Origin: Nitrosopumilus sp.
GTDB taxonomy: Archaea; Thermoproteota; Nitrososphaeria; Nitrososphaerales; Nitrosopumilaceae
DNA: 64,000 nucleotides
Assembly (NCBI GenBank): GCA_965249555.1
Contig: OZ252243.1
Coordinates: forward strand, 1,856,001-1,920,000
Reading direction: 5' to 3'
Part shown: one piece after another, positions 1-64,000 of the stretch
How the letters are laid out: each line of letters opens with the position of its first letter
Position numbering within the stretch: position 1 is the first letter of the stretch
Program-made: the position numbers and the translations under genes
Notes under the pieces: generated by a model
The model's input: only the letters and a program-made list of their open reading frames with translations
What the model was told of the DNA's origin: nothing
Database searches by the model: none

Positions 1-1556
1 ATCTAGAATATTTTGTTCATTATGAAGAAGATGAATGGTTAAGAGATTCATCACAAACATGGAAAAACTTTGAAATTGAAACAAGAAAAAAAACAAGACC
101 TTGGAATGGTACAATAATTAAAATCTCAAAATTAAATATTCCATTATACCCAAATCAAACAACCAGATTAAGAAAAAATTTTGGAATAAGATATGGTTCC
201 TACATAAAATCCGAAGAAATATCATTATACATTAACACTAGAGAATGTAAATCAGTAGAACTTCGTATACTTGAAGGAAGTAGAAATAAACTAAACATCG
301 AACTAAATAATGATAAGTTTCTTACAGGTTGGATTGGGCTATTAGAAAAACGTTCGATAAAAGGTGAATATGGAATTCATTTGTATAAAAATAAAAGATT
401 GATTAAAGCATTTGATAAATTTGGAATTCGAAATCATCCAGAAGTGGCAAAAATTACAGGAGAACTACATCTTGATCATGTACCAGTGAATTTTCATAAA
501 ACTGGATTTATTGAAGAATCACTAGAATACAAAGAAGCAGTAAATGCATTTAGAACCTATCCAGAAGTTATTGATGTATTACGAGATTCAATAAGTAAAC
601 CTCCTTCAACTGCTTCAATACAATCAATTTTAAATTATTTTGGAAATGATAAAATCAAAGGAAAAATTCAAACTAGAATGAGTAATACAAATTCTAAAAT
701 ATTATTAAATAAAGCAGAATCTTTTAGTACTCAATATGAATCAAAAAACATTCAATTTGAATTTGAAAATTCCTCAGATGATGAATTATATCATATTTCC
801 AGAATACCAAATGGCTTCAAAATTAGTATAAATCGAAAAAGTCCTATTTTTACAATAATTGGAAATCCTCTATTTTTGATTGGTTTAATCGAATTAGAGG
901 CTAAAACTATCATAAATGAGCCTGGAAAATACACTGATTTTCTAAAAGAAAGAAATGCAGCTTGGAGTCAATTTGTTAAGGATTGGTCTAAAAAACCAGA
1001 AAAAATAGTGAAAAGAAAACCTCAACGCGTAATTCCATTACCTCAATATTCCTTGGTTAGTGAACTTGTAGAATTACATGAATTTTTGAAAGATAAATTT
1101 GAATTTAATTTTCAGTTTACTGCATTAAGCACGCTTACCCCATTCTTACAAAATGCGTATAACAAAATGATCTATAATATTGATACAGTAAGAAATACTG
1201 GACAACTTCTTTATGACTTGATACTTGATTTTGGTGGAATGAAATTTACCGTTCTTCTAAATCCTAAATCTGAAGACATACAAAAAGCGTTAGAATATTC
1301 TGAAAAAACAAAATTTATTGTAATTAGAGAATATTTCAAAATATCAAAAGATACTTGGGCTCCTCCTGATAAAGCATGGGTTGATTTACTCTTAGAAATG
1401 AAAAGAGGCCCATTTTATATTCGTGGTGATGAGTTAGCAAATATTTTAGATTATTTGTTAGAGAATAATCTTACAAATCAACATAGATTAAAAACAATAG
1501 GACGACATAAAAATGCTCTCTATGATATAGAGAAATATTTTGGAGATGTTGATTAG
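1..1556 (+). CDS. 5'-partial GHKL/MORC-like ATPase-family protein with putative AbiEi-like C-terminal domain
   Basis: Frame is open from position 3 (LEYFVHYEED...NGTIIKISKL...GWIGLLEK...GIHLYKNKRLI), so the true start lies upstream of the window. GT-x-I and G-x-x-L-Y-x-N-x-R-L-I motifs are typical of MORC/HATPase_c_3 proteins. The C-terminal APPDKAWVDLL resembles AbiEi C-termini. Confidence 0.6.
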   Translation, partial: LEYFVHYEEDEWLRDSSQTWKNFEIETRKKTRPWNGTIIKISKLNIPLYPNQTTRLRKNFGIRYGSYIKSEEISLYINTRECKSVELRILEGSRNKLNIELNNDKFLTGWIGLLEKRSIKGEYGIHLYKNKRLIKAFDKFGIRNHPEVAKITGELHLDHVPVNFHKTGFIEESLEYKEAVNAFRTYPEVIDVLRDSISKPPSTASIQSILNYFGNDKIKGKIQTRMSNTNSKILLNKAESFSTQYESKNIQFEFENSSDDELYHISRIPNGFKISINRKSPIFTIIGNPLFLIGLIELEAKTIINEPGKYTDFLKERNAAWSQFVKDWSKKPEKIVKRKPQRVIPLPQYSLVSELVELHEFLKDKFEFNFQFTALSTLTPFLQNAYNKMIYNIDTVRNTGQLLYDLILDFGGMKFTVLLNPKSEDIQKALEYSEKTKFIVIREYFKISKDTWAPPDKAWVDLLLEMKRGPFYIRGDELANILDYLLENNLTNQHRLKTIGRHKNALYDIEKYFGDVD

Positions 1557-1558
1557 AT

Positions 1559-2686
1559 ATGTATCATTTTAATGATGAATTACAACAGGATAACATTGAA
1601 AGTATAGCAACAAAAATTGGATTTGCAAATGCAACATATGTTGAAAAATTCATAATGGATTTTGAAATGAATTATCATATTTCACAAGAAATAGATTCTA
1701 TATTGAGAGGTGGTATGTGTGTACCGTTTCATACAAAGTTAGGAGTAAGACGATTAAGTGTAGATATTGATCTGTTTACAGGATTACAAGTAAATGAAAT
1801 TGAAAAGATAATGCAAAAACTAAATGATCGTTTAATTGATATAAAGATTAAACTACATACGCCAACAAATCCTGTCCCTATACCAAATTTAGTATCATAT
1901 TATGTAGAATACAATTCTTGTTTTAGAAAACTTGACACAATAAAAATTGATTATTTGTGTGATATGTCACTACAATTACCTACACAAAATATTACAACCA
2001 CACAAGAAATAATTGAATTTAAAATTGATTACCCTGTAAAAATTTTAACACGTGGTGCACTAATTGGAGATAAAATAACTACTTTGGCACTAGGAAAGAT
2101 TGGTCTAAAACCAAAAATTGGAACTCTTTCAAATGATATCCCAAAACAAGTATACGATATTGCAACATTATTGAAATCAGTTACTGAAAAAGACATAGAA
2201 GAGTCATTAGATGTCTTCATAGATCTTACAACTTTTAAAGTAAAAGTTTTTGATAATGGAATCTATAATATAAAAGAAATACTTGATACAATAAAATCTT
2301 CAATTTCAAGTTTGTTATCATTTGACTCCCAAATAACAAATATTAATGAATATGTAGGCATTTTTGGATCTTTCAAAGGAACGTATCTTAATCGATCACA
2401 GCCATACAAAAAAACTGAACATATTTCAGATATTTTGTTAGTTTGGTTTTATGTTATATTTCTAAAAAAATTCTTCGATAAATCTCTCTCAAAAGATGTG
2501 GTAATAAAAAAAATACATTCTACAATAAAATTATACCAAAACATTATTGAATTTGATGTAGATGACAAACAAAACATGAGCGAAACTCTTCTTAAAGAAA
2601 TGCCTGATCTACCATTCAACAAGAATATTCTTAATCAAACACCTGTTGAACAAATATTTTTAATCAAAGAAATTTGCTCAAATTAA
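1559..2686 (+). CDS. AbiEii/AbiGii-family nucleotidyltransferase (type IV TA toxin)
   Basis: LRGG...RRLSVDIDL, DKITTL and KQVYDI motifs; starts 2 nt after the upstream stop. Confidence 0.85.
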   Translation: MYHFNDELQQDNIESIATKIGFANATYVEKFIMDFEMNYHISQEIDSILRGGMCVPFHTKLGVRRLSVDIDLFTGLQVNEIEKIMQKLNDRLIDIKIKLHTPTNPVPIPNLVSYYVEYNSCFRKLDTIKIDYLCDMSLQLPTQNITTTQEIIEFKIDYPVKILTRGALIGDKITTLALGKIGLKPKIGTLSNDIPKQVYDIATLLKSVTEKDIEESLDVFIDLTTFKVKVFDNGIYNIKEILDTIKSSISSLLSFDSQITNINEYVGIFGSFKGTYLNRSQPYKKTEHISDILLVWFYVIFLKKFFDKSLSKDVVIKKIHSTIKLYQNIIEFDVDDKQNMSETLLKEMPDLPFNKNILNQTPVEQIFLIKEICSN

Positions 2687-2862
2687 AAAATACTGTGTAG
2701 ATTATGATATTTTGTGCCTATTTTGACAATATGAAGTGATGTACTTGGATGATGTCATAGTTCTAAAATAACACTACTATGATTATCTTTTGGTCTGGTC
2801 CCCTCTAGAATGAGAACGCCTGCATACATACACTTTTCAGGAGATCTAGGAGGTTTACGCCC

Positions 2863-3153
2863 ATGGTAAGGAGCAAATTCACACCTGCAGAAAAATCAAG
2901 GATAATCCTTGAATCATTAAACACCAACATTGGAACTGCAGAATTGTGCAGAAAGCACAACATTCATCCGCAGACATTCTACTCTTGGAAAGAAAAGTTT
3001 GTGGATGGAGGTAAATCCGCATTAAACAGAAGATCTGGTGACAATACATGCAAGACATTACAAAAAGAAAATGAGACTCTAAAAAGAATCGTAGGTGAGC
3101 TGACCATCGTCAATGACACTTTTAAAAAAACGTTGGAGGGACACAAAAGATGA
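2863..3153 (+). CDS. IS3 transposase OrfA (HTH)
   Basis: HTH_Tnp_1-like ELCRKHNIHPQTFYSWK; ATGA overlap with orfB; A7 run at 3124-3130. Confidence 0.9.
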   Translation: MVRSKFTPAEKSRIILESLNTNIGTAELCRKHNIHPQTFYSWKEKFVDGGKSALNRRSGDNTCKTLQKENETLKRIVGELTIVNDTFKKTLEGHKR

Positions 3154-3974
3154 TCATTGCAAAGCAACTCACTGCAAAATTGAGTCTGAGAAAATCATTA
3201 TCATACGTCGGGATATCGTACAACAAATGGTACCATACAAAATCACCCCGAAACATTCCGCTAAACAAGACCGTATCCCAAATGGTACAAAAGATTGGAA
3301 ATGCCAGGCCAACATATGGAACCCGTAGGATGGCTGCAGCCACGGCAAGGGAGCTTGGATTGCCCGTAAACAGAAAGCAGATTCGCAGGATATTCCACAA
3401 GCTAGGCTGGATTGCACCTGCAAAGACCAAAAAAGACATCATGGCATCCAAAAAGAAACTTTTCAAACCGACTGCGCCAAACCAGTTGTGGCAGACAGAT
3501 ATGACATATGTCTGGTGTGGAGTTGATGGTTGGTGTTACTGCTTTAATGTCATAGATACATTTAGCAGAAAATGGATTTCATACATATTTGATGTAACTG
3601 CAAGCAAAGATGCTGCAACAGAATCAATCATTCATGCAATTGCAACTTCCAATCCGGATTGTGCCAAACTGATTATACGAACTGACAATGGTTCGCAATA
3701 TGTAAGCCGAAAGTTCAAAGAAGCAATCCTGCTTTTGGGTGCAAGACAGGAATTCATCTGGCACCATACACCACAACAAAATGGTCATGTTGAATCGTTT
3801 CATAAAACGTTAAAGAAGGAATATCTCTGGCCACACGAGTTTGAAAATTTCCAATCAGCACAAGTAAGAATTACCAAGGCATTTGAGGATTACAACGATT
3901 CCAGGATTCACTCTGCACTTGGATACATCACGCCAGATGAATTTCTGGAAAAATGGGAGATGAGACATAAATGA
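3150..3974 (+). CDS. IS3 transposase OrfB (rve integrase core)
   Basis: WQTDMTY, RTDNGSQY, PQQNGHVESFHKTLKKE DDE motifs. Confidence 0.95.
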   Translation: MIIAKQLTAKLSLRKSLSYVGISYNKWYHTKSPRNIPLNKTVSQMVQKIGNARPTYGTRRMAAATARELGLPVNRKQIRRIFHKLGWIAPAKTKKDIMASKKKLFKPTAPNQLWQTDMTYVWCGVDGWCYCFNVIDTFSRKWISYIFDVTASKDAATESIIHAIATSNPDCAKLIIRTDNGSQYVSRKFKEAILLLGARQEFIWHHTPQQNGHVESFHKTLKKEYLWPHEFENFQSAQVRITKAFEDYNDSRIHSALGYITPDEFLEKWEMRHK

Positions 3975-4079
3975 GGGTAATGGTATGTAAAATTATGCAA
4001 AAAGTGTTCTCATTTAGTGGGGTCCACTCCACTAAAGTGCTTGATACATACTAAAAAATGATAAGATCTTTATCAAACT

Positions 4080-4319
4080 ATGAGTGCAAATACTATCAGA
4101 AAGGCAAAGAAACTTGTTGAAAGTGGTGGTGTGGTTAAAATCGAAGATGATCTATTTCAAATAAAATCTTCATCTGATCCTGACAAATCTTATTTTGTAA
4201 CATCTGATACCTGTGAATGTCCTGGATTCAAAAATTTTTACAAATTTCATCATGGTAAGGGACTCAAGGCAAACTGCTCTCACTTGGAAGCACTCAGAAT
4301 CTTCAAACAAGAAAATTAA
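4080..4319 (+). CDS. Small SWIM zinc-finger protein
   Basis: CECPGF...CSH (CxC...CxH) motif. Confidence 0.75.
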   Translation: MSANTIRKAKKLVESGGVVKIEDDLFQIKSSSDPDKSYFVTSDTCECPGFKNFYKFHHGKGLKANCSHLEALRIFKQEN

Positions 4320-4510
4320 TCTCAGATTATTTTAGATTTTTTACATTCATCTTTCCAACAAATGCTTTGTTTTTTGTAATTACAATGGGACGCAAGATTA
4401 ATTCTGGGTATTTTGTCATCAATTTGATTAACTGAGCGTGGTCTGGTCCCCTCTAGAATGAGAACGCCTGCATACATACACTTTTCAGGAGATCTAGGAG
4501 ATTCACACTC

Positions 4511-4801
4511 ATGGTAAAGAACAAATTCACACCTGCAGAAAAATCAAGGATAATCCTTGAATCATTAAACACCAACATTGGAACTGCAGAATTGTGCAGA
4601 AAGTACAATATTCATCCGCAGACATTCTACTCTTGGAAAGAAAAGTTTGTGGATGGAGGCAAATCCGCATTAAACAGCAGATCTGGTGACAATACATGCA
4701 AGACATTACAAAAAGAAAATGAGACTCTAAAAAGAATCGTAGGTGAGCTGACCATCGTCAATGACACTTTTAAAAAAACGTTGGAGGGACACAAAAGATG
4801 A
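4511..4801 (+). CDS. IS3 transposase OrfA
   Basis: Near-identical to 2863-3153. Confidence 0.9.
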   Translation: MVKNKFTPAEKSRIILESLNTNIGTAELCRKYNIHPQTFYSWKEKFVDGGKSALNSRSGDNTCKTLQKENETLKRIVGELTIVNDTFKKTLEGHKR

Positions 4802-5622
4802 TCATTGCAAAGCAGCTCACTGCAAAATTGAGTCTGAGAAAATCATTATCATACGTTGGGATATCGCACAACAAATGGTACCATACAAAATCACCCCGAA
4901 ACATTCCACTAAACAAGACCGTATCCCAAATGGTCCAAAAGATTGGAAATGCCAGGCCAACATATGGAACCCGTAGGATGGCTGCAGCCACAGCAAGGGA
5001 GCTTGGATTGCCTGTAAACAGAAAGCAGATTCGCAGAATATTCCACAAGCTAGGCTGGATTGCACCTGCAAAGACCAAAAAAGACATCATGGCATCCAAA
5101 AAGAAACTTTTCAAACCGACTGCGCCAAACCAGTTGTGGCAGACAGATATGACATATGTCTGGTGTGGGGTTGACAGTTGGTGTTACTGCTTTAATGTCA
5201 TAGATACATTTAGCAGAAAATGGATTTCATACACATTTGATGTAACTGCAAGCAAAGATGCTGCAACAGAATCAATCATTCATGCAATTGCAACTTCCAA
5301 TCCGGATTGTGCCAAACTGATTATACGGACTGACAATGGTTCGCAATATGTAAGCCGAAAGTTCAAAGAAGCAATCCTGCTTTTGGGTGCAAGACAGGAA
5401 TTCATCTGGCACCATACACCACAACAAAATGGTCATGTCGAATCGTTTCATAAAACGTTAAAGAAGGAATATCTCTGGCCACACGAGTTTGAAAATTTCC
5501 AATCAGCACAAGTAAGAATTGCCAAGGCATTTGAGGATTACAACGATTCCAGGATTCACTCTGCACTTGGATACATCACGCCAGATGAATTTCTGGAAAA
5601 ATGGGAGATGAGACATAAATGA
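4798..5622 (+). CDS. IS3 transposase OrfB
   Basis: Near-identical to 3150-3974. Confidence 0.95.
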   Translation: MIIAKQLTAKLSLRKSLSYVGISHNKWYHTKSPRNIPLNKTVSQMVQKIGNARPTYGTRRMAAATARELGLPVNRKQIRRIFHKLGWIAPAKTKKDIMASKKKLFKPTAPNQLWQTDMTYVWCGVDSWCYCFNVIDTFSRKWISYTFDVTASKDAATESIIHAIATSNPDCAKLIIRTDNGSQYVSRKFKEAILLLGARQEFIWHHTPQQNGHVESFHKTLKKEYLWPHEFENFQSAQVRIAKAFEDYNDSRIHSALGYITPDEFLEKWEMRHK

Positions 5623-5962
5623 GGGTAATGGTATGTAAAATTATGCAAAAAGTGTTCTCATTTAGTGGGGTCCACTCCAAGCGTCGGTTTTTTTACTATT
5701 CTCCAAGTCTAGTTCTTTGTACATTTTGTCTCTTTTTCTGAGAAGTTCCAATGGTCTTTTTCCTGTCATTTTGATGATCTTTTTTAATTCTGTTTCTGAA
5801 AATGGATCTTTGAAAAAGTCTCTTTTTTCAACATCTGCATTCATTCTCTCTATCTCTGTGATTGCTTTTTTACATGTAATGCATGTTGATTTATGATATA
5901 TCTTCAATTCATTTTTAGTGTCTGAAATGGATTAAAAATTGTTTAGAAAATAAAAAATGCTG

Positions 5963-6130
5963 CTATGCACAGCAGATGGTTTTTTTGAAATCTTCCGAAT
6001 TTCTTTGAAAATCACACTCTTTACATACTTGCCAGCTTCTTTTCTTAAGAATTGTAAATGCTGACTCGTAACTTACAGAATACATTTTTCCGCCACAAGA
6101 TGGGCAGGATAATGGAATATCTATTTTCAT
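5963..6130 (-). CDS. Small zinc-ribbon protein (55 aa, not in ORF track)
   Basis: MKIDIPLSCPSCGGKMY...VCKECDF...; two CxxC motifs. Confidence 0.65.
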   Translation of the reverse strand: MKIDIPLSCPSCGGKMYSVSYESAFTILKKRSWQVCKECDFQRNSEDFKKTICCA

Positions 6131-6187
6131 CAAATTATGTTATGTGATTTTGAATATAAGGCGCGCGTAGAATTTATCAATCGTTCA

Positions 6188-7105
6188 TTACTTTTCTGAA
6201 TTATCTTCATCTTGATTATCCGCTCGGTCTTCTGATTTTTCATCTAGACTCTCTTGATTGAATTGCTCAAGCATTTCTTTTGGAATTGAAATCATGTCGA
6301 GAAACACTTGTCTTGCTTCTTCAAATGTTCCACCATTAGCAATGATTTCATCTCTGATTTTCTGTGCCTCTTCAAATATATTCTTTGTAAAGTTGAGTTG
6401 GCTTGCAACCTGGTCTTTAATCTCTGGATTAAGACTGTTAATGTAACTATCATACTGGTATCCTCCATATGTTCCAGCACCTGGATTGGATTCATCAATG
6501 GCTTGATTTCTTAGTTCTTTTGCAATATTTCTTTGCTGTTCTAGATAAATTTGATCTTCCATGTCCTCTTCACTTTCTTTCTCTTGTAACGTTAATTCAT
6601 CAAGTAATGCCTGATAGTATCGGAACAGAGTTTGCCCAATTGGGTTTTTCTCAAAATCACTTTCTTGCGAGTCTAAATATTTTTTTGCTTCATCTGTGGA
6701 TAATTTATCCTGTAATGTAGACACTAGAGTTAAATCTCCTTTTACTTGGAATTCTGTACTTGCTAATCCTGTCATTCCATCCAATGATGCAATTACATTA
6801 ACTTTGTATGTTCCTGGAATTCCTTGAAAATCTTTGAATGTTACCCAAAATTCTCCGTTTGAATTAGTAAATACTTGAGTGGTATCCGTTCCCGTTCTTA
6901 TGAATACTTCTGCATGGCTTATTGGCTTGTATGCATGATCAACTACTTTGCCTGAAACCCCTACATTCTCTCCTGGATAAATGACTCCTTTTGGCACATT
7001 CACATCAATAAGTAATTTCCACAATTCTGCTTCTGAAGTTGGAATGAATGGAAATATCATCAATAATGAGACTAATCCTATTGCTATAGCCTTGTTACTG
7101 AACAT
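6188..7105 (-). CDS. Secreted hypothetical protein with Ig-like/carboxypeptidase-regulatory-like N-terminal domain
   Basis: Signal peptide; SGKVVD...PI..A.V.I...TNSNGEF pattern. Confidence 0.65.
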   Translation of the reverse strand: MFSNKAIAIGLVSLLMIFPFIPTSEAELWKLLIDVNVPKGVIYPGENVGVSGKVVDHAYKPISHAEVFIRTGTDTTQVFTNSNGEFWVTFKDFQGIPGTYKVNVIASLDGMTGLASTEFQVKGDLTLVSTLQDKLSTDEAKKYLDSQESDFEKNPIGQTLFRYYQALLDELTLQEKESEEDMEDQIYLEQQRNIAKELRNQAIDESNPGAGTYGGYQYDSYINSLNPEIKDQVASQLNFTKNIFEEAQKIRDEIIANGGTFEEARQVFLDMISIPKEMLEQFNQESLDEKSEDRADNQDEDNSEK

Positions 7106-7884
7106 ATTGCATTCTTTTGATTTTTGTTGTTAAGACAAAGTATGAAGAAAAATTTGCTATTTTTCAATTTTATTTGAGTAATTTTATCCATTTTGATGCT
7201 TGAAATTCGTCATATCTTAAATCCCAACTAACTCTTAAACACCCAAATTCATCTAATCTTAAATCATGGATTTAGAAAAATTTCGTAATGATGTCTATGA
7301 AATGACTGAAAATTTGTCAAAAAATCTTAAAGAAAATGATATGCCAAAACTCAACTACGTTTGTCAACAATTAATTGAAATGTACAAAAAAATCTGGTAA
7401 AAATCAACCATTCTATCTTGGAATTGATTTGTGCAAGTAATCTTATTTCCAGAGGTTATGCTGTAGACGTTGAAAAAGGTGTTTAGTACATGATTTTCAA
7501 TGATTTGATTTTACATAATAGTTATGATTTGTTCCCAGATTTACTTTCTTTTCAAATAATCAGAAAATATCCCATCTGTCATTAATCTCTATCAAAATAC
7601 CCACGCTTATCCTAAGAATCCGTTCCTACAGCTTAAATTTATATTCATTTTTAAGCTAAGCTAGTTTTCATAATTGTTTCAGGCATGACAATAAAACTCT
7701 AATTCTAAACTTGTTTATCGGGTACATACACGCCAAAATTTAATTTTTGTCAGATTTTTTATTAAAAAACTAGGTGTGATAATAAAACCATAAGATGAGG
7801 TCTCAATTAAAAGAATTATATTCATTTTTAAGCAAAGCTGATTTATAAAAAAATAAAATTTTGAAATAATTAAAAAAATAAAAT

Positions 7885-8106
7885 TTATCTTAATTTCTCT
7901 TGTTCTTTTACATAATCAGAATTATTAAATAAATTATCAAAATCAGGATTTAAAGAACATTGCTCAATAGCATTAACTTTATTTTCATCTCTATTTGAGG
8001 CTAGATAATACAAGCCAACAAAGAATAAAAACACAATGCCAACAGGTAAGACCACAATTAGAAACAAGCCAGATAACAAAGCTAGTAAATAAAATCTAGT
8101 TTTCAA
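7885..8106 (-). CDS. Small membrane protein
   Basis: Long N-terminal hydrophobic segment. Confidence 0.45.
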   Translation of the reverse strand: MKTRFYLLALLSGLFLIVVLPVGIVFLFFVGLYYLASNRDENKVNAIEQCSLNPDFDNLFNNSDYVKEQEKLR

Positions 8107-8130
8107 TGTATTTTTAGAGTAATATCATGG

Positions 8131-8233
8131 TATTATAAAATTACTATTCTATTATAAAATTACTATTCTATTATAAAATTACTATTCTATTATAAAATTA
8201 CTATTCTATTATAAAATTACTATTCTATTATAA
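8131..8233. repeat. 19-bp tandem repeat TATTATAAAATTACTATTC x5.4
   Basis: Five perfect copies plus a partial copy. Confidence 0.95.
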
Positions 8234-8318
8234 TTATTAATGTTTTATTCATATACAAATACTTTAGACTATAATTGAAAAAATAAATTTTCCCGAAAAA
8301 TTAGGAATTATTTCAACA

Positions 8319-8600
8319 GTGCTAATTATTCCGTTCTTGTTTGTATTTGTGTTTATAGAACCAGATCATTATAACTCAAGATGGGCAATGCTAATTTTTT
8401 CCCTTTTTAATGCTATCAGTATTCCTTTTATTTACGACTATATACAGCAACACAGAAAATTAAAAAGAGTTAAGGGATTTTGGAGAGAGCAATTAAGATT
8501 AATTGAGAGATCAAACAGTAGACTAGATACAAGAGAAGTTTTAAAAGATTTAATGTCTATTGAAGGATATGTTAGAGCCACATATAACGAACGTAATTGA
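8319..8600 (+). CDS. Small membrane protein (stop codon overlaps the IS end)
   Basis: Two hydrophobic segments. Confidence 0.45.
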   Translation: MLIIPFLFVFVFIEPDHYNSRWAMLIFSLFNAISIPFIYDYIQQHRKLKRVKGFWREQLRLIERSNSRLDTREVLKDLMSIEGYVRATYNERN

Positions 8601-8836
8601 GACTTGGGCATAATCAATTCTCATTTTTAACCGATTTCTCAAATTATTCAAATAGAAAAAGCAAAGGATCTCATCATGTTTTGTTCATTGGAATGATTAC
8701 AAAACAAATAAAAATCCCTAGCAAGATTCTATGTGAGTCATTTCTTATCGGTGTTTTGTATCTGGCGGGAACATTATCTGTATGAGAATGCAGTGAGACG
8801 GGGACGGCCATATGTCTATTCAACTGTTCTGATGGT
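8599..8836 (+). mobile_element. Left-end fragment of IS5-like element
   Basis: GAGACTTGGGCATAAT end plus the transposase 5' region, homologous to 11615-11850; preceded by ACGTAATT. Confidence 0.85.
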
Positions 8837-8843
8837 GTAATTA

Positions 8844-9906
8844 TATAGCGACGATCAAAAGTTCGTGAACATCCTTGCAGGATTTCTAAAAATATAATTA
8901 ACAACATCAAGTTTGAATTTTTTTGTTCCAAAGTATTGTGACACTGCATTATTCATTATTGTAAACATTGCATAATATTCTGATACCAACAACACATGCT
9001 TATTTTCCAACACTGCTCTATCATGTTTAGATATGGTGGGTCCTTTTGGTAGCCAAATCAGTTTGACATCTAGATTATCTGTCAAAAAGTCCCTGATCTT
9101 CTTTGATTTGTGCACTGTTGCCCTGTCAAGTATCAACACAATTTTACCATATTTGTAGTGCAACTCAGATATTCTACAAATGTTATGCCGTTGAATTTTT
9201 TATAAATTCTAAACAGTTGGTCTCCATTGATTGTAATTGTTCCATATACTGCCAAACTTTCATGGTTTCCCACATATGGGAGAAATATTCTTTTGGCAAC
9301 TGGTGGGCAATATTTTCGTCCTGCTTTTACATCCCTAACAAAGAATGCCTCATCAAGCATTGCAATGGTGAATCCACTCTTTTTTAGGTGTGCAATTCTC
9401 TTTTTCATGCGTTGCTGCCCAGCTGCGCACAGCTGTTACACTTGCATGATTGATGTGATATTTTTGTGCAGTTTTAGCAGACATTCCATACTGGCGCATT
9501 ATTTTTCTGACATGTGTTATGTGAAATTTTATTCCAGTAGAATCAAATATTGTCTGCTGCAGCATTACAGGTGTAAATGGTGTCAACATAATTTTGAGCA
9601 TGATAGAATCCATTTGCTTCTTTGGGATTACACATGGTCTTCCACTCCGGGGGTGATCGTAGAGGCCATCTACGTTAAAACGATCAACCCATTTGCGTAC
9701 CCAGTTTGTACAGCGGTGTACTCTAATTCCTTGCCATCTTTGAGAACCATTAGTACTGCAAGCATCCTGACTATATCTTTGGAGTTTTCCTTTTTGTATG
9801 CTGCTTCAAGCTGTTCTAACTTGTTCATGTGTTTCATTGTGTGTGGTGATCAAAAAGTGTTTTGTTTTGATGATTTTTAGTTCACGAACTTTGACTCTTC
9901 GCTATA
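8844..9906 (-). mobile_element. Degenerate IS630-family element
   Basis: TIRs TATAGCGA..CAAAAGTTCGTGAA / TTCACGAACTTTG..TCGCTATA with TA ends; frameshifted ORFs containing MLDEA, ILDRATVHKS and WLPK motifs. Confidence 0.85.
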
Positions 9907-10075
9907 CTAGGAAAATTAGCTATAAAACTAACTTAATCACAAAAGCTGATGAGATTTTACTTTCAAATTCTTAGGATCAGTTTTAATATGAATGGAATTT
10001 GTTAAAAAATGTTAATTACTATATATGTTCATAATAATGATATAGTGTATATACCAATACAATTAATGATGGAAT

Positions 10076-10222
10076 ATGATGACTGATAAAGAAATTCAAG
10101 ATACATTCAAACTACTCGGAATTTCAGAAAAAAGATCAGAGCAAGAATTAAATTTATATAGATTTATTGATAAAAAACCACTAAGCGTAAAATTTCAAAC
10201 TACGACATCTGTAAAAACATAA
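10076..10222 (+). CDS. Small hypothetical protein (48 aa) upstream of the peptidase
   Basis: MMTDKEIQDTFKLLGISEKRSEQ...; ends 9 nt before the peptidase start. Confidence 0.5.
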   Translation: MMTDKEIQDTFKLLGISEKRSEQELNLYRFIDKKPLSVKFQTTTSVKT

Positions 10223-10231
10223 TGAATCTCT

Positions 10232-11128
10232 ATGCCTTCTTTAGATGAAATTAGAAACCAATTAAATGAATACGAAAACGGTTTCGATCATTATCGTAAA
10301 AAATATCTAAAAGAATTAAGTGAATTAACGAAAAGAAATACAATTATCTATTATTCAGGTTGGTTGAATGGAAATGTTCCAAGTGTTTCGTTTGGAATTG
10401 ATGATAATGACATTAATGCATTCATGAGTTGTATACATGGATTAGATAAAACAAAAGGATTGGATTTGATTTTACATACTCCTGGCGGAGAGGTAGGAGC
10501 AACAGAATCTATTGTCCATTATCTCAGACAAATTTTTGGCATAGATATTCGTGTGATTGTCCCACAAATAGCAATGTCTGGTGGAACAATGATTGCTTGT
10601 TCATCAAAAGAAATATTGATGGGAAAACAATCTAGTTTAGGACCGATAGATCCTCAATACCGTGGAGTATCTGCACAAGGCGTATTATCAGAATTCAAAA
10701 AAGCTCAAGAAGATGTAAAAAAAGATAAAGATTCTATTCCTTTATGGCATTCTATAATATCAAAATATACTCCTACATTAATTGGTGAGTGTCAAAATGC
10801 TATCAAATGGTCTGAAGGAATTACTAGAGAATGGTTAAAAGACGGTATGTTAAAAGATAAAACAGACCCTGCTATACTTATCGATAAAATCATGTCGACT
10901 GTAGCAAGTCATGATAACACAAAATCTCATGAACGTCATATTTCTGCATCAAAAGCTATAGAAATAGGCCTTAATGTAAAAATGATTGAAGATGAACAAA
11001 AATTACAAGATGCGATTCTATCAGTTCATCATTCAACAATATTATCTCTAAATGCTGCCAGAATATTAAAAATAATAGAAAACCAAAATGGGAAAAGGAT
11101 GATTGGGATTTATGAATTACCAAAATAA
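10232..11128 (+). CDS. SDH_sah / ClpP-crotonase-class serine peptidase (S49-like)
   Basis: LILHTPGG, AMSGGTMIA, SSLGPIDPQ and SHERHI motifs. Confidence 0.9.
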   Translation: MPSLDEIRNQLNEYENGFDHYRKKYLKELSELTKRNTIIYYSGWLNGNVPSVSFGIDDNDINAFMSCIHGLDKTKGLDLILHTPGGEVGATESIVHYLRQIFGIDIRVIVPQIAMSGGTMIACSSKEILMGKQSSLGPIDPQYRGVSAQGVLSEFKKAQEDVKKDKDSIPLWHSIISKYTPTLIGECQNAIKWSEGITREWLKDGMLKDKTDPAILIDKIMSTVASHDNTKSHERHISASKAIEIGLNVKMIEDEQKLQDAILSVHHSTILSLNAARILKIIENQNGKRMIGIYELPK

Positions 11129-11138
11129 TCATAATTCC

Positions 11139-11272
11139 AGGTTCTCCCATACGAAATTGTCTCCAACCCTACTGAGGACACTTCCTAGCGTGTTTTGCTG
11201 AATCAGGACACATCTGCACTGTGCGACGATGCAAGTTCTGCATATGCGATTAGTTTTTCTGCCGTTGCAAAT
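11139..11272 (-). mobile_element. Internally deleted IS110 remnant (right end plus transposase fragment)
   Basis: Reverse complement of 61030-61086; encodes FATAEKLIAYAELASSH, similar to FASAEKLVSYAGLAPSH of the 60623 ORF. Confidence 0.8.
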
Positions 11273-11382
11273 GATACAAAGTCAGTCCATTGTTTTTGTG
11301 AAATATTCCATAATAATCTAGGGCAGCAGGTACCCAATCATCTGTTCTTTAAATTACTGTACAAGTCATTCTATAACTAGTT

Positions 11383-11468
11383 GAGGCTTGGGCATAATGA
11401 TTTACAAAAAAACCAAGACTTTTCTCTAACAGCAAAGCATTCTTTTCACAGTCCTTGGATTTTCACTT
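11383..11468 (-). mobile_element. Isolated right-end fragment of the IS5-like element
   Basis: GAGGCTTGGGCATAATGATTTACAAAAAAACC..., matches 56636 onward. Confidence 0.8.
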
Positions 11469-11614
11469 TTAATTACACAGACGTTATACGAAATCTTTTT
11501 CATATCTTGTGATGTATACCTACTGTTGGGCCTGAGAGTTGAATGGATACTGCCATGTACAAGGGCGTTTAACAGACTAACTCAAAGTAAGCGGAAAACA
11601 AAATACCACATAGA

Positions 11615-12751
11615 TGAGCATAATCCATTCTAATTTTTAACCGATTTCTCAAATTATTCAAATGGAAAAAGCCAAGGATCTCATCATGTTTTGTTCATTG
11701 GAATGATTACAAAACAAATAAAAATCCCAGGCAAGATTCTATGTGAGTCATTTCTTATTAGTATTTTGTATCTGGTTGGAACACTATATCTGTATGAGAA
11801 TGCAGTGAGACGAGGACGGCCATATGTCTATTCAACTGTTCTGATGGTTCAGTTATTCATCGTAAAGTCATGGATGAGAATTCCAAGTAACAACACACTG
11901 CATTATTTTCTCTCAATCAAATGTACCAATGACAAATTACTCAAGGTTTGCAGACTAAACCAAATCCCTGACAGAAGGACAATTGACAGAAGATTTCAAT
12001 GCTTGCCAATCAATGAAATTATTAGCACTGTAGGAAATTTGTTTGTCTCAGAAGGATTGGTGAATAGTGAATCAGCATCAGTTGATAGTTCAATGCTAAA
12101 AGCTTCAGGTCCAGTATGGCACAAATCAGACATCAAAAAGAATCACCTACCAATTGCAGGAATTGACACAAATGCCAAGTGGGGATTCTCCAAATCAAAG
12201 GGTTGGGTGTATGGATACAAACTACACATGAGGTATAGTACGGGAAGACTAGTTGTTCCATTATCTGCCATGTGTAACTACTGCAAATGTCCATGATAGC
12301 AAGCCATATGAGAAATTGATTGGGTCACTTTCTGGATTGATGAATAGTATATGGTGTGATCCGGCATATGATGATTCCAAACTATACGAGTCAACTAAGA
12401 ATAATGCCATGAGATTAATCTGTCCGGTCAAAAAATACCCGTCTACGCCGCCAGCCAGAATAAAGTTGATAGGGTTTTACAATTCAGCAGTTGGTCGGAA
12501 ATTATATTCTCAGAGAAAAATATCAATTGAACCACTCTTTGAAATAATCAAGGATACGTTTAACATTAGAACAGTTCCGGTGAAAGGATTTGAGAATATA
12601 TAATCATTCGTGCTGATTTGCGTGCTGGTGTATCAGTTGGCAGTGTATTGTAACTGTGTAATTGGAAGTGGGAATCCAAGGATTGTGAAAAGAATGCTTT
12701 GCTGTTAGAGAAAAGTCTTGGTTTTTTTGTAAATCATTATGCCCAAGTCTC
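11615..12751 (+). mobile_element. IS5-like (DDE_Tnp_1) element with frameshifted transposase (11691-12296 / 12253-12603)
   Basis: VDSS, GWVYGYKLH, DPAYD and R..IEPLF motifs; right TIR ATTATGCCCAAGTCTC followed by ACGTAATT; damaged left TIR; premature TAA at 12601. Confidence 0.85.
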
Positions 12752-12879
12752 ACGTAATTATACTAGATATTTACAAAAAATGAGATACATTAACCAACTA
12801 ATAGAAAAGGGCATTGAGAGAAATTTTATATTGAATCAAATTAAAAATACATTATCAGAAATAATAAGAACATACTAAA

Positions 12880-13113
12880 TTAATCAGAATAAGTTAATTT
12901 CCAAAAAACATTATGAATACAAGAACCAAGCTTGGGGGCTTTCTCCCCATTATCAAAAAGCATACTATAAGCTTGAGATGGGACATAACAATTTTCGTCT
13001 TCGTGATCCTCAACATGAGAGTGATATTCATAACATCCGTTAATTTTAAAAAATTCCCCGCTTTGTACCAACACCTCTCCTTTTATTGCATTTTGTAAAA
13101 TCATGTTATTCAC
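12880..13113 (-). CDS. Small hypothetical protein (possible metal-binding)
   Basis: 77-aa ORF with Cys/His residues, within the island. Confidence 0.45.
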   Translation of the reverse strand: MNNMILQNAIKGEVLVQSGEFFKINGCYEYHSHVEDHEDENCYVPSQAYSMLFDNGEKAPKLGSCIHNVFWKLTYSD

Positions 13114-13751
13114 AATTATTTTAGTAAGAATTGTATATATAGATTTTATTAGTTAAAATTACATAAAACTAAGATGCTAGGGATTTTAATAAAATAGATG
13201 GGATTGAATAAGGTTAAATTTCTGCAACTAAAAGGACTTTATTATTTTCCATGATAAAGCCTATTGTTTCAGATATTTTGGTATGTGATATTTATGCAAA
13301 AAAAGGAGGAGGACACACAATTATTGAGATAGAAACTGGATTCACTCCGCCCGAACATGCAATGGACACTGTTGATATTATGCTGCAAGAATTATGAGCA
13401 AGATTTCTAGATATAGTCAATATTGCTCAAAGTTTTCCTTGGCAACTCCTGTAATTGGAATTTTACCAATCTCAAAAATTTTCTTATCATCCCCAAATGC
13501 AAGAAATGAAGAAGAAATAAACAAAGTCAAAGATCTATGTGATCGCTATTACAAAAATCCTCCAATAAAATACGACGATATTCAAAATGCGCACCTTCAT
13601 TCGATTTATCTGATAAATATCGATAAAGGATTTGCAAAGGAACTTGATCTACAAGGCTATGTTGATTTAACTGAAAGCCTTCTTAGCCGCAGTGAAGTAG
13701 AGTTCTAGCCGTCCTTTTAATTTAGAAAAAATTCAAATTCATCTATTGTTT

Positions 13752-13898
13752 ATGACATGTAAGATGATTTGCGCTGCGTGTGAGACAAGAAAGCACTACG
13801 AATGTATTGATTGTATGAATAACCACAAAACACATCTGTGTTCCTGTGATTGTCATGATGAGAATACTGGACCTCACGATACTGGGCAATCCCACTGA
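13752..13898 (+). CDS. Small Cys/His-rich protein (48 aa, metallothionein-like; not in ORF track)
   Basis: MTCKMICAACETRKHYECIDCMNNHKTHLCSCDCHD... Confidence 0.55.
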   Translation: MTCKMICAACETRKHYECIDCMNNHKTHLCSCDCHDENTGPHDTGQSH

Positions 13899-13900
13899 TC

Positions 13901-14581
13901 TTAATTCTTGAATTTTCTTTCAATCTCTTGTGCCATTATTTCTAACTGACTTGTATCTCCCAACTTCCTGTAGGTTAATTTTTCCAGGGTTTTGATGATG
14001 CTAATTGCTGCTCTGTATTGTGGAATATCTGGCTGATTTAGTTCTCCATACATTCCTATTCCTTGAATTCCATTTTTCTTTGCAAATCCGAGAATCAACC
14101 CGTTGAATCCTGTAATTATTGATTTTTGAGGAGTTATCTCTACATTGAGTTTCTCCATCTGCTTTGTAAGTTCTATTGATGTTGTAGTGATGTATGTCTT
14201 GGGATTATTATCTAAAACTCTATTAGTATGAAAACCTCCAAATGTATAAATGAACTTTGCAGAATATTTTTTTGCAACATCAATTACATCCTGACATAAA
14301 GCGTTTATCTCACTGTTGCTTTGAGGTTGTCCTTTTCCTCCCCCAAATACTATCAAATCATCTGTATACCTGTACTCCCAACTCTCATTTGGAAGATCAA
14401 TGTATCCTCCTCTATCAACTACATATGTTGGATCTAGTGTTCTTGCGACTCTAAATGTTTTTGTTCTTAAAGAATCGTTGATGAAATTTACTACCACGCT
14501 TCCAACATTCCCCATATCTTGCATTGCTGCAATAACAATTGGTTTCTCTACAGTTGGTTCTTCAGCTTGTGTAAATTCCAT
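13901..14581 (-). CDS. PAC2-family proteasome assembly chaperone
   Basis: DMGNVG, YTFGG and ITGFNGLILG motifs. Confidence 0.85.
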   Translation of the reverse strand: MEFTQAEEPTVEKPIVIAAMQDMGNVGSVVVNFINDSLRTKTFRVARTLDPTYVVDRGGYIDLPNESWEYRYTDDLIVFGGGKGQPQSNSEINALCQDVIDVAKKYSAKFIYTFGGFHTNRVLDNNPKTYITTTSIELTKQMEKLNVEITPQKSIITGFNGLILGFAKKNGIQGIGMYGELNQPDIPQYRAAISIIKTLEKLTYRKLGDTSQLEIMAQEIERKFKN

Positions 14582-14641
14582 AATTTTTCTGAAATCTAAT
14601 CAATTTTAAACATATGCTCTTGAAAAATATATAACGTATTA

Positions 14642-15052
14642 TCAAGTATAATATCTTTTGAAGCCTTTATCCGTTGGATAAAGCTCGACTTTATTTCCAG
14701 TAAACCCGCTTTTCTTTACCACTTTCATCAATCCTTGATCTTCTAAATCTTTCAAAATGGTTTCTAACTCTTGATTACTTATGCCAATGTTTTTTTGAAT
14801 TTTATTGAAATCTTTGACTCCCTTGTTTAATTCTCCTAAAACCTGTGTCTCCTTGTTTTGTGGCTTTTCAAATGATTTTACTCTTTCAATTGTTTCGGGC
14901 CTTTTTTCTATTCCTGAATTACTTGAACTAAACTGATCTTCATTAAATGGATCCTTTCCTTTTCTCCATTTTTTTACTAGACGAGGAACTATTCTAGCTA
15001 GGGGAATTAAGAAAAATATTAGATAAATCCAGGAAAAACCTTCCTCAACCAT
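14642..15052 (-). CDS. Membrane-anchored wHTH hypothetical protein
   Basis: Likely start MVEEGFSW; one TM segment, then a C-terminal wHTH (LKDLEDQGLM...YPTDKG). Confidence 0.65.
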   Translation of the reverse strand: MVEEGFSWIYLIFFLIPLARIVPRLVKKWRKGKDPFNEDQFSSSNSGIEKRPETIERVKSFEKPQNKETQVLGELNKGVKDFNKIQKNIGISNQELETILKDLEDQGLMKVVKKSGFTGNKVELYPTDKGFKRYYT

Positions 15053-15255
15053 GCCTAAAGTCACAATAACTGATTTATTATTTGTTATTTTGTATTGTGA
15101 ACTGTACTGTATTGAGCCTAGAGATCTACTGTATCTTTTTTCCAATACGATACAACTCTGTCATATTTTAACTCTTGTAGATTTTAATTCATTATTTGAT
15201 GATCGAAAGAAACATGAAAGATTCATAAGGCAAAAAAACAATCCAACCACAAATT

Positions 15256-16980
15256 ATGGAGACATCACTAGAAACCATTGGCACATTGGAATATGTTCTT
15301 GATAAATATTCCAAAATCTGGAGTTGGAAGATTTCTGGTGATCGTGCGGTAAACATGATCTCAAGACTAGTTCCTGAAGCTTGGTATGGCGAAAATGTAA
15401 ATGAAATAATTATTTCTGATAACATTGAAAATGTAAAACAAATTAAACTAATTATGGATCGATATCCCCTTGAAATTCTATCAAAATATGTATGGCAAAG
15501 AAAAATCATAAAGACTTATGCGCCAAAACCCATTTTGCCTCCAATTAAACATAAACTAAAACGTGCAAAAGCCGGCACACAATTCCGAGGAAAACTTTTG
15601 AATTTCCAAAAAGAGGGATTAGATTTTTTACTGAAATCTTCTGGTAATGCATTACTGGCTGATGAGATGGGTCTTGGAAAAACTGTGGAAACATTATCTT
15701 ATGTAGCAACTGAAAAACAAACATTTCCTGTACTTGTTATTGCACCTTTAGTTACATTACATAATTGGGAACGGGAGATTGCAAAGTTTCTAAAGAAAAA
15801 GAGTAGAAATGGAAGAATCGTTGAATCAAAATCCCCTAGTGTCACACTTATTCGAACTGGGAAATCTAAAGAACTTCCAAAGTCTGACATTTACGTAATC
15901 AACTATGAATTACTTTTCAAGAGAAATCCTGATTTAGCCAAACTTGGAATAAAGACTATAGTTTGTGATGAGGTACACAACCTAAGGTCAAAAACTACTC
16001 AGAAATACAAGGCAGTCAAAAAACTTGCTGCGCTTCCTTCAGTGTTGTACAGAATTGGTCTTTCTGGCACTCCAATTTACAATCGTGGTTCAGAAATCTG
16101 GCCAATTATTGATATCATCAAGCCAGGACTACTTGGCAGCTTTAAGGAATTTTGTGAATACTTTTGTTATGTAAATGAAAAGGGGAAGGCTATTGTTTTG
16201 GAAAATAAACGAGCCTCGCTTAGACATGAATTACAAAAGCATGTGATGTTGAGAAGGAAAAAGTCTGATGTCCTAAAAGAACTCAAAGACAAGGTTCGTT
16301 ACAAAGAAGTCATTGCATCAGATACTGATTATTATCTTGAAGAGCTTGATAAAATCTGGAAGAAGCTTGAGGAAGAGCAAAAAGTTGCAGAAACTGAATT
16401 CTCAAAGTCTGCATCATATCAACGAGCAATTCAAAGTGAGAGACAGATTGCAGGTCTTGCAAAACTTCCACATGTGATTAATTTTGTTAAAAATATTATG
16501 GAGATTGAAGAAAGTGTAGTAGTGTTTTGCCATCACAAGGTAATTCACAAACTACTTCATCAAAGTCTTCAGGAATTTTCTCCTGTTGCGATAATTGGGG
16601 GACAAACAGATTCATTTAGACAGGATCAAATTGACAAATTCCAGAAAGGTGAATCAAAACTAATGATTGCAGGTCTTCGTGCTGGAAATGTTGGAATTAA
16701 CTTGACTAAAGCAAAGTATGTCATCTTTGCAGAACTTGATTGGAGTCCTGCAATCCATAGACAAGCTGAAGATAGATTACACAGAATTGGTCAGAAAAAT
16801 ACTGTTTTTGCATACTACTTGATTGGAAACGGAACATTAGATGATCATGTTGCTGATATCTTGGTAGATAAGAGCTACGAGATTGATGCAATAATTGATG
16901 ACTCGGCTGATAACTATGAAAATAAAAACAAGGCCGAACTGATCTTAGCTCAGATACAAGACAAGATTCGCTCCAAATAA
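15256..16980 (+). CDS. SNF2-family (HARP-like) helicase
   Basis: LADEMGLGKT, DEVH, LSGTP and QAEDRLHRIGQ motifs. Confidence 0.95.
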   Translation: METSLETIGTLEYVLDKYSKIWSWKISGDRAVNMISRLVPEAWYGENVNEIIISDNIENVKQIKLIMDRYPLEILSKYVWQRKIIKTYAPKPILPPIKHKLKRAKAGTQFRGKLLNFQKEGLDFLLKSSGNALLADEMGLGKTVETLSYVATEKQTFPVLVIAPLVTLHNWEREIAKFLKKKSRNGRIVESKSPSVTLIRTGKSKELPKSDIYVINYELLFKRNPDLAKLGIKTIVCDEVHNLRSKTTQKYKAVKKLAALPSVLYRIGLSGTPIYNRGSEIWPIIDIIKPGLLGSFKEFCEYFCYVNEKGKAIVLENKRASLRHELQKHVMLRRKKSDVLKELKDKVRYKEVIASDTDYYLEELDKIWKKLEEEQKVAETEFSKSASYQRAIQSERQIAGLAKLPHVINFVKNIMEIEESVVVFCHHKVIHKLLHQSLQEFSPVAIIGGQTDSFRQDQIDKFQKGESKLMIAGLRAGNVGINLTKAKYVIFAELDWSPAIHRQAEDRLHRIGQKNTVFAYYLIGNGTLDDHVADILVDKSYEIDAIIDDSADNYENKNKAELILAQIQDKIRSK

Positions 16981-17078
16981 CTAAATCTTGATCTATTCAT
17001 AAAAAACTAAATTTAGTCATGGTTACTAGCAAAAATATTTTTCAATACGCTTAAGTTTAAAATAATCTAGCAAAATTT

Positions 17079-17294
17079 GTGGATATTTATTCAACAAGGG
17101 TACCTGTTATTTTGATAATTGTACTTGTGGGTATTCTCATATTGCAGTATGTGACTAATGAACAAAATACCAGTACATTGATAGATTATGAAACATGTGA
17201 ATTATACATTAAAGATCCTCAAATTAACGCTAAGCAATTCTTGAATGAATATGATTCTAAATGCCTAGAAATGAAAAAAATTGCTTCGCCCTAA
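17079..17294 (+). CDS. Small membrane protein
   Basis: N-terminal TM segment. Confidence 0.55.
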   Translation: MDIYSTRVPVILIIVLVGILILQYVTNEQNTSTLIDYETCELYIKDPQINAKQFLNEYDSKCLEMKKIASP

Positions 17295-17944
17295 ATTTCT
17301 AGCTTATTTTTCAGTTTAGATAATTTTTCAGCAATGCTGTCTTTTTTTAGTTGTTCAATCTGAGAATCATTAATTTCTTTTACAATCTCATCAATTATAC
17401 TCAGAATTTCAACTTCTGATTTGGATTCATCAAAATTAGTATTATCAAATCCTTCTGTCTCTGTTTTGTCAATCTCTTCTATTCCTTCAGGTAAAATCTC
17501 ATAAATTTTGACTAGTCTATCTTTTTGTCTTTGTGGTGACATTAGAACCAATTGAGATTTTCTTAATTTTTCTACATCTGCCATTAGTTTGTCTTGAGAT
17601 GTTCTAAGAATGTCTGTAATCTGCTCTATACTGCAAGACTTTATTTGAAGAAGACGCAAAATTTTTGCCCATGTTGGAATATTGTTACTCCAAAGAATTT
17701 CTCGTGCAAGATTTGTGATGGAAAAAGAACCATCACTGTTTAATGATATCATTTTTCTGTCTTTTAATGATGCAAGTGCATCAAGAATTCTTCCAATCCC
17801 TAGTCTCTTTAATTCTGAATTCTCTAAATTATTTTCATTAAATACTCCATTTTCTTTAATTGCTAAATCTAAAATTTCCAAATCAATAGTACCTAGTTTT
17901 CTCATATTATGTATATCTCTCTTCAAGAATATATGTGGATTCAC
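17291..17944 (-). CDS. Hypothetical tandem-wHTH protein
   Basis: Two wHTH-like repeats; start probably at MRKLGT. Confidence 0.65.
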   Translation of the reverse strand: MNPHIFLKRDIHNMRKLGTIDLEILDLAIKENGVFNENNLENSELKRLGIGRILDALASLKDRKMISLNSDGSFSITNLAREILWSNNIPTWAKILRLLQIKSCSIEQITDILRTSQDKLMADVEKLRKSQLVLMSPQRQKDRLVKIYEILPEGIEEIDKTETEGFDNTNFDESKSEVEILSIIDEIVKEINDSQIEQLKKDSIAEKLSKLKNKLEI

Positions 17945-17956
17945 ATAATTTGATTT

Positions 17957-18580
17957 ATGGTTCTATACCAACTACCAAAATTATCATATGGTTATGATGA
18001 ACTAGAACCATTCATTGATACAGAAACAATGAAGATTCATCATCAAAAACATCATCAGGCATATGTTGATGGATTAAACAAATCCCTTGAACAAGTTGGC
18101 AGTGCATCACATCCTCAGTATATTTCATCTATTCTCTCTAATCTAAAATCAATTCCTGAATCTGGACAAAGTGCAATCAATTTTTTTGGTGGAGGTTTTG
18201 AGAATCACAGGTTGTTTTGGGAAACAATGACTCCAAATAGTGACGGTGAACCTGGAGGAAAACTAGAAGATTCAATTGATGTTTATTTTGATAATTTTGA
18301 GAATTTTAAAAAAGTTTTTTCAGAAAAAGCAATTTCAATTCAAGGAAGTGGTTGGTGTTGGTTGGTCTTCAATCAGACTTTTAATAAAATCGAAATCATT
18401 ACAACTTCAAATCAAGACAGTCCTTGGATCTTTCAAAAAATTCCCTTGTTGGGATTGGATGTTTGGGAGCATGCATACTATCTGAAATATCAAAACAAAA
18501 GACCTGATTATGTTAATGCATGGTGGAATACTGTTAACTGGGATTATGTGGAAAATCGATTCACAGAACTTCCTGGATAA
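17957..18580 (+). CDS. sod: Fe/Mn superoxide dismutase
   Basis: HHQKHHQAYV, NHRLFW and DVWEHAYY motifs. Confidence 0.95.
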   Translation: MVLYQLPKLSYGYDELEPFIDTETMKIHHQKHHQAYVDGLNKSLEQVGSASHPQYISSILSNLKSIPESGQSAINFFGGGFENHRLFWETMTPNSDGEPGGKLEDSIDVYFDNFENFKKVFSEKAISIQGSGWCWLVFNQTFNKIEIITTSNQDSPWIFQKIPLLGLDVWEHAYYLKYQNKRPDYVNAWWNTVNWDYVENRFTELPG

Positions 18581-18619
18581 AATATCTGATTTGGGTAAAT
18601 TCTTTTAAAGAAAAAACCA

Positions 18620-19918
18620 ATGTATTTTTTAATGAATAAGAGTCTAAGATACATTGCATTTCTTGCAATTATTCCCTTGTTTACTGCAGGGTTGACTACT
18701 GACTATTTCACAGATGCTGAAGCACTCAAAAGCAAAGGTACTAAATCTTTACAGTATGGTTCTAGTACAAATGTCTGTGGATTGCAGTTATGTTCTGAAA
18801 TTCCAGGCGGTAAAAACGCATGGATGGAACAGCAAAAACAACCAACTCCTGTAGCACCAGTTGCTGAAGAAGAAGCCATGATGGAAGAAGCCATGATGGA
18901 AGAAACCATGATGGAAGAAACCATGATGGAAGAAGTAACTGAAGCAGACTTGGGTTCTGTACTTAGATTATCAAGAGCAAACGTTCCAACAGATATTCCA
19001 TTGCATCAAGGATACTATGACGGCGGAGATGTTTATTTCATCATCACTGATTCTAGTGATCCTACTCATGCAGAAATCATTACAGAAAATCAAGGATGGC
19101 AAGTAGAGCTTGCTCCTTTATTGGTAAATGCTCCTGATGAGGCACTTTCAAAAACATACATGTTCACCAACGGCATTGATGGTGGTGGTGTTCATGGATA
19201 TCAAAGTGAAGTCTTTACAAGTACACCTGCACAAGCAGATGTGTACAGTGCATTGACTTCTCATGTCCATGTTACATGGAATGAAGGTGCTACACCAAGA
19301 GTACTTGATTCAGATGCAATGATTATGGAAGCGACTGATAATGAAGAAATCACATTAACAGAAGTTAATGTGGTTTTGAATATGCCACAAATCATTTGGC
19401 CTGATGGTCAGATGATGGTCAAAGAAGACAAAACTTTGACTGACGAAACACCTTATGGTGGTGGCCAAGTTCTTGATATCAATACAGAAGAGATGACTGT
19501 AACTTTTATTGCTCATCGTGGATGGGGTCCAGATGGTAGAACAATCTATTACATTGTAACAGATGCTACTCCAAGTGGTCCTGCCGGAATGATGGGTGTT
19601 GTAAGTTCACCTTCATCTGCAAGCTTGATTGCAAACTCAGCAGCAGTAGACTTGTATCAATTCAGAAATGGTTTGACCGGAACTGGTCCATTAGGATTTC
19701 AACCTGGAATAGCGGCAGGAGCTCCTGGTGATGTAAACTATTCTCCTATGTGGAGAATTTTCATGATAGGATGGGAAAATCCTGATAAAGCACAATTACT
19801 AGAAACCATAGATGACATGAATGCATACAAGGAAGCTGGCTTGATCGATATTGGTATTGCTCGTCCAATGGATAGTGATCACATTGTTAACTGTCCATTC
19901 ATTGATCCATTCCAATAA
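18620..19918 (+). CDS. Secreted thaumarchaeal protein with duplicated domain and Met-rich linker
   Basis: Signal peptide; VCGLQLCSE motif; two YxIxTD domains; NCP at the C-terminus. Confidence 0.75.
   Translation: MYFLMNKSLRYIAFLAIIPLFTAGLTTDYFTDAEALKSKGTKSLQYGSSTNVCGLQLCSEIPGGKNAWMEQQKQPTPVAPVAEEEAMMEEAMMEETMMEETMMEEVTEADLGSVLRLSRANVPTDIPLHQGYYDGGDVYFIITDSSDPTHAEIITENQGWQVELAPLLVNAPDEALSKTYMFTNGIDGGGVHGYQSEVFTSTPAQADVYSALTSHVHVTWNEGATPRVLDSDAMIMEATDNEEITLTEVNVVLNMPQIIWPDGQMMVKEDKTLTDETPYGGGQVLDINTEEMTVTFIAHRGWGPDGRTIYYIVTDATPSGPAGMMGVVSSPSSASLIANSAAVDLYQFRNGLTGTGPLGFQPGIAAGAPGDVNYSPMWRIFMIGWENPDKAQLLETIDDMNAYKEAGLIDIGIARPMDSDHIVNCPFIDPFQ
18869..18934 (+). repeat. In-frame 15-bp tandem repeat encoding EE(A/T)MM x4
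   Basis: GAAGAA(G/A)CCATGATG repeated four times. Confidence 0.9.
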
Positions 19919-20040
19919 GATCTAATCTCTTTTTTTCTTTTTTTAAATTCTTTACATTTGTTAACTTTAATTAAAAAATTCTAACAAATTTTCAGAGAAT
20001 TAACTACCTGATTTATCTTTGATTATGAGAATACTACTGT

Positions 20041-20415
20041 ATGGGTATTGCTGGAATGTTTATGCTTAATGCAGAAGAGTACAAAACAGAAAAAATACAT
20101 CAAGCCCTTGATATGCTATATGTAGATAGAAAAAATGAATTTCGTGAATTGTCGCTAGTACTGCTTAATGAAAAGGCACTACAAGTCATTCCCCATTGGA
20201 AAGAATTTGTTTTGAATTTCTGCTTAGATGTTGAAGAGGCCTTTAAGACATGGTCTGGTCAAAGTTCTCTATCTGTATATTCTCCACAAAAAGCATTGAC
20301 CTTGTTAAGACAACTGGCACATGACAAGACATCCATGAATCAACTTGCACATCTGCTTAATTTGTCATGTACTATTTCACTCGAATTCAAAGAGATCTAT
20401 AGGCGCCTAAGGTAA
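20041..20415 (+). CDS. Hypothetical protein
   Basis: 124-aa ORF. Confidence 0.65.
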   Translation: MGIAGMFMLNAEEYKTEKIHQALDMLYVDRKNEFRELSLVLLNEKALQVIPHWKEFVLNFCLDVEEAFKTWSGQSSLSVYSPQKALTLLRQLAHDKTSMNQLAHLLNLSCTISLEFKEIYRRLR

Positions 20416-20452
20416 TTTTTTTCTATTTTTAATTTCAATACCCAAATATTAT

Positions 20453-20662
20453 CTAGTTTTCTTGAATGTATCCATTACGAATTAGTGCATCTAATCCATC
20501 AAAAAATATTCTATCATCAAGTTTTTGATCATGCCATATTTTTGCACGATTTTTAAACCAATTGGGAATTTCAGAAGAACCTGATTCGGATATTATCAAA
20601 TTCGTATCAAATGGTACGTAATTTAGCGATTCATAAATTTTATTTTCAATAGGAATAATCAA
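20453..20662 (-). pseudogene. Orphan C-terminal fragment with thaumarchaeal IP.W.KN.A.WW-type domain
   Basis: EIPNWFKNRAKIWH...F..GL..LI..G.I motif, normally C-terminal in larger exported proteins. Confidence 0.55.
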
Positions 20663-20865
20663 CTACACCTTATTCAGAAATCGCCTTTATCTCTGCGAAT
20701 GTAATCTGGTCAAAGTCCAACGAGTTGTTAGATGCTTTGGAGAACTTTTCTTTCATATTAAAAAATAGAATTATGCAAGAAATAGAAAAAGATCCATCCC
20801 AAATGCGTTTACTATGGAATGACCTTACTGATGAATGGCAGTACTAAACTTCTTTATTGAGAAAT

Positions 20866-21009
20866 TTATCCTCTGCCGATTCTGAAAATGGCTGTACTGC
20901 ATTTTGGGCAAGTACCCTTTACTGCAGGTTTACCATTTTTCATGGTGTATGGTCCAGCGCCTTGAATTTCACGTTTATCTCGGCACTTTACACAATATCC
21001 TATTGTCAT
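20866..21009 (-). CDS. Small basic zinc-ribbon protein (DUF5679-like, 47 aa; not in ORF track)
   Basis: MTIGYCVKCRDKREI...MKNGKPAVKGTCPKCSTAIFRIGRG. Confidence 0.8.
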   Translation of the reverse strand: MTIGYCVKCRDKREIQGAGPYTMKNGKPAVKGTCPKCSTAIFRIGRG

Positions 21010-21205
21010 AATTGCACTAGGCTCTAAGTCGTATTAGCGAGAACTTGTTGAACTTTTTTCACTAAGAAGCAAACCCATAATCTGAATTATTGTGTCGTGT
21101 AACAATTTTTTCTGTATTTGATATTTTTCTGTTCAATTTAGGAACAAATTGTTCGAATTTTTTAAATAATTGGCAATTTTTGAAGCAAATTATTTTGTCA
21201 AAATT

Positions 21206-21634
21206 TTAACTGACGTTTATTTGTAATGTGGTGTATTCAGTTAATGCATTATGGTTTTTCAGACCTTCCCATACAAAAATCTCTGCAGTAAATTCACCAG
21301 ATTGATCTGAAGTCCATGATAATGACGTACTGAGTTTTTGATTAGGTGTCAACTGTCCACTAATCCATCCTAATGAAACAACAAAATCTGCTTTATTTTT
21401 TATTTGAACAAGATATACAAAACTTTGAGATTTTTCTTGATTATTTGTAATATCAGCTGAAATCTGAATTTGCTGGTTTACATTAACATTGTCTACTATT
21501 GGTGTACGAAATGTATTTTCTAATCTTGGATCACTAGTTGTCACTCTTTGTAATTCAGTTAATGCAAATGTTGGAACAAAACTGATGGAAAATACAAGTA
21601 GAATTCCTAATAATCCTATAACTTTACCCAACAC
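21206..21634 (-). CDS. Secreted Ig-like thaumarchaeal hypothetical protein
   Basis: Signal peptide; QIQISADITNNQ...GEFTAEIFVW. Confidence 0.75.
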   Translation of the reverse strand: MLGKVIGLLGILLVFSISFVPTFALTELQRVTTSDPRLENTFRTPIVDNVNVNQQIQISADITNNQEKSQSFVYLVQIKNKADFVVSLGWISGQLTPNQKLSTSLSWTSDQSGEFTAEIFVWEGLKNHNALTEYTTLQINVS

Positions 21635-21705
21635 GATGTTTTGGACAATTTTTTTACTAATAAAGCGTTTCTAAGTTGATGTTTTTGATTTTACCTCTAA
21701 TTTAT

Positions 21706-23169
21706 TTACAAATTTTCTAGGTTTTCTATTATGGTGCTTTTCTTTGTAATTATCTTGCCTGGATTGAGCACATTTTTTGGATCAAAGAATTTTTTGATTT
21801 CTTTGAATATTTTGTAGTTTTTGGTTCCATATTGTTTTTTGATAAATTCTGAGCGTGCAAGACCATCTCCATGTTCTGCTGTTATGGTTCCTCCAAGCTT
21901 GATTACCTCCTCAAAGTACTGAATTGCAATATTTTTAATGATCACAATTTTTTTTCTATCTGAAACTAAACGGACATGAATATTTCCATTTCCTGCATGT
22001 CCGTATACAACCGATCTTGTTTTGTATTTCTTATTTATCTTGTTTAAAACTGAAAATAATTTTTGTAGATTTTCTAAAGGAACTGCTGCATCTTCAATTA
22101 CATGTGGTATTCTTTTTTCTTTTTTAATTGATTTTAAACTATAATGTAGTGATGAATCTCTATATTTCCACCATTGGAAAATATCTGAATCCCTTTTTAA
22201 TTTTTTAATAATTTTTCCTGTTATGATTGATTTTATCTTCTTTTCACTTGAACTGATATTCTCATCAAACTCTACAAAGAGTAGACATTTGATTTTCTTG
22301 TCAAACTTGAATTTTATTTGAATAAGTGTTGCTCTATCTACAAATTCAATTGCAGATGGCCCTGTTTTATTAATCTCAATACAATTGCTTATTGCATTTT
22401 TGATTGATTCATACTCTATCACAAATAGAATTCGTTTTCTTGGTTTATTTTTGATTTTTAACTTTGCTGATAAGATAATTCCAAGTGTTCCTTCAGAACC
22501 AATGATAATTTTATGAGTGTCATTAATTGATTTTACTTTGTCAATTCCATATCCTGAAGAATTTTTTGTTACATTTGGGAATCTTTTTTTATCAATCTTT
22601 TCTGTAAACTCTAAAATCTTTTTTCCAACTCTTTTATTTTTTGGAAGAATGATCTTTTTTCCATTTCCATCAATAAATATAATCTCTGCTACATTATCAA
22701 TTACACTTCCATACTTTAGACTTCTACTTCCACTAGAGTTATTTCCTAACATCCCTCCTACTGAACAAAAAGAACCAATTGATGGATTTGGTGGAAAAAA
22801 CTTTTTCTGCTCTTCAAGTTTTTTATCTAGTCTACCTTTGGTTATGCCTGGACCTACAGTGACGTGGTTTTTGCCAAGTCTGAGTAAATCAAAATTTTTC
22901 ATATCGAGTATAATTCCATTGTTTAATGCGCTTCCAACAAGACCTGTTCCTGAACCACGTACTGTAACTGATGTTTTGAATTTTTTGGCAATTTTTACTG
23001 TATTGATTACATCTTTTTCATTTTTTGGTATTACTATCATTTTTGGAATAATTTTGTATGAGCTAGCATCAACTGAATAAAACTCCTTGAATTCCTCTTG
23101 AAAAAACACATCTCCTTGAATTGTTGATTGTAGTGTTTTTAAAATTGATTTTTTCATACGGTGAATCAA
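21706..23169 (-). CDS. FAD-linked oxidoreductase (GlcD/D-lactate dehydrogenase family)
   Basis: RGSGTGL, GSEGTLG, GHAGNGNIH, EHGDG and LNPGK motifs. Confidence 0.9.
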   Translation of the reverse strand: MIHRMKKSILKTLQSTIQGDVFFQEEFKEFYSVDASSYKIIPKMIVIPKNEKDVINTVKIAKKFKTSVTVRGSGTGLVGSALNNGIILDMKNFDLLRLGKNHVTVGPGITKGRLDKKLEEQKKFFPPNPSIGSFCSVGGMLGNNSSGSRSLKYGSVIDNVAEIIFIDGNGKKIILPKNKRVGKKILEFTEKIDKKRFPNVTKNSSGYGIDKVKSINDTHKIIIGSEGTLGIILSAKLKIKNKPRKRILFVIEYESIKNAISNCIEINKTGPSAIEFVDRATLIQIKFKFDKKIKCLLFVEFDENISSSEKKIKSIITGKIIKKLKRDSDIFQWWKYRDSSLHYSLKSIKKEKRIPHVIEDAAVPLENLQKLFSVLNKINKKYKTRSVVYGHAGNGNIHVRLVSDRKKIVIIKNIAIQYFEEVIKLGGTITAEHGDGLARSEFIKKQYGTKNYKIFKEIKKFFDPKNVLNPGKIITKKSTIIENLENL

Positions 23170-24482
23170 ATTTTGATTCTATAGTAATCCCATCTTTCAG
23201 GATCAAATTGTGTCACAAACTCTGCTCGTTCTCTGTTTATTCTTGCTTTGATAACATCTCGTAATGCAAAACTTGTCATGTATTTGTACTTCATAGAGTA
23301 TGCTTGCATGATAAACATGTGGCGCATCTCACTTCCACCTTTTAGTCCCCAATACCCCATCTTTAGTGCTAATGGTTCTAAAAATATTGTATTTTCTAGT
23401 CCATAATTTTCATCTCTAATCTCTTCACGCAGTTTGTATTTCTCAAGTGCTCCTCCCTTGACAAATCCCACAATTTCTCCATTTTTATCATTTAGTCTAA
23501 GTGTGTTGATGATTATTTCTGGATCTCTGATAGATTTTTCAAAACTCTCTTTTTCAAATTGTAGCGGAGTTGGAAGCTCCAAAAAGATTTCATACAGTGT
23601 CTTGATGAAATTTGGATCTTCTCTTGTTGTCATACATTCTATTGTTGGAACTAACTTGAGATTTTCATAAGCATAATCTGCTTGAATGGAAATCTCTTGT
23701 TGTCTGATTCTCATAAATGACAATACGGTATCAAAAAAGTTCTTTCTCATCTCTTTTGGCAGAACCTTGAGAATTGCTTTTGACATGTCTGTTTCTTTAT
23801 TTAGTAATTCTTCAAAATATGCAACTGCACTTCTAACAATCAATGCTGGTCTCCATGCAAGCGCATGTGCATTCATCTTAGCCATTTCCATTGCTTTTGA
23901 AAAATCACCTAATGCATAACTACTAATTCTATCCACTACTGTTAGATACCCTCCCATTTTCATAATGTGTTGCTGATATTGTTGGTTATTTCTTGTCAAA
24001 TCAGAATTTTGAAAACATTGTTTAATTTGGGCTTCTGCAGTTTTTTTAATCTCCCCACTCCAAGGATATGTTGTTCTTAAAATCAATACCTTGATAATTT
24101 CTAAATCTATATTTACAGAATCAATTAATTGACGAAGTTTTTTATCAGATGAGATAAATTTTATGACACTTTCTTCATGTGGTTTGTCTACACTTTTTTG
24201 AGGATCAAAGTCATGAAGCAACGCTGCAACGAAGATATATTTTATGTCTTCATTAGTGAGTTGTATTTTATCTTGTTTTACAGCTAAAAGTGAAACATAT
24301 GTTACTTCTAATTCATGATTAATGTTATGATATCCGTAATAATCAGCACCAAGACCCTGACTTTCAAACAAGTCAATAGTATAATCTAACATCTCAACAT
24401 AACAATCATCTTCTAATCTATTTTGCACCATTAAATTAAGAATGTCATTTCTCATTGAATGGGTGTTTGCAAATTGTTGCAA
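23166..24482 (-). CDS. HD-domain protein
   Basis: YHNINH...AALLHDFD. Confidence 0.8.
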   Translation of the reverse strand: MQQFANTHSMRNDILNLMVQNRLEDDCYVEMLDYTIDLFESQGLGADYYGYHNINHELEVTYVSLLAVKQDKIQLTNEDIKYIFVAALLHDFDPQKSVDKPHEESVIKFISSDKKLRQLIDSVNIDLEIIKVLILRTTYPWSGEIKKTAEAQIKQCFQNSDLTRNNQQYQQHIMKMGGYLTVVDRISSYALGDFSKAMEMAKMNAHALAWRPALIVRSAVAYFEELLNKETDMSKAILKVLPKEMRKNFFDTVLSFMRIRQQEISIQADYAYENLKLVPTIECMTTREDPNFIKTLYEIFLELPTPLQFEKESFEKSIRDPEIIINTLRLNDKNGEIVGFVKGGALEKYKLREEIRDENYGLENTIFLEPLALKMGYWGLKGGSEMRHMFIMQAYSMKYKYMTSFALRDVIKARINRERAEFVTQFDPERWDYYRIKI

Positions 24483-24601
24483 TAACGATCAATCATAATT
24501 CATGTTTTTAAAGATGACCTCTCTAGGCTAGAAAATTCACTTTGTTTTTTGCAGGTTTTGCTTAGAAAGATTCAATAGAATTATGGTCTGGCTAATTTTA
24601 G

Positions 24602-25006
24602 ATGTCTGTAAATCTGGATTTACTTGAAATTTTAATGGAATATACCGAAAAAAATTCTCCAAAGTATCTGCTTTATCTAAATGATGATACTTTTCCAATT
24701 ACTTGTGTGTCTATTACAAATTCACCTATTCCTGTTAATGAACCAACTACTCGCGGTGGTGTGTATTTTTCAGAAAAATTTGCCTACAAGATGAAAGGAG
24801 TGATAGATGACCTCTCTGTGGTTCCGCTATTGACCAAAAAGATGCTTGGACCAAACACAGAATTTGCTGAACTTAAAATCTCCACTCAAATAGAATCTAA
24901 TGGAGCACCTATGAGTATTGAAATCTTTACCAATCTCACAAACAGTGTACAAACTCCTGATTCAATTGAACTTAGTATGATAATAGTCAAACTAGAATCT
25001 GTCTAG
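24602..25006 (+). CDS. Hypothetical protein
   Basis: PTTRGGVYF motif. Confidence 0.65.
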   Translation: MSVNLDLLEILMEYTEKNSPKYLLYLNDDTFPITCVSITNSPIPVNEPTTRGGVYFSEKFAYKMKGVIDDLSVVPLLTKKMLGPNTEFAELKISTQIESNGAPMSIEIFTNLTNSVQTPDSIELSMIIVKLESV

Positions 25007-25554
25007 TCGACTTTTATATATTTATCATACTTTTCTCTTTTTTCCTCATCTGAAAGTATTTCATATGCTTTGTTTAATTCTACCATTTCTTCTTCAGAAT
25101 CTTCTTTTGTTTTATCTGGGTGGGTTTTCTTTGCAAGCTCTCTGAACTTCTTTTTGATTTCTCTTTGTGTTGCATCTCTTGGAATTTCTAGAATTTCATA
25201 ATAATTTGGAAGATCATCATTTATTGCCGCATCGCGAAACTCTTTATCTTCTGTTGTGTTTTTTCTCTGTCCTATATCTTCATAATCATCTCCCCAGTTA
25301 GAGTGATATTTTTCATATGTCTTGTCTTTCTTTGATTCAAGATTCTCTTTGTCATATGATGTCTTTCTTCTAAGTATAGTGTCTCTTGCTAAAAACAAAA
25401 AGATTGCAATGATTACAATTGCAAAACTTCCAAAGAGTATTATCTTTTCTTCATCAGAAACTTCAAGCTCCATTATTGTTTCAGTTTGTGCATATGTTGT
25501 TTGTAAACCTCCAAAGATAATTAACAAAATTACAAAAACACTGAATAGCTTCAA
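25003..25554 (-). CDS. Membrane-anchored DnaJ-domain protein
   Basis: NYYEILEI...HPDK...AYEILSD. Confidence 0.9.
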   Translation of the reverse strand: MKLFSVFVILLIIFGGLQTTYAQTETIMELEVSDEEKIILFGSFAIVIIAIFLFLARDTILRRKTSYDKENLESKKDKTYEKYHSNWGDDYEDIGQRKNTTEDKEFRDAAINDDLPNYYEILEIPRDATQREIKKKFRELAKKTHPDKTKEDSEEEMVELNKAYEILSDEEKREKYDKYIKVD

Positions 25555-25564
25555 TTTCTTTTAC

Positions 25565-26008
25565 CTATGTTAATCTAAAATCTTCTTTTACGGTATTTAG
25601 AACTACGTGAGTGATTGTATTTTCCACGTTTGAGATGGCTGTCAGACCCTTTACAAACTTACTTAGCTCGTCTCTTTCCTTGAATTTTGCTATAATTACC
25701 GTATCTGCTGAACCTGTAATGTCATAAACTCCACATACATTTTCAAATTCTGATATCTCATTTTCAATATCTTCAATTTTGTCATTTTTGGCAATAATTT
25801 CAATAATTGCAGTAAGTGAATAACCTAGTTTTTCATGGTCAATTATGGCTGTATATCCGCAAATGATATTTGCTTTTTCTAACTTTTTAATTCTAGATAA
25901 TATGGTGACAGTTGACATTCCAAGTTTTAATGCAAGCTGCCTAGCTGATAATCTCGCATCAACCATCAAATTTTTGAGAATCCTTTCATCTGTCTCATCT
26001 AACTTCAT
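25565..26008 (-). CDS. Lrp/AsnC-family transcriptional regulator
   Basis: LDETDERIL...DARLS...RIKKLE; YDITG. Confidence 0.9.
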   Translation of the reverse strand: MKLDETDERILKNLMVDARLSARQLALKLGMSTVTILSRIKKLEKANIICGYTAIIDHEKLGYSLTAIIEIIAKNDKIEDIENEISEFENVCGVYDITGSADTVIIAKFKERDELSKFVKGLTAISNVENTITHVVLNTVKEDFRLT

Positions 26009-26076
26009 ACTCTATAATGCTGAAAAATTTATTTAAATTTTCAGTGAATAGATGTAAATTTGTTCAGTTTATTGCC

Positions 26077-26186
26077 TGTCTTTTAGTACTTATTTTTCAG
26101 ATTTAATACAAATACTGGATTTTATCGTCTTGGAGTTCCAGGAAGTTTGTCTTTTAGTACTTATTTTTCAGATTTAATACAAATAC
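26077..26186. repeat. Perfect 39-bp direct repeat separated by a 32-bp unique segment
   Basis: TGTCTTTTAGTACTTATTTTTCAGATTTAATACAAATAC at 26077-26115 and 26148-26186. Confidence 0.9.
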
Positions 26187-26201
26187 ACTATCTTGTAATT
26201 T

Positions 26202-26429
26202 ATGGATGAAATTCAAAATCTTGTAGCAAAAGGTAGATCATTCTTGGAAGATGGAAAATTTGGTGATGCTCTTGCTTTCTTTGAACAAGCACTTCTTTTG
26301 AATCAGAATGATCCTGATCTTTGGAATTACAAGGGAACCGCACTTCGAAGTTTGGGAAGATATGAGGATGCAATGGACTGCTTTAACAAATCATTGGAAA
26401 TTGATCCTCGAGATAAACATGCATCTTGA
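26202..26429 (+). CDS. Small TPR protein
   Basis: Two TPR motifs. Confidence 0.85.
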   Translation: MDEIQNLVAKGRSFLEDGKFGDALAFFEQALLLNQNDPDLWNYKGTALRSLGRYEDAMDCFNKSLEIDPRDKHAS

Positions 26430-26689
26430 GGCTCTGGTCAATCTAGGTGATCTGACATAATATAGGGATGCGGATCTCTCTGAATTGAATTTCATGCTGA
26501 ACTTTCTCCATACAGATCACCAAAACTATACAGTACATATTTTGGGAAATTCCGACTTGATAGTATTCAAGAATTTTTTATATCACTTCTGACCAAGGGT
26601 TTTTCAAGGGGGTCGGGCAATCTTGAGAAGATCCATATTTGTCACTTCTGACCACTATCTATGCTAGATCACCAGAACTGACCAGAGCC
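26430..26689. mobile_element. MITE copy 1 (260 bp)
   Basis: TIR GGCTCTGGTCA..CT.GGTGATCT / AGATCACCAGAACTGACCAGAGCC; no transposase ORF. Confidence 0.9.
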
Positions 26690-27516
26690 AACAGTACCAT
26701 TACTGCATTCCCGATCTTGGAGAAGGCGGTGGAAAGAGGGCAGACCTTGTGGCATATTCTTTCAGGCCTGTAAACGGCAATGATATCACAAAACATGGTA
26801 AGGTAGATCCTACCATATGGTCTGACAAGGTAATTGCAGTGGAGGTGGAGACAGACCCGACAAAACACAAGGGACAGGTGTATATCAATTATGAAAAGAA
26901 CGCATCGCGCGGGATGGGTGTGTGGTTTGTCGTGTTTTCAGCAAAGCACAAGGAATATGTCATTGATGCCCTGGCAGAAAAAGACATTGGGACAGAGCTG
27001 TATGGTCTGGTCCTGGTTGATCCCCAAAGCATTGATTTCAAAAATGAAAAATATTCAGCCGCATCCCAATCCGTTGATGACATGCAGGATATGGTGGTAA
27101 AGGGAATTGGTACCGGATATGAGTCGGTACAGGGCATTGTAAACAAGTCAAATCTTACCACGTCGCAGGTCATGGCGTGTCTGCACTCTATGGAGAGGAG
27201 GGGAATTGTTGAAAGGTCTGGTGCGATACAGACTGTAACAAAGCAGTCCTTGGATCTGACTGGAACCCATAAGACCCAGACAAAAAAGGACACCTTTATG
27301 CTCAGTCCGGATGTTGTTGCAAAGGCATCCCCCGAACCCAATGAGGAGAAACCCGGCATGGAGAAATATTCCAACACCGACAATGTCGCACTGAAATTAT
27401 TCCTTGATGACGAGGATTTTGCAGATTATGATATAGTGCATGATGTGTTAAAATCACGCGGGTATGGTGTTAGAAGAAAAAAGAATGGCGGCGTCACACT
27501 GTACAAAATGGGATAG
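26690..27516 (+). pseudogene. 5'-truncated GC-richer gene: PD-(D/E)xK-like motif plus wHTH (plasmid/virus-like)
   Basis: Frame is open back to the MITE boundary (QYHYCIPDLG...RADLVAY...IAVEVETDP); visibly higher GC than the host. Confidence 0.6.
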
Positions 27517-27641
27517 AAATTTATAAGAAAATTTCTTGCTCCATACATCTCATGCAAAGTTAACAGAATTAGTTAGACCATTAGGCACCAAACATCATTT
27601 ATCGAAAATTTATAAGGCATAGGATGTATAGTTTACACAAT

Positions 27642-27785
27642 ATGGCATTAAGAGAGATTCTACCATTGGAAGAAAAGGATTGGAATGCACTAATAAATGA
27701 TTTAGAACAAGGTCAAACCGAAGAACAATCTGATTTCTTACAAGAGTCTCTTAAACATGCAAATAACCTCAAGATTTCTAGATAA
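27642..27785 (+). CDS. Putative antitoxin (47 aa, resembles DUF1778/TacA C-terminus; not in ORF track)
   Basis: MALREILPLEEKDWNALINDLEQGQTEEQSDFLQESLKHANNLKISR; ends 3 nt before the GNAT gene. Confidence 0.6.
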   Translation: MALREILPLEEKDWNALINDLEQGQTEEQSDFLQESLKHANNLKISR

Positions 27786-27788
27786 TAA

Positions 27789-28316
27789 TTGTCCAAGCCT
27801 GAAATTGATTTTGATAAAATAGTAGTCACACGTCTTAGTGAAACCACTGTTGGTATTGACAGCTTTAAGAATTCAAAACAAGAAATGGTTGATCATATTC
27901 AAAAGGAAGCACTTAGAGATCAACAGCTAAAAATTGGAACTACCTGGGTTTGGGTTTATGATAATAAAATTGCGCTGGGATATATTTCACTTGCAATGTA
28001 TTCAATAGATAAAAAAGACATTCTACACAATCAAGATGAATCAGCACAAAAATATCCCTATGGATCTATTCCTTCTTTATTAATCGGTCAAATTGCAACT
28101 CATCAGGATTATGAGTGTAATAAAATTGGACAATCCATGGTTTCTTGGGCAATTAAACAGGCATTTGAATATTCAAAAGAAGTTGGTTGTAGAACTGTTG
28201 CACTTCATCCACATGAAGATGTAATTGAGTGGTATGATAAGAAATTAAAATTTAAACATATCAAAAGAGACAACAAACAAGACATAATGTATTTCAACCT
28301 TCTGAAAAAATCTTAA
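27789..28316 (+). CDS. GNAT acetyltransferase of the AtaT/TacT toxin type
   Basis: GYISL, YPYGSIPSLLIGQIATHQDY..KIG, VGCRTVAL and WY motifs. Confidence 0.8.
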   Translation: MSKPEIDFDKIVVTRLSETTVGIDSFKNSKQEMVDHIQKEALRDQQLKIGTTWVWVYDNKIALGYISLAMYSIDKKDILHNQDESAQKYPYGSIPSLLIGQIATHQDYECNKIGQSMVSWAIKQAFEYSKEVGCRTVALHPHEDVIEWYDKKLKFKHIKRDNKQDIMYFNLLKKS

Positions 28317-28465
28317 TTTTTTTCGTTACTCTTGTATGTTTATGTTAAATTTATGACAAGTATGACATCAAAAACGCAACTACCAATATTTATCTTAGCA
28401 GAAAGTCACAAAAGAGAGCCATAATTCCACAGGATGTAAGGCAAACAATACTGGAGTTGACAGAA

Positions 28466-28638
28466 TGATGAACAAGACACAGCAAAACATGTTCAAACTG
28501 CAACTAGATTGGAATCATACTCATCAATGTATTGTCTGTTATAGGGAATTTGGATGTGATGGAAAGGAGCCACATTGTGCTACACCATTTGAAGAGCCTG
28601 CATTATGTGCAGATTGCCTTGATGCTGAAATTCCCTAG
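28466..28638 (+). CDS. Small virus-like zinc-finger protein (~57 aa; not in ORF track)
   Basis: MMNKTQQNMF...HQCIVCYREFGC...HC...LCADCL; coordinates approximate. Confidence 0.5.
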
Positions 28639-28689
28639 AGTGTCGGAGGAAATTGAAATGAAAAAACCACAGCAAAACATGTTCACCAA

Positions 28690-28798
28690 ATTTCTGTAAC
28701 GATAAAGTTACAGCCCCATTGAAGCATGAGACAGCTGAAACTCTGATGAAACAGCTTAACGCATTTCTGTAACGATAAAGTTACAGCCCCATTGAAGC
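28690..28798 (+). CRISPR. Orphan CRISPR mini-array: two identical 36-bp repeats and one 37-bp spacer (type I-G/I-U-like repeat)
   Basis: Repeat ATTTCTGTAACGATAAAGTTACAGCCCCATTGAAGC with a 7-bp hairpin CTGTAAC/GTTACAG and an ATTGAAGC 3' end; no cas genes in the window. Confidence 0.85.
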
Positions 28799-28933
28799 AT
28801 GGAAACCAATTCTACAATCACCATGATTATTGCATTTGTGGTTGCGGTAATAATGCTACTATCTGTGGGTGTAACTCTTGCATATGTAATCCATAATACT
28901 GATGCTCTCTATAGCATTAGAGGAAACAAATGA
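28799..28933 (+). CDS. Small single-TM protein (44 aa) starting immediately after CRISPR repeat 2
   Basis: METNSTITMIIAFVVAVIMLLSVGVTLAYVIH...; ATGA overlap with the next ORF. Confidence 0.5.
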   Translation: METNSTITMIIAFVVAVIMLLSVGVTLAYVIHNTDALYSIRGNK

Positions 28934-29676
28934 CTACACTAAAATTTGTCTCAAATAAAAAATGGCCACCTACAGATCGTAATAAATTCATGGACATGAG
29001 AGATGCACTGGAGAACATCAGATGTGCTATAAAATATTATAATGAGAAAAATTCATTCCACATGATAGGTGATGACTTTATCAGACATTATTCCCTCAAA
29101 GAATTACACGCAATCAACATCATAATTGAATTCCAGGCCCATAGGAGACGTGCAAAGATTTTTCCCTCCGAATATGAATCCCTCCAGGCGTTCTGTATAA
29201 AATGCAAAGAATTCAGACTATTCAATACAATTCCTCCTCATTCTAACATTGCCAATCCAGAATCAGTTCGGATGTACTCTCATTGTTATCATGCAGATAC
29301 AACCCACAATCTGACTCTCATCGAACAGAAGAAACATCAAAAAATTCTGGACACACCACTATCTCCAACAGCTACAATCAGCATAGGGCAGTTTATGGGT
29401 AGGTACTATAATATGAGAGATGCCATAAACATTAGGAGTTTTTATCTGAATTATCTGAAACCCTTGTCAAATATCCCTGTTGAGGATTTCTTTATCAATA
29501 TATCCATAAATGGAAAAACCCAACTGATGTGTCCTGCATGTCATAGAGTCTACAAAAGAAAAGATATGGCAGAAATTCACAATAAACATTTTTGGAATGT
29601 AAATGATTTTTTCATAGGATGCCAAAAGGGAGTGGAGCATGTAAGAAAACAAAAAATGGAGAAGAGTCATAGATGA
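28930..29676 (+). CDS. Hypothetical protein with two putative Zn-binding motifs (virus-like)
   Basis: CIKC...HCYH and CPAC...H...C motifs. Confidence 0.65.
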   Translation: MTTLKFVSNKKWPPTDRNKFMDMRDALENIRCAIKYYNEKNSFHMIGDDFIRHYSLKELHAINIIIEFQAHRRRAKIFPSEYESLQAFCIKCKEFRLFNTIPPHSNIANPESVRMYSHCYHADTTHNLTLIEQKKHQKILDTPLSPTATISIGQFMGRYYNMRDAINIRSFYLNYLKPLSNIPVEDFFINISINGKTQLMCPACHRVYKRKDMAEIHNKHFWNVNDFFIGCQKGVEHVRKQKMEKSHR

Positions 29677-29706
29677 GGATTGCAATAGTGGGAACAAGTA
29701 TTAGAT

Positions 29707-29856
29707 GGTCTGAGGGTTTACTATAATTTCACAAAAAAGCATAGTGCATTAAATGGAAAAACACCAGCAGAACAAGCTTTGATACAAGTTGATGGAAGAA
29801 ACAAATGGATTACACTAATTCAAAATGCCAGCTTATACAAAGAAAATATTGAATAG
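29707..29856 (+). pseudogene. 3' remnant of an IS6-like DDE transposase
   Basis: GLRVYYNFTKKHSALNGKTPAEQA...NKWITLIQNA, homologous to the C-terminal region of the 57860-58615 ORF. Confidence 0.8.
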
Positions 29857-29859
29857 TAT

Positions 29860-30117
29860 TTAATTTTCTAGTTTTGTTACTCTTGTCGTTAATGTAGCTA
29901 TATCTTCTCCATCAGTATGCAGTATGTCAAAAATATTAGGAATTATTTGTGTATCTCTTTTTACAGATTGTATGTTATTTTCTATTTTTTCTAATCCATG
30001 TTCAATATCATCTAGTCTTTTACAAGTATGAGAATGAACTTTGTTTAAACTTTCAGTTAGAGATTCCATGAATTTATTGAATTGTTTTATTGTAACTGGT
30101 TTGTCTTCACTGGACAT
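29860..30117 (-). CDS. Small coiled-coil protein
   Basis: Heptad pattern RLDDIEHGLEKIENNI...LTTRVTKLE. Confidence 0.6.
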   Translation of the reverse strand: MSSEDKPVTIKQFNKFMESLTESLNKVHSHTCKRLDDIEHGLEKIENNIQSVKRDTQIIPNIFDILHTDGEDIATLTTRVTKLEN

Positions 30118-30247
30118 ATCTCTATTACAGATTGTATATTATATAAACTCCAAAGTTGGTATGTATCCATGTGAATTGTTTTGTATTAAGAGAGAGAGAG
30201 TTTTCAGGGAATAGATTGTGCAGACATGTTTATTTGAATATAATAAA

Positions 30248-38767: not shown

Positions 38768-40960
38768 ATGGTAAAATACAAGTCAACAGGTGAAGTTCTT
38801 AAAATTATCAAGAACAAAGACCAAATCCGTAATTTTGGTGTTATTGCTCACGTTGATCATGGTAAGACTACTATGAGTGATAGTCTCTTGGCATACTCTG
38901 GTATTATTGCTCCATCTGCTGCAGGTAAAGCTTTGGCAATGGACTTTGATAAAGAAGAGCAAGCAAGAGGAATTACAATTTATCAGGCAAATGTTACTTT
39001 ACACTTTACTCAAAAAGACAAAGAATATGTCATTAACATGATTGATACACCTGGACACGTAGACTTTAGTGGAAGGGTAATTCGTAGTCTTAGAGCAATT
39101 GATGGTGCAGTAGTAGTGTGTGATGCAGTAGAAGGCATTATGACTCAAACTGAGACTGTAACTAGGATGGCACTTGAAGAGAGAGTAAGGCCAGTTTTAT
39201 TTATCAACAAAGTTGATAGACTCATCAAAGAACTCAGGTTGACTCCTGAGAAGATGCAGCAGCAACTAGCAGAAGTTGTTTCAAACTTTAATCAACTAAT
39301 TGACACATATGCAGAACCTGAATACAAAGAAAAATGGAAAGTATCCATTCAAGATGCAAGCGTTACATTTGGTTCTGCAAAAGACAGATGGGCAATTAAT
39401 ATTGATTTAATGAAAGAGAAAGGACTTACATTCAAAGATGTTATTGATGCTTATCAAAATGAAAAAGTTTCAGACCTTGTAGAAAAGGCACCGCTAGCTG
39501 AGGCCATACTTGGAATGGTTGTAAAACATCATCCCTCACCACATGTTGCAGTAAAATATAGAATCCCACAAATCTGGAAAGGCGATTTAGATTCTGATGT
39601 TGGAAAGGCATTACTTGCTTGTAGTGATGATGGCCCAACAATTATGATGGTTGTAAATATGGTATTAGATCCTGCAGCAGGACCTGTTGCAATTGGTAGA
39701 TTATTTTCTGGTACAATCAAAGATGGACAAACCATTAACATAATTGATGAGAAAAGAGAAGGAAGAATTCAATCTGTAAACTTTTTCATGGGAAACCAAA
39801 GAGAACAAGTAGGCGAACTTGGAGCAGGAAACATTCCTGCATTATTAGGATTGAATGATTGTAGAGCAGGAAACACTCTATCTTCTGTCAAAGGCATTCA
39901 AATGTTTGAAGGAGTGAAATATGTTTCAGAACCTGTAGTTCAAATTGCAATTGAGCCTAAACATCCTAAAGATTTACCTAAACTAGTTGACTTTCTAAAA
40001 CAACTAACAATTGAAGACCCTAATCTTATCGTAAAAATTGATCAGGAAAGTGGTGAGACTATTATTGCAGGAATGGGTGTATTGCACCTTGATGTTGCTG
40101 TCCATCGTATACAAGATACCAAAATTGAGATTATAACCTCTGAGCCTCTAATTAACTATAGGGAGACTGTAAAGGGTCCATGCGAGCCAATCATGTCAAA
40201 GTCACCTAACAGACATAACAAGATCTTCATGAAAGTAGAACCATTAGAGCCAGAGATTGCAAACATGCTTCGAACTGGAGAAATCAGTGACATGAAAGAC
40301 AAAAAGTTTGTTGCAGACAAGCTAAAGGAGGCAGGATGGGATACTGATACAATTAAGAGAATAATGAAACTTGATTCACGTGGAAATGTTTTGATTAATG
40401 GAACAAAAGGTGTCCAGTTTGTTCAAGAATCGACTGATTCTATTAACACTGGTTTTGATGAAGTAATGAAAGAAGGTCCTCTTTGTAGAGAACAGATGAG
40501 GGATTGCAAGTTTATCTTTACTCACTTTGTTCCACACGAAGATACTGCTCATAGAGGTCTGTCTCAATTAGGTCCGGCTTCTCGTAGAGCATGTATGGGT
40601 GCATTAATGACTGCTGGTACTACTGTTTTAGAGCCAACTTTAGCTATTGAGGTTCGTGTTCCAACTGATTTGGTTGGAAATGTTGCAACTGTTCTTTCTG
40701 GTAAACGTGGTAAAGTACTTGACATGTCACAAAAAGGTGCATCAAGTATTGTAATAGGTGAGATTCCAGCTTCTGAAACATTCACTTTATCTGAAGCAAT
40801 GAGAGGTCAAACTGCAGGACGTGCAACATGGAATACATCATTTAAGGCATGGACTGAAGTTCCAAAATCATTGTTTCAAGAAGCAATATCTGATATTAGA
40901 AAGAGAAAAGGATTGGCTCCAGATCCGCCACGAATAACAGACTTTATCGACAAAGATTAA
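38768..40960 (+). CDS. fusA: Archaeal elongation factor 2
   Basis: AHVDHGKTT, RGITI, DTPGH, NKVD and the HEDTAHRG diphthamide loop. Confidence 0.98.
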   Translation: MVKYKSTGEVLKIIKNKDQIRNFGVIAHVDHGKTTMSDSLLAYSGIIAPSAAGKALAMDFDKEEQARGITIYQANVTLHFTQKDKEYVINMIDTPGHVDFSGRVIRSLRAIDGAVVVCDAVEGIMTQTETVTRMALEERVRPVLFINKVDRLIKELRLTPEKMQQQLAEVVSNFNQLIDTYAEPEYKEKWKVSIQDASVTFGSAKDRWAINIDLMKEKGLTFKDVIDAYQNEKVSDLVEKAPLAEAILGMVVKHHPSPHVAVKYRIPQIWKGDLDSDVGKALLACSDDGPTIMMVVNMVLDPAAGPVAIGRLFSGTIKDGQTINIIDEKREGRIQSVNFFMGNQREQVGELGAGNIPALLGLNDCRAGNTLSSVKGIQMFEGVKYVSEPVVQIAIEPKHPKDLPKLVDFLKQLTIEDPNLIVKIDQESGETIIAGMGVLHLDVAVHRIQDTKIEIITSEPLINYRETVKGPCEPIMSKSPNRHNKIFMKVEPLEPEIANMLRTGEISDMKDKKFVADKLKEAGWDTDTIKRIMKLDSRGNVLINGTKGVQFVQESTDSINTGFDEVMKEGPLCREQMRDCKFIFTHFVPHEDTAHRGLSQLGPASRRACMGALMTAGTTVLEPTLAIEVRVPTDLVGNVATVLSGKRGKVLDMSQKGASSIVIGEIPASETFTLSEAMRGQTAGRATWNTSFKAWTEVPKSLFQEAISDIRKRKGLAPDPPRITDFIDKD

Positions 40961-41318
40961 AAATAATTCATGGGATTTTGAGAATCTCTCATCTACTCCC
41001 ACGAAGTGTGTTAGGTGTTTTGTCTTGCAAAATTTGTATTTAATACTGATGAACGATTTCTCAGTCTTCGAAGAGGTTGTGCATAGCCAAATTTCTCTTA
41101 GATGTCAAATATTTGTACAATCAAAATATTACTCTAAACTTGATGTATACGATGAGAACTAGAAAATTCAATTAGATGCTAATCTTGCAGATCTTAACAT
41201 GATTTAGTTACTGTGTCCTTATCTCTGAGAAATTCTAGGCTAACTTCACTTCTCTTGTTTTTGAAATAGCGATACTGATTAATAGTTGACCTGTATATAA
41301 TAGGTCGACCTAGTTATA

Positions 41319-41897
41319 ATGAGTCAATACAAGCCTAATTTAGAAACGTATGAGCGTGAAAGGGTTGTACTGGAGAGTATCAAAACCAATCCAAATTTAC
41401 ATCATAATGCATTGCTCAAACTCATTGTACCAGAGTTTATGGCAAAAACAACATTTGAGAAGACAAGAGATTCTTTACTTGAAAAAGAAATCATCGTAGT
41501 ACAGACTAAAGGGAACATGAAGTTTTATCATCCTGCTGAAAACTATGAACAAAAATCACAACAACACATTGAACGTAACACAAACAACTCTTTTCATGAT
41601 TTGAAATTACAAATAAAAAAACTGGATGCCGATTATAGACATAAGGATGTAGATGAGAAGATAATTATTGCAAATTCCCTTCTAATAAATTTGTTAGAAA
41701 CAGACAATGGATTTACTATTTTGGATTCAACAAAAAATCCAAAAAAGACATTGTATAGAGATGAACATCTAACAATTCAGCAGCTAATCCATCAAATCTT
41801 TGAGATGATACGACACGACAGGGACTTTGAGATAATTTTTCCAACAATTGTAAGTTATTTGGAAATCATGATGCCAAAAGACTCATTGAATAAATAA
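41319..41897 (+). CDS. Hypothetical wHTH protein
   Basis: 192-aa ORF with N-terminal wHTH-like region. Confidence 0.65.
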   Translation: MSQYKPNLETYERERVVLESIKTNPNLHHNALLKLIVPEFMAKTTFEKTRDSLLEKEIIVVQTKGNMKFYHPAENYEQKSQQHIERNTNNSFHDLKLQIKKLDADYRHKDVDEKIIIANSLLINLLETDNGFTILDSTKNPKKTLYRDEHLTIQQLIHQIFEMIRHDRDFEIIFPTIVSYLEIMMPKDSLNK

Positions 41898-41941
41898 CAT
41901 TTCATCTAATTATTTATTCAGGTATATTTTATCACTAATTT

Positions 41942-42169
41942 ATGGGATTGCTATATACAAAATTTCATATGTACTTTGATGAAGAAGAGTGGAATCAAAT
42001 TTCAAACAATCCAATAGTTTTTCAAACAACCAAAAATGGTGTGACTTTAGAGATAGAGGACACATCACACAAATCATACAAACTACATTTCAAAGAAGGT
42101 GGAAAACTTGGGATGTTCAGAGTTACCGGACAATTTCGACTTATTTGGGATGATGAGGATATTCTCTAA
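41942..42169 (+). CDS. Hypothetical protein
   Basis: 75-aa ORF. Confidence 0.6.
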   Translation: MGLLYTKFHMYFDEEEWNQISNNPIVFQTTKNGVTLEIEDTSHKSYKLHFKEGGKLGMFRVTGQFRLIWDDEDIL

Positions 42170-42206
42170 TTTAACCAAATAATAATGGGATTTCTCAAAG
42201 AATTTT

Positions 42207-42437
42207 GTGTCTTTAGAAGATCGAATTAAACAGACTTTGAATGATTTTGATAACACTTCAACAGAGACAATTTTTGAAATTCTAAATCAGATAAAACCTC
42301 AATTCAAAAGTGAATTAATCTCAGAATACCTTCAAGGAAAAATCCAAAAAATTTCAGAGGTAAATGATGAGGCTGAAAAGAAGAAACAGTGTAAGGCATT
42401 AACCCCGTATTTTGACTGGTATCTGCAAGGCTTGTAA
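42207..42437 (+). CDS. Hypothetical protein
   Basis: 76-aa ORF. Confidence 0.6.
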   Translation: MSLEDRIKQTLNDFDNTSTETIFEILNQIKPQFKSELISEYLQGKIQKISEVNDEAEKKKQCKALTPYFDWYLQGL

Positions 42438-42439
42438 AA

Positions 42440-42865
42440 TTATCCTAAATATTGCTTTATTTTATCTAGTGCTATTTTGATGGTCTCTAGATCCTCTCTT
42501 GCTTTTAGCATATCTCCAACTAGTTTTACAAAATATTCCTGTCCTGTATCTTCTGCTTTGTGAATATCTGCCTCATAGCACGCCAATGCTTTCTCTAGAA
42601 ATGGGACATCATTACTTAACTTACTGGTTGATTGAATGTCCACAAGATTGTCTTGAATCTTTTGAATCACTTCATCAATTTTTGGGATTGTTTTCATTGC
42701 TTGTTGATTCAAAATTGATCCAAACATCCCCGCAGCATCTTTTAGTTCTGGGCTCTTACCTATAGTTTTTAATCGATTTTTGTAATGTCTTAAAGATTTT
42801 AGAATTATCTCATACCCTCCCTCATCTTTAAGATAAATTGCACCAATCCATATTTTCTCAGACAT
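42440..42865 (-). CDS. Hypothetical protein
   Basis: 141-aa helical ORF. Confidence 0.65.
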   Translation of the reverse strand: MSEKIWIGAIYLKDEGGYEIILKSLRHYKNRLKTIGKSPELKDAAGMFGSILNQQAMKTIPKIDEVIQKIQDNLVDIQSTSKLSNDVPFLEKALACYEADIHKAEDTGQEYFVKLVGDMLKAREDLETIKIALDKIKQYLG

Positions 42866-42932
42866 TTCTCAATGTTGGTTTGTTTTATTATAATAATTTA
42901 GTTTCCTATTTTGATACTAGTATGATTTCTAC

Positions 42933-43160
42933 TTGGTGCTAATATGCCAAAAAAACATATCATCATTATTGAATACTAAAAATAAATTTGGAATGATGAA
43001 ACTTGTAGCAAAATGTCCTAACTGTTATGCTGATTCTTTGTACTGTGGGAAAATTCCAACTTCAATCAAAACCTTGGCACATAAAGAGGTCTTGTTTTGT
43101 AAGGACTGCAAGTTTGTAATTGCAGTAGATGAATACAAAAAAATGCTTTCACAAGCCTAG
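42933..43160 (+). CDS. Small zinc-ribbon protein
   Basis: CPNC...CKDC; start probably at MMKLVAK; similar in layout to 5963-6130. Confidence 0.6.
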   Translation: MVLICQKNISSLLNTKNKFGMMKLVAKCPNCYADSLYCGKIPTSIKTLAHKEVLFCKDCKFVIAVDEYKKMLSQA

Positions 43161-43381
43161 ACATCAGAACTTTCTTTTATTGTTGGCTCGTTCTTATTGA
43201 TTAGATATAGCAAAATTCCTGCTAGAGTGACACCCATTCCACTAATACCTACAAACGTGCCTATATTCTTGATAAATCTCAAAACAGGATCTGTTTGACC
43301 TAATTCTATAGAGTAAAACAACACTAGTCCAACAGAAAACATGCTTATCCCTATAATGACAACTGGTATCCCTGTTTTCAT
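43157..43381 (-). CDS. Two-TM membrane protein
   Basis: Hydrophobic helices. Confidence 0.65.
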   Translation of the reverse strand: MKTGIPVVIIGISMFSVGLVLFYSIELGQTDPVLRFIKNIGTFVGISGMGVTLAGILLYLINKNEPTIKESSDV

Positions 43382-43424
43382 GTCTCAATTCATTTTTTCT
43401 GATTAATAAATAACAAGAACAAAA

Positions 43425-44291
43425 ATGTGTGTCTTTATGAACACAGTAAACCCTTTTAATTCAATCATCGTCAGTATCTCTGTGAGGCTATTCCTTACTC
43501 TTCTAACATCTGCAGTCTTGTTTATGATCCCATTTTCAACTAATGCATTTGCACAATCTAGTTATGATGTAAATATTCCAACTGGTGCAGCCGATGAATC
43601 TGCTCCCTTTTTCTGGCAAAGTGAAAAAGACGGTTCAACTACAGGTGTGGTTGAAATTCTAATTGGAGATACAATTGTTTGGAAAAATGCAGATACTTCA
43701 TTTCATACAGTAACTTCTGGTTCTGAAACAGATGGATTTGATGGCATTTTTGATAGTAAAGAATTTGCACCTGGAAAATCATTTACTTACAAATTTTCAG
43801 ATACAGGTCATTATCCATATTATTGTACATTACATCCATGGATGGATGGTACGATAATTGTTACAGCTGGATATTCTATTATTCCAAATGTTGGTAAACA
43901 AGTAGGTGATGGTACTGCATTCTTTGATGTAGAGTATGACTTTAACCGCTTGCTATCTACTGCAACAATTGATGAGGAACAAAAATCAGTCACTTTTGAG
44001 ATAATCGGTGATGCAAAATCTGATAATCATGATTTAGAACTTCGTCTGCATTCTGGGTTGGTTGATGGTCCCTTTGTAATATGGATAGATGGTGAAAAGA
44101 TTTCAGATTTTGAGAATACTAGGGAAGGCGATCTCAATGTGTTGTTTGTACCATTGAATGCTGATTCAAAAATTTTAACCATTATTGGGACCTCTATAGT
44201 TCCTGAATTTGGTACAATGACTATGGTCATTCTTGGGGTGTCTATTGTGTCCATGATAGTTTTGAATCAGAGATTTAAACTAAAAATCTGA
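43425..44291 (+). CDS. Plastocyanin/cupredoxin-domain protein with PEFG-CTERM sorting signal
   Basis: WKNAD..HTVTSG, YYCTLHPWM and VPEFG+TM motifs. Confidence 0.9.
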   Translation: MCVFMNTVNPFNSIIVSISVRLFLTLLTSAVLFMIPFSTNAFAQSSYDVNIPTGAADESAPFFWQSEKDGSTTGVVEILIGDTIVWKNADTSFHTVTSGSETDGFDGIFDSKEFAPGKSFTYKFSDTGHYPYYCTLHPWMDGTIIVTAGYSIIPNVGKQVGDGTAFFDVEYDFNRLLSTATIDEEQKSVTFEIIGDAKSDNHDLELRLHSGLVDGPFVIWIDGEKISDFENTREGDLNVLFVPLNADSKILTIIGTSIVPEFGTMTMVILGVSIVSMIVLNQRFKLKI

Positions 44292-44973
44292 TTTTATTGA
44301 AAAATCTTATCTTAAAAAATAATTCTATATAGTAATTATATAGAATAGGTGTATAATGGGCACTGTTAACTTTTAGGAATATCTCCAAATTGCTGTAAAA
44401 CTATTTGAATTATCTCACCTTCGAAATATTGATGCGCACGATAAGGAATTAAAAAACTTGGAAAAACAGAAAATTAGAATTTATTTTCATGATCTTGATT
44501 ACCAGATAAAGCGTTATTGTGAAAAAATTAGATAATTTATAGTATCAGTAGATGGAAAGGTCTCATCTTTTGCATTCCAAATGATATTTTTCCATGTCTT
44601 TGAACATTCTACAATTACTATTCCAATAAAGCATTTGAGTAATTGGATAGTTAGAATTGGTTAGTTTTTGATCTAAATGGAGTTACTTTTCCATCTACCA
44701 GAGAGATGTTCTACAGTTTATTTCATTACACGACTTGATCATCAGATGAAAATCTGCACATTCTGAGTCTAATAGTGTATATTTCAAGCCTAGCAATCAC
44801 AAATTTAACAAAATAATTCATTGTAATACGAACAAGTTATTTATGTCAAAGATACATAAATGTATCATGATGTCTACTCAAAGCAAGGAAATCAAAGCAG
44901 TTCATATTACAGACTTTGGAGTGGACCCCACTAAATGAGAACACTTTTTGCATAATTTTACATACCATTACCC

Positions 44974-45798
44974 TCATTTATGTCTCATCTCCCATTTTTC
45001 CAGAAATTCATCTGGCGTGATGTATCCAAGTGCAGAGTGAATCCTGGAATCGTTGTAATCCTCAAATGCCTTGGTAATTCTTACTTGTGCTGATTGGAAA
45101 TTTTCAAACTCGTGTGGCCAGAGATATTCCTTCTTTAACGTTTTATGAAACGATTCAACATGACCATTTTGTTGTGGTGTATGGTGCCAGATGAATTCCT
45201 GTCTTGCACCCAAAAGCAGGATTGCTTCTTTGAACTTTCGGCTTACATATTGCGAACCATTGTCAGTTCGTATAATCAGTTTGGCACAATCCGGATTGGA
45301 AGTTGCAATTGCATGAATGATTGATTCTGTTGCAGCATCTTTGCTTGCAGTTACATCAAATATGTATGAAATCCATTTTCTGCTAAATGTATCTATGACA
45401 TTAAAGCAGTAACACCAACCATCAACTCCACACCAGACATATGTCATATCTGTCTGCCACAACTGGTTTGGCGCAGTCGGTTTGAAAAGTTTCTTTTTGG
45501 ATGCCATGATGTCTTTTTTGGTCTTTGCAGGTGCAATCCAGCCTAGCTTGTGGAATATCCTGCGAATCTGCTTTCTGTTTACGGGCAATCCAAGCTCCCT
45601 TGCCGTGGCTGCAGCCATCCTACGGGTTCCATATGTTGGCCTGGCATTTCCAATCTTTTGTACCATTTGGGATACGGTCTTGTTTAGCGGAATGTTTCGG
45701 GGTGATTTTGTATGGTACCATTTGTTGTACGATATCCCGACGTATGATAATGATTTTCTCAGACTCAATTTTGCAGTGAGTTGCTTTGCAATGATCAT
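44974..45798 (-). CDS. IS3 transposase OrfB
   Basis: Protein identical to 3150-3974. Confidence 0.95.
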   Translation of the reverse strand: MIIAKQLTAKLSLRKSLSYVGISYNKWYHTKSPRNIPLNKTVSQMVQKIGNARPTYGTRRMAAATARELGLPVNRKQIRRIFHKLGWIAPAKTKKDIMASKKKLFKPTAPNQLWQTDMTYVWCGVDGWCYCFNVIDTFSRKWISYIFDVTASKDAATESIIHAIATSNPDCAKLIIRTDNGSQYVSRKFKEAILLLGARQEFIWHHTPQQNGHVESFHKTLKKEYLWPHEFENFQSAQVRITKAFEDYNDSRIHSALGYITPDEFLEKWEMRHK

Positions 45799-46085
45799 CT
45801 TTTGTGTCCCTCCAACGTTTTTTTAAAAGTGTCATTGACGATGGTCAGCTCACCTACGATTCTTTTTAGAGTCTCATTTTCTTTTTGTAATGTCTTGCAT
45901 GTATTGTCACCAGATCTTCTGTTTAATGCGGATTTACCTCCATCCACAAACTTTTCTTTCCAAGAGTAGAATGTCTGCGGATGAATGTTGTGCTTTCTGC
46001 ACAGTTCTGCAGTTCCAATGTTGGTGTTTAATGATTCAAGGATTATCCTTGATTTTTCTGCAGGTGTGAATTTGCTCCTTACCAT
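45795..46085 (-). CDS. IS3 transposase OrfA
   Basis: Protein identical to 2863-3153. Confidence 0.9.
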   Translation of the reverse strand: MVRSKFTPAEKSRIILESLNTNIGTAELCRKHNIHPQTFYSWKEKFVDGGKSALNRRSGDNTCKTLQKENETLKRIVGELTIVNDTFKKTLEGHKR

Positions 46086-46437
46086 GGGCGTAAACCTCCT
46101 AGATCCCCTGAAAAGTGTATGTATGCAGGCGTTCTCATTCTAGAGGGGACCAGACCAACTTGGATAATCTATTAAAAAAATATGATCAATTGCAGGATTT
46201 CAGTATCGGTAATATAAAATGTCATATATGCTCGGATGAGGTATCATCCACAAATGTTGGAAGTATGAAATTGGTCAATGAAAAATTTGTGTTTACCTGC
46301 AACAAAATATCTTGTTATGATCAAATAATTAAAAATATTCAGTAACAGTGGAGTTATTCAATTAACATCAAAGATACGACAATCTCTTTTTGTAACAATT
46401 AACCCTTTTCCAAATAATCTCAAAAATAAAGAAACAA

Positions 46438-47055
46438 TCATTTGAGTTTTATCGTAATCTCTTCTCCATTCCCTATAGGGGATGTTATGGTGTGGAGTTT
46501 TGGATTATCTTTGAGATAATCTGAAAATTTTTTCATATCTTGTCTGAACTGTTCAGGATATAGCATATTATCTGTAACAATCACCCCTCCAATTGAAACC
46601 ATTGGAAAAATTAAATCAAAATATTCTATGACATTCTCCTTGTCTGCATCAATTAAAACAAAATCAAAAAAATCCTTGTATTTTTGCTGTAAACTCAATT
46701 CTGTAAGTATTTGCATTGCTAATCCTTCCTTTATGATTACTGTATCCATAACTCCTGCTTTCTGAAAGTTCTCTTTTGCTCTTTTGATTTTACTTGGATT
46801 TTGCTCAATTGTGATAATTTTACCTGATTGCGCTGCAATGACTTCTGCACACCATATTGTTGAATATCCTGTTGACATGCCTACCTCGAGCATATTTTTT
46901 GCATTTTTTAGACGTAAAATCATGTTGAGTAGTTCTCCTGTCTCTTTTGTTATGGCAAGCATTCTGTCTTCATGTGGAACATCTTTTTTTCTTGATTTCT
47001 CTAATGTTGACTGTATCTCTAATTCATCCAGTACCTTGGCGATTGAATCCATCAT
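46438..47055 (-). CDS. Class I SAM-dependent O-methyltransferase
   Basis: LEVGMSTGYS, FDFVLIDADK and GGVIVTDN motifs. Confidence 0.9.
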   Translation of the reverse strand: MMDSIAKVLDELEIQSTLEKSRKKDVPHEDRMLAITKETGELLNMILRLKNAKNMLEVGMSTGYSTIWCAEVIAAQSGKIITIEQNPSKIKRAKENFQKAGVMDTVIIKEGLAMQILTELSLQQKYKDFFDFVLIDADKENVIEYFDLIFPMVSIGGVIVTDNMLYPEQFRQDMKKFSDYLKDNPKLHTITSPIGNGEEITIKLK

Positions 47056-47158
47056 GTGATTTCTGTATTTTTAAAATAATTTAACCATAACTTTGATCTT
47101 ATAGACATTTGAAATGCTTTCAATAGCTTATATTTAGTAAAGAAATTTTTGATTTAGA

Positions 47159-47539
47159 ATGATAGCCAAGAATAAAGTTGATTTGCTTGAGATTGTTCAG
47201 AAAATCCTCGATCTGGATCCCAAAATGAGATTTGCAGCAATAATTGATCCAAAAGGTAACATTCGAGAGGCAATTATGAAGGCAGGAAAAACAAGTCTTG
47301 AATCTCAAAAAGAAGAAGAGCATTTCTGTAAACAAGTTGCTCAAAGAAGAGCAATGAGAAAAGAATTTGATAGAACTCTTGGCAAAGTAAGGTATGTCCA
47401 TGTTGAACGAGAAAAAGTATCTCAAATGGTAATTTACACAAAAAGAAACATTGTCTACTTTGCAATGGAACCTGAGATGCCAATTAACACAAAAATTCGA
47501 TTAATTACAAAAATAAAGAAAATCACTATTTCTATCTAG
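47159..47539 (+). CDS. Thaumarchaeal roadblock-like (DUF6659-type) protein
   Basis: MRFAAIID..G...FDRTLGKVRY...REKV. Confidence 0.75.
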   Translation: MIAKNKVDLLEIVQKILDLDPKMRFAAIIDPKGNIREAIMKAGKTSLESQKEEEHFCKQVAQRRAMRKEFDRTLGKVRYVHVEREKVSQMVIYTKRNIVYFAMEPEMPINTKIRLITKIKKITISI

Positions 47540-47604
47540 AAAAAATTTAGATAACACAGTTTTTTTCTGAACATTATGACATTTCATAAATATCTTGGAG
47601 ACAG

Positions 47605-47925
47605 ATGTTTGAGTATGATAAACACTATCGACAATGTCAGCAACTAAACAAGCCGTTTATCAAAGCAAGACCAAGTCCTAAACATGGAAGTTATTATGTT
47701 CAGATTGATTTGATGACATGTGACTATGAACTATCCACACAAGAACAAGAAGAAATCAAAAAATTAGTTCATGATGAAATAAAGTTTGTAAAGCCCAATT
47801 CAAAGCCTGATTTTCAGGATTTTAATATTGATAAAGAACTTGCTTGGTCTGATGGTATGTCTGCTGAACACATGGATGAATTTTGTAACAGTCTATATGA
47901 TTTGACGCAAAAGTATCACAACTAA
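47605..47925 (+). CDS. Hypothetical protein
   Basis: 106-aa ORF. Confidence 0.6.
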   Translation: MFEYDKHYRQCQQLNKPFIKARPSPKHGSYYVQIDLMTCDYELSTQEQEEIKKLVHDEIKFVKPNSKPDFQDFNIDKELAWSDGMSAEHMDEFCNSLYDLTQKYHN

Positions 47926-48134
47926 AACCTAATCAGGTTTTTTAGAATTTTATCTATTACTTGTAGTTCTTCTTTTCTTTCTTTAATAGTGGCCTCGTTC
48001 CATTTTTTTGCAAATTCTGATTGCTTGTCCATCTTTTCTAATTCTTGAATGTATTTTATCAAGTGTATTTTATAATCTTGAAGTAGATCAAGGTGTTTGT
48101 TGTGATTTTTCTCACTTGGTGTTGTCATCCCATT
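47922..48134 (-). CDS. Small helical hypothetical protein
   Basis: Likely start at MTTPSEK; start coordinate approximate. Confidence 0.5.
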   Translation of the reverse strand, partial: NGMTTPSEKNHNKHLDLLQDYKIHLIKYIQELEKMDKQSEFAKKWNEATIKERKEELQVIDKILKNLIRF

Positions 48135-48345
48135 CCTCTTTTGTGATTTCTGGAAACATTTCTCTAATTCTTTTTCTATCTTTTTCAACTGCATCAATTC
48201 TTTCATCAAGATGATTTTTCATTGTAGGGTCTACCCCCAAATTTACTTCTTTTTGGATATCTGAGATCACTTTGGTTAATGATTTGTAATATGAAATGTG
48301 ATTTTTCTTTGATTCTTCTGATCTGTCTTCTTCTTTCTCATCCAT
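48112..48345 (-). CDS. Small helical hypothetical protein
   Basis: ...RIREMFPE motif, similar to 54275-54472. Confidence 0.6.
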   Translation of the reverse strand: MDEKEEDRSEESKKNHISYYKSLTKVISDIQKEVNLGVDPTMKNHLDERIDAVEKDRKRIREMFPEITKEEWDDNTK

Positions 48346-48431
48346 TAGAAATTAATGATTTATTGAAAATAAGTACTTGTTCATTTGATATGTTGGTTTA
48401 CACTAATATTGAAATAAAATCATGAAATGAT

Positions 48432-48704
48432 ATGAAAATTCTAGTTGATGAAAATCTAGATGGTGTGGATGAACGGCTTAAAGAACAAGGTTATGATGCT
48501 TATAGTGTACGAAAACTACAAATCACAGGAAAAAAACTTGGTTCTGATTATTCTATAATTAATTATGCTCGTGAAAATAATATGATTATAGTCACAAAAG
48601 ATACCGAATTTCGTAAAGCAAGTGAAGAAAATTACTTTCCACTAATTCTTATTGATGATGAAGAAATTTTCAAGGTAATTGTTGAGAAATTAAAAAAGTT
48701 CTAA
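48432..48704 (+). CDS. DUF5615/Mut7-C-like PIN-domain protein
   Basis: MKILVDENL...SD..I...A...IIVTKDTEF. Confidence 0.85.
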   Translation: MKILVDENLDGVDERLKEQGYDAYSVRKLQITGKKLGSDYSIINYARENNMIIVTKDTEFRKASEENYFPLILIDDEEIFKVIVEKLKKF

Positions 48705-49267
48705 TTTACATTCTTTGAATCAAATTGCAGTATTCTCAGGTTTGCCAGAACCTCATTTAGAAAATTATCTTCTGGTTGGTGTGCAATAGTATTCATGATT
48801 GTTTCCCAGCAATCATTAATCTTCCTGTTAATCTGTGAAAACATTTTGTCTTTTTTGAATGCAGGGTAATAAGACAACAGTTTCATCACTCCATCCGTTG
48901 ACTGTACTATGTGTATGCTATGAATGACTGATCTCAATCTTTCATGAATGGAATATTTTTTTTCCTTACTAGTAACATCAAAATTAACAATTTCATCAAA
49001 AATAATGTTAATTTCTTTGTGGAGATTTTTGAGTTGTTTATTTACTGATTCCGATAAATTGATCAATTCATATTCTATGTGGGATCTGCTGTGAACTTTC
49101 TTTTCTACCTCGCCTGCTTCAACTAATGCACTGATTTCTCTGTAAACAATTTTCTCATTACCTACTTTTTTGATGACTCTTTTTGCAAGTTCAGTCCCGC
49201 GAATTTTTCCATTTTCGTTGAGAATTCTAATAATCTCAGTTCGGATGATTTCTAAATTTTTATTCAT
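48701..49267 (-). CDS. Hypothetical wHTH protein
   Basis: N-terminal wHTH. Confidence 0.65.
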   Translation of the reverse strand: MNKNLEIIRTEIIRILNENGKIRGTELAKRVIKKVGNEKIVYREISALVEAGEVEKKVHSRSHIEYELINLSESVNKQLKNLHKEINIIFDEIVNFDVTSKEKKYSIHERLRSVIHSIHIVQSTDGVMKLLSYYPAFKKDKMFSQINRKINDCWETIMNTIAHQPEDNFLNEVLANLRILQFDSKNVN

Positions 49268-49283
49268 TATATTCTCCTAGAAA

Positions 49284-49517
49284 TTATTTTTTATATTTCT
49301 CTAGTACTGCTTTTTCTCCATTCCCATTAATCTCTTTTACTAATTCTTCTAAAATTTTTATCCCTTTTCTAATTGGTTCTTTTTCTAAATTTTTGTATTC
49401 TAGTTTTTGTTTGAGAACTAGTTTTTCATTGTTAACAAAACTCAGTAAGCTTACATTTTTCCCCATGTTAAGATTAATGAAAAAATCCACATATTCTAAG
49501 GTTGACTGTATTCCCAT
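49284..49517 (-). CDS. Hypothetical protein
   Basis: 77-aa ORF. Confidence 0.55.
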   Translation of the reverse strand: MGIQSTLEYVDFFINLNMGKNVSLLSFVNNEKLVLKQKLEYKNLEKEPIRKGIKILEELVKEINGNGEKAVLEKYKK

Positions 49518-49590
49518 TATTTCTAATTTTTTCTTCTAGTATTTGTTTGGAACCCCTACAAACTAGGTTTATTTACAATCCTGATTCTAT

Positions 49591-49851
49591 TTGATTATGG
49601 ATAGTTGTGATAGACGTATCCGTGCTTACAAAAACGGCAAAACATTTGATCAATGTAGAGATATTGCAGAATCTATGAATCCCGATTTTAAAAAACAAAT
49701 TGAAGATAACGGAAAAGTTCTATGGACTGAAATATTGGAGCAAGTCAACCATGATGAATTGATTTACAAGTTTACTCTGAAATTTCTAAGACGTGATGGT
49801 TATGATATAGGAAATCACAAGATCCCCGAAGTCAAAAAATCTACTTTGTAG
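49591..49851 (+). CDS. Hypothetical protein
   Basis: 86-aa ORF. Confidence 0.6.
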   Translation: MIMDSCDRRIRAYKNGKTFDQCRDIAESMNPDFKKQIEDNGKVLWTEILEQVNHDELIYKFTLKFLRRDGYDIGNHKIPEVKKSTL

Positions 49852-50671
49852 GATCTATTTTACAACTACCATCTGCATTTCGTAATTTTTTTGCCATCAC
49901 ATACGGTGTAACAATCAATACTGGAATCGATATTGCAATAAATAATGTCTGCAATTGTGTTAGTGCAATTGATAATGCAATTCCACTTGCTGTTCCAATA
50001 AATATAGATAGAAATGTTCCAACACAAGTTGGGCATGCAATGAATAGTCCTGTAGCTGCGCCAATTGAACTCATTCCTTTTCCTTTTTTTGAAATTGTGT
50101 ATGCATTAATGGCAATTGAAGCATTTAATCCCACTAGATATGATACCACTATTTGTAATACCAAATTTATTGGAATTATCTGCAAACCTACGTGCTCCGT
50201 AAGATAAACAATTATTTTTGGCATGTATCCTGGATTGTCACAACATGGTGCAATAAAACCAGATGGAATTGTTGCACCATAATGAATTGCAAAATTAACT
50301 TCGGGTTGGTACACTAACGTTCCTGATATTAGAGAAAAGAATACTCCATATCCAATAAATGTGGCAACAAAGATTTTACGTGATTTTGAATTCCATGTTG
50401 CCAGTGCTATTATTGTTGATAGGTCACTTCCTTTACTTTCAACTTTCTCTTTGTGATATCTATACATGCCAAAAGCAATAGCACCAAATGCTGCAACAAG
50501 TGTTATGTAAAATCCATAGGCAATTCTCTGTATTGAATCAATTGCACTAGGTGTAAGAAGCTCTGGATCCTGATATCTGTTATAAAGCAAAAACAAGAAT
50601 ACAATTATTGTAAATCCAAAAACAATCAGTCTCTTTCCACTGTTTGCGCTCTTTCTTGATTGTTTTTCCAT
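49841..50671 (-). CDS. Multi-pass membrane protein with CPTC motif
   Basis: About six TM segments; PCC and ACPTC motifs (possible metal/redox role). Confidence 0.75.
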   Translation of the reverse strand: MEKQSRKSANSGKRLIVFGFTIIVFLFLLYNRYQDPELLTPSAIDSIQRIAYGFYITLVAAFGAIAFGMYRYHKEKVESKGSDLSTIIALATWNSKSRKIFVATFIGYGVFFSLISGTLVYQPEVNFAIHYGATIPSGFIAPCCDNPGYMPKIIVYLTEHVGLQIIPINLVLQIVVSYLVGLNASIAINAYTISKKGKGMSSIGAATGLFIACPTCVGTFLSIFIGTASGIALSIALTQLQTLFIAISIPVLIVTPYVMAKKLRNADGSCKIDPTK

Positions 50672-50947
50672 GATTTAGAACTTTTTTCTATGAAATTAAA
50701 TCCTCTCCTAGATAGTTTACAATTGGTAGTCCGATTATGTGATAATCAATGAATTTCAACTATCTTGCTATGATTATCCAAAAAATTAACTTTTATTTTG
50801 AATTTTTGTTTTTCTCTTACTAATCACATCAAGTTCATAGTATAATTTTTCTAATTCTTTAGGAGTTATGTCATCTTCTTTTCAATCTTTATTTCATCTT
50901 CTTTCAATTGTTCATATTCTTCTAAATCATTCATGATTGGTTGTGAC

Positions 50948-51715
50948 TTAGTGAGAACTTAACTGTAATTGGAATGTTGCATATGCTGATGGAAAGTATT
51001 CTGCAAAATCTGGAACATTTTCACTGTTTGCAAAATCATGTTGTGAATCAGCAATAATATATCCTTGAGGATCTATTACCATCGTTCTTCCATGATCCTT
51101 TTTTACCATGTCTTGAAAAATTGTTAATGGCATTTCAAAATGATAAAATGCAGGTTTTTCATCATCATCTAAAACTACAGTAGATGTATATGCAAAAACC
51201 CATCTGTTAGTATCTGGAGAAAGATATGGGTATTGGATGTACGCCTCATCTCTTTCTTTTGCAAATGAAGGGGTGAAAAATGGTGTTGCTGCTTCATCCG
51301 GAGATAAATATTCATCAACTTCAATTCCTTTTAAAACCAGTCTGGCATGTTCTTGGTCTGTTGAGTCAATAATGCAGGTTCCATCAACTTGAAATTTGTT
51401 TTGAAAATGATAAATCCATTGTTCTAATTCTTCTTTTATTTCACGTTGATTATCCGTAAATTGCATAACATCATTTTCAAAAATATTCCCTGCTCTAGTT
51501 TCAGAAAGTTCAAAGTATTCAACAAACTTTGGATTTTTTAATGCAAAAACTAGATCTTCTGAAGCTCTGGCATGCAAATTATCTAATTGAAAATAACGAA
51601 TATCCGCCTCTTTTTCCATTTCTTCCAGATCTAGATTTATGATGGATTCTTGAATCAGTCCCAGAGTAAAATATGAAATCGAACTACTAGTAATTATGAT
51701 GACTAGTGAAAACAA
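50948..51715 (-). pseudogene. Truncated Cache-domain sensor (histidine-kinase/MCP-type N-terminus)
   Basis: TM plus PYLSPDTNRWVFAY...IDPQGYIIAD Cache motifs; no second TM or output domain. Confidence 0.6.
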
Positions 51716-51862
51716 TAATTATTTTTGGTATGATTCTCATGATTTCAAATACATGTTACGTCATATATCGTCTAGTGTATGTAATTAAAAAATGCATACA
51801 ATTGTACTTACAAATTATCTCAGATCTCTCTATTTTCAAATTTGGATATAGATAAATGATCT

Positions 51863-53689
51863 TTAGCTAAGTTTCGGAATAAAGATATAGATAATTGCAA
51901 TTATCTCTAACCTTCCAAATATCATCAAAAATCCCAGAACAATTTTTGTAGCAGAATCTGTATCTGTGTCAATTACTCCTGCAGATAACCCTCCAGTTGT
52001 AATCACCCCTACTGCTTCAAAGAATGCATCTTGGTATGGTACATCCTCTATTATGGAAAGATGTAATCCTGTAATTGCTGCAATTGTAGGAAATAATGCT
52101 AGAATAATTATCGTAGAAATAACTTCTTTCTTTACTTGGGTTGGCATTTCAGCTCTTTTTACTTTATTCAAAAGGGATTTGACATCTTTCAAGTGGAATA
52201 ATCTAAATATTTTCAAACCACCAGCAGTTGAGAATCCACATCCTCCAATAAACATCAAAATTATCAAAATGGTATGAGCTCCTCCATTAAGTCCTGCTAG
52301 ACTTTCTTGTTGAAGTCCTGCAGTGGTACTAGCTGATACAGAATAAAATACACTTTCTAATGGTTCCAAACCGCTGATTGCAACAAACAAAGCAGTTGCA
52401 CCACCTAAAATTGCAAAGTATGTGAGAACTTCTTTTCCAAGTTTTGGTGAAAGGAATTTTTTTCTAACAAATGCATAGTGAAATGTAAATGGCAATGCAC
52501 CAAGTATCATTGCACCCATCAAGACAATGTGTTCCTGCCACAGTAAATCTTCAAGAATTGTCGATGTGGGTGTGAATCCTCCTGTCGAGAGAGTACTCAT
52601 CGCCAATGAGAAATTATCCAGTATGTCTCTTTCACCCATGAAATACAGCAATGTTGCAACAATTACAATGTAAATTGAAAAAATGATTGTGATAGTCAAG
52701 AAAAGTTCCTTCATGTGAAGTGTTCTTCCTGATATGAAACCACGCATGGATTGCAGTTTTGATTCTGGGTAAAATGCTGTAATTACCAAGTAGATGAAAC
52801 TCATGCCACCTACAAGCTGTGTGTAGCTTCGAAAGAATGTGAAACTCTGTGAAAGGTTCTCTGGCTCATCAAATAGTGATATTCCTCCAGTTGTAAATCC
52901 TGCAGCACTTGAAAAGAATGCATTTGCAAAAACTTCTGCAGAAGTTTCATCACTTGGAAATACGTAAAGGTATGGTACGGTTCCAAATAGTGATAGTAAA
53001 AATAGACTTGAAAAGACTAGAATAGATGCCTGCTGTAAATTAAGACTTGATTTTTCACCATAAGAGTTTAGAAAGAATCCCGTAATTAACAAAAGAACTG
53101 TGGTTAGGTAAATTCCAGTAGCAATCACTGTATCTTCTAAAACCGTTGCAACAAGTGCTGGTACAAGTAACAAAACCCCTGCAAACTGTAACACAAAACC
53201 TAGGTTACCAAGAATTGCCTTTACAGGTGGACTCAAAAGGCGAGGAGTGGTTGCAGTAGCGTTTCGTATTACATTTGCAATGGTTGTTTGATAGATGATG
53301 CCAACTACTTTATTTTTCTTTGATATGACAGGAAGTTTTCTAATATCTTTGTCTCTCATTTTATGTAAGGCATCTTGTAATGTTGCCTTTTCATTAATTG
53401 TGATAAGTGGAGTACTCATAACTTCTTTTAGTGTAGTTGTTTCTGCATAAACTGTAACATCACTAACTTTACTTAGAATGTCTTCATCTGTAACAATTCC
53501 AATTGGGGTCTTCTTTTCATCAGTAACAATAATGTCATCTGTTTCATAGCGACGCAACATTCTTGCTGCTTCTCTAGTCTGTGTCTTTGGACTAAGGATA
53601 AGCACATCCTTGTCCATGTATTGTGTGACATACTTGCTTAGAACGTATGAAATAGCACGTTCTGGGTTTGTCGACATAAAGCTACCCAT
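51863..53689 (-). CDS. trkH: TrkH-family potassium uptake protein with N-terminal CBS pair
   Basis: CBS domains; FTTGG, STGGF, TTAG, GGCGFSTAGGLK and GRLEI motifs. Confidence 0.9.
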   Translation of the reverse strand: MGSFMSTNPERAISYVLSKYVTQYMDKDVLILSPKTQTREAARMLRRYETDDIIVTDEKKTPIGIVTDEDILSKVSDVTVYAETTTLKEVMSTPLITINEKATLQDALHKMRDKDIRKLPVISKKNKVVGIIYQTTIANVIRNATATTPRLLSPPVKAILGNLGFVLQFAGVLLLVPALVATVLEDTVIATGIYLTTVLLLITGFFLNSYGEKSSLNLQQASILVFSSLFLLSLFGTVPYLYVFPSDETSAEVFANAFFSSAAGFTTGGISLFDEPENLSQSFTFFRSYTQLVGGMSFIYLVITAFYPESKLQSMRGFISGRTLHMKELFLTITIIFSIYIVIVATLLYFMGERDILDNFSLAMSTLSTGGFTPTSTILEDLLWQEHIVLMGAMILGALPFTFHYAFVRKKFLSPKLGKEVLTYFAILGGATALFVAISGLEPLESVFYSVSASTTAGLQQESLAGLNGGAHTILIILMFIGGCGFSTAGGLKIFRLFHLKDVKSLLNKVKRAEMPTQVKKEVISTIIILALFPTIAAITGLHLSIIEDVPYQDAFFEAVGVITTGGLSAGVIDTDTDSATKIVLGFLMIFGRLEIIAIIYIFIPKLS

Positions 53690-53818
53690 AGTTGGGGATT
53701 TTAAATAATTTGGGGTTGTGCACTCGTCTTGATTGTTAAAAAATAATTCACCTTTCGATCTTTTTACGATTTGATCTCAAAATTTTTGCTAACTTTATAA
53801 GCACTAAGCCTGAAGTTT

Positions 53819-54256
53819 ATGCGTAATACAATGGATATTGGTCAAGCGCAAGAGCCTGATTATGAATCAGTGAAAATTGATTACGTTGGATTTGTAGATC
53901 CTTATGCTGTAGAGGGCATGGTTGTTCTAAAGGCAGATAATGGAAAAGAATTCCACATGAGAGCATTTTCAGGTGAAGTTGTAAGACACATCTCAAGTTT
54001 TGGTGAAGATGAAGGAGAGCCTGTACCATCCATCTACAAGATGATTGAAGAAATTTGTGAGCAAAATGAATTGATTCTAGTCAAAGTAAAAATCTATGAG
54101 AGCGGTGAGGTATTGCGAGCAAATCTATACTTTACAGGCAAAAAAGACCTTGTATTGAGAAACTATCGTGCATCTGATGCCATGGCACTTGCATCATATT
54201 ACACTATTCCAATTCTTGTTAGAAAGAATCTACTCAAAGAAACCATGGAAGTATAA
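53819..54256 (+). CDS. Bifunctional nuclease (DUF151) family protein
   Basis: RASDAMALA...PILV. Confidence 0.8.
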   Translation: MRNTMDIGQAQEPDYESVKIDYVGFVDPYAVEGMVVLKADNGKEFHMRAFSGEVVRHISSFGEDEGEPVPSIYKMIEEICEQNELILVKVKIYESGEVLRANLYFTGKKDLVLRNYRASDAMALASYYTIPILVRKNLLKETMEV

Positions 54257-54274
54257 ATTCAGAAATAATTCATT

Positions 54275-54472
54275 TTACTCATCAAAAAAACCATCTGGAA
54301 ACATTTTCTTAATTCTATTTAGTTCAGTTTGATATCTCTGAATTTTTAATTCTATTTCTTTTACTTCCTTTTCTTGAGAATCATCTTTTCTTTTTTCCAG
54401 TTCTTTGATCTGCTTTGAAAGTGTCTTGTACATTATTGAATATTCTGGGAATTTTTCAGGCAGTTCGTTCAT
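54275..54472 (-). CDS. Small coiled-coil protein
   Basis: 65-aa ORF. Confidence 0.6.
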   Translation of the reverse strand: MNELPEKFPEYSIMYKTLSKQIKELEKRKDDSQEKEVKEIELKIQRYQTELNRIKKMFPDGFFDE

Positions 54473-54665
54473 TAGTTAAATTAAATATCAATACCACTAA
54501 TACAGTTATAAAATATTGCTTCATAATTCGGCAAACTCATCATAAATCAGTTATAGCTTAGTTTGTTGATTAATCATCAGCAATTTTTATTGTAATTTCT
54601 ATGGTATATTGTTATTCAATCTAAGAAACCAGAACCTTTTTGATGTGAGTAAATGACTTTGTAAT

Positions 54666-54914
54666 ATGGTTAATTTTGAGAAACTCTACAAAAAAGTGGC
54701 ATTACAAGTAATTGAAAGGTGTCATGGAGCAATCAAAATTACAAAACATGGGAAAATTATTAAAGTATATGATACAAAACGCCATATCTGGAGTAATGGT
54801 TTAGCCGGTCTTATAATTAAAGAAGAATGTAAGGATGCTAATCTGAGAGATTGGGAGATTGCAAATGTCAGAAGTTATGTAATTCAGGAATTACTTGCAA
54901 AATCTGAAAATTAG
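54666..54914 (+). CDS. Hypothetical protein
   Basis: 82-aa ORF. Confidence 0.6.
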   Translation: MVNFEKLYKKVALQVIERCHGAIKITKHGKIIKVYDTKRHIWSNGLAGLIIKEECKDANLRDWEIANVRSYVIQELLAKSEN

Positions 54915-55171
54915 TATGTCACTCTTCTAATCAAGTGAGGTTCTTTTAGCATTATGGTGTCATCTTTTATTGATGATAATTCCACTTGTTTGAGATTGTG
55001 ATTTGTAACTATGATTAATGCTTCACAACGAGAACAAAGAATTGTTTTTCCACTAGATCTCTCTTCTCGGATTATGTCTTTTTCTAATCTGTCTTCTTTC
55101 TGACAAGTAGGACAAAGTCTAGGCTCTTTTACTATCATGATAATCTCTCTGATGAAAATAGTTCTACCCAT
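54911..55171 (-). CDS. Zinc-ribbon protein
   Basis: CPTC...CSRC. Confidence 0.65.
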   Translation of the reverse strand: MGRTIFIREIIMIVKEPRLCPTCQKEDRLEKDIIREERSSGKTILCSRCEALIIVTNHNLKQVELSSIKDDTIMLKEPHLIRRVTY

Positions 55172-55362
55172 AATTCTCTGAATTATAATTGGTCAAAAAA
55201 GAGTTTGTATTGTTAATTGGTATCAGCATACTTTCTTGAATGTCAAACCGCTTTAATCATTCAGTCCGGTACGAAAGGTATTCAATGTATTTCCATTCTA
55301 ACCAATTAACAAGAGAATTTTCTTTTTTTAGGAAATTATAGCTTTGGATTTTTCAAAAATCA

Positions 55363-56454
55363 TTATGTGACTATTTCATCAAGACGATCTTCTTCTTGGG
55401 CTCGTTTAATCTCCATCGCTATTCTTCTTCCTACTCCAAAGGTCTTACCATATTGATATTTTGTGTAAGGACTTGTGGTTGCAACTATTGGATTTCCAGG
55501 AACCCGTAAAGATACATCATACACTATTAACTCCAAATCTTTTGTAATTACACTTTGAAGTGAGAATGGTCCAATAATTCCTGGGGCGTATTCTTTTTTG
55601 ACAGCTGCTACAAACTTGTCTCCCATCTTGATTACTTTTTCAAGCAATGATTCTCTAATGCTTGCAGGTGTGTGCCCTACCTCAATATTCTGCAAATCAA
55701 TGCCCATCTCTAGTTGTTGTTTTGCAGGTAGTGCATTATAATCATGGATGTTTGTTTGCAGTCTTCGTTCAATTCCAATAAAATCAACTTGGTCTGAAAT
55801 TGGTGTATGAAAGAAATTAAAATTCATGTATGTTCCTATTGCTAATTCTTCAATACTTGATTTTTCCAAATCTTTTCTTGAGATGATCCCTTGTTTGATT
55901 TTTGCATCTGATTGTTCTTTGTAATCCTTATAAGATGAAACTGTAAAGAATGCTCTTTCTAGCGGTCTGTTTTTTTCTTGAACCTTTACAATACATGGTC
56001 TGTTGATTCTCTTTGGGTCTTTGAATAATTTTGGATATTTTATTCTGGCTTTTCCTAAAAGATAGTATTGCCCTTTCTTTGCAGTTCTCTCTTCTGCTTG
56101 GAATAATTTCCGATTCCCAAAAATTGGCACTTTGAATGTGTTCTCTATTGTTTTGTATCCAAGATAAACAGTAAGTGATCTGTGTGGAACTATGATTGTA
56201 TTTGATTCACGTAACTTTTTCTGAATTTTGGCTGAAGCCATATCTTTGAATTTATCTAATACAATGATTTCATCTGCAATCCTTGCAAATCTTTGATATG
56301 GTCCTTCTCTTCCTTTTTGACAAAAAACGCTAGTCTGAAAGTCCTCATCTTTTGCACCATCCATTACTTCTAGTGCCGAGTGACTGCCAAGAACGCCTAT
56401 TCTGACATCTGAATAGTCATTTACTATCTTCTTTATCTCAGAACTCTTGATCAC
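55363..56454 (-). CDS. purP: Formate-phosphoribosylaminoimidazolecarboxamide ligase (PurP family, ATP-grasp)
   Basis: LGSHSAL, PIFGNR, SIRESLL and GIIGPFSLQ motifs. Confidence 0.93.
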   Translation of the reverse strand: MIKSSEIKKIVNDYSDVRIGVLGSHSALEVMDGAKDEDFQTSVFCQKGREGPYQRFARIADEIIVLDKFKDMASAKIQKKLRESNTIIVPHRSLTVYLGYKTIENTFKVPIFGNRKLFQAEERTAKKGQYYLLGKARIKYPKLFKDPKRINRPCIVKVQEKNRPLERAFFTVSSYKDYKEQSDAKIKQGIISRKDLEKSSIEELAIGTYMNFNFFHTPISDQVDFIGIERRLQTNIHDYNALPAKQQLEMGIDLQNIEVGHTPASIRESLLEKVIKMGDKFVAAVKKEYAPGIIGPFSLQSVITKDLELIVYDVSLRVPGNPIVATTSPYTKYQYGKTFGVGRRIAMEIKRAQEEDRLDEIVT

Positions 56455-56635
56455 ACTATTCTTAGAATATGGGATCTAATATAGATAATTTTCAATTATT
56501 CTGTTCAAACTTTGGGACATTTCCACCTGCTGTTTGATTCGGGACATGGGAGATTTGTATCCTGGTATTTTTAGTGTAATAGGCACGAACCGAAAATCTC
56601 TTGTGACAATTTTTACAGAAACTATCTACATAATT

Positions 56636-57779
56636 GAGACTTGGGCATAATGATTTACAAAAAAACCAAGACTTTTCTCTAACAACAAAGCATTCTTTTC
56701 ACAATCCTTGGATTCTCACTTCCAATTACACAATTATAATACACTGCCAACTGATACACCAGCACGCAAATCAGCACGAATGATTGTACGTTCTCAAGTC
56801 CTTTCACCGGAACTGTTCTAATGTTAAACGTATCCTTGATTATTTCAAAGAGTGGTTCAATTGATATTTTTCTCTGAGAATATAATTTCCGACCAACTGC
56901 TGAATTGTAAAACCCTATCAACTTTATTCTGGCTGGCGGCGTAGACGGGTATTTTTTGACCGGACAGATTAATCTCATGGCATTATTCTTAGTTGACTTG
57001 TATGGTTTGGAATCATCATATGCCGGATCACACCATATACTATTCATCAATCCAGAAAGTGACCCAATCAATTTCTCATATGGCTTGCTATCATGGACAT
57101 TAGCAGTAGTTACACATGGCAGATAATGGAACAACTAGTCTTCCTGTACTATACCTCATGTGTAGTTTGTATCCATACACCCAACCCTTTGATTTGGAGA
57201 ATCCCCACCTGGCATTTGTGTCAATTCCTGCAATTGGTAGGTGATTCTTTTTGATGTCTGATTTGTGCCATACTGGACCTGAAGCTTTTAGCATTGAACT
57301 ATCAACTGATGCTGATTCACTATTCACCAATCCTTCTGAGACAAACAAATTTCCTACAGTGTTAATAATTTCATTGATTGGCAAGCATTGAAATCTTCTG
57401 TCAATTGTCCTTCTGTCAGGGATTTGGTTTAGTCTGCAAACCTTGAGTAATTTGTCATTGGTACATTTGATTGAGAGAAAATAATGCAGTGTGTTGTTAC
57501 TTGGAATTCTCATCCATGACTTTACGATGAATAACTGAACCATCAGAACAGTTGAATAGACATATGGCCGTCCTCGTCTCACTGCATTCTCATACAGATA
57601 TAGTGTTCCAACCAGATACAAAATACTAATAAGAAATGACTCACATAGAATCTTGTCAGGGATTTTTATTTGTTTTGTAATCATTCCAATGAACAAAACA
57701 TGATTGAGATCCTTGGCTTTTTCTATTTGAATAATTTGAGAAATCGGTTAAAAATTAGAATGGATTATGCCCATGTCTC
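56636..57779 (-). mobile_element. IS5-like (DDE_Tnp_1) element with frameshifted transposase (57100-57696 / 56679-57134)
   Basis: TIRs GAGAC(T/A)TGGGCATAAT; near-identical to 11615-12751; flanks ACATAATT / ATCTATGT do not match. Confidence 0.9.
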
Positions 57780-57859
57780 ATCTATGTGGTATTTTGTTTT
57801 CCGCTTACTTTGAGTTAGTCTGTGTAACGCCCTTGTACATGGCAATATTCATTCAACTC

Positions 57860-58615
57860 TCAGGCCCAACAGTAGGTATACATCACAAGATATGAAAAAG
57901 ATTTCGTATAACGTCTGTGTAATCTAAGGTACTGTTTTCTCGTGTGTAGTGTCGGTAGCTGGAATTTTCTGGCATTTTGAATTAATGTAATCCATTTATT
58001 ATCACCCTCAACTTTTACTCCTGCTTTCTCACTTGGAGTCTTACCATCTAATCCCATATGAGAGCGAATGAAATTATGATGAATCTGCATGCCTGAAATT
58101 ATTGGTGAATCATCTTTCTTTAGGGAACGCATCACCTTCTCCCTGTCTCTTAGTTCACCATTTAGTCTTTCCATCTTGTTGTTGTTTTTGTCATTTTTCA
58201 TGTGAATATGGCGTATGTGTTGAGTCTTTTTGTGTAAAAAGTTTTTGGCTCTGTATTCATCTTTCCATGCCTCGTGAAAGTTTGGAGCTCCATCAGAGAT
58301 CAGAGTTCTTGGTTTCATTCCTGCAACCTTTACAGCCTCTTTGAACATTGGCTTTACGTCTTGGGTGTATTTATGATCTGAAACTTGCTTTGCTATCCAG
58401 TATCTTGTTTCATCATCCATCATGGCATAGAGATATTTTCTATCTCCTTTTATTTTGAGATATAACTCATCAGTTTGCCATTTTTCTGATACTTGAGGTG
58501 TTATTGATTCAAGATATTTTTCCATCAATTTAACATACTTCTTTATCCAATTCTCTATTGTTTTATGTGTAACATCAACACCAAATAGTTTCATTGAATC
58601 TGCAACGTGTCTCAA
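57860..58615 (-). pseudogene. 5'-truncated IS6-like DDE transposase
   Basis: WQTDE, ISDG, NNKMERLNG and GKTPSE motifs; lacks the N-terminal region. Confidence 0.85.
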
Positions 58616-58701
58616 AGATTCACGCTATTATTATGTGGATTCAAAATGGCTAAGCGATCAACTAATCTTTACATAGATGTATTTGTAATTAAAAAATAAG
58701 A

Positions 58702-58926
58702 ATGTCTGTGAAAGAAGCAATGAAAACAAGCAGTGGTTATGATTATGTAATGACCCACCCTAAAGAAATAGGTAAACATTTAGGAAAATGGATATTGATT
58801 TATGATGATAAGATCATATCTGTTGATGAAGATTTAATAAAGATTTACAGGCAATTTGAAAAGGATTATCCGAAAAAAATTCCTTTTGTTATGAAACTTC
58901 CTAAAGAACCAAATATGTTATTGTAA
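58702..58926 (+). CDS. DUF5678-like small protein
   Basis: GKWILIYDDKIISVDED motif. Confidence 0.7.
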   Translation: MSVKEAMKTSSGYDYVMTHPKEIGKHLGKWILIYDDKIISVDEDLIKIYRQFEKDYPKKIPFVMKLPKEPNMLL

Positions 58927-59384
58927 TGAAAATAAGGAAAAACACTAAACGCAGTGTTAGAATAAAATACATTCTTTTCAATCATAAAGGAATTGATAGA
59001 TATTTGCCAATGGTTAATGTATGTTTAAAGCATAAAGGACATGATATACAAAGCACAGCTTTAATTGATTCTGGTGCAACATCTACATTTATTCCATTAT
59101 CTTTAGCACAGTTATTAGAACTAGAATTAAAAAATTCAAACAATAATGTTTCTGGTGCTGGTGGGGAATTTCAATCTTATCTTACTAATATTGAAGAAAT
59201 AGATGTTATCAAAGGACAAATATTGTTAACAAAATTTGAAAACTTGCGTGTTCGTGTTCCTACAGAAAAAGATGGAATACCTTTTGTTGTTCTAGGGCGT
59301 GATTCAATATTTTTTAGATATAATATTAAATTTCAGGAAAGTAAACAACAAATACAATTACAAAAACCAAAAAGGAATGATTGA
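58926..59384 (+). CDS. Retropepsin-like aspartyl protease
   Basis: ALIDSGATST and VLGRD motifs. Confidence 0.85.
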   Translation: MKIRKNTKRSVRIKYILFNHKGIDRYLPMVNVCLKHKGHDIQSTALIDSGATSTFIPLSLAQLLELELKNSNNNVSGAGGEFQSYLTNIEEIDVIKGQILLTKFENLRVRVPTEKDGIPFVVLGRDSIFFRYNIKFQESKQQIQLQKPKRND

Positions 59385-59717
59385 ATGACAATTAATAATA
59401 ATTAACCTGTTAGTCTAAATTGGTCAACTTTCTTTGTATGTACAATTTGGGCATTATGTTGGACACAAAAAATGAATAAAACAAGAAAATGGATTATCAT
59501 CCATGTAATTCCATATCCAATTATTTTCTATAATTTATTTCCGTTTTTAGAGAGTTCATGATTTTGGTTTCCTATTACGGTATTTTTGATTTATCCAAAC
59601 ATATTTTCAATATATTTTATACAAAAGTGGACAGCAGAATACAATCTAAAGACTTTTGGTTACAAAAGAAGAAAAGATTGGTATGAAGCAAATAATGACA
59701 AAACACCCAACAGTTAA
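59385..59717 (+). pseudogene. Degenerate small membrane-protein gene
   Basis: PVSLNWSTFF...WALCW...KWTAEYN fragments interrupted by stops. Confidence 0.45.
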
Positions 59718-59938
59718 CACGAAGAAGATACGCACATAAAGTTAATAGAAAATCCCAGCTACCGACACTACACACGAGAAAACAGTACCTTAGATTACAC
59801 AGACGTTATACGAAATCTTTTTCATATCTTGTGATGTATACCTACTGTTGGGCCTGAGAGTTGAATGAATATTGCCATGTACAAGGGCGTTACACAGACT
59901 AACTCAAAGTGAGCGGAAAACAAAATACCACATAGATG

Positions 59939-61086
59939 GCAAATGGGAGCATTCCGCTAGATCAGGCAATTTGATCAAAAAGGAGGTGATAATATGATCA
60001 GCATAGGAATTAATGTTCACAAAATAAAATGTGTTGCAACAATAAAACGGGAATCCAGAAAGAAGCTAGAGCAGACAATCTTTGATAATACCACAAATGG
60101 AATAATGGGTTTTATCAAACACGTCAAAAAGACATATGGCAATGACATACAGGCAGTGTGTGAGTCAACTGCAAACTATTGGATCAGACTACATGACACA
60201 CTAGAAGACCATGGAATTGATACAATTCTCGCACATCCTGCAAAGACCAAGATAATTGCACAGGCAAAGCTAAAAAACGACAAACTTGATTCAGACGTAT
60301 TGGCAGGACTTGCTAAGAGCAGACATGGTGTACAGCTCATTTGTACCAGAAAAATACCATATAGACTATACAGTCTGGTAAGAACCAGACTGAGTCGCGT
60401 GCGAAATGTATCAAGACACAAAAACATGATTTATGCAATACTTGCAAAATATGATTACGCCCACAAAGACATTCTCGCAGAAAGGAGTACGATGGTTGCA
60501 TGAAATTAATCTGATAGAATGGCAATGGATGCATATCTTGATACCATAGATATGATGCAAAAACAGATCAACACAATTGAGATAAAGATTGCAGCAATGA
60601 GGATGAGAAAACAAGACTACTAATGACCATTCCTGGAATAAACTATGTCACGGCATTGACAATAATTTCAGAGATAGTTGACATCAGCAGATTTGCATCA
60701 GCAGAAAAACTAGTCTCATATGCAGGACTTGCACCATCGCACAGGGACAGTACAGATGTGCACAGGGGAGACAAAATAACAAAGAGGGGTTCTGCATGGT
60801 TACGTAACGCAATGGTAGAGGCTGCAAATACTATGGTACGATTTGATGAAAGAATGGAATCATTCTATTTCAGAATTGCAAAGAGGAGAAAACAAAGGTG
60901 GCAGCTGCAAGACCGGATGCTTGCAATAATCCGGGTACATGCTAACTCTGAAAGTGTATCGTACACAAAATCATGAACTGACACAGTGAAAGTATAAGAT
61001 GCAAGGCATACCTGAGATGTCCTGATTGTACAAAGCACACTTAGTGTCCTCAGTAGGGTTGGAGACGATTTCGTATGGGAGAACCT
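59939..61086 (+). mobile_element. Degenerate IS110-family element (transposase fragments 59994-60503 and 60623-60976)
   Basis: IGINVHK, CESTANYW, KNDKLDS, TIPGI and YAGLAPS motifs; right end ...GATTTCGTATGGGAGAACCT; left boundary uncertain. Confidence 0.85.
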
Positions 61087-61191
61087 TTCTTTGTTATTCC
61101 TCCAAGTATGCATCATAAGATACAAAAAAGATTTCGTATGGGAGATTACTGAGTTAATCTGCCAACATGTGCTTAGAATAGACTTTGTTAA

Positions 61192-61422
61192 TCAAATATT
61201 TCTAAGAAAATCTTCCTTTTTAATTTCTGCAAGGGACAAAACACCAAAAACAGTTCCAACCTTCACTTCTTTATGCAATGGGACAACGGTTACTATTTTT
61301 CCACCATCTGTAAATTTGTGCAAAACAACATGACTTCCAGTTTGACGTGAAACTTGAAAACCAAATCTATCTATCAGAATTTTTATTATCTTGCTTCCTG
61401 AAAGTTTAGGAAATTTCGACAC
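61192..61422 (-). CDS. hicA: HicA-family toxin
   Basis: GF...RQTGSHVVL...VVPLHKEVKVGT. Confidence 0.9.
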   Translation of the reverse strand: MSKFPKLSGSKIIKILIDRFGFQVSRQTGSHVVLHKFTDGGKIVTVVPLHKEVKVGTVFGVLSLAEIKKEDFLRNI

Positions 61423-61615
61423 TTAATGCACCAACAATATTCATGTTTTGTATGGTATCTTTTACATCTGGCATCTCTTCAAGATAAAGACTGACTGCTT
61501 CTTTGATATTTGCCAGTGCTTCTTCAATTGTTTGACCCTGTGTAGTGACACCAGTAGCTGCTTCTTTTATCACGTACATATCATCTTCTTTCCAACATAT
61601 TGTTTGTAATTTCAT
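61406..61615 (-). CDS. hicB: HicB-family antitoxin (short form)
   Basis: GVTTQGQTIEEALANIKEAVSLYLE. Confidence 0.9.
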   Translation of the reverse strand: MKLQTICWKEDDMYVIKEAATGVTTQGQTIEEALANIKEAVSLYLEEMPDVKDTIQNMNIVGALSVEIS

Positions 61616-61746
61616 GTCTTATTTTTGAGTTCAAATTATTTTAATCTTTTTGGTGCACGGTTACTGTTAGCGAGGGATAATATGAAATTTCTGGATTAAA
61701 TCTGAACGTTGAACATTAGGCTAATCATCAAAGAACAACTAAACTC

Positions 61747-61837
61747 GTCAGGGTCGCATAGTTTGGTATATTGCGTGAGATTGAAAATCTCTTGATCGAG
61801 GACCTCGATTTCGTGGGTTCAAGTCCCACCCCTGACG
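61747..61837 (+). tRNA. Class II tRNA with Ser-type body (long variable arm, G73) but GAA anticodon
   Basis: GTCAGGG/CCCTGAC-G acceptor; GAGA-TTGAAAA-TCTC anticodon arm; ATCGAG/CTCGAT variable stem; GTGGG TTCAAGT CCCAC T-arm. Confidence 0.8.
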
Positions 61838-62430
61838 GGTTTATGATTTTTGTATTCTTTGATTCTTTAAAAAGTTTCATTATTTATTCATTCTGTCATG
61901 ATATTTTTGTTTCAACATCTTATTTTTGGGCATCATCATTTGTTGTTGCAAATGCCATTGTTGATACAGGACCAGAAGTTCCACCTTGAATTATACTAAC
62001 CACTCTCATGTCTTGATGATCAGTTAAAGTAATTGGTATATCTTCTCCTAGATTCCAATCAATTTCATTTGAAATTGTAAGAATTTCAAAGTTTAGATTT
62101 GGATATGCAGTTTCTAAGATTTGACGGTATTGTGGAATTAAATATTCATCTTCTACATCTACTGTAATTAGTAAGTGATTATAGTTTTACACTAAAAAAT
62201 GCAGATATCTTTGCCAAAGAATCTTGTACCGGAGTATTGAACGGTAACTATGAGCAAGCAATTAAAATCCTTTATGAATTAATTATGAAATCAAATTGAT
62301 AATATCATGTAAAATGCTTGGATTTTGTTGGTAATGATATGTAAGTTTTAGAATCATTGTTCAGAATTTCTCTTTTTGTCAACAATTCATAAACTACTCT
62401 TTTTAACAAGAGTCAGTTATTGGTATAATC

Positions 62431-63237
62431 ATGGCTAAAAGATACAACTCCCCAATTACTTATCGATTAAAGGAAATTCCCATTAAATACATCAAAATAT
62501 GGAAGGATGCCCAGGCAAGAAAACTAGACAGGGAAGGAATCGCAGAACTTGCCCGTTCCATCAAAAATGAGGGATTGCAGAATCCGCCAATGGTCCAAAA
62601 GGAATCAAAAAACTCGTATTTGTTACTGTCTGGACAGAGAAGGCTTGCTGCCCTGAAAAGGTTGGGTGCAAAGAAGATACCAGTGTTATTGCTTACACAT
62701 AGTACGAAATATGACTTGGAGGATGCAAAGGCAGCATCAGTGGTTGAGAACCTGCATCGAAACAAAATGAACACAAAGGACATGACGGCAGCATGTGTAT
62801 TTTTGACAGAATCAGTTGGAAAAAATAAAGCTGCAAAATCACTAGGAATATCATCACAAACTCTCAAGAAATACCTTGGATTTGCAGCGGTTCCAGATAG
62901 ATTGAGGCAGTTTGTACCAAAGGAGCTGTCTCGTGATGATTGTGTGAAATTATATCAGGTCATCCCAAATCTATCAAAGGCTGTATCTGTTGCAGAGAAG
63001 ATCATTCCACTGGACCAGAAACTACGAAGAGAGTATCTCAAGGTTTTGAGTCGTAGTCCAAAATCATCGCATCTCAAGTTGCTCAAGAAAGCAAAGAGTG
63101 GATTACTCCAACAGAGAGTTGTTATTTTGTTGAACAAGGGCAATGCCCGGAAACTGCGTAGTTTGGCTGTGAGAAAAGATATGGATGTTGTAGAGATGGC
63201 AGATGATATACTTTCTGATTATCTGAAAAGAAAGTAA
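62431..63237 (+). CDS. ParB/Spo0J/RepB-family protein
   Basis: ELARSIKNEGLQNP, LSGQRRLAA, VENLHR motifs and HTH. Confidence 0.9.
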   Translation: MAKRYNSPITYRLKEIPIKYIKIWKDAQARKLDREGIAELARSIKNEGLQNPPMVQKESKNSYLLLSGQRRLAALKRLGAKKIPVLLLTHSTKYDLEDAKAASVVENLHRNKMNTKDMTAACVFLTESVGKNKAAKSLGISSQTLKKYLGFAAVPDRLRQFVPKELSRDDCVKLYQVIPNLSKAVSVAEKIIPLDQKLRREYLKVLSRSPKSSHLKLLKKAKSGLLQQRVVILLNKGNARKLRSLAVRKDMDVVEMADDILSDYLKRK

Positions 63238-63325
63238 ATCTGGGAACAAATCATAATAATCCTGTAAAATCAAATCATTGAAAACCATGTACTAAACATA
63301 AATTTAGTCATTTGTGAGAATTTGT

Positions 63326-64000
63326 ATGATTTCAGGTTTTGCAACTTTTGAGGGAACTACAAAATTTGCTCAGAATTCAGGCATAAATCAAACTAATTTC
63401 AAAAAGTTTGAAAATCTCACTCTTTCCAATGTCGGTATTGGAACATATCTTGGTGATCCAGATTCTAGAACCGATGAATTAGTTACTAGTGCTGTAAAAC
63501 AATCCATTACTTCTGGAATCAATGTTATTGATACTGCAATAAACTATCGTTCTCAAAAGGCTGAGCGTTCAGTTGGAAAAGCTATTTCTGAATTAATCCA
63601 AGAAGAAAAAATTTCACGTGATCAGATATTCCTTAGTACTAAAAATGGGTATGTGACAAATGACGCAGATGTTCAGCTAGGTTTTTGGGAATATGTCAAA
63701 GAAGAATATGCTCAAAAAGGTGTCATCAACGAGGGTGATATTACATCTGGGTATCATTGTATGACTCCAACTTATCTTTCTGATCAGCTAGATCGTAGTT
63801 TAAAAAATTTAGATTTAGAATGTGTTGATTTGATGTATTTACACAATGCAGTTGAAGGTCAAATCAAAGATGTTTCAAAAGAGCAATTCTTAGAGAATTT
63901 GAAATCTGTCTTTGAATTATATGAACAAAAACGTGATGAGGGAAAAATCAAATTCTATGGAATGGCAACTTGGGAATGTTTCAGAGTTTCACATGATAAT
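63326..64000 (+). CDS. Aldo/keto reductase (3'-partial)
   Basis: GIGTYLG, GINVIDTAINY, STKNG and SLKNLDLECVDLMYLHN motifs; open to the window end. Confidence 0.9.
   Translation, partial: MISGFATFEGTTKFAQNSGINQTNFKKFENLTLSNVGIGTYLGDPDSRTDELVTSAVKQSITSGINVIDTAINYRSQKAERSVGKAISELIQEEKISRDQIFLSTKNGYVTNDADVQLGFWEYVKEEYAQKGVINEGDITSGYHCMTPTYLSDQLDRSLKNLDLECVDLMYLHNAVEGQIKDVSKEQFLENLKSVFELYEQKRDEGKIKFYGMATWECFRVSHDN

Follow-up and report, generated by a model that had tools for sequence, protein, structure and literature searches.

An apparent repeat-spacer-repeat unit of the host type I-G CRISPR system on a strain-specific MITE-bounded insertion in Nitrosopumilus

CRISPR mini-arrays on mobile genetic elements (MGEs) represent CRISPR immunity hired by the very elements it polices. 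In SPV1 and SPV2, portogloboviruses of the Sulfolobales, the mini-arrays hold one or two spacers on an element without cas genes, and their repeats match host arrays, with a presumed use of host Cas; they possess promoter-bearing leaders and spacers matching sister viruses (Medvedeva et al. 2019, PMC6858448). (Pro)phages carry mini-arrays without a leader as well as solitary repeat units (PMC6858448), which, like the Racr RNAs (PMC10651486; Camara-Wilpert et al. 2023), lie among small MGE genes and match the subtype of the host (PMC6858448, PMC10651486). Racrs are solitary repeats, with no other repeat within 100 bp, and the term "type I-G" does not occur in the main text of that survey (PMC10651486). 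In the same archaeal phylum as the host studied here, the thaumarchaeal integrative-conjugative elements NCAV2-E1 and NitIsl-E1, large conjugative elements of Nitrosocaldus, carry stand-alone type I-B arrays of 69-96 spacers, whose repeats are identical to those of a cas-linked host array while the elements are devoid of cas (Krupovic et al. 2019, PMC6563490). [quoted passage not shown]

We analysed a window of 64 kb, that is, the whole stretch C1:1856001-1920000 of a single-contig 2.23-Mb genome (contig C1; positions without this prefix are counted within the window). The host organism is an ammonia-oxidising archaeon because archaeal AmoA is present in the genome (E 1.5e-117). The locus at 28690-28798 has the features of a genuine repeat-spacer-repeat unit of the host's own type I-G system, and it appears to reside on a strain-specific MITE-cargo-MITE element. 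It resembles the SPV arrays in its low spacer number, in the lack of cas on the element and in repeats that match a host array, and differs from them in having neither a leader nor a target that we could find, in its mesophilic ammonia-oxidising type I-G host and in a carrier without a virus hallmark gene. With the (pro)phage mini-arrays and the Racrs it shares the missing leader, the neighbourhood of small MGE genes and the match to the host subtype, but it is a full repeat-spacer-repeat unit with two repeats 37 nt apart. As in NCAV2-E1 and NitIsl-E1, the repeats are identical to those of a cas-linked host array and the element lacks cas; in contrast to them, the present array has a single spacer, is of type I-G and sits on an element of 4.35 kb, and its host is Nitrosopumilus-like. 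The mini-array shape recalls CreA, CreR and Cracr, yet the repeats are perfect, the cas locus offers no match, the sole partial match is a host Lrp/AsnC gene, and no cas or toxin promoter was seen to offer the PAM-proximal pairing of at least nine bases. Neo-CRISPR loci, which Nivala, Shipman and Church reportedly described in 2018, are likewise said to enclose a single new spacer between two copies of one repeat, at a distance from any leader; in those loci the duplicated "repeat" is reportedly an arbitrary genomic sequence, whereas here the duplicated unit is a bona fide CRISPR repeat.

A leaderless mini-array on a mobile element is a known kind of locus, and the novelty lies in the group of hosts, in the CRISPR subtype and in a MITE-bounded carrier of very small size. 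As a marine-type ammonia-oxidising archaeon, the host comes from a group with few known viruses or plasmids; type I-G is unmentioned for such arrays in the literature compared; and the carrier is an insertion, not a virus. No paper joining Nitrosopumilus, CRISPR and "type I-G" was found in the library searched; the supplementary lists of the surveys of solitary repeat units may contain cases. With one natural guide of known sequence in a single-contig genome, the locus could serve as a test bed for whether a type I-G Cascade accepts outside guides, and a simple one because the host I-G system looks intact.

Table 1. Features of the insertion, its surroundings and the host type I-G system
Feature	Position	Strand	Remarks
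Spacer-like site in host Lrp/AsnC gene	25984-25998	-	nt +11 to +25 of gene 25565-26008
8-bp duplication CATCTTGA	26422-26429 (left); 30777-30784 (right)		
Left MITE copy, 260 bp	26430-26689		terminal inverted repeats GGCTCTGGTCA / TGACCAGAGCC
255-aa cargo protein	26749-27516	+	one relative (206 aa), 73% identical
53-aa ORF and 175-aa GNAT acetyltransferase	27624-28316	+	PF00583 E 1.5e-5; phrog_1758 E 1.2e-17
57-aa CxxC...CxxC orphan protein	28465-28638	+	directly upstream of array; no family match
13-codon ORF (MKKPQQNMFTKFL, then stop)	28658-28699	+	GGAGG 8 nt upstream
CRISPR repeat 1, 36 nt	28690-28725	+	repeat search; exact copy of ATTTCTGTAACGATAAAGTTACAGCCCCATTGAAGC
Spacer, 37 nt	28726-28762	+	letters as in the first-pass annotation
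CRISPR repeat 2, 36 nt	28763-28798	+	identical to repeat 1
44-aa single-helix membrane ORF	28799-28933	+	ATG directly after repeat 2
248-aa orphan protein	28930-29676	+	C2H2-like motif CPAC...H..H (by eye)
Presumed transposase C-terminus remnant (...HSALNGKTPAEQA...)	29700-29857	+	dispersed repeat in genus genomes
72-nt tRNA-like gene	30429-30500	+	called Leu(aag); inside insertion
Right MITE copy, 263 bp	30514-30776		same orientation as left
cas7g/csb1	flanks host I-G array		E 1.2e-24
csb2	flanks host I-G array		E 1.9e-55
cas3g	flanks host I-G array		E 2.4e-211
cas8g1/csx17	flanks host I-G array		E 3.6e-157
cas4g-cas1g	flanks host I-G array		E 7.1e-220
cas2	flanks host I-G array		E 1.3e-8

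The first-pass annotation, made from the window alone, had described two identical 36-bp repeats with a perfect 7-bp hairpin around a 37-bp spacer, with no evident leader and no cas genes in 64 kb. The repeats and the spacer were recovered exactly, and none of 100 dinucleotide shuffles of the window contained two repeat matches at up to 3 mismatches (Table 1). Each repeat is laid out as ATTT, stem CTGTAAC, loop GATAAA, GTTACAG, CCCC and the handle ATTGAAGC (4+7+6+7+4+8 nt), and the 7-bp stem with its 6-nt loop forms in both repeats in the minimum-energy fold of 28640-28830 (z = -2.37). For a type I-G repeat of Thioalkalivibrio, Csb2 is reported to cut 4 nt 3' of a 7-bp stem, leaving an 8-nt handle (PMC9638904); the 36-nt repeat with its 7-bp stem, the position 4 nt beyond it and the 8 nt that follow correspond to this description. 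An ATG stands directly 3' of both repeats, extending the direct repeat to 39 nt with a period of 73 nt, and the spacer contains an internal similarity of 19-20 nt (ATGAGACAGCT / ATGAAACAGCT). Since two-copy short direct repeats at 50-95-nt spacing form about 50 clusters genome-wide, it is the sequence of its repeat that sets the mini-array apart. The repeat matched none of the Rfam CRISPR-DR families at the gathering score or at E <= 1.

The annotation was borne out on the missing leader and, for the host I-G set and the cargo proteins, on the missing cas genes. When the 200 nt before the first repeat of the host array were compared with the sequence upstream of the mini-array, no likeness beyond 1 nt emerged, so that the leader with a promoter that precedes the first repeat of a type I-G array is lacking. 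None of the six host I-G Cas proteins had a tblastn match inside the 64-kb window, and no cas family was matched among the cargo proteins in the family search. With its one spacer and no cas on the element, the locus thus belongs with mini-arrays of one or two spacers.

The partner system is found in the same genome. The mini-array 36-mer occurs in 47 further copies at up to 3 mismatches, and an array of 48 repeats (at up to 8 mismatches) lies on the minus strand at C1:640019-643538, 1.24 Mb from the mini-array. Among these repeats, 44 are exact copies of the mini-array repeat, three differ by one mismatch and the last by 4; the 47 spacers measure 35-44 nt, a range that includes the 37 nt of the mini-array spacer. 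All six type I-G cas genes, each of full length, flank the array at C1:632963-645769 (Table 1). The repeat thus forms an array beside a complete I-G gene set, and the host system, judged by its genes, looks intact. The first-pass annotation had guessed at type I-G from the repeat layout and had postulated a host Cascade encoded elsewhere, to be sought through the repeat and cas8u/csb2; both turned up, the repeat being identical to that of a cas-associated array, and cas7g, csb2, cas3g, cas8g1/csx17, cas2 and cas4g-cas1g are all in the genome. Its term "orphan" is apt locally, yet not for the genome as a whole, where the partner system stands 1.24 Mb away. The reading direction of the host array is fixed by its degenerate last repeat and by the leader on the cas2 side, across a 250-nt gap to cas2 at the opposite end. 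The mini-array is read in the same direction, as the annotation had assumed, and therefore lies in crRNA-sense orientation, on the same strand as the 57-aa, 44-aa and 248-aa ORFs. At the trailer end of the host array (C1:640130-640767), three spacers are each present twice and interleaved, which shows an internal duplication of host-array units.

Beyond this genome, the repeat family was found in GTDB genomes as 15 stretches in 9 records, named Nitrosopumilus or Nitrosopumilaceae, and all of these stretches are arrays of at least 6 copies or contig-end fragments; no second mini-array was seen among the 15. Related arrays in other Nitrosopumilus records also adjoin I-G genes, and the nearest other repeat variants differ from the mini-array repeat at 3 positions. 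The exact repeat and a 30-nt part of it are absent from IMG/VR. One stretch (L034, OZ245003.1, 2473-2944) holds seven repeats of the same family with no I-G cas within its 8 kb and could be a short orphan array of a different Nitrosopumilus genome.

The mini-array is enclosed by two MITE copies in the same orientation, 100% identical over 215 nt, and the MITE has many whole or partial copies elsewhere in the genome. The 8-bp sequence CATCTTGA flanks the outer ends of the pair, and neither MITE has a target duplication of its own, delimiting an insertion of 4,347 bp (26430-30776). All five relatives examined lack the insertion. In each of them the sequence follows ours up to 26429 (26427 in L020), which is the stop of a 75-aa TPR gene, and continues 31 nt on with the homologue of window position 32336; in the closest relative (L019), CATCTTGA occurs once, at the stop of the TPR gene. 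From the outer-only duplication, the break of synteny in five of five relatives and the single CATCTTGA in L019 it follows that 26430-30776 entered as one unit. Like-oriented copies, an outer-only duplication and an empty site are the marks of a MITE-bounded composite or circle, and all three are seen here, the empty site being inexact because a second non-syntenic block (30785-32335) follows the insertion. The insertion could have arrived as a composite transposon, or it may have come as a circle of about 4.09 kb with one MITE that recombined with a MITE already in place. At C1:97392-100269 there is an element that shares the ends of the MITE and has an IS66-family transposase, and IS66 elements make 8-bp duplications. 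An initial reading of the 261-bp direct repeats as attachment sites at a tRNA was dropped in view of the inverted ends, the many genomic copies and the outer 8-bp duplication. Contigs from 3 DNA runs of one study cover the stretch and showed 0 differing letters in the pieces listed, which break at repeats; two backward joints in the run contigs lie inside MITE copies, with the letters between them unresolved, and the direct junction of those joints is absent from the assembly.

The 8-bp duplication, the MITE ends, the orphan genes, which include the two largest proteins, and the absence from five of five relatives support the interpretation of this 4.35-kb insertion as a small strain-specific mobile cargo. 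"Mobile cargo" was also the wording of the first-pass annotation, and its further epithet "virus-like" found no support: no hallmark virus gene was found and PHROGs match only the acetyltransferase. More generally, family searches found no hallmark virus, plasmid-replication, integrase, capsid or transposase gene inside the insertion.

The block 30785-32335, which separates the insertion from a 193-aa TPR gene and is not syntenic with the relatives, contains two genes with the Lrp/AsnC ligand-binding domain alone (176 and 79 aa), and its homologue lies elsewhere in the chromosome of the relatives. The intergenic region from which the Lrp/AsnC gene and the 75-aa TPR gene diverge contains, some 250 bp away from the insertion, a perfect direct repeat of 39 nt with a period of 71 bp (26077-26115 and 26148-26186). 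Both of its copies align to a single stretch of L019, which makes the repeat a tandem duplication relative to L019, in a promoter region. In L025 (C1:2206836-2209413), the central point of the MITE (window-equivalent 26562/26563) is occupied by an IS110-family transposase gene of 291 aa. This is the one verified copy, and split MITE halves elsewhere suggest more, which suggests that an IS110 element might target this MITE.

The GNAT acetyltransferase is the only cargo protein with a family match. Together with the 53-aa ORF, it is a possible toxin-antitoxin pair by its layout, and it is the only toxin-like module found where the first-pass annotation had counted two. Atlas matches of the 255-aa protein, scoring at most 0.88 and usable as a lead only, point to winged-helix regulators, and the protein is probably a winged-helix DNA-binding protein on that lead. 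The AlphaFold models have pLDDT values of 48.3 for the 255-aa and 40.3 for the 248-aa protein. The 248-aa protein was found in none of 60 genus genomes, and among 5.8 billion proteins it matches itself alone. Loci with the 248-aa or 255-aa proteins were not found in IMG/VR, the alignment of the 255-aa protein retrieved no related loci from JGI metagenomes and GTDB genomes, and no related element with a mini-array at the same position was found, making the locus a singleton. Between the stop of the 57-aa gene and the mini-array lie 51 nt. The 13-codon ORF that begins there opens with 28 nt sharing 89% identity with the start of the 57-aa gene and has its stop codon inside the stem of repeat 1, which suggests that the array might have taken the place of most of a paralogue of the 57-aa gene. 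Downstream, the stop of the 44-aa ORF overlaps the start of the 248-aa ORF (ATGA), and the fragment at 29700-29857 is taken by us to be a transposase tail. The tRNA-like gene at 30429-30500 carries a C at position 33; a tandem duplication of 109 bp, comprising its upstream region and its first 15 nt, comes before it. It is one of four short tRNA-like genes of 71-72 nt (the others at C1:92747-92818, C1:2185020-2185091 and C1:58883-58953), of which three were called Leu(aag) and one Leu(tag), beside normal Leu tRNAs of 86-87 nt.

Because the mini-array repeats are letter-for-letter those of the host I-G system, the element is probably able to borrow the host machinery. We tentatively favour, at somewhat below an even chance, an element-borne leaderless mini-array that uses host Cascade against a competitor not yet sampled. 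The mini-array would be transcribed by read-through from the upstream 57-aa gene, and host Csb2 would cut 8 nt before the end of each repeat, at 28717/28718 and 28790/28791, if the layout reported in PMC9638904 applies. The product would be a crRNA of 73 nt (28718-28790) in which the ATTGAAGC handle and the 37-nt spacer are followed by a 28-nt hairpin tag. Loaded into the host I-G Cascade, it would direct Cas3g to destroy DNA with a matching protospacer, most likely that of a competitor, a virus or plasmid from the same host population and as yet unsequenced, and the element would thereby exclude rivals through host immunity. We infer this scheme from the identical repeats, the apparently intact cognate system, the sense orientation and the apparently mobile carrier; the same model has been proposed for virus-borne mini-arrays (PMC6858448), and it agrees with the stand-alone arrays on thaumarchaeal elements that share the host repeats (PMC6563490).

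The search for a target did not provide the competitor. In IMG/VR, neither exact matching nor matching with N at every sixth base, as the first-pass annotation had advised, nor three codon-degenerate frames gave a hit, and the inter-element competition it had envisaged found no target in the collections searched. No match came from JGI metagenomes, INPHARED and PLSDB returned chance matches only (E >= 0.1), and the spacer was absent at up to 3 mismatches from 200 family genomes and 120 genus genomes. The host genome itself, the other place where the annotation had proposed to look for a protospacer, contains no further match, and the spacer is not self-derived because the best other ungapped site reaches only 25/37. 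The spacer is also absent from the 47-spacer host array and from 553 unique spacers of related arrays. In the reverse direction, none of the 553 spacers matched the window at 24 or more identities, host-array spacers did not match the insertion, and whole arrays did not match a phage collection. The thaumarchaeal mobilome is poorly sampled. A spacer of a related Nitrosopumilus array (L031, at 5163) matches C1:402728-402767 at 35/40 in an Mrp/NBP35-type housekeeping ATPase gene, with the flank TAC. The use of host Cascade is thus opposed by the lack of a protospacer among the sequences searched, the singleton locus, the absence of a promoter or leader of its own and the absence of a hallmark MGE gene.

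The same observations might be explained by a neutral by-product of host adaptation or recombination without a selected function, a reading that is itself on the unlikely side and nearly as likely as the use of host Cascade. By one route, off-target Cas1-Cas2 integration would have added one spacer to a solitary repeat on the element; by the other, recombination would have copied a repeat-spacer-repeat unit from a host array. For the first route, off-target "neo-CRISPR" formation in E. coli is the precedent that Nivala, Shipman and Church are said to have provided in 2018. A recent origin in this lineage is suggested by the 100% intact repeats, given that the nearest variants differ at 3 positions, and a neutral by-product would suit the missing leader, the singleton locus without relatives and the apparent 57-aa-gene paralogue interrupted by the array. 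The 13 nt before repeat 1 agree at 11/13 with the end of the last spacer of the host array, a value equalled by 12 of 5000 random 25-mers against any of the 48 contexts, and this hints at copying. However, the spacer itself occurs neither in the host array nor among the 553 related-array spacers, and both the sense orientation (about 1/2) and the placement before an ATG (about 1/64) would have to be accidents. Perfect repeats are as compatible with a very recent accident as with selection, and an accidental origin would leave later use by the element possible.

More doubtful, and in our judgement improbable, is an RNA that serves anti-defence or regulation and not attack, either by titrating Csb2 or Cas7g in the manner of Racrs or, as with Cracr and CreA, by parking Cascade at a host site that matches in part and is left uncut. 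The host has an intact-looking I-G system and no spacer against the element, and there are published cases of repeat mimics and crRNA-like RNAs on MGEs (PMC10651486; bioRxiv 10.1101/2024.10.29.618823), but two perfect repeats with a full-length spacer are not the solitary or degenerate repeat of those cases. At the cas locus (C1:630000-646500), the best spacer prefix is 9 at up to 1 mismatch, which is the chance level. The CreA-like role on toxin modules contemplated in the first-pass annotation lost its footing, since no seed-type match of at least 11 nt lies near the module; within 5 kb, the only matches of that length are the spacer itself and a site in the Lrp/AsnC gene.

This site, at the 5' end of the gene and 2.7 kb from the array, is the sole candidate for such parking. 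It agrees with spacer positions 1-15, on the PAM-proximal side, at 14/15, and no other site in the genome has a spacer-prefix match of at least 14 nt at up to 1 mismatch. Within +-5 kb, a prefix match of 15 was reached by 17 of 2000 random genomic 37-mers and by 1 of 1000 shuffled spacers, with 12 as the highest value among the 47 host spacers, all by a metric that was chosen after the match had been seen. The PAM-side flank is TAG, against the TTN reported for a type I-G system, which may not be the PAM of this one; the match is kept in one of five relatives; and the nearness of the site has no explanation, as a crRNA acts in trans. We also considered whether the spacer might derive from an Lrp/AsnC homologue; the other three paralogues agree with spacer positions 1-15 at 8-9 of 15. 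That the crRNA of the element regulates the host Lrp/AsnC gene, with I-G Cascade parked there without cutting, is accordingly a long shot. If true, a mobile element would rewire a host regulator through the host CRISPR machinery, and this would be a new target class because cas or toxin genes are the targets of all crRNA-like regulators known so far.

The repeats might lastly be RNA-processing signals, the Csb2 cut leaving the 44-aa/248-aa message with an 8-nt 5' end and tying the expression of cargo genes to host CRISPR activity, as could be read from the ATG after both repeats, the second of which opens the 44-aa ORF leading into the 248-aa start, from the lack of a Shine-Dalgarno-like sequence before the 44-aa ORF where neighbouring starts have GGAG(G)/AGAGGA (by eye), and from a repeat and a protein gene on one transcript in RacrIC1/AcrIC5 (PMC10651486); but the idea is purely inferential, the odds of the ATG falling there by coincidence are 1/64 and codon 9 of the 44-aa ORF is a second possible start, so that we hold it to be highly improbable.

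The genome contains further CRISPR loci, whose repeats differ from those of the mini-array in the window. A second CRISPR-Cas locus comprises a 4-kb array with a 30-nt repeat (C1:1609811-1613821) and a region (C1:1615392-1623987), with cas1, cas6 and a cas3-like gene. A mini-array of three repeats and two spacers with a third repeat type (...ATTACAATAAAGATTGAAAC) lies at C1:1607946-1608112, 1.7 kb from the second array and near cas1/cas6, and it may be a cas-linked crRNA-like regulator. Apparent targets of two host-array spacers at C1:1610599 and C1:1611825 were discarded because the sites fall inside the second CRISPR array. Two spacers of the I-G array resemble sequences inside the second array at 27/36 and 26/35, and both arrays possibly hold spacers against the same invader.
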